A DNA stretch of 64,000 bases from the NCBI GenBank assembly GCA_964653595.1, contig CAZZHH010000016.1, forward strand, positions 1,349 through 65,348, given 5' to 3'. Below are positions 1-64,000 of this stretch, one piece after another; positions within the stretch are counted from its first letter, which is position 1; the number at the start of each line of letters is the position of its first letter. The notes under the pieces are model-generated. The model had not been told where the DNA came from. It ran no database searches and saw only the letters and a program-made list of their open reading frames with translations. A program made the position numbers and the translations under genes. This DNA is from an uncultured Lentimicrobiaceae bacterium (GTDB lineage: Bacteria > Bacteroidota > Bacteroidia > Bacteroidales > WCHB1-69).

Positions 1-90
1 TTTGGATGTCGCACCAAGCAACCTCAAACAAAATATGGAGTACGGCCAAATTTTACAGAAAAAAACACTCAAAATTAGCCATAAAGAAAG

Positions 91-1206
91 ATGCATAAAA
101 AAAACATATCTCCCTCTATACGTCAAAAAATAGCTCTCAATTTATCAGCTAAATACATCGATATTCAATCTAAATTACACGATTTAACCTATTTTTTTTG
201 GGAGTGCACTGTTCGTTGTAACATTTCCTGCAGACACTGCGGAAGCGATTGCAAGAGCGACAAAGGCATTGAAGACATGCCTGGAGAAGATTTTATTAAA
301 GTAGCTAGAGAGGTTGCCACACAATATAATCCAAACAAGGTAATGATTGTAATTACAGGAGGCGAACCACTCGTTAGAAAAGATTTAGCAGAGGTTTGTT
401 CCCAGCTCAGTGAAATTGGCTATCCATGGGGTATGGTTACCAATGGATTGTTGTTAACCAAAGAAAAATTTGACGAATTACTAGCTGCAGGATTACACTC
501 CATCACCATCAGCTTAGATGGATTAGAAGAGAGTCATAATTGGTTACGAGGAAATCCAAAATCATTTGTTGCAGCCTCCAAAGCAATACAATTGGTGGTT
601 GACACGCCTAATATCGCTTATGATGTGGTAACTTGCATTACTCAAAAAAATATAAATGAATTAGAAAAAATCAAATCTTATTTAATCGAATTAGGGGTTA
701 CCCATTGGAGGATATTTGCAATAGACCCAATAGGGAGAGCCAAAGAAGATCCCATGTTGCAAATAACTGATGCGCAACTATTAAATATTTTGATGTTTAT
801 AGAGAAAACACGAAAAGAAAACACCATTCATGTGAGTTTTGGATGTGAAGGATACTTAGGTGCTTTTGAAGATAATGTAAGAGATGGATATTTTTTCTGT
901 CGTGCAGGCATCAACATAGCTTCTGTATTAAACAACGGCTCCATTTCAGCATGTCCAAACAACAGCCATCATGTTGTTCAAGGCAATATCTACACCGATT
1001 CGTTTATAGATGTGTGGAACAATCGTTTTCAAATTATGCGCAACCGAAAGTGGGCAAAAGAGGGAACCTGTAGCAATTGCAAAGAGTTTAAATGGTGCAA
1101 AGGAAACGGTTTACATTTAAGAGATTTTGAAAACCACGATGTATTAAGGTGTCATTATAAAATGTTAGAAAACGCAATTAAGGAAGAAAAAAATGAAAAC
1201 AATTAA
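91..1206 (+). CDS. Radical SAM enzyme with C-terminal SPASM (auxiliary 4Fe-4S) domain
   Basis: CxxxCxxC cluster motif CNISCRHC at 217-240. GGEPL motif is present. Cys-rich C-terminus (CRAGINIASV...ACP...CSNCKEFKWCKGNG) is typical of SPASM/twitch maturases. Confidence 0.85.
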   Translation: MHKKNISPSIRQKIALNLSAKYIDIQSKLHDLTYFFWECTVRCNISCRHCGSDCKSDKGIEDMPGEDFIKVAREVATQYNPNKVMIVITGGEPLVRKDLAEVCSQLSEIGYPWGMVTNGLLLTKEKFDELLAAGLHSITISLDGLEESHNWLRGNPKSFVAASKAIQLVVDTPNIAYDVVTCITQKNINELEKIKSYLIELGVTHWRIFAIDPIGRAKEDPMLQITDAQLLNILMFIEKTRKENTIHVSFGCEGYLGAFEDNVRDGYFFCRAGINIASVLNNGSISACPNNSHHVVQGNIYTDSFIDVWNNRFQIMRNRKWAKEGTCSNCKEFKWCKGNGLHLRDFENHDVLRCHYKMLENAIKEEKNENN

Positions 1207-1525
1207 GCAAAAAGTATGGCGTATATCGCTAAAAATGATGTGGTTAGCAATTGTGTTTTTAATTGCATGTAAATCAAATCAAGACAAAAAAACGGATGAT
1301 AACATAGATGTTACTCCAAAAAAGGACTCGATAAAAGAGATCACAAAAACGGATACCATAGTTGGGGATACTCAAAAAAAGGATACGGTTGCTCAGATTA
1401 AAATGACTCCCAAAAAGAAGCCTTTACCTAAAAAAGACACCATGCGAATAAAGCCACGTCCTACAGACCCAGGTCCCGTGTGTAAATATGGAGTGATTCG
1501 ATACGAAAAACCTACTCAGGAATAA
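1193..1525 (+). CDS. Small putative lipoprotein coupled to the radical SAM/SPASM gene (candidate substrate or partner)
   Basis: Overlaps the rSAM stop by 14 nt. Basic n-region, hydrophobic core and lipobox-like LIAC. Long K/D/T/P-rich low-complexity linker. Distinct C-terminal tail PGPVCKYGVIRYEKPTQE. Confidence 0.6.
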   Translation: MKTIKQKVWRISLKMMWLAIVFLIACKSNQDKKTDDNIDVTPKKDSIKEITKTDTIVGDTQKKDTVAQIKMTPKKKPLPKKDTMRIKPRPTDPGPVCKYGVIRYEKPTQE

Positions 1526-1612
1526 TTCTGATTTTTTTCAAGTCGTCTCAAGGTATTAAAACAACCTATAAATCGATATTAAACCCAATTAATACCAATT
1601 TGGGCCTACAGG

Positions 1613-3553
1613 TTATTCCATTAACATAAGTTGTTCCTGCAGTATTTCCCATTCTGCCATACGGTGCTCGATATTTCTTTTAGTTTGCTCGTATGTCTTA
1701 TATAGCTCTCCAGATAAAATTTTATCTTGATATTTGTCGGGTTGTGCCAACATCTCATCCAGTTCTTTCAAACGTTCCTCTTCGGCGTTAATTTGGGCCT
1801 CAATTTGAGTAATCTGATTCTTAATTTTTCGAATCTGACTTTCGAGTTCTTTTTTCTTTTCCCACTGTAATTTACTTTCCGAAACTTCCACCTCCGCTGT
1901 TACTTTTTTTACAGCAATCTCCTTATCAAGGTCTTTTAAGCTCTCAATTTTTCTATTTTCAATAAAGTCGTATACATCCCCGATGTGTTCTTTTATCTGT
2001 TTTTGTTTAAATTCAAAAACTTTATCGGTAAGTCCTTGTAAAAAGTCGCGATCATGAGATACAAGAATTAGTGCCCCATCATATTGCAAAAGAGCAGATT
2101 TCAGAACATCTTTAGATTGCATGTCCAGGTGATTCGTAGGCTCATCTAATATTAATAAATTGTATGGAGTAAGCAGCAATTTGGCTAAAGCAAGTCGGGC
2201 TTTTTCTCCCCCCGAAAGTACTTTTACTTTTTTGTCGATATCCTCTCCAGAAAACAAAAAGCTACCCAAGATTGCCCTAATTCGAGTACGAATGTCGCCA
2301 ACTGCAATTTCATCAATCGTTTCGAATACAGTTTTATTAGGGTCCAGCATAGCAGCCTGGTTTTGTGCATAGTACCCTACGACGACTTGGTGACCCAATG
2401 TTACAAACCCTTTGGTGGCGACTAAATCACCAACTATAATTCGCGAGAATGTGGTTTTTCCTTCTCCGTTTTTACCCACAAATGCAACCTTTTCTCCTTT
2501 CAGTAAAGTGAAGTCTAGTTCCGAAAGGACCAATTTGTTATCAAATGACTTTCCAATATTTTGGGCTTCTACCACTACTTTTCCAGAGTGTGGAGCAGGT
2601 TGAAAACGAAAATGGATAGAAGAGTTATCAAGTCCATCAATTTCTATTCTATCTATTTTGTCTAAAAGTTTAATCTTGGATTGTACTTGCTTCGATTTTG
2701 ATGCTTTGTAACGAAATCGTTCGATAAACTTTTCCATCTCCAAAATGTCTCGTTGCTGATTTGTATGAGCTGCCATTTGGTGTTCAATTCTATCCATCCG
2801 TTGAACCACATATTCGGAATATGAGCAGCGGTAATCAAAAATACTTCCCAAACTAATTTCAATTGTCCGATTGGTTACAGCATCTAAAAATGCTCTATCG
2901 TGAGAGACTAAGATGACAGATCCTTGATAATTCGATAAAAAATCTTCCAACCATTGAATAGATTCGATGTCTAAGTGGTTGGTTGGCTCATCCAAAAGCA
3001 TCACTTCTGGCTTTTGAAGTAAGATTTTTGCTAATTCTACTCTCATTTGCCATCCACTGCTAAACTCAGTCATCAATCGGGTGAAATCTGTGGGGTCAAA
3101 TCCCAATCCCAAAAGAATTTTTTCGGTTTCAGAGTTTATATTTGAGGCCCCAATCATATGCAATCGTTCAGTATTTTCACTCAATTGGGCGGATAATTTA
3201 TAGTATCCATCAGATTCATAATCATTTCTATCGGAAAGCTCTTGACTAAGATTTACAATCGAAGCCTCTAAACGATGAACTTCATCAAAAGCAGAAAGTG
3301 TCTCTTCCCAGACGGATCGTTTGCTCGATGGGGCAAGATCTTGAGGCAAATACCCCAATCGATGCCCGGTAGTGATAATTATTGAGCCCTTTTCTGGTTC
3401 TTGTAATCCAGACAATATTTTTAAAAGAGTAGATTTTCCAGCTCCATTTTTACCTGTTAATCCAATTCTATCGTTGTCGCCAACCACAAAAGAGACGTCA
3501 CTAAATAAATCGTTGCCAGTAAAATGAATTGAGAGTGAACTTACGGTAATCAT
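1613..3553 (-). CDS. ABC-F family ATPase (two ABC cassettes, no TM domain, C-terminal coiled coil)
   Basis: Two Walker A motifs (GKNGAGKST, GKNGEGKTT), two LSGG signatures and two DEPTNHLD Walker B motifs. The track start at 3568 is TTG, so I prefer the ATG at 3553 (MITVSSLSIHF). Confidence 0.9.
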   Translation of the reverse strand: MITVSSLSIHFTGNDLFSDVSFVVGDNDRIGLTGKNGAGKSTLLKILSGLQEPEKGSIIITTGHRLGYLPQDLAPSSKRSVWEETLSAFDEVHRLEASIVNLSQELSDRNDYESDGYYKLSAQLSENTERLHMIGASNINSETEKILLGLGFDPTDFTRLMTEFSSGWQMRVELAKILLQKPEVMLLDEPTNHLDIESIQWLEDFLSNYQGSVILVSHDRAFLDAVTNRTIEISLGSIFDYRCSYSEYVVQRMDRIEHQMAAHTNQQRDILEMEKFIERFRYKASKSKQVQSKIKLLDKIDRIEIDGLDNSSIHFRFQPAPHSGKVVVEAQNIGKSFDNKLVLSELDFTLLKGEKVAFVGKNGEGKTTFSRIIVGDLVATKGFVTLGHQVVVGYYAQNQAAMLDPNKTVFETIDEIAVGDIRTRIRAILGSFLFSGEDIDKKVKVLSGGEKARLALAKLLLTPYNLLILDEPTNHLDMQSKDVLKSALLQYDGALILVSHDRDFLQGLTDKVFEFKQKQIKEHIGDVYDFIENRKIESLKDLDKEIAVKKVTAEVEVSESKLQWEKKKELESQIRKIKNQITQIEAQINAEEERLKELDEMLAQPDKYQDKILSGELYKTYEQTKRNIEHRMAEWEILQEQLMLME

Positions 3554-3581
3554 TGTTTGTATGGTCAAAAGATAATAACTG

Positions 3582-3589
3582 CAAATTTA
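3582..3589 (-). promoter_or_regulatory. Bacteroidota -7 promoter box (TAAATTTG on minus strand) for the ABC-F gene
   Basis: Plus-strand CAAATTTA equals TAnnTTTG on the minus strand, about 29 nt upstream of the ATG at 3553. Confidence 0.4.
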
Positions 3590-3654
3590 CGGCTTTTTTG
3601 ACAAATTGTGGAGAAATGAGTAGTGAAATAAATTCCACCAACAAGGATTAATTG

Positions 3655-3662
3655 TATCTTTG
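3655..3662 (+). promoter_or_regulatory. Bacteroidota -7 promoter box TATCTTTG
   Basis: Matches TAnnTTTG. It lies inside the 5' end of the track ORF at 3652, which argues for the ATG at 3694 as the real start. Confidence 0.45.
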
Positions 3663-3693
3663 CAAGATAACCGATTCACAAAAATTGAAAACG

Positions 3694-4083
3694 ATGATAA
3701 CTTTTGAAGAGATTATGAAATCTCAATTTTACAATAAAACTGCTTGGTATGTAGATATGTTTGGAAAAATCAAATCGAACAAAACAACCCTTTTTGCTGA
3801 TCGAAACAACTGTGTATCTCAAAAACAAATAGACAAATGGCTTTGCATCAACGACTTGTTAAATATTGCAACATTTTTCAACGAAGATTGGATTCCAGAT
3901 TGGGATAATTTCGAAGAGCCAAAATTTGTAATCATAGTTGATAACATTAAGAATAAATCTTTTGCTGTGGAGAAAGTAGTTGATAAAATATCTGGATTTG
4001 TGGTCTTTAAATCCCAAAAAGAGGCACAACAAGCGATTGAAGTACTAGGGAATGAAAAGCTACAATTTATCTTTTATAAATAG
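3694..4083 (+). CDS. Hypothetical protein (about 129 aa)
   Basis: Open frame with an ATG downstream of a -7 box. I recognise no motif. Confidence 0.5.
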   Translation: MITFEEIMKSQFYNKTAWYVDMFGKIKSNKTTLFADRNNCVSQKQIDKWLCINDLLNIATFFNEDWIPDWDNFEEPKFVIIVDNIKNKSFAVEKVVDKISGFVVFKSQKEAQQAIEVLGNEKLQFIFYK

Positions 4084-4210
4084 AGTTTGCTGAAAAATCT
4101 TCAAACAACACATTATCAGCACCATATATGTCATCTATTCAAAATCAAGTGCAAGTTTTTTTTAGAAGTTTATTAAATAAACCTTGCACCTAGTTTTCTA
4201 AAATCATTTA

Positions 4211-4228
4211 TTTGTCGCCTTACTTTTT
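4211..4228 (+). repeat. 18-bp direct repeat TTTGTCGCCTTACTTTTT, copy 1, heading a GC-richer non-coding module (about 4211-4440)
   Basis: Identical 18-mer recurs at 5862-5879. Both copies are followed by a CCCGA...TCGG(G/A)A hairpin and a (C/A)CTTCGCCAA segment. Confidence 0.7.
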
Positions 4229-4473
4229 GTCATTGCCGCCCTGTCAGGTCCCGAAAAAATATGGAATAGCAATTTTTTGTTTTTATCGGAACACCGCCGC
4301 TTCGCCAATGGCATCCCTCGATTTTAGAAGAAAAAGAGAAGTTTTGGTTACTTTAATGCTTCGTTGAAACTAGTTTGTGATTTTTGAGTTTTTTGCTGCG
4401 CAGAGCACTTCGTGGTTCAGCAGACCCTAGTTAGTAATTGACCATTTTTAAAACTCAAATCCAAATAATAAAC

Positions 4474-4481
4474 TATATTTG
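4474..4481 (+). promoter_or_regulatory. Bacteroidota -7 promoter box TATATTTG
   Basis: TAnnTTTG located 33 nt upstream of the ATG at 4514. Confidence 0.45.
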
Positions 4482-4513
4482 CATAAAAAAGAATGATACA
4501 CTAAAATTAATCA

Positions 4514-5728
4514 ATGATGAATAGGTGTTTTCTGTTACTCTTGTTATTTGTAAATGGGTATTACACTAATGCCCAAATCAACGGTTGTACAGACCCACTG
4601 GCCACAAATTATGATTCCCTTGCAACGTCCAACGATGGCAGTTGTCTTTACAATGTAACATCTGTTTCACCTATTACTACATGGTCTTTGCCTGACATTA
4701 TGGTGGAGACTTCGGGGTTGATTTTCTGGAATCAAAAATTCTGGACACACAATGATAATTCAGATACAAACATCTACTCTTTTGACACTATAAATATTTC
4801 AAATTATCAATCATTTCCACTAAATAGCACTTCAAATATTGATTGGGAGGAGATTTCGCAAGATTCTAGTTATATCTATGTGGGGGATTTCGGAAACAAT
4901 GCCAATGGAAACCGAACCAATCTGAAAATATTACGAATAGAAAAAAATTCCTTGTTGACGAATGTTCCAATTATTGACACAATTAATTTCAATTATTCGC
5001 TACAAACAGATTATACAGCAATTGGGAGCAACAACACCAATTTTGATTGCGAATCGTTTATTGTCACTCAGGACAGCATTTATTTGTTCACAAAGGAGTG
5101 GGTGAGCAAAGCCACAACCATATATTCATTGCCCAAATTGTCAGGAAGTTACGTTGCTCAAGCCCGTCAAAGTTATTATGTAGATGGGTTAATTACGGGT
5201 GCCACTTTTTTGGAAGATAAAAAATTGATTGTCTTGTGTGGTTATAGTCAAGTACTTCAACCATTTTTGTTTATGTTGTATGATTTTGAAAGTCAGAATT
5301 TTTTCAATGGCAACAAACGAAAAATTTTGCTCAATATGTCCATGCATCAGGTAGAAGGAATTGCTACGGAAGATGGCATAACTTATTATGTCACGAATGA
5401 AAAAGTGGGGCAAACTGTTCCACAGCAAATCCATAAAATAGACCTTGCAGAATATTTTTATTCTCCAGTTAATGTCACAGAAAACCAGTCGGAAGTTTTT
5501 GAAATTGCACCAAATCCAGTAATAGACTTTGTAGAGATAACCATTACTCCGAATCAAATTGGAAAAGAGTACCTTATTCTGGATTTTACTGGGCAGGTTG
5601 TTCAACAAGGAGTATTAAACGAAAAACAATCTCGTTTAAATCTTAAAAACCTCTCACCAGGGACATATGTGATTGCAATAAACAAACCCGGCTCTATAAA
5701 TAGGAAAATCATTAAACTAGAAAATTAA
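4514..5728 (+). CDS. Secreted protein with T9SS type A C-terminal sorting domain (beta-propeller-like middle region)
   Basis: Signal peptide followed by an N-terminal CTDPLATNYDSLATSNDGSC motif. The C-terminal roughly 75 aa (APNPVIDFVEITI...LSPGTYVIAINK...IIKLEN) has the T9SS CTD pattern. Confidence 0.8.
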   Translation: MMNRCFLLLLLFVNGYYTNAQINGCTDPLATNYDSLATSNDGSCLYNVTSVSPITTWSLPDIMVETSGLIFWNQKFWTHNDNSDTNIYSFDTINISNYQSFPLNSTSNIDWEEISQDSSYIYVGDFGNNANGNRTNLKILRIEKNSLLTNVPIIDTINFNYSLQTDYTAIGSNNTNFDCESFIVTQDSIYLFTKEWVSKATTIYSLPKLSGSYVAQARQSYYVDGLITGATFLEDKKLIVLCGYSQVLQPFLFMLYDFESQNFFNGNKRKILLNMSMHQVEGIATEDGITYYVTNEKVGQTVPQQIHKIDLAEYFYSPVNVTENQSEVFEIAPNPVIDFVEITITPNQIGKEYLILDFTGQVVQQGVLNEKQSRLNLKNLSPGTYVIAINKPGSINRKIIKLEN

Positions 5729-5861
5729 CATCAACAAATCAAAATCGTATGATAAACAAATTTTTCTTTCATACTTATTATTGTTAACTATTTCTAGGTC
5801 TGTTCAATTTTATAGGGGAGAGTAATCCTGTATGAATGATGAAAAAATATTCTCACTTTTT

Positions 5862-5879
5862 TTTGTCGCCTTACTTTTT
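5862..5879 (+). repeat. 18-bp direct repeat TTTGTCGCCTTACTTTTT, copy 2
   Basis: Identical to 4211-4228. An inverted partial copy (GCGACAA) lies at about 5940-5947, so the module can fold back on itself. Confidence 0.7.
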
Positions 5880-5894
5880 ATCTTGAAACAAAAA

Positions 5895-5912
5895 TCCCGA
5901 TAGCTATCGGGA
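5895..5912. repeat. 18-bp perfect palindrome TCCCGATAGCTATCGGGA inside repeat module 2
   Basis: Read directly from the sequence. The analogous imperfect hairpin in module 1 is TCCCGAAAAAA...TTTTTATCGGAA at about 4249-4293. Confidence 0.75.
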
Positions 5913-5987
5913 CAAGACTTCGCCAAAAAAGCTAAAAAAGCGACAATTTCACGGCTCAGTTGACACAAATTGAATAATTATAAGATT

Positions 5988-7265
5988 TTATCTCTTTATA
6001 AATTTTGAAACAGCTACTCCTTGTTTAGAATTAAGATGCAATAGATAAATTCCAGGAACAAGATTCAAAACCCCTTCGGAGTAATTATCTTCGAGAGATG
6101 AAGGGTAGATTGTTTTTCTCATCATCGTTTGTCCATTAATATTTATAATAGAAAACGTAAGTGGTTCAATTGTTTTTAAGCGATAGTTAAATACTAAGTT
6201 TTCGTTTATAGGATTTACTACTGTAAAATCGATGTCACTTTTAACTACTTCTTTTACTCCAGTAATGCACGAAGGATAGAATATTTCGAAATCCATCATC
6301 ACAGGTAAGTGATCCGAAAGGTTGTATAACGAGGTGGAGATAGAAGAAGGAATTGTACTATTTGAAGGACTAATCATTGATCCGTTAAAGCGATTGCCAT
6401 CTTGACCTACTGCTCTATAAGAAGAAGTGATTGCCTTTACATTGTCATATCCATTAAGCACATTAGAGGAAGTTAATATAAAGTCAAATCGGTCGTCCAT
6501 TCCACCTGTCGAAAAGCAATCACCACTAGTGTGAGTAGATTGTGTATGAATATTTGCAAAATTGTAATTGTTATTCCAATTTCCAGGTTTATTTATGGGG
6601 TCGTAGAAACGAACCAAAGGATTTGAATAGGTTAAAAGCTGTTTGTAACAAGGTTCGTTACTGGTATAAATATTAAAATCACCACATAAAATATAGTTAT
6701 CCGCTACATTTAAATTATTTAATCTACTCATTAATGCTGCCACCTGAGTGTTACGAGCAGTAGAATCGGCCGTACCTGCTTTTAGGTGACCAATAATTGG
6801 AATGATAAAAGAGGTGTCCCCATTTACAAGATCGGGGGTATTGTAATAAAGTCGGTATATGTTGAAATCACGAACAGCAGTTTGAACAAAGCTACTTTGC
6901 TTAAGAGTAAATTTTCTAGAATCATAAAAAATCATATTGGCAATAGAGCCTCCAGATGCATTAGTAAGGTCGCCATTTTTCCAGTAAGCAACTCCGTCTA
7001 CATTGAGCGCATTATTAAGTAGATGGTTCACATAAGTCATGTTTGATCCCATTTCTTCTACGGTAATAATGTCGGGTTTTGAATAATTGACAATATTTTT
7101 AAGATTTGCCGCTTTTGCATCAAGTCCATTATTAGCGGCCGTGCAAGTTCCATAATAATCACAATACTGCATCAGATTATATTGCATTACTTTAATAGTA
7201 TCCTGAGCAAATATAGCGTTACAAAAAAATGTTAAAAAAAAGAAAAGGCTAATTTTAAATTTCAT
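5988..7265 (-). CDS. Endonuclease/exonuclease/phosphatase (EEP) family protein with T9SS C-terminal sorting domain
   Basis: EEP-like N-terminal pattern (IKVMQYNLMQY...DIITVEE...GDFN...SDHLPV). C-terminal T9SS CTD (VPGIYLLHLNS...KFIKR). Start moved to 7265 (MKFKISLFFF signal peptide) because a -7 box sits at 7285-7292, downstream of the track start at 7316. Confidence 0.8.
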   Translation of the reverse strand: MKFKISLFFFLTFFCNAIFAQDTIKVMQYNLMQYCDYYGTCTAANNGLDAKAANLKNIVNYSKPDIITVEEMGSNMTYVNHLLNNALNVDGVAYWKNGDLTNASGGSIANMIFYDSRKFTLKQSSFVQTAVRDFNIYRLYYNTPDLVNGDTSFIIPIIGHLKAGTADSTARNTQVAALMSRLNNLNVADNYILCGDFNIYTSNEPCYKQLLTYSNPLVRFYDPINKPGNWNNNYNFANIHTQSTHTSGDCFSTGGMDDRFDFILTSSNVLNGYDNVKAITSSYRAVGQDGNRFNGSMISPSNSTIPSSISTSLYNLSDHLPVMMDFEIFYPSCITGVKEVVKSDIDFTVVNPINENLVFNYRLKTIEPLTFSIININGQTMMRKTIYPSSLEDNYSEGVLNLVPGIYLLHLNSKQGVAVSKFIKR

Positions 7266-7284
7266 ATCTTTTTTGATTTTCATA

Positions 7285-7292
7285 CAAAGATA
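7285..7292 (-). promoter_or_regulatory. Bacteroidota -7 promoter box (TATCTTTG on minus strand)
   Basis: Plus-strand CAAAGATA equals TAnnTTTG on the minus strand, 20 nt upstream of the ATG at 7265. Confidence 0.45.
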
Positions 7293-7533
7293 CTTCATTT
7301 TAGTGGTTTTTCGCATGGTAAAATCAGAGATTGTTTGAAATAATTGATTTTTGTAAATTTATGGGCAAACAAAACCACCATAAATAAATCAAAAAATCAA
7401 AAAAAGGATAGAAAAATTTGATTTTACAGTCTCGAAAACTTTGATTTTTCTTTCGGATTGTTTGGATGAAAAAATATAGCGAAAAAAGTTAATTTTTTTT
7501 GTTAAAAATGAGTTCTAAGAAAATTAAAAGGCC

Positions 7534-7541
7534 TACCTTTG
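7534..7541 (+). promoter_or_regulatory. Bacteroidota -7 promoter box TACCTTTG upstream of korA
   Basis: TAnnTTTG located 67 nt upstream of the ATG at 7608. Confidence 0.4.
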
Positions 7542-7607
7542 TCGCGAAATTTTGGAAATATAAAAATAGCATTAAAGAAGAAAACAAATTAAAAAATAAC
7601 CAATAAT

Positions 7608-9446
7608 ATGGCTACCAAAAAGAAAGAAAACGTTGAAAGAGAAAGCGTTGTTGTAAAGTTTGCCGGCGACTCTGGTGATGGAATGCAATTGGTGGGAACC
7701 TTTTTTGCTGAAACATCGGCATTGTCGGGAAATGAAGTGGCAACATTTCCTTATTATCCAGCAGAAATTCGTCCTCCTCACAACACCGTAGCAGGGGTGT
7801 CCGGATTTCAAGTAAATGCTGGATCTAAAGTAAAAACATCTGGCGACTTATGCGACATTTTAGTTTGCATGAATCCAGCCTCATTAGTTGCAAACTTGCC
7901 TAACACAAAAAAAGGCGCTACCTTGATTATAGATCAAGGACTGTTTGAAGAAAAGATTTTAGAAAAAGCTGGTTACGCTTCAAATCCTCTTTTAGATGGC
8001 AGTTTGAGCAGTTACAAATTAATTGCTGCAGACTTTGCTTCTATTGTAAAAGAGTCATGCAAAGACCTCCGATTAGATGTAAAAACCATAGAGCGCACTC
8101 GTAATATTTTTGGATTAGGAATTGTGCTTTACCTTTGTGATTACGATATTGCAATTGGGTTAAAGCTGTTGGAAAAGAAATTTAAATCTAAACCACAAAT
8201 TTTAGAAGCCAACCAACTTGTGTTAAAAACTGGATTCTTTTACGCAGAAGCCCAAGAGTATCAGATTGCAAAAATGAACATTGCAACTCCTAAAATTGAA
8301 AAAGGAAGATACAGAAGTATTACAGGGAATCAGGCAACGGCTTGGGGATTGTTGGCAGCATCTGAACGTTCGGGCCGTGAACTGTTTTTAGGATCCTATC
8401 CTATTACACCAGCCACCGAAATATTAATGGAACTTACCAAGCAAAAGTCATTAGGCGCTAAAGTATTTCAGGCGGAAGACGAAATTGCTGGAATCTGTTC
8501 GGCAATAGGGGCTTCTTTTGCTGGATCTATGGCATGTACTTCCACTTCTGGTCCTGGTTTATCTTTAAAAACGGAGGCAATAGGATTGGCTGTCATCACC
8601 GAGTTACCTTTAGTAATTGTGAATGTACAAAGAGGTGGTCCTTCTACTGGAATGCCAACCAAAACGGAACAATCTGATTTGTACATTTCCCTATTTGGTC
8701 GTAATGGAGAAGCTCCATGTATTGTAACTGCAGCTTCTTCTCCTTCTGATTGCTTTTACAAAGCTTATGAAGCAGCTAAGTTATCTATGGAACACATGAC
8801 ACCTACTATTTTACTTACAGATGGACAGATGGGACAAAGTTCTGAGCTTTTCAAAATACCAAAAGTAGCTGACCTTGTTTCTATTACTCCTCCTGTTGCA
8901 AAAGCAAACGATAAAAACTATTTACCCTATCTTCGCGACCCAGAAACATTGGTTCGTCAGTGGGCTATCCCTGGCACAGAAGGGTTGAGACATAGAATTG
9001 GTGGACTTGAAAAAACAGATGGAAAAGGAGTTGTATCTACCGATCCTTTAAACCATGAAAAAATGACTAAATATCGTAATGAAAAAGTCCAAAGAGTAGC
9101 CAATTTTATCCCCGAGCAAGAGATTATGGGAGATGCTGAGGGAGATTTACTTGTAGTTAGCTGGGGAGGAACCAAAGGTTCTATATATTCAGCAGTAAAA
9201 GAGTTACAAGCACAAGGCAAAAAAGTAAGCCATGCTCATTTTAGTTATATTATGCCACTACCTAAAAACACAGATAAAGTATTTGCGGGTTTCAAAAAAA
9301 TTATTGTTGCCGAATTAAATGCTGGTCAGTTTGCAAACTATTTGCGCATGACACATCCAGGCTATCAATATTTGCAATATAACAAAATGCAAGGATTGCC
9401 ATTTACCATTACAGAATTAGTAGAACATTTTAACAAAACGATATAA
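7608..9446 (+). CDS. korA: 2-oxoglutarate/2-oxoacid:ferredoxin oxidoreductase subunit alpha
   Basis: Fused gamma/alpha-type OFOR architecture (N-terminal VVKFAGDSGDGMQ..., central ITGNQA...GSYPITPATE). A TPP-binding beta subunit follows immediately. Confidence 0.88.
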   Translation: MATKKKENVERESVVVKFAGDSGDGMQLVGTFFAETSALSGNEVATFPYYPAEIRPPHNTVAGVSGFQVNAGSKVKTSGDLCDILVCMNPASLVANLPNTKKGATLIIDQGLFEEKILEKAGYASNPLLDGSLSSYKLIAADFASIVKESCKDLRLDVKTIERTRNIFGLGIVLYLCDYDIAIGLKLLEKKFKSKPQILEANQLVLKTGFFYAEAQEYQIAKMNIATPKIEKGRYRSITGNQATAWGLLAASERSGRELFLGSYPITPATEILMELTKQKSLGAKVFQAEDEIAGICSAIGASFAGSMACTSTSGPGLSLKTEAIGLAVITELPLVIVNVQRGGPSTGMPTKTEQSDLYISLFGRNGEAPCIVTAASSPSDCFYKAYEAAKLSMEHMTPTILLTDGQMGQSSELFKIPKVADLVSITPPVAKANDKNYLPYLRDPETLVRQWAIPGTEGLRHRIGGLEKTDGKGVVSTDPLNHEKMTKYRNEKVQRVANFIPEQEIMGDAEGDLLVVSWGGTKGSIYSAVKELQAQGKKVSHAHFSYIMPLPKNTDKVFAGFKKIIVAELNAGQFANYLRMTHPGYQYLQYNKMQGLPFTITELVEHFNKTI

Positions 9447-9459
9447 GGAGGATTTAACA

Positions 9460-10497
9460 ATGGGTTTTGAAGATAATTTTACCGTAGAACGCTCTAGAGT
9501 TCCATTATCAAAAGAAGACTTTATAAGCGACCAAATGGTTAAATGGTGCTCCGGATGCGGTGGCCATGCCATTCTTTCCTCTGTTGGAAATGTTTTCCCA
9601 AAAATTGGGTATAGAAAAGAGAATTTTTGTATGGTCTCTGGAATTGGATGTTCTTCTCGTTTTCCATATTATGTTAACACATACGGATTTCATGGGATAC
9701 ATGGACGTGCTTATCCAATTGCGTCAGGCGTAAAAATGGCGAATCCTCACTTAAGTGTTTGGATTACTTCTGGAGATGGTGATTCCATGGCTATTGGAGG
9801 AAACCACTTTATTCATATCATTCGAAGAAATTTAGATGTGAATGTTTTGTTGTTTAACAATCAAATTTATGGATTAACAAAAGGACAATATTCTCCTACA
9901 ACCCCTATGGGCACTGTTACAAAAACATCTCCTTATGGAACGATAGAACACCCTTTTAATCCTGGAGAATTAGTACTTGGGGCTCAAGGTACTTTTTTTG
10001 CCAGAGTTGTTGATACCAAACCTAAATTAATGACTGAAGTTTTCTTTGAGGCCGCAAAACATGATGGCACTTCTGTTGTTGAAATATTGGAAAATTGTGT
10101 GATTTTTGCAGATGGAACCCATAAAAATGTTACCGGAAAAGATGTAAAAGACGACAATCAACTGATTCTTAAGAATGGTGAACCTATGATTTTTGGAGCT
10201 GAAAAAAACAAGGGAATTATTCTTGGAAAAAACGGATTAGAAGTTGTTACCATTGGAGAGGAATATCAAAAAAGCGATTTACTTGTTCATGATATGTATG
10301 CTCAGGATCCTGGTATTCACTTAATGTTGGCAAAAATGCAACCTCCATATTTTCCAATTGCATTGGGTGTAATTCGCGCTGCAATGTTCCCAACGTATGA
10401 TGATTTGATGGACGAACAAATCGCCTATGCTAAATCAAACTCAAAAATCTCTTGTGTAGATGACTTACTAAATAGCGGTGATACATGGGAGGTCTAA
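9460..10497 (+). CDS. korB: 2-oxoglutarate/2-oxoacid:ferredoxin oxidoreductase subunit beta (TPP-binding)
   Basis: WCSGCGGH Cys motif and the GDGD...NN TPP-binding signature (SGDGDSMAIGGNHFIH...LFNNQIYGLTKGQ). Confidence 0.88.
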   Translation: MGFEDNFTVERSRVPLSKEDFISDQMVKWCSGCGGHAILSSVGNVFPKIGYRKENFCMVSGIGCSSRFPYYVNTYGFHGIHGRAYPIASGVKMANPHLSVWITSGDGDSMAIGGNHFIHIIRRNLDVNVLLFNNQIYGLTKGQYSPTTPMGTVTKTSPYGTIEHPFNPGELVLGAQGTFFARVVDTKPKLMTEVFFEAAKHDGTSVVEILENCVIFADGTHKNVTGKDVKDDNQLILKNGEPMIFGAEKNKGIILGKNGLEVVTIGEEYQKSDLLVHDMYAQDPGIHLMLAKMQPPYFPIALGVIRAAMFPTYDDLMDEQIAYAKSNSKISCVDDLLNSGDTWEV

Positions 10498-10536
10498 TTC
10501 TCTGACAAAGTTTGTCGACTATAGATTTTTAATCAT

Positions 10537-10576
10537 AAAAAGAGAGAGATTCAACATTGAATCTCTCTCTTTTTTT
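10537..10576. terminator. Bidirectional intrinsic terminator between the convergent korB and alkylation-repair genes
   Basis: 14-bp perfect stem AGAGAGAGATTCAA/TTGAATCTCTCTCT (10541-10570), flanked by an A-run on the left and a T-run on the right. Confidence 0.75.
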
Positions 10577-10582
10577 ATCATC

Positions 10583-11290
10583 TTAGCAACGACAGGTTTT
10601 TCTTTTTTTTCCTACATTTCCAGTATCCATTACTTTTTGGATATACTCTTTTGCAAGAGGGACTTTGCAAGCAGTACTAGCTAGGGTAACTTCCACTTTT
10701 CCAATTTTTTCTGATGCTTGTAGTGCTTTGGGTGTTAACTCCTGAATGTATGAACCAACAGAAATGACAAAGCTATTCATCGCATATTTCACTCTGTTTT
10801 GTGCTTTACTTATGGTTGCAACTACTAAATCAATCAATTCACTATACTTGTTAATATCCAACTCTTCATCGGGATGCATGCCTGCATGATACGCCAATGT
10901 TCCCCAACCAGCAGCGGCAATCCCTTCTTTATCGGAGGTAATCCATTTTTGACCTAACTTAAATCCATACGGCGACTCCCCAGCAACCCATGGAACTGCA
11001 AATTCACTTAAATAATACCAATAAGCATTTTCAACCCAATCATTAAGTTGCTCTTCTGTTATGCGTTTTTCATCGGCCATCAGTGCAGCCAAATACATAG
11101 CATCGGAGTTGCCTGTTGCGTATAATTCAAGAGAGAGCTCATGATTTTTCTTGGTCTTTTTTAGAATTTTCTTCAGGTCAGCTACCTTTACTCCAAAGAA
11201 TGGTTCTTTTGCCCCATGTTTCATCAAAGTCTTTTTAGTTTGAGCATCTCCCATTTTTTCGAGCTCTGCCATTATCTCTTTTGCATTCAT
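10583..11290 (-). CDS. DNA alkylation repair protein (AlkC/AlkD-like HEAT-repeat family)
   Basis: N-terminal pattern MNAKEIMAELEKMGDAQTKKTLMKHGAKEPFFGVKVADLKKI and the overall length are typical of this family. Confidence 0.75.
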   Translation of the reverse strand: MNAKEIMAELEKMGDAQTKKTLMKHGAKEPFFGVKVADLKKILKKTKKNHELSLELYATGNSDAMYLAALMADEKRITEEQLNDWVENAYWYYLSEFAVPWVAGESPYGFKLGQKWITSDKEGIAAAGWGTLAYHAGMHPDEELDINKYSELIDLVVATISKAQNRVKYAMNSFVISVGSYIQELTPKALQASEKIGKVEVTLASTACKVPLAKEYIQKVMDTGNVGKKRKTCRC

Positions 11291-11302
11291 ATTTAAACGT
11301 CT

Positions 11303-13057
11303 TTAAATTGGCAAATTGGCCACGTTGATATTCAATTCTTTCAACTGCTCATCGCTCACTTCCGATGGAGCTTCACTCATTAAGTCCCTGCCTGAATTAT
11401 TTTTTGGAAATGCAATAAAATCACGGATAGAATCGACACCAGAGAAAACAGCACACAACCTATCGAACCCAAAAGCGATGCCACCATGAGGAGGGGCACC
11501 ATATTCAAATGCATTCATTAAAAACCCAAATTGAGATTGAGCGCTTTCTGGAGAAAAGCCAAGAATGGAGAACATTCTATTTTGCAACTCTTTGTTATAA
11601 ATACGAATTGAGCCACCACCAATTTCAACTCCATTAATAACCAAATCGTAAGCGTTTGCTCTAACTGCTTTTGCGTTTGTATCGAGTAGGGCAATATCTT
11701 CTGGTTTTGGAGATGTAAATGGATGGTGCTTTGCATAAAAACGAGCGGTATCGTCGTCCCACTCAAGCAAAGGAAAATCGATTACCCACAGGGGTGCGAA
11801 AGTTCCTGGAGTACGTAATCCCTTGCGAGAGGCAACCTCTAAACGCAATTCACAAAGTGCTTTTTGAGCTTTTTCCTCATTTCCTGGAATAATCAACATC
11901 AAATCTCCGCGACTTGCTTGCATTTTTTCTGCTATTTTTAACAAATCAGATTCTGTAAAAAATTTATCCACAGATGATTTCAGGGTACCATCTTCATTAT
12001 ATCGGATATATATTAAGCCATTAGCACCTACCTGAGGGCGTTTTACAAAGTCGGTAAGTTCATCTATCTGTTTACGTGTATAAGAAGCACACCCCTCGGC
12101 ATTTATCCCGATTATCAACTCAGCATCATCAAACACCTTGAAATCTTTTCCTTTAACCAGTGAATTTAATTCCACAAACTTCATCTCAAATCGTATATCT
12201 GGCTTATCAGAACCATAATATTTCATAGCATCAGCATAGGTAATACGAGGAAAATCACCAAAATCGAGTCCTTTGATGGTTTTAAATAGACTTTTTACAA
12301 GTCCTTCAAACGTGTTTAGAATATCTTCTTGTTCTACAAAAGACATCTCACAATCAATTTGGGTAAACTCTGGTTGCCGATCGGCACGTAAATCCTCATC
12401 GCGGAAACAACGTACAATTTGAAAATACCTATCGAAACCAGATACCATTAACAGTTGTTTATACTGTTGAGGAGATTGCGGAAGAGCATAAAACTGGCCT
12501 GGATTCATACGTGAAGGCACAATAAAATCTCGAGCTCCTTCTGGTGTAGATTTTATTAAAAAAGGAGTCTCTATTTCTAAAAAGCCAATGTTGTTCAAAT
12601 AATTTCTAACTTCGATTCCAATTTGGTGACGAAGTATTAAATTGTTTTTGTTTACATTTCGCCTTAAATCTAAATATCTATATTTCATTCTTAGCTCGTC
12701 ACCCCCATCGCTATGGTCATCGATCGTAAAAGGTGGAACTTTTGATTCATTTAAAACGATAATTGTTTCTACAACAATTTCAATATCCCCTGTATGAATA
12801 TTTGGATTTTTATTCGATCTTTCGGTAACATTGCCTGTAACTTGAATCACCCATTCTCTTCCAAGTTTCCGAGCCTGTTGACAAAGCTCAGAGTTGGTTT
12901 CCATATTAAAAGCAAGTTGAGTTATACCATATCTATCTCGAAGATCCACAAAGGTCATCCCGCCTAAATCGCGAGAACGTTGTACCCATCCGGTAAGAAT
13001 AACTTTTTGATGGAGGTCTTTTAATGTGAGTTGGCCACAAGTATGAGTTCTTAGCAT
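11303..13057 (-). CDS. aspS: Aspartate--tRNA ligase
   Basis: Class II aaRS motifs ([35 protein letters not shown]). N-terminal OB fold begins [11 protein letters not shown]. Confidence 0.95.
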
Positions 13058-13172
13058 GATAAAAAAGTATTAATTACAATAAATTTTAAATGCAAAGTTA
13101 AAACAATTTTGTGAGTTATTGAAAATTGAGAGATAGAGAGCTGATAGCAAAAAAAGTAATCATCCTTTTTTG

Positions 13173-13180
13173 TACTTTTG
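13173..13180 (+). promoter_or_regulatory. Bacteroidota -7 promoter box TACTTTTG
   Basis: TAnnTTTG located 21 nt upstream of the ATG at 13201. It lies inside the track ORF that starts at 13126. Confidence 0.45.
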
Positions 13181-13200
13181 CAAAAACTTATAATCCAGAG

Positions 13201-14076
13201 ATGGCTATACTTGATATTTCAGATTCTACTAGTGTGCCCAACAACGCAGCAAAAGAAAAGCTAAGCTATAAGGACTCTGTGCTTCATTTATATACCCCTA
13301 AACACTGGATTACCTGGTTCGACTCCACTTCTTATTATCAAACGGATTCCATTTCATATATACCTTCTGTTTTTAATAATCACTCCCTTAAAACTTCTTA
13401 CCACAAACCATTAATAAATGGGGTTGAAAACAGAAATTGGCTTTTTGGGTTACTTCTGATAATCACTATATTATATGTATACATTCATACAAACTTCCAC
13501 AACAGATATTCACAAGTAAAAAGAGCATTTATAGCTAAAAGGTATTATTCGCTTCTTATTCGTGATGGTAATATTTTTAAAGAAAGAATTGTCATCCCAA
13601 TAATGATTATTTTTTTAATAAGTTTTTCGTTGGTAATCTATTGTACCTTTGAATATTTGTTTACTGTTTCGCAAATTTTTTCATCCAAGACAACTCTTTT
13701 TGTCTATGTTTTGATAGGAGTTATATTGTATCAACTAGGAAAGTCTTTTTTTATTCAAGTGCTTGGAGAAATTTTTTATGCTCGAAATGAAACAGAAGCA
13801 TATATTCTTGACAACTTGCTATTTAAATCTTTTGTTAGTCTTTTTTTGCTCCCATTGCTATGGCTTTTCATCTACTCTCAATTTGGATTAGTATTAATTC
13901 TGATATGGGTAATTATTGGAGTCTTGACAACCATTCGACTCATAAAAGCGGTAAATAATTGGCTTGGAGTTTTCTCCTTTTTCAAATTAATTTTGTACCT
14001 TTGCACTCTGGAACTATTACCAATCGTTATTCTTGCGAAAGCAATGCAAATAATTATTGAACGATATACAATTTAA
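13201..14076 (+). CDS. Polytopic membrane protein, DUF4271-like
   Basis: Multiple TM helices. Its position directly upstream of hemD is a conserved Bacteroidota arrangement as I recall it. Start moved to the ATG after the -7 box. Confidence 0.6.
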   Translation: MAILDISDSTSVPNNAAKEKLSYKDSVLHLYTPKHWITWFDSTSYYQTDSISYIPSVFNNHSLKTSYHKPLINGVENRNWLFGLLLIITILYVYIHTNFHNRYSQVKRAFIAKRYYSLLIRDGNIFKERIVIPIMIIFLISFSLVIYCTFEYLFTVSQIFSSKTTLFVYVLIGVILYQLGKSFFIQVLGEIFYARNETEAYILDNLLFKSFVSLFLLPLLWLFIYSQFGLVLILIWVIIGVLTTIRLIKAVNNWLGVFSFFKLILYLCTLELLPIVILAKAMQIIIERYTI

Positions 14077-14098
14077 TAATGTTTAAAATCAGTTAGCG

Positions 14099-14860
14099 GT
14101 GAAAATACAAAACATTCTTATTTCACAACCAAAACCTGTTGATTTTGAAAAATCTCCATATGCAGAAATAGTAAAAAAACACAATGTTAAAATAGATTTC
14201 TTAAAGTTTTTTTCCATAGAAGAAATTCCTGCTACCGAATTTAGAAAATATCGAATTAATATTTTGGATTATTCTGCGGTAATCCTGATGAGCAAAAATG
14301 CAATTGACCATTTTTTTCGAATGGCAAAAGAATTACGGATTGAGATTCCTGACTCCATGAAGTATTTTTGTGTTAATGAAGCCACTGCTCTCTATTTACA
14401 ACGCTACATTACTTATCGAAAAAGAAAAATATTCTTCAGTAAATCTTCTATGCCAGAGCTTGTGGATATTATTTTAAAACACAAAAACGAAAAATACATA
14501 ATACCTACAGCAGACGCCAATGGTGGATTGATTGCAACCAATCTTATCGAAAACGGCATCTCTTTTACTCCTGCACTTATGTTTGCCAGTAAATCGGTAG
14601 ATTTAAAAAGCTTAATTAACATTGAGAACTATCAGATGGTAGTAATTTTTAGCCCTTCCGGAATGCAATCTCTATTTGAAAACTATCCAGATTTTAAAGA
14701 AAAAAACATAGAAATAGCGGCATTAGGGAAAAACACCTGCAATGTAATTGAAACCCATGGACTCACCCCCTCTTTTATGGCACCCACTCCCGATTGTCCA
14801 TCGATTACTATTGCCTTAAATCAATATTTAAAAAAAGCCAATAAAGGTCAAAAGAAATAA
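14099..14860 (+). CDS. hemD: Uroporphyrinogen-III synthase-like protein
   Basis: About 250 aa with the ILISQPKP... N-terminus typical of Bacteroidota HemD-family proteins. GTG start. Confidence 0.7.
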   Translation: MKIQNILISQPKPVDFEKSPYAEIVKKHNVKIDFLKFFSIEEIPATEFRKYRINILDYSAVILMSKNAIDHFFRMAKELRIEIPDSMKYFCVNEATALYLQRYITYRKRKIFFSKSSMPELVDIILKHKNEKYIIPTADANGGLIATNLIENGISFTPALMFASKSVDLKSLINIENYQMVVIFSPSGMQSLFENYPDFKEKNIEIAALGKNTCNVIETHGLTPSFMAPTPDCPSITIALNQYLKKANKGQKK

Positions 14861-14862
14861 TA

Positions 14863-15267
14863 ATGTACACTTTTAAAAAAGAGGAGCGTTTGTGTTCTCA
14901 CAACCAAATTCAAGAGTTGTTGAAACATGGAAGTTCCTTTTTTGAATTTCCATTTCGTTGTATTTGGTTCGTAGCCGACAAAACTGAACATCCTGTTCAA
15001 ATTGCATTTTCTGTTCCTAAAAGGAAAATAAAACATGCGAATAAACGAAATTACATAAAACGACAAATACGTAATGCCTATAGAATTGAGAAACACACTC
15101 TCACAGAAAGGGCATTTACAAATCAAAAATCAATTCTTTGCATTCTCGTTTACAACAGTTCGGAAATTTTTCCCTATAAAGTGATAGAACAAAAAATAAA
15201 AACGATTGTAAGCCGTTTAGAAGAGCAACTTTTTGTATCTTTGGAAAACAATAAACCTAAAACTTAA
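14863..15267 (+). CDS. rnpA: Ribonuclease P protein component
   Basis: [17 protein letters not shown]... and the basic RNR-like region [22 protein letters not shown]. Sits next to yidD. Confidence 0.85.
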
Positions 15268-15305
15268 TTTCAAGCATAAGCAACTTGGCTGTTAAATTAA
15301 AAAAA

Positions 15306-15548
15306 ATGAGTAGAATAATTGAGTGGTTTTTATATCCCATCAAGATAATCTTTTTGTTTATAATTAAGTTTTACCAATTGGTAATTTCTCCACTTACACC
15401 CCCCTCGTGTAGGTACACTCCTTCTTGTTCGGCATACAGTGCTCAGGCAATCAAAAAACATGGACCGATAAAAGGGGGATGGTTTGCCATAAAAAGAATA
15501 TTATCGTGCAACCCATGGGGTGGAAGTGGTTATGATCCCGTTCCATAA
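15306..15548 (+). CDS. yidD: Membrane protein insertion efficiency factor YidD
   Basis: Signature [31 protein letters not shown]...[11 protein letters not shown] at 15306 preferred over the TTG at 15285. Confidence 0.88.
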
Positions 15549-15579
15549 AATCAAATTCAAAACGACAAAAAAACATCAA

Positions 15580-17250
15580 ATGAAAATATTAAAATCATTA
15601 TCTTCTACTAAAAAAAGAGTACTTCTTTTCATTTCCATTGTAATTATTGGGTGGGGCGGAACTTCGTTTATTGATCAGGATTTCGAAATTGCCAAACAGA
15701 TCGATATTTTTGCATCCGTATTGCGCGAGTTAAATGCTAATTATGTAGATGATATTAACCCCGGAGACCTAGTAAAAACTGCTATCGATGAAATGTTAAA
15801 ATCTCTCGATCCATATACTGTTTACTATCCCGAAAGCGATTTAGAAGAATTTAAACTACTTACAACAGGTCAATACGGAGGAATAGGATCCATGATTCAA
15901 ATACAAGGGGATTATGTAGTGGTTAGCGACCCTTATGAGAACTCACCTGCACAAAAAGCGGGACTCAAAGCAGGCGATAAAATTATTGAAATTAACGGGA
16001 AAAGTGCTAAAGGAAAAACCACGAGTGAGGTGAGCGCAGCTCTAAAAGGGCAACCAGGCACAACTGTAAAAATTCTAATTCAATCGTATGGCGAAACTGC
16101 CACTGTAGAAAAAACAATCACTCGTGAAGAGATTAAACTTCCCAACATCCCATACGCAGAAAAAGTCGCCGACGACATTGCTTATATCAATTTATCCCAA
16201 TTTACCGAAAATGCATCTAAAGAAGTCAAAGAAGCGTTTTTAAGACAAAAAAAAGAGGGTGCTAAATCGCTAATTTTAGATTTAAGAGGAAATGGTGGTG
16301 GACTTTTACAAGAGGCCGTGTTAATAATGAACATCTTTGTTGACAAAAACAACACCATTGTGAGCACCAAAGGGAAGTTAAAAGAAAAAAACTTTGATCA
16401 TAAAACCATTTTCCCTGCTATTGACACTGAAATTCCAATAGTAGTCCTAGTTGATGAGTCTAGTGCTTCTGCATCAGAAATTGTGGCTGGTTCGTTTCAA
16501 GATTTAGACCGTGGCGTTATCATTGGAAAAAGAACATTTGGCAAAGGCTTAGTCCAAAACATAGTTCCTCTCTCCTACAACACACGAATGAAAGTAACCA
16601 TCTCGAAATATTTTATTCCTAGTGGCAGATGTATTCAAGCCATTGACTATGGAGATAAATCGGAGGGTAAAAACCACAAGAAAGTATCTGATTCTACCTA
16701 TGTAGCATATAAAACAAAAAACGGACGATTAGTATATGATAAAGGAGGAATTGAGCCAGATATAACCACTCCCAATCCCAAAAGTATCCCTGTAGTTGGA
16801 AGTTTGTATGTTAACAACTTGTTTTTCGATTTTGCTAATCATTTTGCTAAAAACAACAAAACAATTCCTACCCCTAAAAAATTTATAATCACAGAAGATA
16901 TTTATCAACAGTTTGTGTCGTTCGTAAAACAGAAAAAAGAGATTCAATATACTACCCAAACTGAAAAAACACTTGCTTCTTTAAAAACGTTAGCAGAAGA
17001 TGAACAATATTATAACGCTATAAGTGAAGAATTTACTAGATTGCAAAAAAAATTATCCTTGGAGAAAGAACAAGATTTGACAAAATATAAAAAAGAGATT
17101 TGCACCATTCTTAGATCCGAAATAGTAAGTCGTTACTATTATCAAAAAGGACAAATAGAAGTGATGCTTTCAGATGATCCAGAATTACAAAAAGCAGTTG
17201 AAATTCTTCATGAGTCCCGTAAATACAAGGAAATTCTAAAAATAAAATAA
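15580..17250 (+). CDS. S41 family C-terminal processing peptidase (PDZ domain)
   Basis: PDZ region (SPAQKAGLKAGDKIIEING). S41 catalytic region (LDLRGNGGGLL...SASASEIVAG...GKRTFGKGLVQ). ATG at 15580 (MKILKSL signal/TM) avoids overlap with yidD. Confidence 0.85.
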   Translation: MKILKSLSSTKKRVLLFISIVIIGWGGTSFIDQDFEIAKQIDIFASVLRELNANYVDDINPGDLVKTAIDEMLKSLDPYTVYYPESDLEEFKLLTTGQYGGIGSMIQIQGDYVVVSDPYENSPAQKAGLKAGDKIIEINGKSAKGKTTSEVSAALKGQPGTTVKILIQSYGETATVEKTITREEIKLPNIPYAEKVADDIAYINLSQFTENASKEVKEAFLRQKKEGAKSLILDLRGNGGGLLQEAVLIMNIFVDKNNTIVSTKGKLKEKNFDHKTIFPAIDTEIPIVVLVDESSASASEIVAGSFQDLDRGVIIGKRTFGKGLVQNIVPLSYNTRMKVTISKYFIPSGRCIQAIDYGDKSEGKNHKKVSDSTYVAYKTKNGRLVYDKGGIEPDITTPNPKSIPVVGSLYVNNLFFDFANHFAKNNKTIPTPKKFIITEDIYQQFVSFVKQKKEIQYTTQTEKTLASLKTLAEDEQYYNAISEEFTRLQKKLSLEKEQDLTKYKKEICTILRSEIVSRYYYQKGQIEVMLSDDPELQKAVEILHESRKYKEILKIK

Positions 17251-17341
17251 GAATGACCCTTTTTGTATTGAACTTCCATTTTGTACAATAATTACTTGAA
17301 ACTCTCGTTTGAAAAAACAGGGTTAAATTAAACTTTTTATT

Positions 17342-18943
17342 TTGAAAATAGACATACTCAGGCATCGAATTTTTCTCTTTGGGGTAATATTATTGGCTAT
17401 CTCTTTACCTACATCGAAATTTGGCATGAGCATCTCCCAAATGATACTTGCGGCCAATTGGCTAATTGACAAAGATTTAATACAAAAACTAAACGCATTT
17501 ATTCGCAATAAAGTAGCTTTAAGTTTTTCACTCCTGTTTTTTGTACATACTGTTTGGCTTGCGAATACAATCAATTTCGAATATGCAATGCTTGATTTGA
17601 GAATCAAATCTCCAATTTTAATATTGGCAATCATCTTTTCAACCACTCCTTCCCTTACAATTAAAGAGTTTAAAACCGTTTTAGTATTACATGTATTATC
17701 GGTATTGTTAATGAGTATGATTGGGTTTTACATTTATTATTTCGAAAACCCTACCGATTTTAGAGACATTTCGCCGTTTATTTCACATATCCGGTTATCG
17801 TTAAATGTCTGTATTGCCATCTTTACCTTAGTTTATTTTATTTTTCACACACAAGATATCTTTTTTAAAACAAAATATATTTTATTTGCCAGCAAGTTTG
17901 TTATCCTATCTCTTATATTCTGGTTTTTAAACTTCCTCTCTCTCTTACAATCCGCAACGGGGATTTTTTTATTTATATTTGTCGGGTTAGTTTTAATCTT
18001 AAAATATATCATTCAAAAAGAGATCTCTAAAAAATCTAAAATCACCTTATTATCCTTAATTCTACTCATCCCATTGTTTCTCGTTGGATTTATTTACATC
18101 TCGTTTAAAACGTACATGTATCGCCCACCTGTAAACATAGAATCGCTTGAAAAGACAACTCCCTATGGCGAAACATACCGCCATGACACTATTTTTTTCA
18201 CCACTGAGAATCAACAATGGATTGGATTATATTTATGCGAATCGGAACTTGAAAAAGCATGGAACCAGAGAAGCAATATGAAGTATAACTCCAAAGATGA
18301 AAGAGGAAATATTATCAATTATACCCTAATACGTTACCTCACATCTATGAATCTTAGAAAAGATAGAGATGGGGTAAACGCATTATCCAAAGAGGATATT
18401 TCAAACATCGAAAAAGGAATAGCGAATAAAAACTACACCAGAGGTATTGGAATAAAGCATAGGCTTCATAAGCTTTATTGGGAATATTTAATGAATAAAA
18501 CGAATGGAGACATAAAAGGACACAGCATGTTTCAACGCTTAGAACTTTGGAAAACTTCTGTTGAAATTTTGAAAAAAAACTGGCTATTTGGTGCTGGAAC
18601 TGGAGATGTGCCAGATGTTTTTAAGCAAGAATTAATGGAGAAAAACTCTCCTTTAAAAGAGACGAGAATGCGAAGCCACAATCAATATTTATCCCTTTTT
18701 ATTGCTTTTGGTATTTTCGGTTTTTTACTTTGCTTATTCTCTTTTATATATCCATTTTTTAAAACAAAACAGTTTTTTGACTATTTTTGTATGGTTTTTC
18801 TAATTGTATTTTTTGTGTCCATGATTACAGAAGATACAATTGAGTCTCAAGATGGAGTTACTTTTTATGCGTTTTTCTCATCACTTTATCTTTTTTTAAA
18901 ACCACTTAATAGAGAACAATTTAACAACAAAACGAATGATTAG
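17342..18943 (+). CDS. O-antigen ligase/polymerase (Wzy_C) family membrane protein
   Basis: At least 10 TM helices and a periplasmic loop with RLELWK...GAGTGD...RSHNQYLSL, typical of the O-antigen ligase domain. The start (TTG) is uncertain. Confidence 0.7.
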   Translation: MKIDILRHRIFLFGVILLAISLPTSKFGMSISQMILAANWLIDKDLIQKLNAFIRNKVALSFSLLFFVHTVWLANTINFEYAMLDLRIKSPILILAIIFSTTPSLTIKEFKTVLVLHVLSVLLMSMIGFYIYYFENPTDFRDISPFISHIRLSLNVCIAIFTLVYFIFHTQDIFFKTKYILFASKFVILSLIFWFLNFLSLLQSATGIFLFIFVGLVLILKYIIQKEISKKSKITLLSLILLIPLFLVGFIYISFKTYMYRPPVNIESLEKTTPYGETYRHDTIFFTTENQQWIGLYLCESELEKAWNQRSNMKYNSKDERGNIINYTLIRYLTSMNLRKDRDGVNALSKEDISNIEKGIANKNYTRGIGIKHRLHKLYWEYLMNKTNGDIKGHSMFQRLELWKTSVEILKKNWLFGAGTGDVPDVFKQELMEKNSPLKETRMRSHNQYLSLFIAFGIFGFLLCLFSFIYPFFKTKQFFDYFCMVFLIVFFVSMITEDTIESQDGVTFYAFFSSLYLFLKPLNREQFNNKTND

Positions 18944-19418
18944 GACAAAAAATATTGAATATAAAGAATTCAAAACCAGAGAAGAGTTAGATGAATTAGA
19001 TCGAAATCTTCTACAAAAAGCAACCGAGGCTTCTCAAAGTGCATACGCTCCATATTCCGAATTCAGAGTGGGAGCAGCTTTGTTGTTAGAAAATGGGGAG
19101 ATTGTAACAGGAAACAACCAAGAAAACGCTGCATATCCTTCGGGTTTATGCGCCGAAAGAGTTGCTATGTTTTATGCATCCGCAAAATATCCAAATGTTT
19201 CTTTTAAAGCCATAGCAATTACCGCTAACAGTGATAAAATTATGATCAGCGATCCAGTTTCGCCATGTGGAGCTTGTCGTCAGGTGATGAAAGAATACGA
19301 AGTCCTTTCTAAAAATCCAATAAAAGTAATATTAGCAGGTCAAACTGGTGCCGTATACATCATAGAGAGCGTGAACGATCTACTTCCTTTTGGTTTTGGA
19401 CCAAACAATATAAAATAA
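18936..19418 (+). CDS. cdd: Cytidine deaminase
   Basis: Zinc-binding motifs CAERVA and PCGACRQ. Length 160 aa. Confidence 0.88.
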   Translation: MIRTKNIEYKEFKTREELDELDRNLLQKATEASQSAYAPYSEFRVGAALLLENGEIVTGNNQENAAYPSGLCAERVAMFYASAKYPNVSFKAIAITANSDKIMISDPVSPCGACRQVMKEYEVLSKNPIKVILAGQTGAVYIIESVNDLLPFGFGPNNIK

Positions 19419-19465
19419 CCGGTTCTGCTTTTTGTAATGCTTCTTTATAAATAAAATGTAACAGC

Positions 19466-20440
19466 ATGGGTTTTAGTATTTCGGTTGTCATTCCAAATTA
19501 TAATGGTAGATCTCTTTTAGAACAGAATATACCACTTGTCATAAATGCACTAGAAACATCTAATATCCATGACTATGAAATTATCATTCCCGATGATAAT
19601 TCTGTCGACGATTCAGTATCCTTTCTCAAAAACAGTTATCCTCAAATTGAGGTAATTGAAAGTACAAAAAATTGTGGATTTTCGGGAAATACAAACAAAG
19701 GCATTTATGCTGCCAGTAAAGATTTGATATTCATTTTAAACTCTGATGTACAACTTACTCCTTTCTATTTTACAACCCTATTGCCTTATTTCAATTCTCC
19801 AGACACGTTTGGAGTGTGTGGAAGAATTACATCTATGGATGGTGACAAAATTCAAGATGGTGCAAAATATCCAGAATATAGCTTTTCCAATATCATTTCG
19901 ACCAAAAATTATATTTCCAAGACACAGTATTCGCTACCAACGCTCTTTATGTCGGGCGCAAATGCACTTATAGACAGAGAAAAGTTGCTGAAAATGGGTG
20001 GTTTTAATGAACTATTTAATCCATATTATTCTGAAGACGTAGATCTGGGACTTAGAGCGTGGAGATTGGGTTATAAAATTTACTATGATCATAGAGCAAT
20101 ATGCAAACATCCAAATTCGGAAACGATAAAAAAAGAACCATCAAAAAAAGTAAAAATAATCTCAAAAAGAAATAAACTGTATGTCCATTTTCTTCATCTC
20201 TATGGAGTAGAATTATTCTTTTTCATATTAAAAACCACCCTAAAATATTTGTTTAGGTTATTGGTTTTTGATTTTAAATTTGCAAAATCTTATCATCTTT
20301 TTATAAAAAATATTGCTCCATTAATCCGTATCAAAAAAGAGTTTGAAAAATCAAAAAAAGGATTACAACTTCAAACAATCCTAGAAGTAGTGCACTATAT
20401 AAAATCAGAAATTAAGGATAAAGACATAATTAAGTTTTAA
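19466..20440 (+). CDS. Family 2 glycosyltransferase
   Basis: VVIPNYNG, DDNSVD and LNSDV motifs of the GT-A/GT2 fold. Confidence 0.8.
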   Translation: MGFSISVVIPNYNGRSLLEQNIPLVINALETSNIHDYEIIIPDDNSVDDSVSFLKNSYPQIEVIESTKNCGFSGNTNKGIYAASKDLIFILNSDVQLTPFYFTTLLPYFNSPDTFGVCGRITSMDGDKIQDGAKYPEYSFSNIISTKNYISKTQYSLPTLFMSGANALIDREKLLKMGGFNELFNPYYSEDVDLGLRAWRLGYKIYYDHRAICKHPNSETIKKEPSKKVKIISKRNKLYVHFLHLYGVELFFFILKTTLKYLFRLLVFDFKFAKSYHLFIKNIAPLIRIKKEFEKSKKGLQLQTILEVVHYIKSEIKDKDIIKF

Positions 20441-20636
20441 AAATACACTTCTTTTATCGTTAAAAACAAATTGAATTTTTTAATATCTATCGTAAAACCC
20501 GTCAAGAAATCATTCACTTCTTCTTTAAACTGTTGGCATTATCTTTGTAAAAGCCTAAATCTTTTTTGATATTCAAAAAATATTTGTAATTTTAAAACCT
20601 TTTAATTCTCAAAATTCAAAACTTAATATAAAGATT

Positions 20637-21713
20637 ATGAAGAACAAATACACAATTTTTACAAATCAATTATTATCCATCATCCTCGTGATTGGATTGA
20701 TTTGCTCGATGTCGACAGTTAATGCTCAAAAAACCAAAACAACAGTTTCGGAAAAGAGCAAACCCACAAAAGTTAAAGTAGAAAAAAAGCCAATCAGCGA
20801 AACCTCTACCAAACCCATACAAATGGGCAAAGACAAAAAACCAAAAACTCCCGTAAAATTTGAAAAAGATTCTATTACAATAGGGAAAGGAGAATCGGCA
20901 ATAACTATTCCTGTAGAACCCGTTGTAGATAATTTACCAAAAGGAAAAGTAGACTGGACCAACCAATTTATTGAAGCAAAAGGAGAATCGGTAATCGACA
21001 CAGAGCGTTTTAAAAACCCTGCGCAAGCCAAATTGATGGCAAAAAGAGGAGCAATTGTGGATGCTCAACGCAATTTATTAGAGATAACAAAGGGAGTTCA
21101 GGTTACTTCTGAAACTAAGGTACAAGATTTAATTACCACTTCCGATTATATCTATTCAAGAGTGGATGGTGTAATAAAAAATGCACAACAAGTGGGTGAA
21201 GCAATAGAAAAAGATGGAGTAATTCAAGTAACTATGCGCATCCCTATTTATGATCAAAAAGGGCTAGCACCTGTTCTTCACGAACAAGCGGTTAAAAAAA
21301 TGAGCTCGATGGGTTCAATTAAGCCGATAACGAATGAAACTTCTGAAGAAACCCAACCAGCCAATAGCATAAACGAAATTACGGATATGAGCAATCTTGT
21401 TTTCAACCTTAATGGGAAAAAATATGACCCATCCATGTTCCCTGTGGTAATGGATGAAAACAACAACATTTTACTTGACTACAGCAAAATCTATGATCCC
21501 AAAAAAGGAAAGTTCCCAAAAATTGTATCTGCCGGTAAATCAATTTTAGAAGCATTTGGTGTGAAAAAAGGAGTTGAAGTTCTCAACGTAATTGAGTCTG
21601 CAGATGGAAAAATTAAAATTGACACATCCAAAGTTAAAAACAAAATTAATTGGGCAAAAATTGGCAACGTAGCTGCAACTATAGGTAAATTTGCTTTAGC
21701 ACTAGTCTTATAA
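20637..21713 (+). CDS. Secreted protein with LPP20-like domain
   Basis: Signal peptide (VNA/QK) and a K/P/T-rich linker. Segment NPAQAKLMAKRGAIVDAQRNLLEITKGVQVTSETKVQD...VIQVTMRIPIY resembles LPP20/FlgT_N-type domains. Confidence 0.5.
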   Translation: MKNKYTIFTNQLLSIILVIGLICSMSTVNAQKTKTTVSEKSKPTKVKVEKKPISETSTKPIQMGKDKKPKTPVKFEKDSITIGKGESAITIPVEPVVDNLPKGKVDWTNQFIEAKGESVIDTERFKNPAQAKLMAKRGAIVDAQRNLLEITKGVQVTSETKVQDLITTSDYIYSRVDGVIKNAQQVGEAIEKDGVIQVTMRIPIYDQKGLAPVLHEQAVKKMSSMGSIKPITNETSEETQPANSINEITDMSNLVFNLNGKKYDPSMFPVVMDENNNILLDYSKIYDPKKGKFPKIVSAGKSILEAFGVKKGVEVLNVIESADGKIKIDTSKVKNKINWAKIGNVAATIGKFALALVL

Positions 21714-21806
21714 TATTGTAAATTGTTCGAATAATTAGAGTAAATAATATGCAATTAGAGTCTCCTTGTGACATAAAATTGCTCAAACACTAAAATTTAA
21801 ATACGT

Positions 21807-23105
21807 ATGAAAAAAATATCTGTATTCCTATTTTTAATTTTCTCAACATTCGCTATTTGGGCTCAAGAAACAACAACTGTTGAGGTAAAAGGCGAAGGAT
21901 TAAAGCGAGAAGATGCTATTCAAGACGCATTAAGAGCAGCAGTTGGTCAAGCTGTGGGAGTTGCAGTTTCCTCCGAAACAAAAGTAGAGAATTTCATGGT
22001 TCTATCAGATGCAATATCTACCAAAACGGAAGGATACATTGCTAGTTATAAGGTAATCAAAGAGACTCCATTTCCCGATCGTTTTGAAGTGGTTGTAAGC
22101 GCTGTTGTTAGCCTTAATCCTCTAAAAGCGGACATAAATCTTCTTTCCAAATCCATAGGAGGAGTTCGTTTCCTTGTTATGTATGATCCTCGCAATATTG
22201 CGAAAGAAGAAATTGAAAACTATGATTACGTAACAGAAAGGATAAACGAAGCTCTTTCTAAACGAAAATATAGATACATCGAAAAATCACGTTTTGATAT
22301 TTTAAAAAAAGAGTCTCAAGGCATAGCGCAAGAATCTGGCGATATGAAAGAGGAGACCTATGTTCAAAACATTGGATTTAAAGCTGACGCGCAATTTATC
22401 ATTAAAATAAGCAAAATAAGCATTGTTACCAAAAGTGAGGCATTCGATACTCGCAACTCTTCTAAAGTGATTATCGAAGCAAAAGCATACGACAATTGTA
22501 CTGCAGAAGGATTGGGAACAATTATCATGGAAAGCAATTGGAATAGTTCACGAGAAGCAAAAGGTGCTTTAATTTCTTCCATTACGCAAGGGGTAAACGA
22601 CAACATCGATAAATTGCTAGGTGTTTTTAATACATACATTGGAGATTGGGTAAACAACGGAACTCCTTTTGAACTAAGATTTTATGCTTCAGGTTCGTTC
22701 CGCGACTTTCGTGATTTAAGAAATAAACTGAAAGGTGATTCAAATTTTGGGGGTCAACTAGAAATAGTCTCTTTTGATAATTTTTCGAAACTGAATTGTA
22801 CTTTTAAGAAAAAACCTGATGAATTGGCGGATGCCGTGTTAGATTATGCGGATCAAGTGCCATATTTTAAAGACAAAAGAATGGACGTTAGACTAATTTA
22901 TGGTCGTCAAATTTCGTTTGCACCTCAAAATCAAAAGGTACCCGAATTAGACAATGCTTCTATGGCTCAACCCGAAAAAAACACGACTACCACAAAAGAT
23001 GTCCCCAATGGAGAGAAGGTGGTTAAAACCCCAGTAAATAAAGCTCCTGTTAAAACTCCGACAAAAACCACTACAAAAAAACCAGCAGTTAAAAAAGGCA
23101 AATAA
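21807..23105 (+). CDS. Secreted protein: N-terminal LPP20/FlgT_N-like domain, CsgG/LpoB-like middle region, K/P/T-rich tail
   Basis: Signal peptide (IWA/QE). EDAIQDALRAAVGQAVGVAVSSETKVENF... is LPP20-like. RFLVMYDP...VTERINEALSKRKYRYIEKSRFDILKKE resembles CsgG/LpoB-type modules. Basic PT-rich C-terminus. Confidence 0.45.
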   Translation: MKKISVFLFLIFSTFAIWAQETTTVEVKGEGLKREDAIQDALRAAVGQAVGVAVSSETKVENFMVLSDAISTKTEGYIASYKVIKETPFPDRFEVVVSAVVSLNPLKADINLLSKSIGGVRFLVMYDPRNIAKEEIENYDYVTERINEALSKRKYRYIEKSRFDILKKESQGIAQESGDMKEETYVQNIGFKADAQFIIKISKISIVTKSEAFDTRNSSKVIIEAKAYDNCTAEGLGTIIMESNWNSSREAKGALISSITQGVNDNIDKLLGVFNTYIGDWVNNGTPFELRFYASGSFRDFRDLRNKLKGDSNFGGQLEIVSFDNFSKLNCTFKKKPDELADAVLDYADQVPYFKDKRMDVRLIYGRQISFAPQNQKVPELDNASMAQPEKNTTTTKDVPNGEKVVKTPVNKAPVKTPTKTTTKKPAVKKGK

Positions 23106-23123
23106 TCAATAAAATATGAATGT

Positions 23124-24152
23124 ATGAAAAAGATAATAATCAGTAGTTTAGTTTTGTTTTTGGCTATAAATACCTTTGCTCAAGTTAAAGGAAGTTTGAC
23201 CATATACTCAAAAGAGGGTGAAAAAATATGGGTTGTAAAAAATGGAATCAAACAAAATAAAGAAGCAAATACGAGTGTAACCATAAAAGACATCACCGAT
23301 AAATATTTTAAAATTAAAATTATAATAGACGACGAAGCAATGTCTACGGTTGACAAATCGGTTCAAATGGTAGATGTAGATGATAAAATGTGTAATATTA
23401 CCTATGAGTTACGGAAGAAAAAAAATGTATATGGATTGAACTTAATTAGTTGGGAACCAGCAGTTGCACATACTAATTCGAATCCTACTTCTACCACTTC
23501 AACACCTGTGAATCAAACGACGAAAATAGATGATTTTCAGCAAAATACTACCATGGGCGAAACGGGTGTAACCCAAACAACTACTACAGGGGAAGTGCAA
23601 ACAAACGTAAATATGGGACAAAATGGTGCAAACGTTTCTATTAATGATCCAGAGTTAGGTGTTAATTTCAACATGGGTGTTAATATCCCTGGTGGGCAAG
23701 GAGTAGTTACTTCAACCACCACAACTACTACCACCTCAAGTAGCACCAATACAAATGTTACAAATAAGCCCTCAACTTCAACAGGGCCAATGAAACCAAA
23801 ACCTCAACCAAAACCAACCACAGATGAGCGTCCAATTACCGAATTAAAACGTGGGTGCTACAAGGCAATGCCTCTTGCTGATTTTACAGAAGCAAAAGCC
23901 CAAGTACAAAAAGCAAGTTTTGCAGACGACAAATTACGTATTGCTAAACAGATCACTCAAGCCAACTGCATGTCGGTAGCTCAAATTAAGGAGATTGCAA
24001 AATTGTTTAGTTTTGAAGACAATAAATTGGAATATGTCAAATTCGCTTACGATTTTACCTTTGAACAAAACAAATATTATATGCTTAATGATATTTTTAG
24101 TTTTTCGAGTTCAAAAGAAGAGATGGACAACTTTTTAAACTCAAAGAGATAA
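23124..24152 (+). CDS. Secreted protein with Thr/Ser/Pro-rich linker and C-terminal DUF4476-like domain
   Basis: Signal peptide (TFA/QV). T-run TSTTTTTTTSSSTNTN. C-terminal FADDKLRIAKQ...FSFEDNKLEYVKFAY pattern, which I recall as DUF4476. Confidence 0.55.
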   Translation: MKKIIISSLVLFLAINTFAQVKGSLTIYSKEGEKIWVVKNGIKQNKEANTSVTIKDITDKYFKIKIIIDDEAMSTVDKSVQMVDVDDKMCNITYELRKKKNVYGLNLISWEPAVAHTNSNPTSTTSTPVNQTTKIDDFQQNTTMGETGVTQTTTTGEVQTNVNMGQNGANVSINDPELGVNFNMGVNIPGGQGVVTSTTTTTTTSSSTNTNVTNKPSTSTGPMKPKPQPKPTTDERPITELKRGCYKAMPLADFTEAKAQVQKASFADDKLRIAKQITQANCMSVAQIKEIAKLFSFEDNKLEYVKFAYDFTFEQNKYYMLNDIFSFSSSKEEMDNFLNSKR

Positions 24153-24226
24153 ACCTTTGAATGTTTTTTTTGAAAAAAAGAGTATGTTCTCTCATCGGAT
24201 AGAATAATACATTCCTCCTACAAACA

Positions 24227-24257
24227 AGGGTGAAAATTAAAATTTTCACCCTTTTTT
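24227..24257 (+). terminator. Intrinsic terminator ending the three-gene secreted-protein operon
   Basis: 12-bp perfect stem AGGGTGAAAATT/AATTTTCACCCT followed by TTTTTT. Confidence 0.75.
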
Positions 24258-24562
24258 GTATCCTTAAATCCAAAATCAGCGATACAATCGCTGAAACGAT
24301 TAAATGTATATATATCCAATAGTTATGCACAAGCGTAGAAAGACAGAACCACAGTGAAAAATTTGCTGCATAAAGAAAAAGAGGAAATGGAAACCCCGTC
24401 CACATTCAGGCACATTTGGCTGCCCTTACGCACAGGCGACCGCTTCGCAGCCAAAAGAGCCTTCATTTTGCCATTCCACATCTGACTGTTGATAATTCAG
24501 ACACTTTTTATAATGAAATTTGATATAAAAAATCTATTTTAGCTGACTGACTATTTTACGAC

Positions 24563-24763
24563 ATGAACAGAATAAAAGAAATTCTTGAAAAAAAAGGAAT
24601 TAAGCAGACTTGGTTGGCTGAAAGACTTGGTAAAAGTTATAATGTTGTAAATGGATATGTGCAAAACAGACAACAACCAAGATTAGAAGTGCTTTTCGAA
24701 ATTGCAAAAATCCTTGATGTTGACCCGAAGGAATTAATTAAAACAGAAGACTGTAAAAAATGA
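24563..24763 (+). CDS. XRE-family helix-turn-helix protein (controller-like, 66 aa)
   Basis: HTH_3 pattern GIKQTWLAERLGKSYNVVNGYVQNRQQPRLEVLFEIAKILDV. Its stop overlaps the ATG of the next gene by 4 nt (ATGA). Confidence 0.85.
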   Translation: MNRIKEILEKKGIKQTWLAERLGKSYNVVNGYVQNRQQPRLEVLFEIAKILDVDPKELIKTEDCKK

Positions 24764-27700
24764 TTTTAGATAACGAAAACGAAAATAAAAAAGTCCACGA
24801 GTGGTTTTCTCAATATACAGAAGCGGGAAAACTGGATATTGTAACAGGATATTTTACAATTGGTGCATTAGCTTATTTATCCAAACAGGTTAATGATAAA
24901 ATAAGTGATTTCCGTTTAGTATTAGGCGATATTGTAAATGTTGACATTGAGGATAACCGACCTTTGGACTTATTGAATGAAAACATAAGCATTGAAGCAT
25001 CTTTAAAATTAAGTAGTGTTGCACTGGAAGTCGTTAATTTTCTAAAACAAAATAAAGTAATTGCAAAAACACTTGAACCTAATTTTTGCCATGCTAAAAA
25101 TTATCTATTTAATCCATCTGAAAACGATGATAGAAAGAAATACTTTATTTCGGGAAGTTCTAATTTGACAGAAGCTGGAATTGGATTAAAGACAACAAAT
25201 AATGTTGAATTAAACATTGCTGAAACAGGAAATAACAACCAATACAAAGAACTTGTAAGTTGGTTTGAAAACCTTTGGGTAAGACCGCAAGCCCACAAGG
25301 ATAAGACAATTATTCATAATGATGGAACTAAAACAAAGGTTGATTTCAAGGAATATCTAATTCACGAAATAGAGAAAATATTTATCAAGTACACGCCAAG
25401 AGAAATATATTTCAAAATTCTATTCGAACTGTTCGGCTCGCAGCTTATAGAGCAAGAAAACGACCCTGATTTTAGCAGACAAGTTGGACGTCTGGAAAAC
25501 AGTGTAATTTATAATGCACTTTATGATTTTCAAAAGAAGGGTGTTTTAAGTTTAATCCGAATGCTTCAAAAATACAATGGAGCAATATTGGCTGACGCTG
25601 TTGGTTTGGGAAAAACATGGAGCGCATTGGCTGTAATGAAGTTCTTTCAATTGCAAGGGCGTGAAGTTCTGTTACTTTGTCCAAAGAAACTTGAAAACAA
25701 CTGGAAAAGGCATAGAAAGAATCAGGAATCAAAATTCGAAAAAGACCAGTTTGATTTTTTTGTTCGTTTCCATACAGATATGAGCGAAGAAAGACTTGAA
25801 AAATATGACGACCGTGCTGATAAGTTCTTCACCAACGACAAGCCCAAACTTATAGTAATTGATGAGAGCCATAATTTAAGAAATGATAAATCGAATCGTT
25901 ATACGTTTTTATTAGAACAAGTTCTAAAACCAAACGAAGATATTAAAGTACTTTTACTTTCAGCAACACCAATAAACAACTCGTTAAATGATATTCGCAA
26001 CCAGTTTAAATTAATGGTGCAGGGCGATGTTCAGGGATACAATGAGAAATTAGGTGTTAGAAATATTGAATATACTTTCCGCACTGCTCAAAAAGCATTT
26101 AATGAATGGAGAGAGGACGATAAGCCAAAAATAAGTGAGTTCATAAAAAAACTACCTGCCAATTTCTTTACGCTTACCGATTCATTAACCGTTGCCCGTA
26201 CACGAAAAATGATTGACGGACATCAAAAAGAATTGATTTTTCCACATAAAGCGAAACCAATAAATCTTTTTGTTACTCCTCATGAACTTGGAAATTTCGA
26301 AACATTTGAAGAATTATTTGACCATTTTCCGCCTATGCTGTCTGGCTATCAACCTTCGTTTTATGTTGATATTAACGAAAAGGAAAAGAATGTTTTGCAC
26401 GATGAAAGGCAGCGTGACCGCTTCCTCGTTAAAATGATGTACATTTTAATGGTTAAACGCTTAGAGTCGTCTTGGTTTTCATTTTATTCAACAGTTGAGA
26501 AAATCAAAAATCATCATCAAAACGCTTTGGATAAAATCAAAAATTACCTTGAGAACAAGAAAAATCAAACTATGGATGATATAGATGCCAATCAATTTGA
26601 CGATGATGATTTAGAAGAACAATACGAAGAATTTACCCTTGGCAAAAAACGTAAAATCAGCCTCTCTGAAATTGATGAAGCAGGTAATATTGAAAATTTT
26701 AAAAAGGATTTAAAGAAAGATTTGGATGCTTTAGATAACCTCTTTATTAATCTTCAAAAATTTGAGTCACGGATTAACAAAGAAATTGACAAACCAAACA
26801 ATTTAAATTCAATTGATAATAAGCTTGAAGAACTTATAAAACAAATTCAATCCAAACGTTTAAAAGGTGCAAACGCAAACAATCAGAAGGTTGTAATTTT
26901 TACGGTTTATAGGGATACGGCTAAATACCTGTTTGACCAATTAAAGGCAAGGGGATTTAATAATTTGGCAATGGTTTCAGGCTCTGGTTCATTAACTTCC
27001 GATTCGGATGAAGAAACAAAAAACTTTGAACCAATACTTGAACGTTTTGCTCCTTACACGAAACTTTACAAGGAAAAAGAGTGGGATTTTGATTCCGAAA
27101 AACATAAATCAAATGCTTATCAGGAATGGATAAAATGGATTGCAGACAACCACCCAAAAACCTATCAAAAGTTACAAAACCCGATTGATATTTTAATTGC
27201 AACCGATGCTTTAAGTGAAGGACAAAACTTGCAGGATGCTGATATGGTAATTAATTACGATATACACTGGAACCCTGTAAGGATTATTCAACGAATGGGG
27301 CGTATTGACCGTTTGGGCTCACCAAACCAAAAGATTTACGGTATTAATTTCTGGCCATCGAACAACATAAACAACTACTTAGATTTGCAAGGTCGTATTG
27401 AGCAGCGAATGGCTGCTATGAAATTGGCAGGTGCAGAAGTAAACCTTGAATTTTCCGATACCTTCAAAGAAATGGCAGAAGACGAAAATCTTGAAAATCG
27501 TCTAAAATCCCGAATGATGGAACAAATGCAAACATCTTGGGATGATATTGAAGTGAGCGACCAAGGACTTGGATTTGACAATTTGTCGCTCGAAAAGTAC
27601 CGACAAGATTTATTTGAAGAATTTAATAAAGACAAGTCAAAATACCAGCGAATGCCTAAAGGTGTGTATTCGGGGTTCAAATCGGATAAAAATATATGTT

Positions 27701-28143
27701 CAAAAGACGGCATCATTGCGCTTTTAGGTTATCCGTCGAAACCTGAAAAACAGCGTGACCACATGTACAGAGTATTTGATATTATTTACATTGATTATAG
27801 AGGAGAAATGGTTTTGCTCAACCAAAAAGAGGTTTTGGATGCAATTACTTATCACAAAGACAGGGAGCGTTTTGTGCCTGATGCCATTGATAAAGGAAAT
27901 GAATCTGCAATACAGGAATTAGTAAACGCACTGAAAAACTATTTAGATAGTCAGGCAACCGAAACAGAAGTACAAGCCGATGGCACAATAAAAAAATCAA
28001 TGGGCAGAGAGGCAAAAGACGTTTTAGACAAACTCCGAAAAGGCGACAAAGGTGCTTTGGCAAGAGTGAAGCAAAACGTAAAAGTTGATGAAAAATATCA
28101 ACTCGACAATTTTGATTTAATAGCATGGTTTATAATATCATAG
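24760..28143 (+). CDS. PLD-family (single HKD) nuclease domain fused to an SNF2-family ATPase/translocase
   Basis: HKD motif HAK at 25090-25098 plus GSSNLT. SNF2 motif I GLGKT at 25603-25617, motif II DESH at 25861-25872 and motif III SATP. C-lobe carries ATDALSEGQNLQ and QRMGRIDRLGS. About 280 aa of C-terminal sequence has no motif I recognise. Confidence 0.9.
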   Translation: MILDNENENKKVHEWFSQYTEAGKLDIVTGYFTIGALAYLSKQVNDKISDFRLVLGDIVNVDIEDNRPLDLLNENISIEASLKLSSVALEVVNFLKQNKVIAKTLEPNFCHAKNYLFNPSENDDRKKYFISGSSNLTEAGIGLKTTNNVELNIAETGNNNQYKELVSWFENLWVRPQAHKDKTIIHNDGTKTKVDFKEYLIHEIEKIFIKYTPREIYFKILFELFGSQLIEQENDPDFSRQVGRLENSVIYNALYDFQKKGVLSLIRMLQKYNGAILADAVGLGKTWSALAVMKFFQLQGREVLLLCPKKLENNWKRHRKNQESKFEKDQFDFFVRFHTDMSEERLEKYDDRADKFFTNDKPKLIVIDESHNLRNDKSNRYTFLLEQVLKPNEDIKVLLLSATPINNSLNDIRNQFKLMVQGDVQGYNEKLGVRNIEYTFRTAQKAFNEWREDDKPKISEFIKKLPANFFTLTDSLTVARTRKMIDGHQKELIFPHKAKPINLFVTPHELGNFETFEELFDHFPPMLSGYQPSFYVDINEKEKNVLHDERQRDRFLVKMMYILMVKRLESSWFSFYSTVEKIKNHHQNALDKIKNYLENKKNQTMDDIDANQFDDDDLEEQYEEFTLGKKRKISLSEIDEAGNIENFKKDLKKDLDALDNLFINLQKFESRINKEIDKPNNLNSIDNKLEELIKQIQSKRLKGANANNQKVVIFTVYRDTAKYLFDQLKARGFNNLAMVSGSGSLTSDSDEETKNFEPILERFAPYTKLYKEKEWDFDSEKHKSNAYQEWIKWIADNHPKTYQKLQNPIDILIATDALSEGQNLQDADMVINYDIHWNPVRIIQRMGRIDRLGSPNQKIYGINFWPSNNINNYLDLQGRIEQRMAAMKLAGAEVNLEFSDTFKEMAEDENLENRLKSRMMEQMQTSWDDIEVSDQGLGFDNLSLEKYRQDLFEEFNKDKSKYQRMPKGVYSGFKSDKNICSKDGIIALLGYPSKPEKQRDHMYRVFDIIYIDYRGEMVLLNQKEVLDAITYHKDRERFVPDAIDKGNESAIQELVNALKNYLDSQATETEVQADGTIKKSMGREAKDVLDKLRKGDKGALARVKQNVKVDEKYQLDNFDLIAWFIIS

Positions 28144-28148
28144 TTTTT

Positions 28149-28174
28149 CAAACCCGTCGAATTCGACGGGTTTG
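28149..28174. repeat. 26-nt perfect palindrome CAAACCCGTCGAATTCGACGGGTTTG between the helicase and KilA-N genes
   Basis: Read directly. GC-rich 12-bp stem centred on GAATTC, starting 6 nt after the helicase stop. There is no clean T-run, so it is an attenuator or processing hairpin rather than a strong terminator. Confidence 0.8.
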
Positions 28175-28194
28175 GAAAATAAAACAATTGAGCA

Positions 28195-29007
28195 ATGGCA
28201 AAAAATAAAAAAATTAATGTCGAAGGAATTGAAATCACTGTTATTCAGCAAAATAATAATGATTTTATTAGTCTTACCGATATGACTTCTAATTTTAAAG
28301 AAGGTGCCGGATTAATAGGTAAGTGGGTTACCAATAAAAATACTTTAGAATATCTTGGTATTTGGGAGAAAATAAACAATCAAGGTTTTAATTACCCCGA
28401 ATTCGGGGTAATTGAAAAGGAAGCCGGCACAAATCGGTTTATTATGTCGGTTGGACAGTGGATTCAAAGAACCGACGCTGTAGGTGTAATAGTAAAAGCT
28501 GGCAGGTACGGTGGAACTTATGCACACAAAGACATAGCCTTTCATTTTGCAATGTGGTTGAGTCCTGAATTTCAAATTTATTTGATAAATGAATTTCAAC
28601 GCCTCAAGGAAATTGAAAATAAAGAGTTAGGTTGGAATGTAAGCCGGATTTTATCAAAAATCAACTACCGCATTCACACCGATGCCATTAAGGAAAACTT
28701 AATCCCCGAAAAACTTTCGCCAGCTAAAATTCAACAAGTATATGCCTCTGAGGCTGATGTGCTGAATGTTGCACTATTCAACTGTACAGCCATGGAATGG
28801 CGAAGCGAAAATCCCGAAAAAGAAGGCAATATGCGTGATTATGCAACACTTGAACAGTTGGTTGTTTTGGCAAATTTAGAAAGCATGAATGCTTTGTTTA
28901 TCCGGCAGCAAATTCCACAATCACAACGGCTTGTTTTACTTAATGAGCAGGCAATCCAACAAATGAAAAGTATTTTATCCGTTCCGGGATTTAAAAAATT
29001 GCAATAA
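28195..29007 (+). CDS. KilA-N domain DNA-binding protein
   Basis: KilA-N pattern: ISLTDM...GKWVTNKNTLEYLGIWE...GRYGGTYAHKDIAFHFAMWLSPEFQIYL. The C-terminal half is helical and of unknown function. Confidence 0.72.
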   Translation: MAKNKKINVEGIEITVIQQNNNDFISLTDMTSNFKEGAGLIGKWVTNKNTLEYLGIWEKINNQGFNYPEFGVIEKEAGTNRFIMSVGQWIQRTDAVGVIVKAGRYGGTYAHKDIAFHFAMWLSPEFQIYLINEFQRLKEIENKELGWNVSRILSKINYRIHTDAIKENLIPEKLSPAKIQQVYASEADVLNVALFNCTAMEWRSENPEKEGNMRDYATLEQLVVLANLESMNALFIRQQIPQSQRLVLLNEQAIQQMKSILSVPGFKKLQ

Positions 29008-29013
29008 TTATGA

Positions 29014-29071
29014 AACACCCATGTTTTACAATCGCAAACACAATAATAATAAAATCAACAACATGGGTGTT
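29014..29071. repeat. 12-bp inverted repeat AACACCCATGTT / AACATGGGTGTT separated by 34 nt, between the KilA-N and methyltransferase genes
   Basis: Arms at 29014-29025 and 29060-29071, read directly. The loop is A-rich. Confidence 0.75.
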
Positions 29072-29100
29072 CCATCATACTTCTAAAAAATAATTTTATT

Positions 29101-32100
29101 ATGATGAAACTAACTTACTTCAAAGATATTTCCTTCCTTCAAGCAATCAAAGCTTTATTTAACGAACTTAACGTTCCTGTTAATTATGTTGCCGATGAAC
29201 CAACTTCAGCACAAGAAATTTTAAAAGATACCTACAAAGAAAACAGCACGTTTCAACTCGTAAACGAAGTGTATTTTGTGGGGATGGTTGACGATGCTGC
29301 TTTTGAAGGCAACAAAAGTCTTGCTGTCGAAAAAATCAAATCCGATTACGATGGTATTTTGATTTTTGGCGTATCTCTCAATCAGCGTGAAAACAACCTT
29401 TTGCCTACACGTTCGCAATTGGCTGAAATTTCAAGGGCATTTAATCGTGAGTTTTATTACACACCTGTTGTATTGGTTTTTAAATATGCCGATGACAAAG
29501 GACAATATATTGCATTTGCCAACACCGAACGACTGCAATACAAACAGGCGTGGCGTGAAGGTGAAAAAGCAGGAAAAGTGTCTTTGCTACGTGATATTGA
29601 CATACAACGCCCACACCGTGGGCACGAAGATATAATTAACCAACTTCGTATTCAAACATCTGGTACAAAAGCCGTTGATACTTTCGCCAAACTTTATGCT
29701 TATTGGCAAGAGGTTTTTAGTGTTAGTGTTCTTAACAAGCGATTCTATCTGGAACTTTCAAACTGGTATTTTTGGGCAGTTAAGCAGGTTACTTTCCCTG
29801 ATAAACCAACCGAAGCCGATGCAATTAAGAAAAATGCCAAGTTGGAGGATTTAATTCAGGAACATAATGCTACCAATGTCATTCGTTTGCTTACTCGTTT
29901 GTTATTTACTTGGTTTATTAAAGAAAAAAAACTGATTCCCGAGGAACTGTTTGACCTCGAAGCATTGCAAAAAGATATTTTGAACGATATTGCACCGTAT
30001 CATGAAAATGGCTTGTTTAATCAGGCAAATAAAGACAGTGTTTATTACAGGGCAATCCTGCAAAACTTGTTTTTTGCTTCGCTTAACTGTCCAATAAAAC
30101 CCGATGGCACTGATTCCCGCGAACGTGGTTTCCGTGGCGATGGGTATGGTACACACCGTGGCATTGATTATTTGATGCGGTACAAACGATACTTTAAAAA
30201 TCCCGATACGTTTCTGGAACTGATGAACAAAACCGTTCCATTTTTGAATGGCGGTTTGTTTGAATGTTTGGACGATAAATACAGCAATACATACATTGAT
30301 GGCTTTTCTGACCAAATGACAAAAGGCGAACAATTAATTGTTCCCGACTATTTGTTTTTTGGCACACCCGAAGAGGTGGATTTAAGCACAGAATACGGCG
30401 TCAATAATAATACTACCAAGAAAGCAGCAGTTAAGGGATTGATAAATATTCTGAAATCGTACAAATTTACTATTACGGAAAATACCCCGATTGAAGAAGA
30501 CGTTGCCCTTGACCCCGAATTGTTGGGTAAAGTATTTGAAAACCTTTTGGCAAGTTACAATCCCGAAACCAAAACAACAGCACGTAAACAAACAGGCTCG
30601 TTCTATACTCCTCGTGAGATTGTTAACTACATGGTTGATGAAAGCCTGATTGCTTACCTGAAAAATGCAGTTACCGATTGGCAAATGGACGAAAAACAGG
30701 TGGACGAACAGTTGCACCAACTGGCTTCGTTTGATGCAAAAAACCCATTCGTTGAAAATCAAAAACTTACCCGTGATATAGTTTCAGCCCTCGACCGTTG
30801 TAAAATACTCGACCCTGCTTGCGGTTCGGGTGCTTTCCCTATGGGAGTACTTCAAAAAATGGTGCACATGCTGCAAAAGCTCGACCCTAATAACCTTATT
30901 TGGAAAGAGGTGCAAATACAAAAAGTGCAGGAAGAAACCAGCGAAGTGTTTAAAACTATTGACGACAAAGCCGAACGGGAAGAAAAACTGAAAGAAATAA
31001 ACAATGCTTTCGACCAACGGGTAAACGACCCCGATTATGCCCGTAAACTTTACCTGATTGAGAATTGTATTTATGGTGTGGATATACAGCCTATTGCCAC
31101 ACAAATTTCAAAACTACGTTTCTTTATTTCATTGGTGGTTGACCAAAAAAGCAATGCTAAAGCTGATGAAAATTTTGGCATACGCCCATTACCTAACCTT
31201 GAAACTCGTTTTGTTTCAGCAAATTCATTAGTTGAGATTAATAAAGAAACCAATTTATTTACTACTGACAAGGTAAAAACATTAGAAACAAAACTTAAAA
31301 AAATTAGACATCGTTTATTTAGTGCTAGAACTAAAGAAACAAAACTTAAATATCGCAACCTTGATTCTGAGTTAAGAATAGAAATTGCAGAAGAATTAAA
31401 AAATCAAGGTTTACCTGTTGATTCTGCCGAAAAATTAGCAAAATGGGACCCTTATGACCAAAATTTAACGTCTTCTTTCTTTGATAATGAATGGATGTTT
31501 GATATTCCAGATGGGTTCAATATTATCATAGGAAATCCACCATACATTAAAGAATATACTGATAGAAAAGCATTTGAGCCAATAAAAGGTAAAAAATATT
31601 ATCAAGGCAAAATGGATATATGGTATTATTTTGCTTGTGTTGGAATTGATTTATTAAGTGAAAATGGAATTTTGTGTTTTATAGCAACAAACAATTGGAC
31701 TACCAATGCCGGTGCATCAATATTAAGAAATAAAATTCTTGACGAGACAAAGCTTGAAAAGTTTATTGATTTTGGTAGTTACATGATTTTTGAAAGTGCC
31801 GCTATTCAAACAATGATATTTGTAATAAGAAAAGGCATAGCAGATAATTACTTATTAGATTATAGAAAAATAGAAAAATCCGCAGCAAATTTAACTGATG
31901 TTAATAAGATTCTAAACAAAGAAAAAGGCAATTATCTATATGAGACTATTGATTTTAAGAAAGATAAATGGTTAAACAAAAACTTTAATTTTGAAAATAC
32001 AGATATTGAGTCTATTCTTGATAAAATAAAAAACGTTTCAAATTTCAAATTTGATTCAAAGGAAGTAGGTACTGGTATTGATGTACATCAAGACTTTTTA

Positions 32101-33018
32101 AATAAAAAAGGTAAAGAGGTTTTAGGCTCATCTTACGAAGTTGGTGAAGGTATATTTAATATTACTAATGATGAATTGGAAGAATTATCCTTAGAAAAAA
32201 ATGAACTAGAATTAATAAAACCCTTTTACACAACAAATGAACTTGGAAGATACTTTGGTAATTCTAAAAATAGCATTTGGGTAATTTATACTGGTTCCGA
32301 TTTTAAAGATGTACGGAGAATAAAACCTTACCCGAATATAAAGAAACATCTTGATAGGTTTAAATCTGTAATAACCTCTGATAATAAACCATATGGCTTG
32401 CATCGGGCTCGAAATGAAAACTTTTTTATAGGAGAGAAAATTATATCTTTAAGAAAGTGTGCCACTCCAACCTTTACATATACTGATTTTGATTGTTATG
32501 TTTCTCAAACCTTCTTTGTAATTAAATCTCATAGAATTAACCTTAAATATCTAACAGGCCTTTTAAATTCAAAATTAGTTGCGTTTTGGTTGTGGCATAG
32601 AGGTAAACTTCAAGGAGACTTTTATCAGGTAGATAAAGAACCACTTTTAGAAATACCTTTGATAAAAGATGAAAGCAAAACCAAATTAATTGCCAGTTTG
32701 GTTGATTTTATTATTTATTTTACAAAAAAACAGATTGATACCTCAATTATGGAACAGGTATTAGATGCCCTTGTCTTTAATCTTTATTTCCCCGACCACA
32801 TGAAAGAACGTGAAATAGATGTGTTGCCATTTGTAGAGCGTGATATTGAAAAAGTGATGCAAAACAAAGAGTTTGAAAAATTAAGTGATACTGAGAAAGA
32901 ACAGGTAATTGAGCAATTGCATCAAACCTGGAGCCACCCCGATAGTGAAGTTCGCAACCGTATTAAGTTGTTTGCAGTGCGTAGCCCCGAGATTCTTAAA
33001 CCTATTTTAGAGAGTTAA
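29101..33018 (+). CDS. Large Eco57I/Type IIG-like N6-adenine DNA methyltransferase with C-terminal TaqI-like target-recognition domain (1305 aa)
   Basis: Motif [10 protein letters not shown] at 30811-30837 and motif IV NPPY at 31534-31545, with a long I-IV spacing as in the Eco57I/PglX-type family. Helical segment [21 protein letters not shown]. The C-terminal pattern ([25 protein letters not shown]...LLEIPL) is typical of Type IIG specificity domains. Confidence 0.9.
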
Positions 33019-33021
33019 GCC

Positions 33022-33483
33022 ATGAAAGATGCGATAGAAAAGATTAAGAACTCAAAAGACTATTTGAAAGAGTAAGCCCACCCTTCGCATCCATATACAA
33101 CTTGTACCGAACTTGTTTCGGTATTGGCAAGTCGCACAAAGCTACCCTGCAAACCAATTTTTGCGTTGAGTGAGAGCAGAACCAAACTTGTTTGAGTTAT
33201 GCCGAATGGAGCAAAAATCAGCAGAGCTAAAACTGGCCAAAGAGTATAGCTGCCCCAAACGCACGGCAGACAAGAAAGTGCAGCAAAAATGAAAGACAGA
33301 ATGACGAAAGACAAGAACGGCCAACTTGTAACAGGCGGTATCATTTATTGTCGAGATAGTGCTGAAATCATCGGCTGTGGCTCGCTTCAAACTACATCGT
33401 GGCTTGACAGTGACGTGCTTCGAAATCGGCTACAAAAACATACCGCCAATCCGTTCTGTTTTTTGAAATCTCCGATTAATTAA
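33022..33483 (+). pseudogene. Possible decayed gene: 17-codon ORF plus same-frame continuation with three in-frame stops (alternative reading: structured non-coding RNA/DNA)
   Basis: ATG at 33022, 4 nt after the methyltransferase stop. One frame runs 154 codons with internal stops only at 33073, 33193 and 33247. The region is about 45% GC in a roughly 33% GC genome. Two HTH-like stretches occur (TTCTELVSVLASRTKL, DSAEIIGCGSLQTTSWL). Evidence is weak. Confidence 0.3.
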
Positions 33484-35042
33484 TTTGGGTAAAATTGTTT
33501 TATGATTTGAACAGAGGAATCTTCTAAAATAAATTTTGGAATCTCCCTTTGTTGACTATCATACACAACAAACTTTGTCTTTTGGTTTTTAAGTTCCCTG
33601 TATTGATCTTCGTTTGGACAAAAATCGTACGCTGCATGCACATTTTTATGAAACATAAACGGCACATTAGATAAATAAGGAAGATTAAAAAAAGTATAAG
33701 ACGTATCTGGTTGTTCATTAATCAAATAATCAAATACAAGCAACTCATAATCTTTCACCTTTTTGTAGCCATTATTCATTTTTGAACCATGGGTATGAAT
33801 TTGGCTTATGGAATTAAAATTAATTAATCCCCAACATGAGATTAACAGAAGAATGCCCATAAATATTTTTAAAAAAATAGCTTGGCGTATAATGGTACTT
33901 AATTTTTGGTATGCATAATAAAATAAAGCTGCAAAGGATAAAAAGGCAATTGGGGCAAGGATAACAGTAAAAGAGATCATCTTAGTTGCCGCAATAGTAT
34001 AAAAACCATATACGCCAACAACGGATACAATCGTAAAAGCTCTAAATTGTCGATTTTTTTGATAAAACAACAAAACACATAACCCCAACAATAATATCCA
34101 AGGGACAAGATCTCCCTCGCCATAAATTGTATTTATCTGTTTGAAATGAAAAGTCCAATCGCCAACATGATCTTCAACCGGTTTACTAAAATGCAATACA
34201 TTATATTGATATTCAATATTTGCCTCTATCGGGAAACGACTAAAAGTATATATTTGCCAGGGTAAAAAGGTAGCTAAAGAAACACAAAAAGCCAACAAGG
34301 CATCTTGATAATATTTCCATTTTAATCGTTGCTCTTTATCTGTTATTATTGCAATTCCCCAACCCCCATAAACTAGCAGCCCAGCTAACCATTTATTAAG
34401 AACAGCAAAACCAGCAAATACGCCAATAAGTATAATCCATTTTCCCTTTCGGTGAGTTACATATTCTGTCCACGCCCACATGGAGGCGGCAATATAAAAG
34501 AGAAAAGCCATGTCGTTATGATCTGTGCTTCTATATCCGGATAGAAATTCTAGGACATAACTACAACACATAAATAACAAAGCTGCTATATACCCAACCT
34601 GTTCGTGCACCATGTTTTTACCAATTTTGAAAATAATGGGTATTAATAAAGCAAACATAATAATACTCGGAAGACGACCAGCGAGAGGTGAGACCCCAAA
34701 AATTTTCATACTAATTGCCATTTGCCATAAGAAAAGGGGCTGTTTGTGCAACCAAATGTGGTTTGATGTCCAACTTTCGGGGTTATAACCCAGCACTGGA
34801 TTTTTGTATAGCATAGGTTCAAAGGGACTCCCTATCATATTTTTAGCAACAAGCATATGATACTGCTCATCCCAATAATTTACGTATGAGTCGAGCAGCC
34901 CCATAAAAAGGCCAAGTGCCAACGAAGCCAAAAAAAGAAAAAGTAAAGCACCCTTTATCTTACTTGTATAGAACAAAAACAAAGAGCCAACTGTTAAAAA
35001 AAGTGCTACTCCGAATAGAGAATACTGCAAATTGTTATACAT
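33480..35042 (-). CDS. Family 39 (ArnT/PMT-like) glycosyltransferase, polytopic membrane protein
   Basis: About 12 TM helices. N-terminal loop YWDEQYHMLVAKNM resembles the DE/H motif region of GT-C/GT39-83 enzymes. Confidence 0.75.
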   Translation of the reverse strand: MYNNLQYSLFGVALFLTVGSLFLFYTSKIKGALLFLFLASLALGLFMGLLDSYVNYWDEQYHMLVAKNMIGSPFEPMLYKNPVLGYNPESWTSNHIWLHKQPLFLWQMAISMKIFGVSPLAGRLPSIIMFALLIPIIFKIGKNMVHEQVGYIAALLFMCCSYVLEFLSGYRSTDHNDMAFLFYIAASMWAWTEYVTHRKGKWIILIGVFAGFAVLNKWLAGLLVYGGWGIAIITDKEQRLKWKYYQDALLAFCVSLATFLPWQIYTFSRFPIEANIEYQYNVLHFSKPVEDHVGDWTFHFKQINTIYGEGDLVPWILLLGLCVLLFYQKNRQFRAFTIVSVVGVYGFYTIAATKMISFTVILAPIAFLSFAALFYYAYQKLSTIIRQAIFLKIFMGILLLISCWGLINFNSISQIHTHGSKMNNGYKKVKDYELLVFDYLINEQPDTSYTFFNLPYLSNVPFMFHKNVHAAYDFCPNEDQYRELKNQKTKFVVYDSQQREIPKFILEDSSVQIIKQFYPN

Positions 35043-35301
35043 TTAATTCATTTTTTTTCAAAGATACAAAACCAAACCGATACAAACATAATACCTATTC
35101 AAAATTTGAAAAAATCGTAAAGATAGTAGTTTTTCACTTTTAAAGTAATCTCTAAAAAAACAAAGTTCCTATTTTGTTCTTAAATTTTGTTTAATTTAGC
35201 ATTATTAAATGTTTTTAATTTTAATCATTCAACAAAAGGGGACCAAACAAAAATCTTTTATACCATAAAAAGTAACTTAGCCATTAAACCATACTATTTT
35301 C

Positions 35302-38300
35302 ATGAGAAAAGTTCAATATAAAATATTAATCATTCTTCTAGGGATTTCGATCATTATTATCGTGGCCTTGCTTTATATTCGTTATTCCATCGACAAGAAT
35401 GTATCTACATTGGCCAATCCATTTTTTAATGAAAAGCAAAAACAAATTGAAGAGATATTAAAAATAAAAGAAAAGTCTCAGAAAAACGCCACACTAAACA
35501 TTTACAACCAATTAGATCGTTTAGCCAGCAACATTCTCTTGAGAGACACCATAGAATTAAAGAAGCGTATTTTTCCCATGATTTTAGATTTGGATTATTA
35601 TGGATATGCCATATTGGATTCCAATTTTACGTCAGTAATCAGTCAAACCAGTGATAATATAGCGCCCAACATTAGTGGAATAGACCATGCAGTATTTGAA
35701 AATGGCATCCCTACTTTTTATTTACGACATCAAGGCAAACTGGTTATCGTTTCTGGCACAAGTGTGACTGCGACAAACAAGACAGTGGGTTATTTTTTAA
35801 CCTACCGGCTTTTATCCAATGCAGATCTTCTTGAAATTAATAATATAACAAAATCTACCTCAAGCATAGATTTTTCAAAAAAGGGCGAGCCTCATGAAGA
35901 TGAATATTTGGGCAATGGGGTTTTGGTTGTTTATAATCCTTTTTTCGACTTCAACGACAACCCGATAGCTTGGCTCAAGCTAGAACATAAAAACAACATT
36001 GTAAAAACATACGAAACGTATGCAAAAAACAATATGTTATATGCATCTCTTTTCTCTTTTATTGTCCTTATTATTCTAGCATTTTTACTTTTGAAATGGG
36101 TAGTTTCGCCAATTAGAATTATTGCGAACGCTTTGGTTACCGAAGATTTAAGACAATTAAAAAAAGGAAAAATGGGATCAGATGAGTTTGCAAACTTATC
36201 GTTACTAATTCTAGATTTTTTTACGCAAAAAAAGGAGTTGGAAGAGAATAAGATTTTACTCGACCATACAAGAAAAGAAGTTTTTTTAGAACGCGAGAAC
36301 TTAGAACGAGCTGAACAAATTGCCAATATTGGAACGTGGAAAAAAGATTTAAAAACTGGTGAAATATACTGGTCTAAACAGGTTTTCAACCAATTCGACA
36401 GAGATTTATCGTTGGGTATGCCCACAGAAGAAGAGATTAATAATCACATGTTGCCTTTTGATAAAACTATTTTGCAACTTCATTATCAAAAATGCATTAA
36501 AGAAGGATTTTCAAAATATCAGGTCACTATTAAAGCGACCAATGGAAAGATAAAAATTATTGAAAACACCTTAATTGCCGAATATGAAAACGGAGAAGCA
36601 GTAGCAATTTTTGGTTCTTCCTTTGATATTACCGAAAAACAAGAAGCGGAACAAAAAATCAGAATGCTTGCACACACTGTAGAGAGTGTAAATTTATGTG
36701 TGTCGATTTCCGATTTAAACGACGATATTTTATATGTAAACAAAGCATTTAAAGATATTTATGGATATACCGACGAAGAAATAATTGGTCAAAACTCAGC
36801 CATTTTAGTTTCCGATTTATACAAAGACAATGTAGATATTCTTCAAAAAACCATTGAAGGTGGATGGCATGGAGAGAGATGGAACAAGAAAAAAAATGGG
36901 CATCATTTTCAAATATCGATCGACACATCCCCTATATATGATGAAGAAGGAAAAATATTTGCAGTAGTTGGTTTTGCGCATGATATTACAGAGCGCGTAA
37001 GAATTTACGAGGAAATTTCGTTGAAGAACACCTATTTAGAATCTCTGATATCCAATATGCAAGCTGGTGTAATAGTAGAAGACGAAAACAGAAAAATTTC
37101 TGTAGTAAATGAACACTTAATAAAGATGTTCATTCAATCAGAGATATCACCAGAAGCTAAAAATGTGAAGGGTCTATCCTGTGAAGTGTTCCTCAAAGGG
37201 ATGAAAGCTGTAATTATCAATATAGATGATTTTTATAAAAGAATAAATGATCTATTATTAGAGCAAAAAATTTGTATCAACGAAGAGATTATATTAAAAG
37301 ATGGAAGAGTTTTGGAGCGTGATTTTGTGCCTTTAAACATCAACCATGAAGCAAAAGGAGTATTGTGGGTATATCGAGATGTAACAGAACGAAAATTAGT
37401 AGAAAAATTATTCTTGCGCCAAAATTCTATCTTCAAAGGAGTTGCTAATGCGTCCAAACATTTGTTAAGTATTCAAAATATTGATATAGCTATTAATAAA
37501 GCCATCACTGTTTTTGGAAAAGAGATCGATATAGATAGGGTATATGTGTTTGAATATCACAGAGTTAAAAAAGTTGATTGCATTTCTCAAACACATGAAT
37601 GGTGTAATGTAAATACTAAATCGCAATTTGACGATAGCAACCAACAATTAATCCCTTTTGATAATTTTCCTCGATGGAAAAGCATTTTAATGAATGGTGG
37701 TATCGTATCTGGCTTGGTGAGCGAGTTTCCAGATGAGGAAAGAATGTTTTTAGAATCTCGAGACATTAAATCCATTATCATAGCACCTCTGATGATAAAC
37801 AACGAATTTCTTGGATACATAGGGATAGATGATTGCACAAAAAACCATATTTGGACCGACACAGACATCTCTATTATTCATTTGCTTGCCACCAACATAT
37901 CGGGAGCCATTGAAATAAATATCAAGAAAAAAGAGTTGTTAGAATCGGCCAAAAATGCGGACCTAGCAAACCAATCCAAGTCTGAATTTTTAGCAAATAT
38001 GAGCCACGAAATTAGAACACCGATGAATGGAATAATCGGAATGACAGGGCTACTTTCGAACACATTGCTTTCAAAAGAACAATTAGACTATGTACAAACA
38101 ATTCGAATCAGTAGTGAATCATTGTTAACAATCATAAATGATATCTTAGATTTTTCAAAAATTGAATCTGGCAAAATGGAACTCGAAAACATAGATTTTA
38201 AAGTTTCAGACGTTATCGAAGAGGTTCTCGATTTGCTCATCCATAAGATTGAATCAAGAAAAATTGAAATCATGTACGATATCGATCCCAATGTGCCGAT

Positions 38301-39507
38301 TTATATAAAAGCTGATGTAACTCGTTTTAGGCAAATTTTGGTGAATTTAATTGGCAACTCCATCAAATTTACACAAGAAGGTTTCATCCTAACAAAGGTG
38401 TCGATAGATCCAGAAAATGATTCCAAATTGTTGATTGTTGTTTCCGACTCTGGGATAGGCATTTCTGAAGACAAAATGCCTCTATTGTTTAATTCTTTTA
38501 CCCAAGGGGATTCAACTATTACACGTAAGCATGGTGGTACTGGATTAGGGTTGGCAATTTGTAAGAAGCTCACACAACTTATGGGTGGAGATATTTGGGT
38601 GGAAAGTGAAGAGAACAAAGGCTCCTCGTTTACCTTTACCATATTGTTTCAACCAGCCAACGATAAAGGTTCAGAAATAGAAATTAGCTCATCCCAATTT
38701 GAAAACATATCGGTTCTAATTGTAGATGACAACCCCATCAATTGTTCCATTTTGATCAAGCAATGTGAATTAAAGAAAATGATTCCATATTCCACTACGA
38801 ACCCCGAAAAAGCGATTGAAATATTGAGAAATCATCCCGAAATAAAATTTTGCCTTCTAGATGTTTCGATGCCAATGATAGATGGTTTTAGTTTAGCAAA
38901 AGAGATAAGACAAACTTATGGTCCTACTCCATTTATTATCTTACTCTCTTCTATTCAAAAACATGATCAGAAACACAATGTATATTTTGATAAGTTTATA
39001 TCTAAACCAATAAAACAACAAGTTCTATTTGACTCGATTTCCTCACTATTAATAAATAGCAAAAGTTTAAAAAAGGAAAGCTCTCCTTTGATAAATACAG
39101 AGCAGAAACTCATGGGAGAAACACACCCAATGTCTATTCTTATAGCAGAAGACAATCCTATCAACCAAAAATTGCTTACACACATACTTCACAAAAACGG
39201 TTATCAACCCGATATTGCCTCTAATGGGCTAGAAGTACTACAATCGTTGAGAAGACAAAAGTATGATTTGATTTTTATGGATGTACAAATGCCAGAGATG
39301 GATGGTTTTGAGGCCACACGTCAAATACTCAAGCGATATTCGAAAGAAGAGCGGCCAATAATTGTTGCCGTAACAGCTAATGCAATGAAAGGAGATAAAG
39401 AATTATGTAAAAATGTGGGGATGGACGACTATATATCTAAACCTATACGAATAGAAGAGCTTAAAAGGGTAATCCTTAAATATTCTAGAAAAGAGGACAC
39501 CAATTAA
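35302..39507 (+). CDS. Hybrid sensor histidine kinase/response regulator (periplasmic sensor, PAS x3, GAF, HisKA, HATPase_c, two REC domains)
   Basis: H-box [18 protein letters not shown]-box [11 protein letters not shown]-boxes DSGIGI and GGTGLGLAI. Two receiver domains (DDNPIN...DVSMP, EDNPINQ...DVQMPEMDG). PAS-like repeats. Confidence 0.9.
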
Positions 39508-39596
39508 GGGTAGAAACAATTGAGTTATATAAATATTAAATTTGAACATTTATAAATTTCTTCTAATAAAAAGAGTTCTAAATGGCTGAATAATCT

Positions 39597-39604
39597 TATT
39601 TTTG
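39597..39604 (+). promoter_or_regulatory. Bacteroidota -7 promoter box TATTTTTG
   Basis: TAnnTTTG located 51 nt upstream of the ATG at 39655. Confidence 0.4.
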
Positions 39605-39654
39605 CAAAAGCAAACAATGGTATTTTTTAAACACAACTATTAAAACACATAAGA

Positions 39655-40506
39655 ATGGAAACACCAAATTTATCTTCGCCCTCTGAAGTCATTCAAATAG
39701 ATGTGGAAGGATTAATAAACTCAAAAAAACCAAAATTACTTAAAATTCTTCCTCGTTTTGTGATTAGTTATTTAAAAAAAATCATTCATCAAAAGGAGAT
39801 AAATCAGTTTTTAAAAGAGAATAACGAAGTATACAACCTTGATTTTGCGAATAATGTTTTAAAATTATTCAACACCAATGTGGTAGTAATCGGAGCAGAT
39901 AATATTCCAAAAGATGGTAATCCCATTTTTGTCTCCAACCATCCACTCGGTGGATTAGACGGGATAGCGCTTATAAGCACGATTGGCAAATATCGCAACG
40001 ACATGGTGTTTCCAGTAAACGATCTTTTATTATATCTTCGAAATCTAAATGGTATTTTTCTTCCCATCAATAAACATGGAAGAAACACCTCTGATGCCGT
40101 AAGAGAATTTGACCAAGCTTTTGCATCCAAAGAAAATTCTGTAATATATTTCCCAGCAGGGATGTGTTCTCGAAAAAAAAATGGGGTTATTAAAGATTTA
40201 GAATGGAAAAAAACCGTAATTACAAAGGCCAAAAAATACCAACGACAGATAGTTCCAATCTATTTTGAAGGGAAAAATAGAAACTTTTTTTACAATCTTT
40301 CTAAAATTCGCATTCTTTTGGGCATTAAAACAAATATTGAAATGCTCTATTTAGCAGATGAAATGTTTCATCAACAAAACAAAACTTTTACCATATATTT
40401 TGGAAAACCTATCTCAGCAGAGACGTTTAACAAAGAGAAAACAGATGCTCAATGGGCCTCATGGCTTAAAGAGAGTGTGTATAAAATTAAGCAAGAAAAA
40501 TTATAA
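39655..40506 (+). CDS. Lysophospholipid/1-acyl-glycerol-3-phosphate-type O-acyltransferase (OlsA/GlsA-like)
   Basis: HX4D-type motif NHPLGGLDG and a FPAG motif. N-terminal KKPKLLKILPRFVISYLKKIIHQKEIN is typical of the Bacteroidota aminolipid O-acyltransferase family. Confidence 0.75.
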   Translation: METPNLSSPSEVIQIDVEGLINSKKPKLLKILPRFVISYLKKIIHQKEINQFLKENNEVYNLDFANNVLKLFNTNVVVIGADNIPKDGNPIFVSNHPLGGLDGIALISTIGKYRNDMVFPVNDLLLYLRNLNGIFLPINKHGRNTSDAVREFDQAFASKENSVIYFPAGMCSRKKNGVIKDLEWKKTVITKAKKYQRQIVPIYFEGKNRNFFYNLSKIRILLGIKTNIEMLYLADEMFHQQNKTFTIYFGKPISAETFNKEKTDAQWASWLKESVYKIKQEKL

Positions 40507-40533
40507 TATTCAAGCATTAAATTGACAAAAATC

Positions 40534-41472
40534 ATGATACCAATTATTGATCCTATACCTAGAGAAGTAATAGAAAAAGAGTTGTCTTCTGAACGTTTTG
40601 TTCGTACTACCAACAAAAGCAACAATCAAATATACATTGTAAATGCCCACAATGCACCCAATGTTATGCTGGAGTTAGGCCGAGTTCGAGAACTTACTTT
40701 TAGAAATGCTGGAGGAGGCACTGGAAAAGAGGTAGATATTGACGAATATGATACCGCTGAAGTACCTTTTGAGCAGCTATTAGTTTGGAATCCTGAAGAT
40801 AGGGAAATTGTAAGTGCATATAGGTATATTCTTGGGGCAAATCTTCCTATTGGACCAGATGGACAACCAATTAGCCCCACGGCTCATCTTTTTAAATATT
40901 CTCAAAAGTTCATCTCCGATTATCTTCCATACACCATTGAATTGGGAAGATCGTTTGTTCAAACCCAATATCAGCCATCTGTAAACATGCGTAAAGGAAT
41001 GTTTGCATTGGATAATATTTGGGATGGATTGGGTGCTTTGCTAGTATTAAACCCACAAATCAAATATTTTTTTGGCAAAATGACCATGTATGATGATTTT
41101 CCAAGAGAGGCTAGAGATATGATTCTTTATGTCCTTAATAAACACTTTGGCGACAAAGAGAATTTGGTTTATCCTAACAAACCGAAAGCTATCGAAACTC
41201 CATCTGAAAAATTAGAAACCCTCTTTTTAGGCTCTTCCCTTGAAGAAGACTTTAAAACATTGAACATTAATGTACGATTACACAAAGTAAATATTCCGCC
41301 TTTAATAAACATTTACATGGGACTTACTCCTACCATGAAATGTTTTGGCACTTCTGCAAATGAAGATTTTGGTTCCGTGGAAGAAACTGGAATCATGATT
41401 ACAGTTGAGGATATATATGCAGCTAAAAAAGACAGACACATTAATTCATTTATCAACACCACAAATTCATGA
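40534..41472 (+). CDS. GNAT-type N-acyltransferase (OlsB/GlsB-like, formerly annotated hemolysin-like)
   Basis: RVRELTFRNAGGGTGKEVDIDEYD pattern of the OlsB-type N-acyl amino acid synthase family, adjacent to the O-acyltransferase. ATG at 40534 preferred over the TTG at 40522. Confidence 0.72.
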   Translation: MIPIIDPIPREVIEKELSSERFVRTTNKSNNQIYIVNAHNAPNVMLELGRVRELTFRNAGGGTGKEVDIDEYDTAEVPFEQLLVWNPEDREIVSAYRYILGANLPIGPDGQPISPTAHLFKYSQKFISDYLPYTIELGRSFVQTQYQPSVNMRKGMFALDNIWDGLGALLVLNPQIKYFFGKMTMYDDFPREARDMILYVLNKHFGDKENLVYPNKPKAIETPSEKLETLFLGSSLEEDFKTLNINVRLHKVNIPPLINIYMGLTPTMKCFGTSANEDFGSVEETGIMITVEDIYAAKKDRHINSFINTTNS

Positions 41473-42089
41473 TTATAAACGAAGCTGTGTTTTTACAAAG
41501 TAATTCTGATTACAAAAAATGCCCAGACCCAATATTACCAGAATATGCTTTTATAGGAAGATCAAATGTGGGAAAGTCTTCTCTTATCAACATGCTTGTA
41601 GATAAGAAAAACCTAGCCCTTACTTCTTCCAGACCTGGAAAAACACAGCTCATCAACCACTTTCAGGTGAACAAAAAATGGTACCTGGTTGATTTACCAG
41701 GTTATGGATTTGCAAAAGTATCTAAAACTAGTCGTGCTAAATGGGCCAAAATGATTTATTCCTATTTAGAAAAACGAGAGAATTTGATGTTGATTTTTCT
41801 ATTAATCGACTCACGTATTCCTGCACAAAAAATCGATCTTGAGTTTATAGACAAACTAGCAAATATGGGGCTTCCCTTTGCCTTGGTATTTACAAAAACC
41901 GACAAGGTATCCAAAAACACAACAAATACAACCATTGCAGAATATAAAAAAATCCTTTCCGAGTCGTGGGAAACTCTGCCTTTCATGTTTATCACTTCGG
42001 CCGAAAAAAAAATTGGTCGAGATCAAGTGTTAGATTATATTGATAGTTGTAACCAATTATTTAGGAAACCCGAAAAAGAGAACATGTAA
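41469..42089 (+). CDS. engB: Ribosome biogenesis GTPase YsxC/EngB
   Basis: G1 GRSNVGKSS, G3 DLPGYG and G4 TKTDK motifs. 4-nt overlap with the upstream gene. Confidence 0.9.
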   Translation: MIINEAVFLQSNSDYKKCPDPILPEYAFIGRSNVGKSSLINMLVDKKNLALTSSRPGKTQLINHFQVNKKWYLVDLPGYGFAKVSKTSRAKWAKMIYSYLEKRENLMLIFLLIDSRIPAQKIDLEFIDKLANMGLPFALVFTKTDKVSKNTTNTTIAEYKKILSESWETLPFMFITSAEKKIGRDQVLDYIDSCNQLFRKPEKENM

Positions 42090-42092
42090 TCG

Positions 42093-42656
42093 ATGGAAGT
42101 AAAACGTATTTTAGTTGAAAAAGCAGCCACTCTCATCAGTAAGAACCCAACACTTATACTTACTGAAAAATTGTTGCTCGAAAACGATCAAGAAAGAGTA
42201 CATTTCGACCTTTTTTTTGCCGATTTTAACGGGTTGCTGTTAGAACTAAAAGAACACATACATCCATTCATATTAGAAAACATACAACGATTTTTATTCG
42301 ATTTTAAAACCAAACCCATTCATAGAATTATAAATCTATATCAATTTTATATAGATGGATATGTAAATGAAACTCCAAATATATTTAACTCTTCCCATAT
42401 TAATCTAATTGGATATTCTGGCAATGAGGCGGTTAAAATTGCTGCCAATAAACTCCTTGATTCCTATAAAAACGCTCTTATAAATTGCATTAATGATGCT
42501 CGTAGGCAGAATCTGATAGATGTCAACGAGAGTGAAACCTTAGTAGAATACATGATGATGGCATGGGAAGGTGCAATTTATCAGCAAAAAAATTCAGGAT
42601 CGAGTAAACCTCTATTTTTATACATGAACATGCTTCGCTTGCTTTTGAATACTTAA
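42093..42656 (+). CDS. Hypothetical helical protein (187 aa)
   Basis: Open frame tightly packed between engB and lnt. I recognise no catalytic motif. The C-terminus is vaguely TetR_C-like, but no HTH is seen. Confidence 0.45.
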   Translation: MEVKRILVEKAATLISKNPTLILTEKLLLENDQERVHFDLFFADFNGLLLELKEHIHPFILENIQRFLFDFKTKPIHRIINLYQFYIDGYVNETPNIFNSSHINLIGYSGNEAVKIAANKLLDSYKNALINCINDARRQNLIDVNESETLVEYMMMAWEGAIYQQKNSGSSKPLFLYMNMLRLLLNT

Positions 42657-42695
42657 TATGGAAAAAATTTGAATAATAGAGTCCATTTATGTAAT

Positions 42696-44261
42696 ATGAT
42701 TGTCTCACTAAAGAAGCAAAAAAGTGCTATTTGTGCTATCTCTTCGGGCTTTTTATTCGCTTTATCTTGGCCCTCATCGGGATTTCCATTTCTGATTTTT
42801 TTTGCATTTATTCCCCTTTTATCCTATATAGAAAGTAACCCTAGTCCAAAGTTATTCGACATTTTTAGAGTGAGTTTTTTTGCCTTTCTTTTATGGAATG
42901 CATCTGCAGCATGGTGGATGATAAAATATCATTTTGTTGGCGGAAGCATGGTAATTCTGATTAACTCTTTTTTGATGGCTATTGTAATAGCAACTTTTGG
43001 TTTTTTAAAACAAAAAAAAATCGCTGGAAATAAAAAATACATTGCCTTTGTGGCTCTTTGGCTTACCATGGAATGGATGCACATGCATTGGGATTTATCT
43101 TGGCCTTGGCTTACCCTGGGTAACGCCTTTGCTACCCATCCTAAATTGATTCAATGGTATTCGTATACTGGCGTTTTTGGGGGTTCGCTTTGGATACTTG
43201 TTTCAAACATACTTCTCTTTAATTTTTTTGAAAAAGCAAAAACAAAAAAAATTTCTTTTTCCCTAATAATACTTCTAATATTAACCCTATCTATCATTTT
43301 TATCCCTATTTTGCTCTCTTTCAAGTTGCTAAATAAAGAGAATTCAAATAAATTAGAAGAGCTAAACTGTTTGCTTATTCAGCAAAACACAAATCCTTAC
43401 AATGAAAAAGAGAGCTTTACTGTCATCAATAATCGGTTAATTTCGATGGTAAAAGATAATATTGATACTACGACCCAATTGGTTATTCTGCCAGAAACTG
43501 CAATTGCAAATGAAATTAACGTAGAGAAAATAGAAAAAAATCAAGAAATTTCAGAGTTCATCGCGCTTCAAAATCAATATCCAAAAGCTTCGTTTCTTGT
43601 CGGTGCTACCACATATTCTAACGATAGTAGGGATAAAAAAACATACAACTCTGCAATCTATATAGGAAAAAATGGAAAAATTGAAACCTATCATAAATCA
43701 AAATTAGTCCCTGGCGTAGAAGAATATCCATTTAAATGGATTACCATTCCTATAATAAAGTGGATTACGGGAAATGTATATGATAAAAAATACTCCTCTG
43801 GAGACAAACAAAGCTGTTTCTCGACAAATGATTCAACATCAAAAATAGCAGTTGCTATTTGCTACGAATCCTTATATGGATCCTATATTTCCAAATTTTT
43901 CAACAAGGGTGCTAATGCAATCGTATTAATAACCAACGACGGATGGTGGGACAACACAGACGGCTATCGTCAACATTTAGCTATATCTCAAATTAGAGCA
44001 ATTGAAAACAGTAGCACTATGGTAAGAGTAGCAAATACTGGAATTTCGGCTATTATCAATGCCAATGGTTTGATTGATTCACAAACAGAATGGGATAAAC
44101 AAACCACTTTGAAAAAAACCATAAAAATGAAAACAAAATTGACTTTTTATGAGATTTATGGTGATTTTATTCTTACTATTGCAAATCTAATCACATTGTT
44201 TTATGGATTGTTGGTTTTTTCAGCTTCCATTCAAAAACTGGGTAAATTAAGACAATTATGA
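42696..44261 (+). CDS. lnt: Apolipoprotein N-acyltransferase
   Basis: N-terminal polytopic domain and C-terminal CN-hydrolase domain with E...K...C (LPETA, HKSKLVPG, VAICYES). ATG at 42696 preferred over the TTG at 42669. Confidence 0.82.
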   Translation: MIVSLKKQKSAICAISSGFLFALSWPSSGFPFLIFFAFIPLLSYIESNPSPKLFDIFRVSFFAFLLWNASAAWWMIKYHFVGGSMVILINSFLMAIVIATFGFLKQKKIAGNKKYIAFVALWLTMEWMHMHWDLSWPWLTLGNAFATHPKLIQWYSYTGVFGGSLWILVSNILLFNFFEKAKTKKISFSLIILLILTLSIIFIPILLSFKLLNKENSNKLEELNCLLIQQNTNPYNEKESFTVINNRLISMVKDNIDTTTQLVILPETAIANEINVEKIEKNQEISEFIALQNQYPKASFLVGATTYSNDSRDKKTYNSAIYIGKNGKIETYHKSKLVPGVEEYPFKWITIPIIKWITGNVYDKKYSSGDKQSCFSTNDSTSKIAVAICYESLYGSYISKFFNKGANAIVLITNDGWWDNTDGYRQHLAISQIRAIENSSTMVRVANTGISAIINANGLIDSQTEWDKQTTLKKTIKMKTKLTFYEIYGDFILTIANLITLFYGLLVFSASIQKLGKLRQL

Positions 44262-45361
44262 CGAACACTAGAAAAGACACAAGTAATCAGACAAATCTAG
44301 AAGCTTCTCCCATTTTATTTGACACCCCAAATGCTTGGTTTGAAAAATTATATGAAGATATTGAAAATGCAAAATTTTTAATCTACATTGAAATATACCG
44401 GTTAAACAACGACGAGATAGGTAAAAAAGTAGTAAAACTTCTTTCCGAAAAATGCAAACAAGGACTAGAAGTAAAGCTGCTCTTAGATTCATGGGGCACA
44501 AAACAAGACGACGCCTTTTTCTCTCCTATCACCCAAAACAATGGAGAGGTTCGGTTTTTTAACAAACTTAAACTGAGTCTTCAGTTAATTTCAAAAAACC
44601 ACCAACGAAATCATCGAAAAATAATCATTATTGACAATAAAATTCTACATTTTGGTTCAGCAAATATCACCGCATATTCTAAAAACTGGAGGGAATCTAT
44701 TTTAAGGCTCGAAGACTCTATTACACTGACTTTTAAAAAAATATTACTTGAGAACTGGCACATAGCATCTCTTGAATTTTATAAAAAGAGAAAATACCTT
44801 AAAACCATAAAAGTGGATGGATATGAGATCATCAGAGACATCCCATCCATTTACAGTCAAAAAATTAAAAAACATTTTGAAGCCGAAATAAAGAAAGCAA
44901 AAAAGTCTATTCAAATTATCACACCCTATTTTTTGCCTGGTTATAAATTGCGCAGATTATTGGTAATGGCAGCTAAAAAAGGGGTAGATGTATCGATTTT
45001 TATCCCAATACATTCCGATGTTCAGCTTGTGGATTATCTTCGAGATAAATATCTTGGATTTTACCACGAAAGGAATGTAAAGCTTTTTTTATTTCAGAAA
45101 ACAAATTTACATGCTAAAATCATGTTAGTAGATGGAAAAATCTTTTCGTTGGGATCCTCCAATTTTGATTATCGTTCGTTTAGATATATGCACGAAATCA
45201 ACCTAAGTGGGGTAAATTCCAACATTGTATCCCTGCTTGAAAATTTTATAGAAGAGTTGAAAAAAGATTCTATTCCTTTTAACTACGAAAAATGGAAAAA
45301 TAGGTCTACTCTTCATAAAATTTTCGGTTGGTTGATTACCCCATTTCGCCACTATCTTTAA
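44258..45361 (+). CDS. Phospholipase D family protein (two HKD motifs, cardiolipin-synthase-like)
   Basis: HRKIIIIDNK...GSANIT and HAKIMLVDGK...GSSNFD. 4-nt overlap with lnt. Confidence 0.8.
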   Translation: MTNTRKDTSNQTNLEASPILFDTPNAWFEKLYEDIENAKFLIYIEIYRLNNDEIGKKVVKLLSEKCKQGLEVKLLLDSWGTKQDDAFFSPITQNNGEVRFFNKLKLSLQLISKNHQRNHRKIIIIDNKILHFGSANITAYSKNWRESILRLEDSITLTFKKILLENWHIASLEFYKKRKYLKTIKVDGYEIIRDIPSIYSQKIKKHFEAEIKKAKKSIQIITPYFLPGYKLRRLLVMAAKKGVDVSIFIPIHSDVQLVDYLRDKYLGFYHERNVKLFLFQKTNLHAKIMLVDGKIFSLGSSNFDYRSFRYMHEINLSGVNSNIVSLLENFIEELKKDSIPFNYEKWKNRSTLHKIFGWLITPFRHYL

Positions 45362-45466
45362 ATTAAGCTCCTTTACCGACGCTTTAAAAACATACTTCTC
45401 TCAACGTAAAAAGCAAAAAATAACATCCTGCCCAAGTTTTTAAGTTAAAAGCTCGTTCAATTTCTT

Positions 45467-45474
45467 TATTTTTG
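45467..45474 (+). promoter_or_regulatory. Bacteroidota -7 promoter box TATTTTTG upstream of serS
   Basis: TAnnTTTG located 16 nt upstream of the ATG at 45490. It overlaps the TTG start used by the ORF track. Confidence 0.45.
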
Positions 45475-45489
45475 CAAAAAAAACATACA

Positions 45490-46764
45490 ATGTTACAAAT
45501 ACAATTTATTCGCGAAAACAAAGAGTTCGTAATTGAACGATTAAAAGTTAAAAATTTTGATGCTACCGAAATCGTAGCCAATATTATATCCATCGATACA
45601 AAACGAAGAGAAGCTCAATTAAAAGCTGATGAATTATTAGCTAAGCTTAATCAATTATCTAAAGAGATTGGCGATCTTTTTAAAACTGGAAACCAATCAG
45701 AGGCGAACGTGTTAAAAGAGCAGGTGGCAAAATTAAAGTTAGACGCAAAAATATATAGCGAAGAACAAGAACAATTCGAACAACAACAACAACAACTGTT
45801 GGTTCAACTTCCAAACCTACCGCACGAATCGGTACCTTTTGGAAAAAGTGAAAACGACAATGTTGTTGAATACTCCGAAGGAGATGACTCTCATTTATTT
45901 GAAGAAGCCCTACCCCATTGGGAGCTAGCTACAAAATACAATCTCATCGATTTTGAATTGGGAAGTAAAATTGCTGGTGCTGGGTTTCCCGTGTACATTG
46001 GCAAAGGTGCTAGATTACAACGAGCTTTAATCAACTTTTTTCTAGATGAAGCCACCAAAAATGGGTACATAGAAGTGCAACCTCCTTACGTTGTAAACGA
46101 AGCATCTGCATACGCAACTGGGCAACTCCCTGATAAAGAGGGACAAATGTACCATGCCACTGCAGATAATTTATACCTAATACCCACAGCAGAGGTTCCA
46201 GTAACAAACATTTATCGTGATGTAATTTTAAAAGAGGATGAGTTGCCTCTTAAAAATTGTGCATATTCTGCATGTTTCCGACGCGAAGCCGGTTCATATG
46301 GAAAAGATGTAAGAGGATTAAATCGTTTGCACCAATTTGACAAAGTAGAAATTGTGCAAATAAACAAACCAGAAGATTCATATGCAACTCTTCAGGAGAT
46401 GAAAGAGTATGTTGCTTCTATCCTTCGCAAACTAGAACTTCCATTCCATATTCTTCGTTTATGTGGCGGAGATATTAGCTTCACCTCTGCACTTACTTAC
46501 GACTTAGAAGTATATTCCAAAGCTCAAAAAAGATGGTTAGAAGTAAGTTCGGTCTCAAATTTTGAGGCTTTTCAAGCGAATAGATTAAAATTAAGATATA
46601 AAGACGGTAACGGAAAAACCAAACTTGCCCATACTCTAAACGGTAGTGCTCTTGCTCTGCCAAGAATTATGGCTGCATTACTCGAAAATAATCAAACTCC
46701 AGAAGGTATTAGAATTCCAAAAGTATTGATACCATATACTGGTTTTGAATCGATTACTCTCTAA
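45490..46764 (+). CDS. serS: Serine--tRNA ligase
   Basis: N-terminal coiled-coil arm and class II motifs (FRREAGS, GSALALPR). Start at MLQIQFIRENKE. Confidence 0.95.
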   Translation: MLQIQFIRENKEFVIERLKVKNFDATEIVANIISIDTKRREAQLKADELLAKLNQLSKEIGDLFKTGNQSEANVLKEQVAKLKLDAKIYSEEQEQFEQQQQQLLVQLPNLPHESVPFGKSENDNVVEYSEGDDSHLFEEALPHWELATKYNLIDFELGSKIAGAGFPVYIGKGARLQRALINFFLDEATKNGYIEVQPPYVVNEASAYATGQLPDKEGQMYHATADNLYLIPTAEVPVTNIYRDVILKEDELPLKNCAYSACFRREAGSYGKDVRGLNRLHQFDKVEIVQINKPEDSYATLQEMKEYVASILRKLELPFHILRLCGGDISFTSALTYDLEVYSKAQKRWLEVSSVSNFEAFQANRLKLRYKDGNGKTKLAHTLNGSALALPRIMAALLENNQTPEGIRIPKVLIPYTGFESITL

Positions 46765-46820
46765 CTTAAAAAACTCTTTTTCTCTTCTTACTAGCGAATT
46801 TCCTATTAGAAATAATTAAA

Positions 46821-48683
46821 ATGAGCCCTTTAAAAAAAAATCAATTTTATTTTTTAAAACAGATAATTATTGCTAGTGCTTTAATTGTAATGCTCATTTA
46901 CCCTGTTGAATCATTTTCGCAACCCAGAACTAATGATGAACAGCTGGCAATTCAATATTTTTCGAATCGTGAATTTGAAAAAGCAGCACTCATTTTTTCA
47001 AATTTATACGACAGTCGTCCAGATTCTTATTATTATGCATATTATCTTCAAAGCTTAATAGAGACACAAAAGTACGAAGAGGCAGAAGAGTTGGTGAAAA
47101 AACATAAGAAAAAAAATAATTTAGCTCGTTTTACAGTCGATCTTGGTTATATTTATGAACTTTTAAATCAACCCGATAAAGCCAAAAAAGAGTATGAAAA
47201 GGCAATTAAAAACGTGGTCGCAGAGCAATTTCAAATTGTAGATCTTGCAAATGCATTTTTATCCAGACGACATGCAGATTATGCAATAGAAACCTATAAA
47301 CAGGGACGAAAAATCATGAATAATCCCACCCTTTTTAGCATTGAAATAGCACAAATGTATCAATCATTGGGTAATATTAGTGAAATGATGGAAGAATATC
47401 TTGGAATTCTCGAATATTCACCCAACAACATCGAGGACATTGAATATCGACTACAAGGTTTATTTGCCGACGATGATCAGGGTGAAAAATATGATATAGT
47501 TAGAAAAGCAATTTTAAAAAGGGCACAAAAGCAACCTGAAAACATGGGATTTGCAGCCCTTTTATATTGGTTATCCCTGCAAAAACACGATTTCAACATG
47601 GCGTTTATTCAAGCCAAAGCAATAGATAAACGATTTACAAAAACCAATCAAGTGGTAGTTGAGTTTGCGCAAGTAGTTACCAATTTAAAACACTGGGAAT
47701 ATGCGATAAATGCTTATCAATATGTGATAGATCAGGGAGAAAACGCAGATCATTATTTACCTAGTAAGCTATCTATTTTGGAAGTTAAATACCAAGAGCT
47801 AAGCAACAAATATCCGCCGAATATAGAAAAATTTAAAGAACTGGATAAGCAGTATGGTCTTTTGATAAAAGAGTATGAGTTTAATCCTCAAATGGCTACT
47901 TATATTAGAATTCAAGCAAATATAAGAGCTTATTACTTAAATCAATCCGACCAGGCTGCTCAACTGCTAGATAGTGCAATCAAGATAAACGGAATTGATG
48001 CAAAAGAAAAAGCAATGTGTAAAATTGATTTAGCAAACATTCTTTTATATAGTAACAATGTCTGGGACGCTACATTGCTCTATTCTCAAGTAGAAAAAGA
48101 TTTTCCGAATGACACCTTAGGTCAAAATGCAAAATTTAAAAATGCAAAGTTATCGTTTTATATAGGCGAGTTTGAATGGTCTAAAGCACAGTTAGATGTT
48201 CTTCGTTCGGCTACCTCAAAACTAATTGCCAACGATGCTATGCAACTCTATTTATTAATTGCAGATAATGAAGATGAAGATAGCACAAATATTGCGCTAA
48301 AACACTATGCAAATGCAGATTTGTATTTCTTTCGAAAAATGTATAAACAATCCATCCTTTGTTTAGATTCCATTGGGATGTTGGCTTTAGATCACCCATT
48401 GGCAGATGAAGTGCTTTTTAAAAAAGCAGAAATTGCAATAGGTCAGGGCGACTACTTAAATGCAGATACTTTGCTTACAAAAATATATAGTTATTACTCT
48501 GAAGATATATTAGCTGATGATGCCCTTTTTTTAAGTGCTGAAATTAACCAGACCCAACTTCAAAACAACAAGCAAGCTGCCCTGCTTTATGAAAAGATTA
48601 TCCTAAATTTTCCGGGTAGCGTATATGTAAACGAAGCTAGAAAACGATTTCGGGCTCTCAGAGGAGACAAACTAACTCAATAA
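46821..48683 (+). CDS. Tetratricopeptide-repeat protein with signal peptide
   Basis: Repeated TPR-like helical pairs (for example YELLNQPDKAKKEYEKAIK) and an N-terminal hydrophobic signal. Confidence 0.7.
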   Translation: MSPLKKNQFYFLKQIIIASALIVMLIYPVESFSQPRTNDEQLAIQYFSNREFEKAALIFSNLYDSRPDSYYYAYYLQSLIETQKYEEAEELVKKHKKKNNLARFTVDLGYIYELLNQPDKAKKEYEKAIKNVVAEQFQIVDLANAFLSRRHADYAIETYKQGRKIMNNPTLFSIEIAQMYQSLGNISEMMEEYLGILEYSPNNIEDIEYRLQGLFADDDQGEKYDIVRKAILKRAQKQPENMGFAALLYWLSLQKHDFNMAFIQAKAIDKRFTKTNQVVVEFAQVVTNLKHWEYAINAYQYVIDQGENADHYLPSKLSILEVKYQELSNKYPPNIEKFKELDKQYGLLIKEYEFNPQMATYIRIQANIRAYYLNQSDQAAQLLDSAIKINGIDAKEKAMCKIDLANILLYSNNVWDATLLYSQVEKDFPNDTLGQNAKFKNAKLSFYIGEFEWSKAQLDVLRSATSKLIANDAMQLYLLIADNEDEDSTNIALKHYANADLYFFRKMYKQSILCLDSIGMLALDHPLADEVLFKKAEIAIGQGDYLNADTLLTKIYSYYSEDILADDALFLSAEINQTQLQNNKQAALLYEKIILNFPGSVYVNEARKRFRALRGDKLTQ

Positions 48684-48686
48684 AAA

Positions 48687-49475
48687 ATGGACAATATTCG
48701 CGCTAAAAAACATTTAGGACAACATTTTCTTCACGACGACAATACTGCTCAAAAAATTGTGGATGCACTTCACAATCAGTGCTCTACTGTGGTAGAAGTA
48801 GGTCCAGGAATGGGTGTGTTAACTAAAAAACTAATTACTCAAAATATTCAAAATTTCTATGTAGTAGAAATAGATGCAGAATCTGTTGAATATCTAAAAC
48901 AAGCTCTTCCTAGTCTAACTCCCAATATATTAGAAAATGACTTTTTGAAACTAGATTTATCAGAAATTGCAACATCAAACATGGCTATTATTGGCAACTT
49001 TCCCTATAATATTTCCTCTCAAATAATGTTTAAAATACTCGAACATCGAAATGTTGTAGATGAAGCTGTGGGCATGTTTCAAAAGGAAGTTGCTCAACGC
49101 ATAGCATGTAAGCCAGGATCAAAAGAATATGGTATTTTAAGTGTTTTAATTCAAGCATGGTACGATGTTGAATATCTTTTTTCTGTTAGTAGAGGTGTGT
49201 TTGCCCCACCTCCAAAAGTGGAATCAGGGGTTATTAGACTTACTAGAAATACAGTTAAAACTTTGCCTTGTAACGAATCATTATTTCAAAAAGTGGTAAA
49301 AACTACCTTTAATCAAAGACGCAAAACAATTCACAATTCAATAAAAGGACTTGGGCTTGGAAGTGTGATTTTACCCGAAAAATTCTCAAAAGAGAGACCA
49401 GAACAACTATCCGTAAATCAATTTATTGAACTAACATTATCAATTCAGTCGCAATTATCTAGGACAGAATTTTAA
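48687..49475 (+). CDS. rsmA: 16S rRNA (adenine1518/1519-N6)-dimethyltransferase
   Basis: KKHLGQHFL start, SAM motif VVEVGPGMGVLT and the NFPYNISS motif. Confidence 0.92.
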   Translation: MDNIRAKKHLGQHFLHDDNTAQKIVDALHNQCSTVVEVGPGMGVLTKKLITQNIQNFYVVEIDAESVEYLKQALPSLTPNILENDFLKLDLSEIATSNMAIIGNFPYNISSQIMFKILEHRNVVDEAVGMFQKEVAQRIACKPGSKEYGILSVLIQAWYDVEYLFSVSRGVFAPPPKVESGVIRLTRNTVKTLPCNESLFQKVVKTTFNQRRKTIHNSIKGLGLGSVILPEKFSKERPEQLSVNQFIELTLSIQSQLSRTEF

Positions 49476-49530
49476 AAAGGTCTTCTAATACTCTGGATTA
49501 ATTCTATAGGATATACATTTCTATATAAGA

Positions 49531-52500
49531 CTATTCTTTTTTGCGCTTTGGGAGGATAAAACTAAACGTAGTTCCCTCTTCTTGTGAAGACTTAAACCAA
49601 ATAGTTCCCCCAAAATCGACAATTATATTTTTTACCATTGCTAATCCTAACCCCATTCCACTTGTTTTAGTAGTAAAATTGGGTGAAAATATTCGATCCT
49701 TTACTCCCTCCGAAATTCCGCTGCCATTATCGGAAACTTCAATCAACCATTTTTGTACATCATATTCTGAAATACGTATTAAAACTTTTCCTTTTTGATT
49801 TGCTTTAATTGCTTGTACTGAATTTTTAATCAAATTATTAAAAACTCTAATTAGTTGATTTTTATCTATATACACATCATACCTCTCTTTTTTATCGGAC
49901 TCCACGGTTATATCCACGTTTGGGTAATTGTATAACAAAATGGTTGAATTAACTACAGCCAAAAGGTCTTCTTCGGAGTATTCTGCTTGGGGCATTTTTG
50001 CAAAATTTGTAAAAGAAGATGCAATATCAGAAAGGGCATCAATTTGTTCAATTAAAGTAGTTGAAAATTGTTTTAATCGTAGTTCCCATTCTGGATCATT
50101 GCCATTCCATGTTCGTTCTAACATTTGCACACTTAATTTCATTGGCGTAAGTGGATTTTTAATCTCATGTGCCACTTGTTGGGCCATCTCGCGCCATGCT
50201 TGTTCTCGCTGCGAGCTCGCCAACAATTCGGCACTATATCGTAATTCATCTACCATTTTATTGTAAACTTCAACCAACGATCCAATTTCATCTGCCGATT
50301 TCCACTCAATTTTTTCATTTTTATCCTCTAACTGTATTTGACTCATTTTTTCTTTAATAAGCAACAGAGGGCGAGAAATGTATCGGGCTAATAGTAAAGC
50401 AATGATTATGGTAATAAAAATTACAAACAAATAAACACTAGAAAAAGTAATAATAAATGTAGATATCTCGCTATTTAACTCCTTTTGTTTGGCAAAATAG
50501 GGCATGTTTATATACAATCCTACTTCGCCATTTTTGGTTAATAAAGGCATATAAATCGACCAATATTTTTGTTTCCCAATATACTCATTGTGAAAATAGA
50601 TTGTTTTTTTGGATCTTCTAAATTCATAATAAGCTTCGCTATTCATTTTATCCAATATTAAACCTTGTTGATACATTTGTGGACGAGAAGTAGCCACCAA
50701 ATGACCTTTTGGACTATATACATTAATATCCACAAAATAACGCTCTGATAAACTAAAAACTAGTTGATTGATGTTTGAAATATTCTTTAATGAATCTTGG
50801 TGGATGGTATTTAACTGATTTTCAAACTCTATTAGTATGGAGTGCATTTTTTCATTTACGTACTCGATATTCTTCTTGTTGTTTAACGTTAAAAAATATC
50901 GGATTGTAACCGTACCAATTAATACAAAAGATATTAAAATTATAATAATCATGTAAAGTTGCATTCTTAATCGAAATGATATTTTTTGCTGAACATCTAC
51001 CCATGGATTACTTAATACCAATGTAAGTATCAGAATAACAACACCATACATAATGAAAAAAAACGAAATATTTACTGTTTTCTCTGTGTATGTAAGATTT
51101 TTCTTACTTAATAATACTTTTTCAATATTATTAAATGTATAATATAGATGATTGTATCCTTCGTAATTGAAAAATTTTGAATTTTGAAAACTGGAAGCAT
51201 AATTGTCCAGATTTACACTATACGAGTATTTTCCAAATTGACTTACCAAGTTATTATTTACATATCGAGCATAGGAATATTTAGAAAAATCTCTGTTTAC
51301 TCCTTTTTGTTTTTTATCTATTAACAAATCGGGATAACCAACATCGGTAACATACATTTTTGAATCTAACTCAATATATAAATGGGATATCGAACCAGAT
51401 GGCGTTTCAAAATCAATCACATATAAATAGCTGATTTGTCCTGGGGTATAATTCATAAACCAAATATTGTCAAATTTGGTAGGAGAACCTAAAGTTGCCA
51501 CCTTTTGATTAAAAAACAACGAACACTCTATCTTGAAATTATCGGGTTGTAAACGCAAATATTGGTTTTCTTTACATAAAGTGGTCGATATTTTATATTT
51601 CGAGGCAAAAGAGTTAAAATAAGTCTTTTCAAGATAATCTAAAAACCTAGTTTCACTCTTAGGTAGTTTTAGGATAAATTCTTGAACAATTACATCATTT
51701 TTAATCAATTGGGTTAGTTCGTCTAACCGATACTCCGTAATTGGATCATGCTGTGTTCCAAGCTTTTCTGCTAATAATAGTCTTTCGTTTCTTTCTTTTA
51801 TATCAAAATAGTTTCCAATGGTATGATTAATAAATATGGAGAAAAACAGCAAAAGTACAACTTTTGAAAAACCTTTTAATAGAGATATTTGTTTATAAAG
51901 GAAAAGGGATATTATGACATAGTAAATCAAAAAATATACTACTATAAATGTATAGTTTTCAAAATATTTAAAATTTACAAATGTAAACACTGCAATTTGA
52001 AGTAATAATAGTATCCAGTAAACTCTTTTAAATTCAAGTAATCGATAAGATAATCTTAAAAAATAGTAGGAAATATATACAAACGTAAACATCCACACTC
52101 CAATGATAGAAAAAGCTACAAAATGAAGCAAACTATAATTAAATATACTATCATTGTTAAAAGATATCGTTGAATTAAACACAATACTTTTAAGCAATAT
52201 TACCAGCGTTAGAAACAAAAAAGATTGAATTCCGATTAGAAAAAAAGAAATTACTAATTTTATCCACGGTTTTCGTTTTGATAGTTGAACATGATCGCTT
52301 ACCAATTTTTGGATAATTAAAACGAACATTCCGAATAAAAGGGTATTGAAAAATAGATCTCCAAAAGATGGTAACCAGATCGATGATGCATAGTAAATGG
52401 GGGAAAATAATTTTGATTGATAAACAAATGCGGGCCATTTGCATAAAAAAGAAAAAGATCTGCCCCCAAAGATAAAAAGAAGAATTACAGCCCAAAAGAC

Positions 52501-53202
52501 TAAAAACATCCATCTTTTGTTCGTATAATTTCTTAAATACAAGTACAATGCGCTAACAATAAAAAAAACAGAGATTAAAAAACCAGTTAATAGTAACACT
52601 ATAAATAGGTCGTTATTCACATTGTCTTCATCGATATATAAATTAAATAAAAATCGCTTACTAGAATTAAAAATGGGGAAATCACCAGGTTTAGTAACAA
52701 ATTGGACAGATGAATTTTCAGAAACATCCATAGCAAAACTATTCTCCAAATAAGCGTTTTCATATTCATAATGAAATTTAACCAGAGCCAAACCCACAAG
52801 CGTATAATTATGAAATTTAGAATATTTACTTATAAACCATCCATTTCTGAGAGACAACAAATCCTTTTGAAGCATGTTAGTATCCAATGAAGATGGTATC
52901 CAAAACTGGTTGGTAGACCATAGAAAAAGCTGGTTATCTTTATATAAAAAGAATGCATTATCTAGTTCCGTTTGACTGGGACTAAAAGAAAAATTTATGA
53001 TAGAAACCGTATCTTTAAGTACGGTTGATATAGAATCTACACTTTTAGATAGCGTTGCCTCTTTGCGCAAAATATTGGTTTGAATTTTTTTTTGTTCTTT
53101 TGCCAAAAGCAGGGAAATATTTTGATGGGTTTGATAATAGTAAATTGAGGTTATCAATCCTAAAATGCCAATTATTAACAGCCAAAATTTTTTCGTTTTC
53201 AT
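49531..53202 (-). CDS. Sensor histidine kinase with very large N-terminal polytopic/extracytoplasmic region
   Basis: C-terminal HAMP-like segment, H-box AQQVAHEIKNPLTPM, N-box NLIKNSVQA and G-boxes DNGSGI and GMGLGLA. Start moved to 53202 (MKTKKFW) because the track's first codons (MFHVKP) are encoded by the GTTTCACGTGAAAC palindrome itself. Confidence 0.85.
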   Translation of the reverse strand: MKTKKFWLLIIGILGLITSIYYYQTHQNISLLLAKEQKKIQTNILRKEATLSKSVDSISTVLKDTVSIINFSFSPSQTELDNAFFLYKDNQLFLWSTNQFWIPSSLDTNMLQKDLLSLRNGWFISKYSKFHNYTLVGLALVKFHYEYENAYLENSFAMDVSENSSVQFVTKPGDFPIFNSSKRFLFNLYIDEDNVNNDLFIVLLLTGFLISVFFIVSALYLYLRNYTNKRWMFLVFWAVILLFIFGGRSFSFLCKWPAFVYQSKLFSPIYYASSIWLPSFGDLFFNTLLFGMFVLIIQKLVSDHVQLSKRKPWIKLVISFFLIGIQSFLFLTLVILLKSIVFNSTISFNNDSIFNYSLLHFVAFSIIGVWMFTFVYISYYFLRLSYRLLEFKRVYWILLLLQIAVFTFVNFKYFENYTFIVVYFLIYYVIISLFLYKQISLLKGFSKVVLLLFFSIFINHTIGNYFDIKERNERLLLAEKLGTQHDPITEYRLDELTQLIKNDVIVQEFILKLPKSETRFLDYLEKTYFNSFASKYKISTTLCKENQYLRLQPDNFKIECSLFFNQKVATLGSPTKFDNIWFMNYTPGQISYLYVIDFETPSGSISHLYIELDSKMYVTDVGYPDLLIDKKQKGVNRDFSKYSYARYVNNNLVSQFGKYSYSVNLDNYASSFQNSKFFNYEGYNHLYYTFNNIEKVLLSKKNLTYTEKTVNISFFFIMYGVVILILTLVLSNPWVDVQQKISFRLRMQLYMIIIILISFVLIGTVTIRYFLTLNNKKNIEYVNEKMHSILIEFENQLNTIHQDSLKNISNINQLVFSLSERYFVDINVYSPKGHLVATSRPQMYQQGLILDKMNSEAYYEFRRSKKTIYFHNEYIGKQKYWSIYMPLLTKNGEVGLYINMPYFAKQKELNSEISTFIITFSSVYLFVIFITIIIALLLARYISRPLLLIKEKMSQIQLEDKNEKIEWKSADEIGSLVEVYNKMVDELRYSAELLASSQREQAWREMAQQVAHEIKNPLTPMKLSVQMLERTWNGNDPEWELRLKQFSTTLIEQIDALSDIASSFTNFAKMPQAEYSEEDLLAVVNSTILLYNYPNVDITVESDKKERYDVYIDKNQLIRVFNNLIKNSVQAIKANQKGKVLIRISEYDVQKWLIEVSDNGSGISEGVKDRIFSPNFTTKTSGMGLGLAMVKNIIVDFGGTIWFKSSQEEGTTFSFILPKRKKE

Positions 53203-53294
53203 ATCAAGTCGTATAACATGGATTTTATAATATCTCGGTAATGTGAAACAGAAAAAACAAGTTATTCGGTTAGTTGTGAACAACTTATAAAAAG

Positions 53295-53308
53295 GTTTCA
53301 CGTGAAAC
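53295..53308. repeat. GTTTCACGTGAAAC palindrome, copy 1 (14 bp), between the mnmG stop and the kinase start
   Basis: Read directly. The core is shared with copies at 55225-55250 and 63648-63667. Confidence 0.85.
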
Positions 53309-53322
53309 ATAGAATTAAATAA

Positions 53323-55191
53323 TTACCTACCAAAAAAAACCAAAAGGACAGAAATGTCAGACGGAGAGACTCCGCTAATTCTTGAGGCTTGGCCTATGGT
53401 TGCAGGCTTAATTTTAGTCAATTTCTCTCTTGCTTCCCACGATAAGGAAGAAAATGAAAAATAATCAGTGTCTTCGGGAATACGGATAGTGTCAAATTTG
53501 GATAATTTTTTTGCATTTTCAGACTCTTTTTGAATATAACTATGATACTTAATACTAATTTCAACTGCTTCCACTTCGTCGGCTAATAAATTATTTTTCT
53601 CAGCATATTCGCTCACTTGAGGATGAGCTTCAATTAATTGCTGCAAGGTTATTTGTGGTCGCAATACAAGTTGAAATGCTTTTACTCTTTGTGTTAATAA
53701 TGAAGATCCAATTTTGTTTAAAAAATCATTTATTGAATCCGGATCTATGGGACATTCTTTTAAAAAATGCACGAAATTCTCCACTTTAAGATACTTCGCA
53801 ATCACTGTTTCATTGCGCTCAGGCGATATTAATCCAAGTTTATAACCAATTGGTGTAAGTCGCAAATCAGCGTTATCTTGTCTTAGCAAAATTCTATATT
53901 CAGCTCTAGAGGTAAACATACGATACGGTTCGTCTACCCCTTTCGTTACCAAATCATCTATTAAAACTCCGATATACGACTCGGTTCTTTTTAACACCAA
54001 TGGTTCCAACTCGTTAATTGTTTGATGGGCATTAATTCCAGCAATTAAACCTTGGGCTGCTGCCTCCTCATACCCAGTAGTACCATTTATTTGTCCTGCA
54101 AAAAAGAGATTTGAAATCAACTTAGTTTGCAAAGTGTGTATTAATTGTGTAGGAGGAAAATAGTCATATTCAATGGCATATCCAGGTTTTAGAATTTTTG
54201 CATTTTCGAAGCCTTTTATTTTCTTTAAAGCCTCATATTGGACATGCAATGGCAACGAAGATGAAAACCCATTTAAGTAATACTCTGTAGAATCTCTGCC
54301 TTCTGGCTCTAAAAAAAGTTGATGTTTTTCTTTATCCGAAAATCGATCAATTTTATCTTCAATAGATGGACAATATCGTGGTCCAACTCCCTGAATACGC
54401 CCAGTAAACATAGGGGATTGATTAAATCCTTCTCTTAACGTATTGTGGACATCGGAAGATGTATATGCTAAAAAACAACTTAGCTGATTGCCAACTGGAG
54501 TGGTATTGGTATATGAAAATTTGGAAGGTACTGCATCTCCAAATTGCTCTTCTAAAGCCGAAAAATCAATCGTTTTGCCATCAATTCTAACCGGGGTGCC
54601 CGTTTTTAACCTAGCGGTTTCGAATCCTAATTTTTGTAGAGATTCGGTAAGACCCTCTACTGATAATTCACCCAAACGACCGCCTTTGGTGTTAAATTCA
54701 CCGATGTGAATTTTGCCATTTAAAAAAGTTCCATTTGTCAACACCACACTTTTAGCTGAGAATTGTAATCCCATTTGAGTAACAACTCCTACTACTTTTT
54801 GGTCTTTCACTATTAAATCTACTACAACATCTTGCCACAATTGTAAATTTTGGAGACTCTCTAAATAAAATTTCCATTTTTTAGCAAACGCAAACTTGTC
54901 GATTTGAGCCCTGGGACTCCACATTGCAGGACCTTTAGAGCGGTTTAACATTCTAAACTGAATCGTAGTTTGATCTGCAATTACACCACACATCCCTCCT
55001 ATTGCATCCACTTCCCTAACCAACTGACCTTTTGCTATACCACCCATTGCCGGATTGCATGACATCTGACCAATGGTATCAAGATTCATCGTAATAAGTA
55101 GTGTTTTTGAACCTAAATTTGCAGCACTAGCAGCCGCTTCGCATCCTGCATGACCAGCTCCAACCACTATCACATCAAACGTACCAATCAT
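53323..55191 (-). CDS. mnmG: tRNA uridine 5-carboxymethylaminomethyl modification enzyme MnmG (GidA)
   Basis: FAD motif VIVVGAGHAGCEAA, GPRYCPSIEDK and GQINGTTGYEEAAAQG. Confidence 0.95.
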   Translation of the reverse strand: MIGTFDVIVVGAGHAGCEAAASAANLGSKTLLITMNLDTIGQMSCNPAMGGIAKGQLVREVDAIGGMCGVIADQTTIQFRMLNRSKGPAMWSPRAQIDKFAFAKKWKFYLESLQNLQLWQDVVVDLIVKDQKVVGVVTQMGLQFSAKSVVLTNGTFLNGKIHIGEFNTKGGRLGELSVEGLTESLQKLGFETARLKTGTPVRIDGKTIDFSALEEQFGDAVPSKFSYTNTTPVGNQLSCFLAYTSSDVHNTLREGFNQSPMFTGRIQGVGPRYCPSIEDKIDRFSDKEKHQLFLEPEGRDSTEYYLNGFSSSLPLHVQYEALKKIKGFENAKILKPGYAIEYDYFPPTQLIHTLQTKLISNLFFAGQINGTTGYEEAAAQGLIAGINAHQTINELEPLVLKRTESYIGVLIDDLVTKGVDEPYRMFTSRAEYRILLRQDNADLRLTPIGYKLGLISPERNETVIAKYLKVENFVHFLKECPIDPDSINDFLNKIGSSLLTQRVKAFQLVLRPQITLQQLIEAHPQVSEYAEKNNLLADEVEAVEISIKYHSYIQKESENAKKLSKFDTIRIPEDTDYFSFSSLSWEAREKLTKIKPATIGQASRISGVSPSDISVLLVFFGR

Positions 55192-55224
55192 TTTATCTAT
55201 TTTTATATTATCTCATTAAACAAA

Positions 55225-55250
55225 AAAAATGTTTCACGTGAAACATTTTT
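55225..55250. repeat. GTTTCACGTGAAAC palindrome, copy 2 (26-bp perfect palindrome AAAAATGTTTCACGTGAAACATTTTT), between the ybeY stop and the mnmG start
   Basis: Read directly. Flanking A- and T-runs give it a bidirectional-terminator appearance. Confidence 0.85.
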
Positions 55251-55272
55251 ATAACTTATTGAATTGCAATAT

Positions 55273-55692
55273 TTATAATCTTTTTAGCAAATAATAATCT
55301 TCTTTCTGTCTCATCTCCGCCGCTTCCGCTTTGGTTTTATCTTTATAACCAAACAGGTGGAGTACACCATGAATCATCACTCGATTTAACTCATCAATAA
55401 ATGAGACTTTTTGAACAGTCGCATTTTCTTTTACTCTATCAATACTAATTAACAAATCGCCGGAAATAACATCGGCTTCACAATAATCAAAAGTAATGAT
55501 ATCGGTATAATAATCATGTTTTAAAAAATCCTTGTTTACAGACAATAAGTAGTTATCCGAACAAAAAACAATGGTCAATTCCCCTACCCGTTTACGCTCC
55601 TCTAAAATAGCATCTTTGAGCCATTGTTTCAACTTTCTTTTTTGCAAAAGATCGAAATCAACGTCTTGTTCAACGAAAGAGATATTACCCAT
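55273..55692 (-). CDS. ybeY: rRNA maturation RNase YbeY
   Basis: Zinc motif HGVLHLFGYKD. Length 139 aa. Confidence 0.9.
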   Translation of the reverse strand: MGNISFVEQDVDFDLLQKRKLKQWLKDAILEERKRVGELTIVFCSDNYLLSVNKDFLKHDYYTDIITFDYCEADVISGDLLISIDRVKENATVQKVSFIDELNRVMIHGVLHLFGYKDKTKAEAAEMRQKEDYYLLKRL

Positions 55693-55694
55693 TT

Positions 55695-56141
55695 TTACAA
55701 TTTTGTGTTAGAGGTTGAAGATTGTTTTGCTTTGATTCTTGCATTACTTAACACTGCAGTTCTTTGGTTGTGAATTTTATTCTGCATGGTATCTAGTTCA
55801 AACCTAAATTGAATGGTAGAGTTGCAAAAACTAACATCATCCGCTAGTTTTACTATTAAAGCCAAATCATCATTTGAAGAGTTCGAAAAATTAATGTCTA
55901 AATTGGATATATCTTGTTGTTGTATCAGACAATTTGAAATTGAAAATTCAACAAAATGATCTTGAATAGCATACTCTAGGGTTACATTAGAATCACCGGT
56001 ATGTTCAACAGCAGTGCTCAAAGTCATCAATATGGATCCGAACTGTTTCTCATTGATTATTGCATCACTATACATTTGTTGAATAATGGATTCAATTTGA
56101 ATAAGGGATTGAGTTTGATTGTTTGATAATTCAATTTTCAT
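55695..56141 (-). CDS. Hypothetical protein (about 148 aa)
   Basis: Open frame packed between the coiled-coil gene and ybeY. The track start is TTG at 56198 and the first ATG is at 56141. No motif recognised. Confidence 0.45.
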   Translation of the reverse strand: MKIELSNNQTQSLIQIESIIQQMYSDAIINEKQFGSILMTLSTAVEHTGDSNVTLEYAIQDHFVEFSISNCLIQQQDISNLDINFSNSSNDDLALIVKLADDVSFCNSTIQFRFELDTMQNKIHNQRTAVLSNARIKAKQSSTSNTKL

Positions 56142-56221
56142 ACAATAATAGTTGTTAAATTTAACTTCTTTCGCTTCAATGAGAACTCTTCTAAACAAAA
56201 TTTTGGATAACTACTTTTTTG

Positions 56222-59200
56222 TTATCCTCCAAAGTTAATAAAATATTTTGAGACTTTATCTTTGTAATATAATTTTAAAGGTAATGGAGCTTTTTTTAAC
56301 ATCTCATTTTGTTTTAATTTGTTGTTTTTTAATTGCTCTATGTATTTTGCTGTAGGTGAAATTAATGGATTGCCTTCTTTAGATTCGCGTATCTCCTCCT
56401 TTTCTCTTTCTGTTTCAGCTTTTTCAGATTCGAGCATACGAGTAACTATGTCTTGTTGACGTTTCAACGTGGAAGGAGTAATGTTTTTATTGACAATCTC
56501 CTTTTCCGAGTGTTCCATCTCTTTTAAAAGTCTATCCAGCTTACCATCATATCCTTTTCCCTCTTTTTTAAGATCGTCTATATATTGCTGAAGCATTCTT
56601 CTAATAGCCTCTTGCTCAGCTGCCAATCGTGCCATCTCTTCGCTTTGCATTTGTCCCATCTGACCACCTGGTTTAACACCTGGTTTTTGCATTTTCTTGT
56701 TTACGCCCTCTTGCATCTTGCGAATTTTCTCCATATTTGGTCCTTTTTTATCCTTTTTGGATTTCGAATTTCCTGGATTATCGCAACTATTATTTCCCTT
56801 TTTTTTGCAGCTTGAATTTGATTTCATCTTGTTTTGCTTACTTTTCATGTTTTTAAGGGATTCAGCCAAAAAAAGTGCTAAATTATTGGTTGATGTCATA
56901 ACATAGCGTTGATATACAAGTACTTCTGATATTTTTTTATCAAACAATGCATTGGATATTTTATCAAAATTGGTATTTATAGAATGTAGTTCTTTAAAAA
57001 CCATCGATTGAACTTCGGGTTGTCTTTTAGCAATTGCAGTAAGCGAATCTTTGATAATATCAAAATTTCCTTTCATCGATGTTTGCTCTCTGACTAGGTC
57101 GGCCAAATTTGGATCGTACGACTTGATAGTTGAAAATTTTAAAGCAATATTTTCCTGATCGATACTTACTTTAACCAAGTTTTCTAATATTTCTCTAACC
57201 TGATCGATATCTTCAGCCAAATTTTCCTCGTCTATTTGTTCTTTATTTTTTTCTAATTTTTCTTTGAGTTGCTGCATCTCTTGTTCGGCTTGATTTTGAC
57301 TTGCCTTTGCCTTTTTTTCCTTGTTGTTTTTAAGCTGATCACTGCTATTTTGCAACTGTGATTTAATCGATTGTTCTTCTGGTTGGGTATTTTCTAGTTT
57401 ATTGGGTTGTTCTAAAGAGTTGTTTAATTTTCGTATCTCCTCTTGCTCTTTTTTAAATTCATCAAATTTTTGATTGATTTCTTCTTGTTCTTTTGTCAAA
57501 GCCTCTTTATTTACAGGAGTTATGGCTTTTTCATTTAACTTATTTTGTTTATCAATAATCTCCTGAAGTTTAGAGATATTTTGTTCAAAACGTTTTTCAA
57601 ATTCTAAATTTTTGTATTGTTCTACATTTTTATTTAAATCTTCCTTAAGCGTTTCATTCTGTTTTTTTATTTCATCTAGTTTAGTTTGAATAGCATTTGG
57701 ATTGGTTTGTTTCATCAGCTCTTCCATCGTCTTCATCATCTCATCTAGTTGCTTTTTGAGAATATCGTTTATCTCTTTTTCTAGATTTTTTTTATTCTCT
57801 TTTTGCTCTTCTGATAATTTTTCTAGCTCATTGATTCTATTAAGCTCTTTGGATAACTCATTCATCTTCTGTTTAAGTTCTTCCATCCTGTTTTTAAGTT
57901 CTTCCATCTTTTTTTGCAGCGACCAATCTTTTTTATTCGTTTCTTGCACAGATTTCTTTAAATTTTCTAGCTCTTTTTCAATTTTATTCGTTTCTTTAAG
58001 CATGGAGCCCAAGCTAGAAACATTTGCCTCATTTTTAGAATTTAACTCTTTTGTTTTTTCTTCTTCGGTTTTAAAAACAATTACTTTTGTAGCTGAAATA
58101 GTTTTTTTTCCTTTTTTAATTGCATCATTATCAATTACTTCAATGTTAAGTTCTACTTTTCGAGGCATTTCAGAATAAAAATTTTCTAAATTGATAATTT
58201 CATCTATTGCTACCCTATTCAAATTATTAAGTAGGGGCAATTTCGTTTTTGTAATTTTACTGTTTCCATTTAAATCATAAATCGTAGTATTTAAAAAAAG
58301 AGCCGAAATTCCGTAATCATCCGAGGTTTCTCCTTTAAAAAAAAGGATGTTGTCGTATAAAGAATCTTGTGTTATTTCCAGTTTAATTTGAGGATATTCA
58401 TCGTCTATAACATTGCATTGAATAACCAATGTATCTATGGAATTTACTTTTTGGTGAGTTGCATAAATATTTATATTTTCTTGATTTACAATATTATATA
58501 CAAATTGTGACTGATTATTATTAGGGTAACCAACCGAATTAAAGGAAGCATACGAAGTCAGTAATTTATCGGTACCTTCGGTAACCACCTTCACAGTGGC
58601 TCTTGTACCTCTTGGTAATAGCAAATTACTTTGATTTTCAACGGTTTCATCTTGTTTACCGACGTATGTTGGATAATATAAAGCGATGGAATAATTCAAA
58701 ATTCTTGGTTTTTCAACCATTTTCAATAGATATTTCTGAGAAAAAAATTCATCATTAAACAGTTGAAATTCAATATCTTTCTTTATATTTAAAAACTCAA
58801 ATTCATAATTAGTATTACTTTTTTTTATCAATTTTTCCGAAAAATTGTCTCCTTTAATCGACAAATCGGTAGGTAACTCCTCCCCTTTTACCTGAATGTG
58901 AATAGTAAAATTTTCATTTTTAAATGCTGATAGATTATTGTCAACAATGTTTATAGTGTATGGTAAAGGTTTTGAAAATTGGGTTGTAGGTTGTAATACA
59001 CGATTTAAGGCCAAATTATAGGTAGGAATAACAAAAGGAATTGAAAATAATAAACCAATCAATAATAGGTATAAAAAAAGATAAATATGGTTTTTTCTTT
59101 TCTTCTTTTTAAAATCATCCGATTTAATAAAGAGTTCTATTTTTTCTGTTCGTTCTTCGATTGCTTTTTTAGTAAGTGATTCCGAATAATAACCAAATTT

Positions 59201-59521
59201 AAGCGTTTTAATAAGCTCAAAAGTGTTTTTAAACAACTCAGTTATGTTTGTTCCAAAAATTCGTTTAAAAGCTTTGTTTTGTTTAAAAACAGGTGTGTTT
59301 TGTTTATAGATAAAGAATAAAATACCGAATAACAACAAAAAAAGAATGGAAAATAATCCTATTTTTATGGATGGAGATAAATATAAAAAAATCTCGAGGG
59401 TTAAAAAAAGGAAGAAAAACAAGAATAACCCCACTAAAAAAAGAACAGTCTTTGAAAAAAGAATAGAAAATCGTTCTTTTTTTTCTAATTTATAAAATGA
59501 ATGTATTTTATTTTGTTTCAA
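56222..59521 (-). CDS. Membrane-anchored giant coiled-coil protein (DUF4175-like by recollection)
   Basis: N-terminal TM helices are followed by a beta-rich region of about 350 aa. A K/E/N-rich coiled-coil region of about 400 aa comes next. The conserved-looking C-terminus is QQDIVTRMLESEKAETEREKEE. TTG start. Confidence 0.65.
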   Translation of the reverse strand: MKQNKIHSFYKLEKKERFSILFSKTVLFLVGLFLFFFLFLTLEIFLYLSPSIKIGLFSILFLLLFGILFFIYKQNTPVFKQNKAFKRIFGTNITELFKNTFELIKTLKFGYYSESLTKKAIEERTEKIELFIKSDDFKKKKRKNHIYLFLYLLLIGLLFSIPFVIPTYNLALNRVLQPTTQFSKPLPYTINIVDNNLSAFKNENFTIHIQVKGEELPTDLSIKGDNFSEKLIKKSNTNYEFEFLNIKKDIEFQLFNDEFFSQKYLLKMVEKPRILNYSIALYYPTYVGKQDETVENQSNLLLPRGTRATVKVVTEGTDKLLTSYASFNSVGYPNNNQSQFVYNIVNQENINIYATHQKVNSIDTLVIQCNVIDDEYPQIKLEITQDSLYDNILFFKGETSDDYGISALFLNTTIYDLNGNSKITKTKLPLLNNLNRVAIDEIINLENFYSEMPRKVELNIEVIDNDAIKKGKKTISATKVIVFKTEEEKTKELNSKNEANVSSLGSMLKETNKIEKELENLKKSVQETNKKDWSLQKKMEELKNRMEELKQKMNELSKELNRINELEKLSEEQKENKKNLEKEINDILKKQLDEMMKTMEELMKQTNPNAIQTKLDEIKKQNETLKEDLNKNVEQYKNLEFEKRFEQNISKLQEIIDKQNKLNEKAITPVNKEALTKEQEEINQKFDEFKKEQEEIRKLNNSLEQPNKLENTQPEEQSIKSQLQNSSDQLKNNKEKKAKASQNQAEQEMQQLKEKLEKNKEQIDEENLAEDIDQVREILENLVKVSIDQENIALKFSTIKSYDPNLADLVREQTSMKGNFDIIKDSLTAIAKRQPEVQSMVFKELHSINTNFDKISNALFDKKISEVLVYQRYVMTSTNNLALFLAESLKNMKSKQNKMKSNSSCKKKGNNSCDNPGNSKSKKDKKGPNMEKIRKMQEGVNKKMQKPGVKPGGQMGQMQSEEMARLAAEQEAIRRMLQQYIDDLKKEGKGYDGKLDRLLKEMEHSEKEIVNKNITPSTLKRQQDIVTRMLESEKAETEREKEEIRESKEGNPLISPTAKYIEQLKNNKLKQNEMLKKAPLPLKLYYKDKVSKYFINFGG

Positions 59522-59533
59522 ATCTATAAATTG

Positions 59534-60247
59534 TTACTTAATAAAATTAAAGACATATTTATATAAACTATTAATATTCATCATTTTATGAAGTATATTT
59601 TCATTCCATTTTTTAGGTTTATTGTAAAACAAAAAATAATCGGATAATGGAATACCAACAGGACATTTAGTGTCACATTTACCACACCCCATGCATAGCT
59701 TTTCTTCTACATACCCTTTTTCAATAATTTGGTTTTTAATGTGTAGTATAGGAGTAAAGTTAGCTTCAACGAGAGTTATAGGACATTCTTGCTGACAAAT
59801 TTTGCAATCAATACAATAATTTAATTTTCTTAGCTTTAAATCAGATAAAAATTGAATATCTACATTATTCACTTCAACCAATAATTTGTATTCATAACTG
59901 ATTTTATCTAAGGAAATTATTACAAAATTAGACTTATTACCAAGAGGAATAATTTTAAAAAAGTCGTTTAAAGATTTAATAATTTTGTCAATCTTAAGTA
60001 TGAAAACTGTCTTATTCGAATGAATTGCGGTTTTAGGAATTACTATCTGATGATTATCTGTAATATAATAACAATTTTCTTCAATCAACCAATCATTTGA
60101 TGTAAGATATTGTTCTTTAATTGTAGAATCGTTGAAGGTCCATTCTACGACATTTTTAAGATGTTTTGTATTTCTTTCAAACTCTAATAAATTATCTATC
60201 AAGTAATTAATGTTTTTTCTTTTCGAAATATAAGCTTGATTATTCAT
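59534..60247 (-). CDS. Protein with C-terminal 2x[4Fe-4S] ferredoxin-type motifs
   Basis: CIDCKICQQECP and CMGCGKCDTKCP. The N-terminal 140 aa are of unknown function. 8-nt overlap with rpiB. Confidence 0.65.
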   Translation of the reverse strand: MNNQAYISKRKNINYLIDNLLEFERNTKHLKNVVEWTFNDSTIKEQYLTSNDWLIEENCYYITDNHQIVIPKTAIHSNKTVFILKIDKIIKSLNDFFKIIPLGNKSNFVIISLDKISYEYKLLVEVNNVDIQFLSDLKLRKLNYCIDCKICQQECPITLVEANFTPILHIKNQIIEKGYVEEKLCMGCGKCDTKCPVGIPLSDYFLFYNKPKKWNENILHKMMNINSLYKYVFNFIK

Positions 60248-60671
60248 TTTCTATTTTATTTATTCTATTTTGATGACGACCACCTTCAAAGGTAGCATTT
60301 AAAAATGAATTTACAATATTTTCTGCCTCTAAAACGGTAAGATATCTTCCTGGTAATGCAATAATATTTGCATTGTTATGTTGTTTGGCTAACTCAGATA
60401 TTTCTGGTTTCCAACATAATGCACTTCTAATCCCTTTATGTTTGTTTGCAGAAATATTAATACCATTTCCACTTCCGCATACTAATATTCCAAAACTATT
60501 TTCGATATCTTTACTCACCGAATTAGCAACTAAATGAGCATAATCTGGATAATCTACACTATTTATAGAATTTGTACCGTAATCTACAACTTCAAACCCT
60601 TTAGAAAGTAAGAAAAACTTTATATGTTCTTTTATCAAGTAACCTCCATGATCGCTTCCAATAAATATCAT
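60240..60671 (-). CDS. rpiB: Ribose-5-phosphate isomerase B
   Basis: MIFIGSDHGGY start and the GILVCGSGNGI motif. Length 143 aa. Confidence 0.9.
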   Translation of the reverse strand: MIFIGSDHGGYLIKEHIKFFLLSKGFEVVDYGTNSINSVDYPDYAHLVANSVSKDIENSFGILVCGSGNGINISANKHKGIRSALCWKPEISELAKQHNNANIIALPGRYLTVLEAENIVNSFLNATFEGGRHQNRINKIENE

Positions 60672-61010
60672 AATAGTTAAAATTTTAAGTTTTTATAGTG
60701 CAAAACTAACAAAAAAGAGAATAAAATGGTTGATAATTTATCAATTACCTGTTAATAACTCGTAATAAGTTTAAACGTAAAAAAATTCATTTATTTTTCA
60801 GCAAGTTTTCAACAAGCTATTCAATAAAAAAAATAAACAAAAATATCAACATATAGTGTAAATTTGCAAAAAGTATTTGGTGAATTATATTACTTAAATG
60901 ATTGATTATTAAAAATTTGTATTAAAATAAACAGTTGAAAAAATGTGAACAAAAATTAAGTTATCAAAAATGGAAAAAAAATGGCTTAATTTTATTCACA
61001 AATTAACCGC

Positions 61011-61033
61011 ATTATTATTATTATTATATATAT
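61011..61033. repeat. (ATT)5(AT)4 microsatellite 26 nt upstream of the nadA start
   Basis: Read directly: ATTATTATTATTATTATATATAT. Confidence 0.8.
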
Positions 61034-61058
61034 TTTTAAATTTAAAAGAAAAATTATA

Positions 61059-61964
61059 ATGAATATAGAGTTGTTGAAAAAGAAAAAGAGAGCAATTATA
61101 CTTGCACATTACTATACAAATCCTGAAATACAACAAATAGCTGACTTTACAGGTGATAGTTTAGCACTTGCCCAGCAAGCAAAAAATACAAATGCTGATA
61201 TTATTGTTTTTGCCGGTGTACATTTTATGGCCGAAACAGCAAAAATTTTAAATCCTTCCAAAAAAGTGTTAATACCCGATTTTAATGCTGGTTGTTCGCT
61301 CTCTGATTCCTGTAATGCAACCGATTTACTCGAATTTAAAAAAAAGTATCCTGATCATAAAGTCATAACATATATTAATAGTTCATTAGAAGTAAAAATG
61401 ATTTCTGATGTAATCTGTACTTCCAGTAATGCAGTAAAAATAGTCAATTCTTTTCCAAAAAATGAAAAATTAATTTTTGCTCCGGATAAAAATTTAGGTG
61501 GATATATCAATAAACTTACGGGTAGAGAGATGGTTTTATGGAATGGCTCTTGTCATGTTCATAATCAACTACATACCGAAAACGTGTTGCGTTTAAAAAT
61601 GGAACATCCAGATGCGATTGTAATAGCACATCCTGAATGTCAAGATGTTATACTTCAATTGGCAGATTTTGTAGGTTCAACCCTACAAATGCTAAATTTT
61701 ACGAAAACTACTAAAAGTGAAAAAATTATCGTTGCAACAGAAACTGGAATTTTATATCAAATGCAGCAAGCTTCTCCAGATAAACATTTTTATATTGTAC
61801 CTTCCGACGAGAATTGTAATTGCAACGATTGTCCATTCATGAAAATGAATACACTTGATAATATTTATCATTGTTTAGAAAACGAAACGAATGAATTATT
61901 ATTAGAAGATTTTCAAATAAAACAAGCATATATTCCTTTGCAAAGAATGTTAGATTTATCATAA
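61059..61964 (+). CDS. nadA: Quinolinate synthase
   Basis: ILAHYY, VHFMAETAKILNP and CxxC-containing C-terminal pattern. Length 301 aa. Confidence 0.9.
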   Translation: MNIELLKKKKRAIILAHYYTNPEIQQIADFTGDSLALAQQAKNTNADIIVFAGVHFMAETAKILNPSKKVLIPDFNAGCSLSDSCNATDLLEFKKKYPDHKVITYINSSLEVKMISDVICTSSNAVKIVNSFPKNEKLIFAPDKNLGGYINKLTGREMVLWNGSCHVHNQLHTENVLRLKMEHPDAIVIAHPECQDVILQLADFVGSTLQMLNFTKTTKSEKIIVATETGILYQMQQASPDKHFYIVPSDENCNCNDCPFMKMNTLDNIYHCLENETNELLLEDFQIKQAYIPLQRMLDLS

Positions 61965-61985
61965 ACATACTTAATATATTTTTCT

Positions 61986-63527
61986 ATGAATAAATATCTT
62001 TTATTTTTTCTTTTTTTCCTTCTTTCTTTTTTTCCTTCTTTTTCTCAAGATACGTTAATGAATGGTTACGTTACATTAAAATTTGACAATGGGCTTGTCT
62101 CTAGTGAAGGATATATGAGAGATGGTCTTCCTGATGGTTATTGGAAATCTTATAACAAAAAAGGTATTCTTATTTCAGAAGGTAATAGAAAAGAATTTCT
62201 TTTAGACAGTTTATGGAAATTTTATAAAGATGATGGTACAATTTCCATGTCTATTTATTATTCTAAAGGAAAAAAAAATGGAATCAAAACTACCTTTCTA
62301 ATGGAAGAAACTATGGAAGAGGAATTTAAAGATAATATTAAAATAGGTGTTGAAAAAATATATGACAAAAATAAAAAGCTAAAAAAATTAACTCCTTTTG
62401 AGAATGGGTTAGAAGAAGGTTTTTCTAAAGAATTTAATGAAAATGGCCTTATTGTAGTCCTTACCGAATATAGTAAAGGTTATATAAAAAAACGAGAATT
62501 TATTAATAGAATGGATGCTTCAGGTTTGAAGCAAGGATTATGGAAATATTTTTATGATAATGATAACCTTCATATGGAGGTAAATTATCTGAACAATAAA
62601 AAGCATGGAATATACAAGGAATATGCAAAAGATGGTAATTTATTGAAAATAGAAAAATATGAAAATGATCAAATTATCCAAAATGCATTGGAAACACGAA
62701 AATTAGAAATGCGAATAGATTATCATAAAAATGGAGCACCAAAAATTATGGGAACCTATTTTAATGGTATTGCTGAAGGAATAAGGAGAGAATTTAACGA
62801 AAAAGGAGAGATCATTCAATCATATGTTATGAAATCGGGGAGGATTTTGGGAAAAGGAGTATTAGATGCTAATGGTCTGAAACAGGGTATTTGGGAAGAG
62901 TATTACGATGATACTTATGCTAAACCAAATGAAATTATCATCAGATCAAAAGGGCAATATAAAAATTCTAAACCTATTGGTGAATGGAAATATTTTATGA
63001 TGAATGGGAATACTGAAATTGAGGGTTCTTATGATATTAATGGAAAAAAAGAGGGAACATGGACCTGGTATTATCCGAATGGAAAAATTTTGATTCAAGA
63101 AAATTATACAGAAGGATATAAAGAGGGATTATTCACAGAATTTGACGAAAATAAAAATGTGATTTTAAAAGGAAATTTTGCTGAGGACAAAGAGGTAGGT
63201 TTTTGGATTAGACATAATAAAGATTTTATAGAAGAGGGTAATTATGTCGATGGTAGGAGAGAGGGTAAGTGGAAAGGTTATTATAAAAATGGAAATACTA
63301 CCTATGAAACATCTTTTGCAGATAATAATTATAATGGCTCATTTGTTTCTTATTGGGAAAATGGAAAAATTAAAGAACAGGGTAATTATCTGTTCGGTTT
63401 GAAAAATGGTACTTGGAGACAGTTTGATTCTTTTGGAAATCTTTTTTTAATAGTTACGTATAAAAAAGGAATTGAAATTAGATACGAAGGAGTTAAAATA
63501 GAACCTACATTAGAAGATGGGGAATAA
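61986..63527 (+). CDS. MORN-variant repeat protein (YwqK-family-like) with signal peptide
   Basis: Many repeats of the G.W..Y..NG....E..Y..G...G type. Confidence 0.72.
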   Translation: MNKYLLFFLFFLLSFFPSFSQDTLMNGYVTLKFDNGLVSSEGYMRDGLPDGYWKSYNKKGILISEGNRKEFLLDSLWKFYKDDGTISMSIYYSKGKKNGIKTTFLMEETMEEEFKDNIKIGVEKIYDKNKKLKKLTPFENGLEEGFSKEFNENGLIVVLTEYSKGYIKKREFINRMDASGLKQGLWKYFYDNDNLHMEVNYLNNKKHGIYKEYAKDGNLLKIEKYENDQIIQNALETRKLEMRIDYHKNGAPKIMGTYFNGIAEGIRREFNEKGEIIQSYVMKSGRILGKGVLDANGLKQGIWEEYYDDTYAKPNEIIIRSKGQYKNSKPIGEWKYFMMNGNTEIEGSYDINGKKEGTWTWYYPNGKILIQENYTEGYKEGLFTEFDENKNVILKGNFAEDKEVGFWIRHNKDFIEEGNYVDGRREGKWKGYYKNGNTTYETSFADNNYNGSFVSYWENGKIKEQGNYLFGLKNGTWRQFDSFGNLFLIVTYKKGIEIRYEGVKIEPTLEDGE

Positions 63528-63647
63528 TTATAAATAGATTTTCTCCAAAAGAAAGGAAATTAAATTGTTGAAAACTCCAAAATATTTGTCAACATCAATG
63601 AATTTTCTCATTTTCCTTTAATTGATTAGTATTTAACAAGTTACATC

Positions 63648-63667
63648 ATTGTTTCACGTGAAACAAT
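63648..63667. repeat. GTTTCACGTGAAAC palindrome, copy 3 (20-bp perfect palindrome ATTGTTTCACGTGAAACAAT), between the convergent MORN and corA genes
   Basis: Read directly. Confidence 0.85.
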
Positions 63668-63672
63668 CGTTA

Positions 63673-64000
63673 TTATCCAATCCAAGTTTTCTTTTTAAAA
63701 AATATCAATAATAATACGATTACGATCAAGGATAAAATCATGATTATCCAAAACCCGAAAGGGTTATTTTGAAATGGAAGATTTACATTCATTCCAAAAA
63801 GTCCTGTAATAAAGGTTAAAGGAAGTAATGTAGTGGAAATAATCGTTAACACCTTCATGGTTTCATTGGTTTTGTTCGCTTGAAGAGAGTCAAATGTTTT
63901 TGAAAGACCTTCGATTAATTCTTCGTAGTCTTCCACCATATCCCACATTTTTTGATAATAATCCAATATATTTCCCCAATAATCTTCCATATTTTTTGCG
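63673..64000 (-). CDS. corA: Magnesium/cobalt transporter CorA, C-terminal part (gene continues past the window end)
   Basis: GMN signature (LFGMNVNLPF) followed by the second TM helix and a basic tail. The frame is open to the window edge. Confidence 0.8.
   Translation of the reverse strand, partial: AKNMEDYWGNILDYYQKMWDMVEDYEELIEGLSKTFDSLQANKTNETMKVLTIISTTLLPLTFITGLFGMNVNLPFQNNPFGFWIIMILSLIVIVLLLIFFKKKTWIG

Follow-up and report, generated by a model that had tools for sequence, protein, structure and literature searches.

The window, a stretch of 64,000 nucleotides from an uncultured Lentimicrobiaceae bacterium, carries a gene for a PLD-family nuclease domain fused to an SNF2 motor (g2) and, downstream of it, a gene for a large methyltransferase (g4), and comparison with related loci supports the two as a tightly linked functional pair. 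The initial annotation had read this pair, together with a preceding HTH gene (g1) and an intervening KilA-N gene (g3), as a single four-gene restriction system. The tight linkage of the two large genes was borne out, and the KilA-N and HTH genes proved not to belong to the core, which on comparative evidence is two genes (g2, g4) rather than four. We consider it probable that g2 and g4 encode a two-subunit, ATP-dependent restriction-modification (R-M) system, in which g2 would serve as R and g4 as M+S.

Domain content of the two large genes

The four open reading frames share the forward strand, as annotated, at 24563-24763 (g1, 66 aa), 24760-28143 (g2, 1127 aa), 28195-29007 (g3, 270 aa) and 29101-33018 (g4, 1305 aa), and the coordinates of all motifs named at that stage were exact. 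Because frames of 1127 and 1305 aa stand in DNA of 33% GC and have thousands of full-length homologues, g2 and g4 are not chance products. The proposed check of the four proteins with Pfam and PADLOC matched HTH_3, SNF2-rel_dom, Helicase_C, KilA-N, Eco57I and TaqI_C, with PLDc_2 sub-threshold.

The N-terminal part of g2 (24760..25480) is a PLD-family (HKD) nuclease domain, in which the HxK...GSSN...NxE motif occurs once. The motif reported earlier is real (HAK at 25090-25098, GSSN at 25153-25164), and residues H111, K113, G132-S133-S134-N135, T137, N148, E150 and N152 are invariant among homologues of 23-69% identity. PLDc_2 scored 24.1 bits against a Pfam cut-off of 27, and RE_NgoFVII was likewise sub-threshold; among PDB sequences the nuclease-domain profile came closest to BfiI (2C1L, E=0.021), aligned on the catalytic motif, and the PADLOC profile 'HKD+Snf2' matched g2 with E=3.6e-70. 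Fused to this domain is a complete SNF2-type ATPase (25519..27459), again as described, with Walker A GLGKT (25603-25617), DESH (25861-25872), SATP and QRMGRIDRLG (QRMGR at 27289-27303), and these motifs are invariant in the g2 homologue alignment. The motor matches SNF2-rel_dom (E=3e-12), Helicase_C (E=7e-16) and ResIII (E=2e-8) in Pfam, and SMARCA5, ISWI, RapA and a Sulfolobus Rad54-like enzyme in the PDB. The C-terminal domain (aa 901-1127; 27460..28143) has no Pfam or PADLOC match, and an AF2 model of g2 (pLDDT 43) was too low in confidence for use.

The layout of g4, whose translation, to judge from its relatives, probably begins at the second ATG (29104), is Type IIG/PglX-like, comprising an N-terminal domain, a helical spacer, a gamma-class methyltransferase (MTase), a TaqI_C-type target-recognition domain (TRD) and a C-terminal tail. 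The annotated gamma-class N6-adenine methyltransferase was recovered at 30481..31800, with motif X TGSFYTP, DPACGSGAF (30811-30837) and motif IV NPPY (31534-31545); the MTase motifs, I and IV among them, are near-invariant in 30 homologues. Pfam matches were Eco57I (E=6.5e-34), N6_Mtase (E=4e-12) and TaqI_C (E=8e-9), and the g4 profile matches CamA, BseCI, PglX/BrxX and M.TaqI, with the PglX structures 8C45 and 9EWZ aligned over the MTase. The TRD (31801..32820) is hypervariable: among 119 homologues the per-position identity is 0.63-0.99 over aa 1-800 and drops to 0.16-0.32 over aa 901-1200, relatives are 87% identical across the first 70% of the protein only, and the tail that follows (32851..33018) is conserved again (0.75-0.93 over aa 1251-1305). 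In Bacteroidales relatives a spare TRD lies in inverted orientation, accompanied by a resolvase and an inverted repeat of 32 nt, and several alleles occur at one site. Judged from the hypervariable TRD and these spare alleles, target specificity resides in g4, in agreement with the TaqI-like specificity domain first ascribed to it.

Where Type IIG enzymes have their nuclease, g4 carries a family-specific alpha/beta domain (aa 1-190; 29101..29670; AF2 pLDDT 80-90). A fold search with its AF2 model against PDB and BFVD gave no match at E<0.001, PDB sequences gave nothing even at E<=10, and there was no match in Pfam or PADLOC, including the MmeI_N and IIG-nuclease profiles. Its conserved residues (R112, E143, R144, D165, H172, G174, H175) form no PD-(D/E)xK signature and D64, D65 and D84 are not conserved, which upholds the initial view that g4 lacks such a nuclease motif. 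The best PADLOC matches of g4, REase_MTase_IIG profiles (E=1e-64), span the MTase and TRD only. Since neither a PD-(D/E)xK/IIG-nuclease profile nor any fold or sequence match of the N-terminus was found, g4 does not appear to be self-sufficient. The following helical region (aa 195-460; 29683..30480) is a weak relative of the helical spacer found in MmeI-type enzymes, with MmeI_hel matched in 2 of 14 diverse members (E=0.005) and positions ~221-292 of the REase_MTase_IIG profiles matched marginally. YqaJ-type entries of BFVD resemble the model of the N-terminal domain with E=0.03 and probability 0.13; these matches are the weakest-possible hints of an REase-like fold, which may be present in very degenerate form.

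A system that works by methylation and leaves DNA undegraded is an unlikely reading of this domain content. In such a BREX-like exclusion system or phasevarion, the SNF2 motor would remodel or block DNA and the HKD domain would be no DNA endonuclease. It draws on the PglX-like layout of g4 and its matches to PglX/BrxX structures, on the BrxHII and DrmD profiles that match g2 in PADLOC, on the fact that in vitro DNA cutting by MtsD, the effector of MANTIS, has not yet been shown (bioRxiv 10.64898/2026.09.23.753747), and on TRD switching of the shufflon type and Cj0031-type phase variation, which alter gene expression (PMC4889913). However, the HKD catalytic residues are all invariant over deep divergence, an indication that a phosphodiesterase activity is under selection. 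In addition, PglZ, BrxC, BrxA and BrxB are absent, the NCBIfam scores lie far under the family cut-offs (PglX on g4, 75.7 vs 500; DrmD on g2, 140 vs 610), and the slot between g2 and g4 gathers the same abortive-infection/toxin-type passengers as Type I restriction operons.

Linkage between g2 and g4

The co-occurrence check that had been proposed was made on 24 genome loci fetched with g2 and 80 metagenome loci fetched with the g4 N-terminus, and the linkage proved near-obligate: in 86 of the 88 loci with enough flanking DNA, g2 immediately precedes g4 in the same orientation. In one of the two exceptions (L109), the contig ends within a two-gene cargo insert. The adjacency holds down to 25% g2 identity, whichever gene served as bait, and it spans phyla; the gap is below 250 nt in about 59 loci and is often 0-25 nt. 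Across 46 comparisons, identity of the g4 N-terminal domain follows that of g2 (rho 0.93), with values of 0.39 and 0.34 for the helical and MTase parts of g4, respectively. The g2 C-terminal domain diverges along with the rest of g2 (rho 0.93) and drops below detection in the same loci as the g4 N-terminal domain. The correlation between g2 and the g4 N-terminus could stem from plain adjacency, with 3'-part swaps by recombination leaving the first 570 nt of g4 linked to g2.

It is decidedly improbable that g2 and g4 are two independent neighbours, g4 being a stand-alone Type IIG enzyme with a cryptic N-terminal nuclease and g2 an autonomous, SauUSI-like (Type IV-like) ATP-dependent nuclease. 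Such a reading would fit the REase_MTase_IIG matches of g4, the Type IIG label that REBASE-style annotation gives such proteins (PMC5608340), the restriction of phage by Cj0031 alone, an enzyme of similar size (PMC4889913), and SauUSI, a self-contained PLD and helicase enzyme (cited in bioRxiv 10.64898/2026.09.23.753747). Nevertheless, independent genes would not keep adjacency and orientation so consistently across phyla, and plasmid-borne g2-type genes of about 30% identity are always accompanied by a methyltransferase. Moreover, the 190 N-terminal residues of g4 match no IIG profile and conserve no PD-(D/E)xK residues, and profile searches of g2 with Pfam and PADLOC detected no modified-base reader domain.

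Cargo, candidate controller and cassette edges

The 270-aa product of g3 (28195..29007) is a KilA-N protein (E=7e-22) that matches the PADLOC defence candidate PDC-S22 (E=9e-125) and phrog_2657 (E=2e-55). In 9 other loci a KilA-N gene occupies the g2-g4 slot; about two-thirds of loci, L008 (96% identity) included, have an empty slot, and the other occupants are DUF1016, Fic, AbiEi/AbiEii, Schlafen-type ATPases and ATPase_2. Orthologues of the KilA-N protein (69-75% identity) adjoin hsdM within Type I R-M operons, and KilA-N orthologues also occur in an R-M-free island. By slot occupancy, g3 is one of many interchangeable cargo genes, a passenger that would sit between the R and M genes, and not the component it had been taken for. 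Type I R-M operons likewise have an intergenic slot with interchangeable KilA-N, DUF1016/YhcG, Fic, AbiE and Schlafen-type ATPase genes, and PrrC in EcoprrI is such a passenger embedded in a Type I operon; unlike those passengers, g3 has an HKD-SNF2/methylase pair as its host operon, and the observed link between cargo and host system is one of position.

The left border of the cargo is a perfect 17-bp hairpin directly 3' of the g2 stop (28143..28180; dG -25.4 kcal/mol, z = -6.6), conserved in L032 and missing from cargo-free relatives, where g4 starts a few nt past the g2 stop. A second hairpin, with a 12-bp stem and a long loop, forms the right border 3' of the g3 stop (29009..29079; dG -17.6 kcal/mol, z = -4.1). 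At this locus the insert and its two strong hairpins part g2 from g4, which may change how the two are co-expressed.

The g1 product (24563..24763) is an XRE/Cro-type HTH protein (HTH_3, E=3.5e-12) with a weak PADLOC match to 'Control_protein' (E=0.004). As noted at the outset, its stop overlaps the g2 start by 4 nt (ATGA), and the identical overlap is seen in L007, L032 and L001. Only ~13 of ~81 loci have a g1-like ORF 5' of g2, a count that is a lower bound; its place as a cassette component gives way to that of a candidate, facultative C-protein-like controller, which would be translationally coupled to the nuclease gene.

A four-gene cassette in which both the HTH and the KilA-N protein are indispensable, for example as DNA-binding adaptors, is suggested by the compact, co-oriented arrangement, its recurrence in L032 and L009 and the PDC-S22 match, but is very improbable indeed in view of a slot so often empty or otherwise filled, KilA-N orthologues in Type I operons and an R-M-free island, the hairpins that bracket g3, and the HTH in a minority of loci.

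In L032 the cassette, ~97% identical at the protein level, lies in an unrelated neighbourhood, and therefore moves as a unit. Its left edge is a conserved non-coding leader (24322..24562), 89% identical to the DNA that precedes the HTH gene in L032, L027 and L008, with the likeness ending at ~24322. More distant loci also share its motif block, TTTTTATA..TGAA..GATATAA..TATTTTAGC; the leader, which had no match in Rfam, is presumably the promoter/operator region. The right edge is a conserved non-coding tail (33019..33298) matching L032 and L009, in which no conserved ORF was found; its counterpart in L032 (19133-19304) lies 3' of an additional RhuM gene. The reported GC enrichment of the cassette did not hold (34.4% vs 33.6% GC on both 10-kb flanks, with an SD of 1.6 points among same-size windows), and the argument for foreign origin from GC falls with it.

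A proposed two-subunit system and its relatives

In the R-M system that we propose, g4 would be the modification and specificity subunit, its single hypervariable TRD reading a short, probably asymmetric motif of which one strand is probably methylated, as by MmeI-type enzymes and PglX. The restriction subunit, g2, would couple the SNF2 motor to one HKD half-site; a complete PLD active site would therefore take two paired copies of g2, as is the case for BfiI, SauUSI and MtsD. The N-terminal PD-(D/E)xK nuclease of Type IIG enzymes would have been lost or replaced in g4, and the ~190-aa family-specific domain is a candidate docking domain through which g2 may bind g4. On unmethylated sites g4 would recruit or license g2, which would spend ATP to reach and cut DNA and so provide defence; efficient cutting probably needs two inverted sites, as in the hemimethylating Type III, ISP and MANTIS systems.

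The locus is not DISARM, BREX or any canonical Type I, II or III system, with scores far under NCBIfam cut-offs and no DrmA/B, PglZ or BrxC nearby. The initial annotation rightly set it apart from full DISARM and the canonical types, but overstated the case in holding that it fits no scheme: HKD-SNF2 fusions in R-M systems were described years ago by comparative genomics (PMC3417536), being on record since 2006-2008, and the same effector type is known. The gene pair itself was mentioned in 2017 and 2023, in PMC9881135 and probably in PMC5608340, a likeness judged by the gene pair. In Prevotella intermedia, Pin17FIII is accompanied by an SNF2 helicase upstream and by an inverted ORF of ~300 aa, and by itself in E. 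coli it methylates GGYGAB, an asymmetric motif (PMC5608340).

The closest characterised relative of the pair is MANTIS/Gao_RL, a Type-2 DUF499-centred, BREX-related system (MtsA-D). Its restriction arm, MtsD, is likewise an N-terminal single HKD with an SF2/SNF2-type ATPase; it dimerises to give one PLD site and works downstream of an MTase that hemimethylates (bioRxiv 10.64898/2026.09.23.753747; PMC12839542). Both would mark self by N6-adenine methylation of short asymmetric sites, with a small repressor gene optional. In contrast, the core has two genes here and four in MANTIS, the DUF499 AAA+ ATPase (MtsA) and small MtsB are absent here and beside the related loci examined, and the two methylases belong to different classes, g4 to gamma (DPACGSGAF...NPPY, Eco57I/TaqI_C; long N-terminal extension) and MtsC to alpha (FAGGG...DPPY; TRD in the centre). 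MANTIS methylation requires an AAA+ loader and a co-regulator; this locus encodes no counterpart of either, which leaves two options, a g4 that works unaided, as Pin17FIII seems to do, or a missing factor.

Type IIG/IIL enzymes (MmeI, Eco57I, BpuSI, Cj0031; REBASE 'RM' fusions such as Pin17FIII) share the domain order of g4 and a hypervariable TRD, possibly in a shufflon, with asymmetric m6A motifs expected, and Type IIG is the label that existing tools would give g4. They differ in the N-terminal PD-(D/E)xK domain, undetectable in g4, and classical IIG enzymes work alone, without ATP, whereas g4 is nearly always paired with an ATP-dependent HKD-SNF2 gene. BREX PglX/BrxX with BrxHII and ARMADA ArmA/ArmB also place a nuclease-free, PglX-like gamma-class methylase beside an SNF2-type helicase (PMC12839542, PMC12458937); here the BREX genes and a YprA helicase are lacking and the helicase bears an active-looking HKD nuclease. 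Class 1 DISARM (DrmA, DrmB, DrmC, DrmD, DrmMI) has an SNF2 helicase, a PLD nuclease and an N6-adenine methylase, and its DrmD and DrmMI profiles match in part in PADLOC, but the DrmA/DrmB(DUF1998) core is absent here, and PLD and SNF2 are fused. BfiI, NgoAVII/CglI and SauUSI share with g2 the single HxK...GSxN...NxE half-site needing dimerisation, and the latter two couple a PLD nuclease to an ATPase; BfiI (B3-like domain) and SauUSI (TRD) keep the reader in the nuclease polypeptide, whereas here it lies in the partner methylase, and the expected g2 target is unmodified rather than modified DNA. Mentioned until now only in passing, the HKD-SNF2/methylase pair is widespread.

A motor-nuclease gene paired with a large methyltransferase gene

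The cassette consists of four co-oriented ORFs on the + strand, all at the positions given in the initial annotation, whose motif coordinates each proved exact: g1 (24563-24763; 66 aa, Pfam HTH_3), g2 (24760-28143; SNF2-rel_dom, Helicase_C and ResIII), g3 (28195-29007; KilA-N) and g4 (29101-33018; Eco57I with E=6.5e-34, N6_Mtase and TaqI_C). Among the Pfam families expected from that annotation, SNF2, Helicase_C, KilA-N, Eco57I and TaqI_C were recovered, and PLDc_2 in g2 fell just under its cut-off (24.1 vs 27). The reading frame of g4 opens with ATGATG (29101-29106); relatives begin with MKL, which favours the second ATG (29104) as the start codon. The supposed GC enrichment of the cassette did not hold, as it has 34.4% GC against 33.6% in each flank, with a standard deviation of 1.6 points among windows of the same size. 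Its flanks carry ordinary housekeeping genes, encoding a GT2 glycosyltransferase, a DUF4476 protein, a PMT_2 mannosyltransferase and a hybrid histidine kinase. A mobile-element origin was rejected, since there is no tRNA gene in the window, no integrase or transposase beside the cassette, no GC shift and no target duplication at the cargo junctions. A separate, unrelated PLD-family gene with two HKD motifs lies at 44258-45361 (PLDc_2, E=5e-39), directly 3' of an apolipoprotein N-acyltransferase gene; it is probably a housekeeping phospholipid enzyme outside the defence cassette.

The assignment of a PLD nuclease to g2 was upheld. The protein contains the PLD-family half-site HxK(x)nGSxN...NxE with its catalytic residues intact, and H111, K113, G132-S-S-N135, T137, N148, E150 and N152 are invariant in 16 homologues sharing 23-69% identity. 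The nuclease domain alone had no match in the PDB; with a profile of diverse homologues, BfiI was reached as the sole meaningful match (2C1L, E=0.021), and the alignment falls exactly on the catalytic HxK...GSxN...NxE. The SNF2 motifs GLGKT, DESH, SATP and QRMGRIDRLG are likewise invariant, and the C-terminal 227 aa matched no Pfam or PADLOC model. Because each chain holds a single HKD half-site, the predicted active site would require a dimer; such one-HKD-per-chain dimeric sites are established for Nuc and BfiI. A dimer with a PLD site was also shown for MtsD in the MANTIS preprint (bioRxiv 10.64898/2026.09.23.753747).

Full-length homologues of g2 number in the thousands, and the best 120 share 78-97% identity yet span different phyla. 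The best library model was the PADLOC entry 'C3a139 HKD+Snf2' (E=4e-70), and its reading as a Gao_RL component was rejected, as C3a139 is a type III CRISPR-associated cluster (PMC6546367). The DrmD, BrxH, DpdE and 'phospholipD_antiphage' models match the helicase lobes only, far under their cut-offs. An AF2 model of full-length g2, built with 18 homologues of 78-96% identity, was set aside at a pLDDT of 43.

The co-occurrence of this gene with a large methyltransferase gene, anticipated in the initial annotation, was examined in two independently collected locus sets: 24 genome loci retrieved with g2, and 80 metagenome loci retrieved with the N-terminal 480 aa of g4 as a diverse alignment. A g2-type gene lies directly upstream of a g4-type gene, on the same strand, in 86 of the 88 loci with enough flanking DNA, and the pairing persists at g2 identities as low as 25%, a near-obligate linkage. 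One of the two exceptions (L109) lies on a contig that ends within a two-gene insert. In the first neighbourhoods examined, an Eco57I/TaqI_C methylase of 1215-1250 aa begins 0-10 nt past the helicase stop. The family extends over Bacteroidota, Thermodesulfobacteriota, Gammaproteobacteria, Calditrichota and Cyanobacteria. The Planktothrix agardhii plasmid p3 (L118, 7001-12600) has a g2 homologue of 70% identity and, behind it, a g4 homologue annotated as 'hypothetical protein' that breaks off at about aa 710, before motif IV. The copy seems to be decaying, and an intact Type I system adjoins it.

The unit moves horizontally: in one locus with proteins ~97% identical to those of the window (L032), the cassette stands in a different neighbourhood, between SecA/LGT and another kinase. 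It is accompanied by some 240 nt of upstream and 280 nt of downstream sequence (window 24322-24562 and 33019-33298), and this non-coding leader and tail are 89% identical in L032 and two further loci (L027, L008). An Rfam search of both segments gave no match, and their reading as an RNA element was rejected on this ground.

Domain architecture of the methyltransferase

The methyltransferase core of g4 conserves motifs X (TGSFYTP), I (DPACGSGAF) and IV (NPPY), and the order from DPACGSGAF through NPPY to a C-terminal TaqI_C target-recognition domain (TRD) is that of the gamma class. Per-position identity among 119 homologues runs at 0.63-0.99 as far as aa 800, drops to 0.16-0.32 within the TRD (aa 901-1200) and returns to 0.75-0.93 over the last 55 aa; judged from these alignments, this is the mosaic expected for a specificity module. 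Six Bacteroidales relatives (L001-L006, 13392-18600 of each locus), which are assemblies of one chromosomal site, carry downstream of the g4-type gene an inverted TaqI_C ORF of ~300 aa; this spare TRD is accompanied by a resolvase gene and an inverted repeat of 32 nt (94%). Their alleles differ, with products of 1215-1220 aa paired with products of 299-307 aa. Such an arrangement is a TRD shufflon, as catalogued in PMC9881135; the window contains no second TRD copy.

The N-terminal 460 aa of g4 define a coherent family of 1,495 cluster representatives (E<=1e-3; ~1,500 clusters at 50% identity), in all of which the module forms the N-terminus of proteins of ~1150-1380 aa. Residues ~195-460 faintly resemble the helical spacer of MmeI. 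In an AF2 model of aa 1-570, only aa 1-190 and some of the helical region came out well, and aa 1-190 have a confidently predicted fold (pLDDT 80-90). This stretch matched no Pfam or PADLOC model, IIG profiles included; MmeI_N had no match in 14 diverse family members; the N-terminal profile retrieved nothing from PDB sequences even at E<=10; and Foldseek gave nothing below E=0.001 against the PDB and BFVD. The conserved residues are R112, E143, R144, D165, H172, G174 and H175, while the possible PD-(D/E)xK acidics D64, D65 and D84 are not conserved, and weak BFVD fold matches to YqaJ or PD-(D/E)xK-type proteins have a probability of 0.13. The view that g4 shows no convincing PD-(D/E)xK motif was thus confirmed for aa 1-190 by conserved residues, profiles, PDB sequences and fold matches alike. 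A very degenerate REase-like fold is possible. By its predicted domains, g4 has the Type IIG/PglX layout with a different domain at the nuclease position.

We compared domain-by-domain identity to the window over 73 loci. The identity of the g4 N-terminal domain follows that of the g2 motor with a Spearman rho of 0.93 (n=46); since g2 directly adjoins the first 570 nt of g4, this value could also reflect linkage alone. The nuclease and C-terminal domains of g2 also reach 0.93 each against the motor, and the helical and methyltransferase parts of g4 reach 0.39 and 0.34. In six loci (L011, L040, L046, L047, L019 and L022), the g4 N-terminal domain retains identity at the level of g2 and the remaining g4 is much more diverged; in addition, the g4 N-terminal and g2 C-terminal domains drop out of detection in the same loci. 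These values fit a putative module of g2 plus the g4 N-terminal domain that recombines against the helical-methyltransferase part and the TRD, and hence a putative physical interface between g2 and g4.

Candidate control gene and cargo slot

The 66-aa HTH_3 gene g1 lies immediately upstream of g2, where a C-protein gene would stand, and the 4-nt overlap between the two genes was found as ATGA. Close relatives have a g1-like HTH gene with the same overlap, and such genes occur in at least ~13 of ~81 loci, a lower bound because the ORF-based jackhmmer search misses two cases found by tblastn (L001 and L029). We take the position of g1 and its coupling to the nuclease gene to mirror classical C-protein control. 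In the conserved leader a CTGACTG element recurs, and there is an inverted repeat, TCTGA-N11-TCAGA.

The intergenic position between the g2-type and g4-type genes acts as a cargo slot. In ~59 loci the gap stays below 250 nt, and ~27 have one of 0.64-1.9 kb; the computed values for L013 and L102 are artefacts of HSP choice, and the L013 gap is ~1.15 kb, holding DUF1016. KilA-N occupies the slot in the window and nine other loci, and a DUF1016/YhcG PDDEXK nuclease in ~9; other inserts are Schlafen-AlbA_2/HATPase_c_4, Fic, AbiEi with AbiEii, an ATPase_2 protein, an HSDR_N-like protein and an HTH pair. In L008, a locus 96% identical to the window, there is no insert, and the g4 ATG lies 4 nt past the g2 stop. 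Two strong hairpins, at 28143-28180 (z = -6.6) and 29009-29079 (z = -4.1), flank the g3 insert and are absent in cargo-free relatives. They have no T-runs 3' and were not called terminators, so that role was rejected; they may act as barriers to transcription, or else be traces left by the mechanism of insertion. BLAST also matched the g2-g3 hairpin to sequence inside the KilA-N genes of L020 and L022; this is a coding palindrome (AACCCCGAATTCGGGGTT = NPEFGV), and a shared element was rejected.

The g3 family matches a phage 'transcriptional regulator' PHROG and the PADLOC candidate PDC-S22. KilA-N orthologues of 69-75% identity (L034-L037) adjoin hsdM within Type I R-M operons, and one of 93% identity resides in a nuclease-rich island without R-M genes. 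The variable or absent insert, together with the orthologues in Type I operons, indicates that g3 is a promiscuous passenger of ATP-dependent R-M operons. A small PDDEXK_3 gene lies between hsdS and hsdR in these Type I operons, and in two of them (L035, L036) hsdM is split by an IS element, with an rve-type transposase between HsdM_N and N6_Mtase. In L032 the conserved tail sits past an additional RhuM gene, which places a second cargo position downstream of the methylase. In Algoriphagus formosus (L007, 17136-18866), a gene for a 576-aa SMC_N/AAA_15/AAA_23 ATPase overlaps the g4-type stop; its product may be an extra partner or a further passenger downstream of the methylase.

Relation to known systems and proposed mode of action

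Type IIG, DISARM, BREX, MANTIS and Type III membership each fail on at least one defining feature tested. Like Type IIG enzymes, g4 joins a gamma-class N6-adenine methyltransferase domain and a TRD in one polypeptide; unlike them, it has no detected N-terminal PD-(D/E)xK endonuclease domain and, by gene neighbourhood, follows the HKD-SNF2 gene rather than acting as a single gene. Type III R-M combines a beta-class Mod with a Res subunit (SF2, C-terminal PD-(D/E)xK), whereas the gamma-class g4 has a TRD of its own and g2 joins an N-terminal HKD nuclease domain to an SNF2-type motor. The initial annotation was right that this is not a full DISARM, since ORFs for the DrmA helicase and DrmB (DUF1998), the class 1 core, are absent from the window, and g2 scores 140 on the NCBIfam DrmD model against a cut-off of 610. 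PglZ and BrxC of BREX are also absent from the window, and g4 scores 75.7 on the PglX model against a cut-off of 500.

The closest characterised system to the g2-g4 pair is MANTIS/Gao_RL, the Type-2 'BREX-related' system (PMC12839542; bioRxiv 10.64898/2026.09.23.753747), whose effector is likewise an HKD nuclease fused to an SF2/SNF2 helicase. The MtsD effector is a dimeric HKD-SF2 protein, and the system further depends on an AAA+ ATPase with DUF499 and on a small co-regulator (bioRxiv 10.64898/2026.09.23.753747). The corresponding MtsA and MtsB are absent here, where the window neighbours are housekeeping genes, and no DUF499 or DUF3780 was found among the called genes around L001-L007 and L032. 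In contrast to the gamma-class g4 with its C-terminal TRD, the MANTIS methyltransferase is alpha-class (FxGxG ... DPPY) with a central TRD.

The claim that the cassette fits no canonical scheme makes too much of its novelty: HKD-SWI2/SNF2 ATPase fusions in bacterial R-M contexts have long been known from comparative genomics (PMC3417536), and the cassette is an uncharacterised variant of known HKD-SNF2 R-M-like systems. This gene pair has already come up in PMC9881135, and Pin17FIII of Prevotella intermedia is very probably a further instance, whose methylase alone produces m6A at GGYGAB in E. coli, with an upstream SNF2 helicase mentioned and left unexplained (PMC5608340). Plasmids of Enterococcus, Lactococcus and Acinetobacter carry g2 relatives of ~30% identity in another conserved operon, made up of HTH, an HKD-SNF2 'helicase-related protein', DUF4391, a methyltransferase of ~540-660 aa and a DEAD/DEAH helicase of ~1000 aa. 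HKD-SNF2 thus has the look of a restriction module that can be reused with several types of methylase. These relatives occur on 125 plasmids in all, such as Acinetobacter sp. NEB149 pMsp65 (L119) and an E. faecium plasmid (L120), from Listeria, Enterococcus, Bacillus, Escherichia, Acinetobacter and Lactococcus, with a few phage records.

The feature reported in the initial annotation is real and its central inference reasonable. We hold it fairly probable that g2 and g4 form a two-subunit ATP-dependent R-M system. The g4 TRD would read a short motif and g4 would methylate adenine, probably on one strand, so that the sites would be hemimethylated; at unmethylated sites, g4 would recruit or license the g2 dimer through its N-terminal domain, and g2 would cut with ATP and a single composite PLD site, possibly depending on site orientation, and would thereby protect the host. 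A non-degradative BREX-like or epigenetic device, to be weighed between the PglX-like layout of g4 and the intact HKD residues of g2, is improbable. Two independent systems lying side by side, which the persistence of the pairing at low identity speaks against, are less probable still. An obligatory machine of all four genes, as the initial annotation had it, is the least probable: the locus is a two-gene system with a passenger, the cargo slot is often empty, and a g1-like HTH gene occurs in a minority of loci.

Beyond the two-subunit R-M system, we tentatively propose, at somewhat less than even confidence, that g2 and the nuclease-less Type IIG-like g4 represent a distinct, unnamed minimal two-gene class of ATP-dependent R-M. 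A new adaptor domain of ~190 aa in place of the Type IIG nuclease would directly couple a hemimethylating methylase to a dimeric PLD motor-nuclease without an AAA+ loader, bridging Type IIG/IIL, BREX and MANTIS in evolution and mechanism, and the R-M junction would be a dedicated hotspot for second-line defence genes (KilA-N, DUF1016, Fic, AbiE and Schlafen-type), as in Type I operons.

Current tools would label the locus 'Type IIG R-M + PDC-S22' and miss the nuclease-motor partner, and methylome and defence censuses in which g4-like genes count as bifunctional Type IIG enzymes probably give them the wrong label; correcting such 'Type IIG' annotations is part of the value of the family. With the cargo slot, the hosting of interchangeable passenger genes by ATP-dependent R-M operons is extended to a second operon type. 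We know of no account of how a one-strand methylase is coupled to a motor-nuclease without self-killing in BREX, MANTIS or related systems, which, as far as we are aware, take four to six proteins and have not yielded to reconstitution in vitro. With two proteins, the g2-g4 family seems to manage the same task; it could therefore serve experiments as a far simpler system, and its value would lie in offering a minimal model for methylase-to-motor-nuclease coupling.
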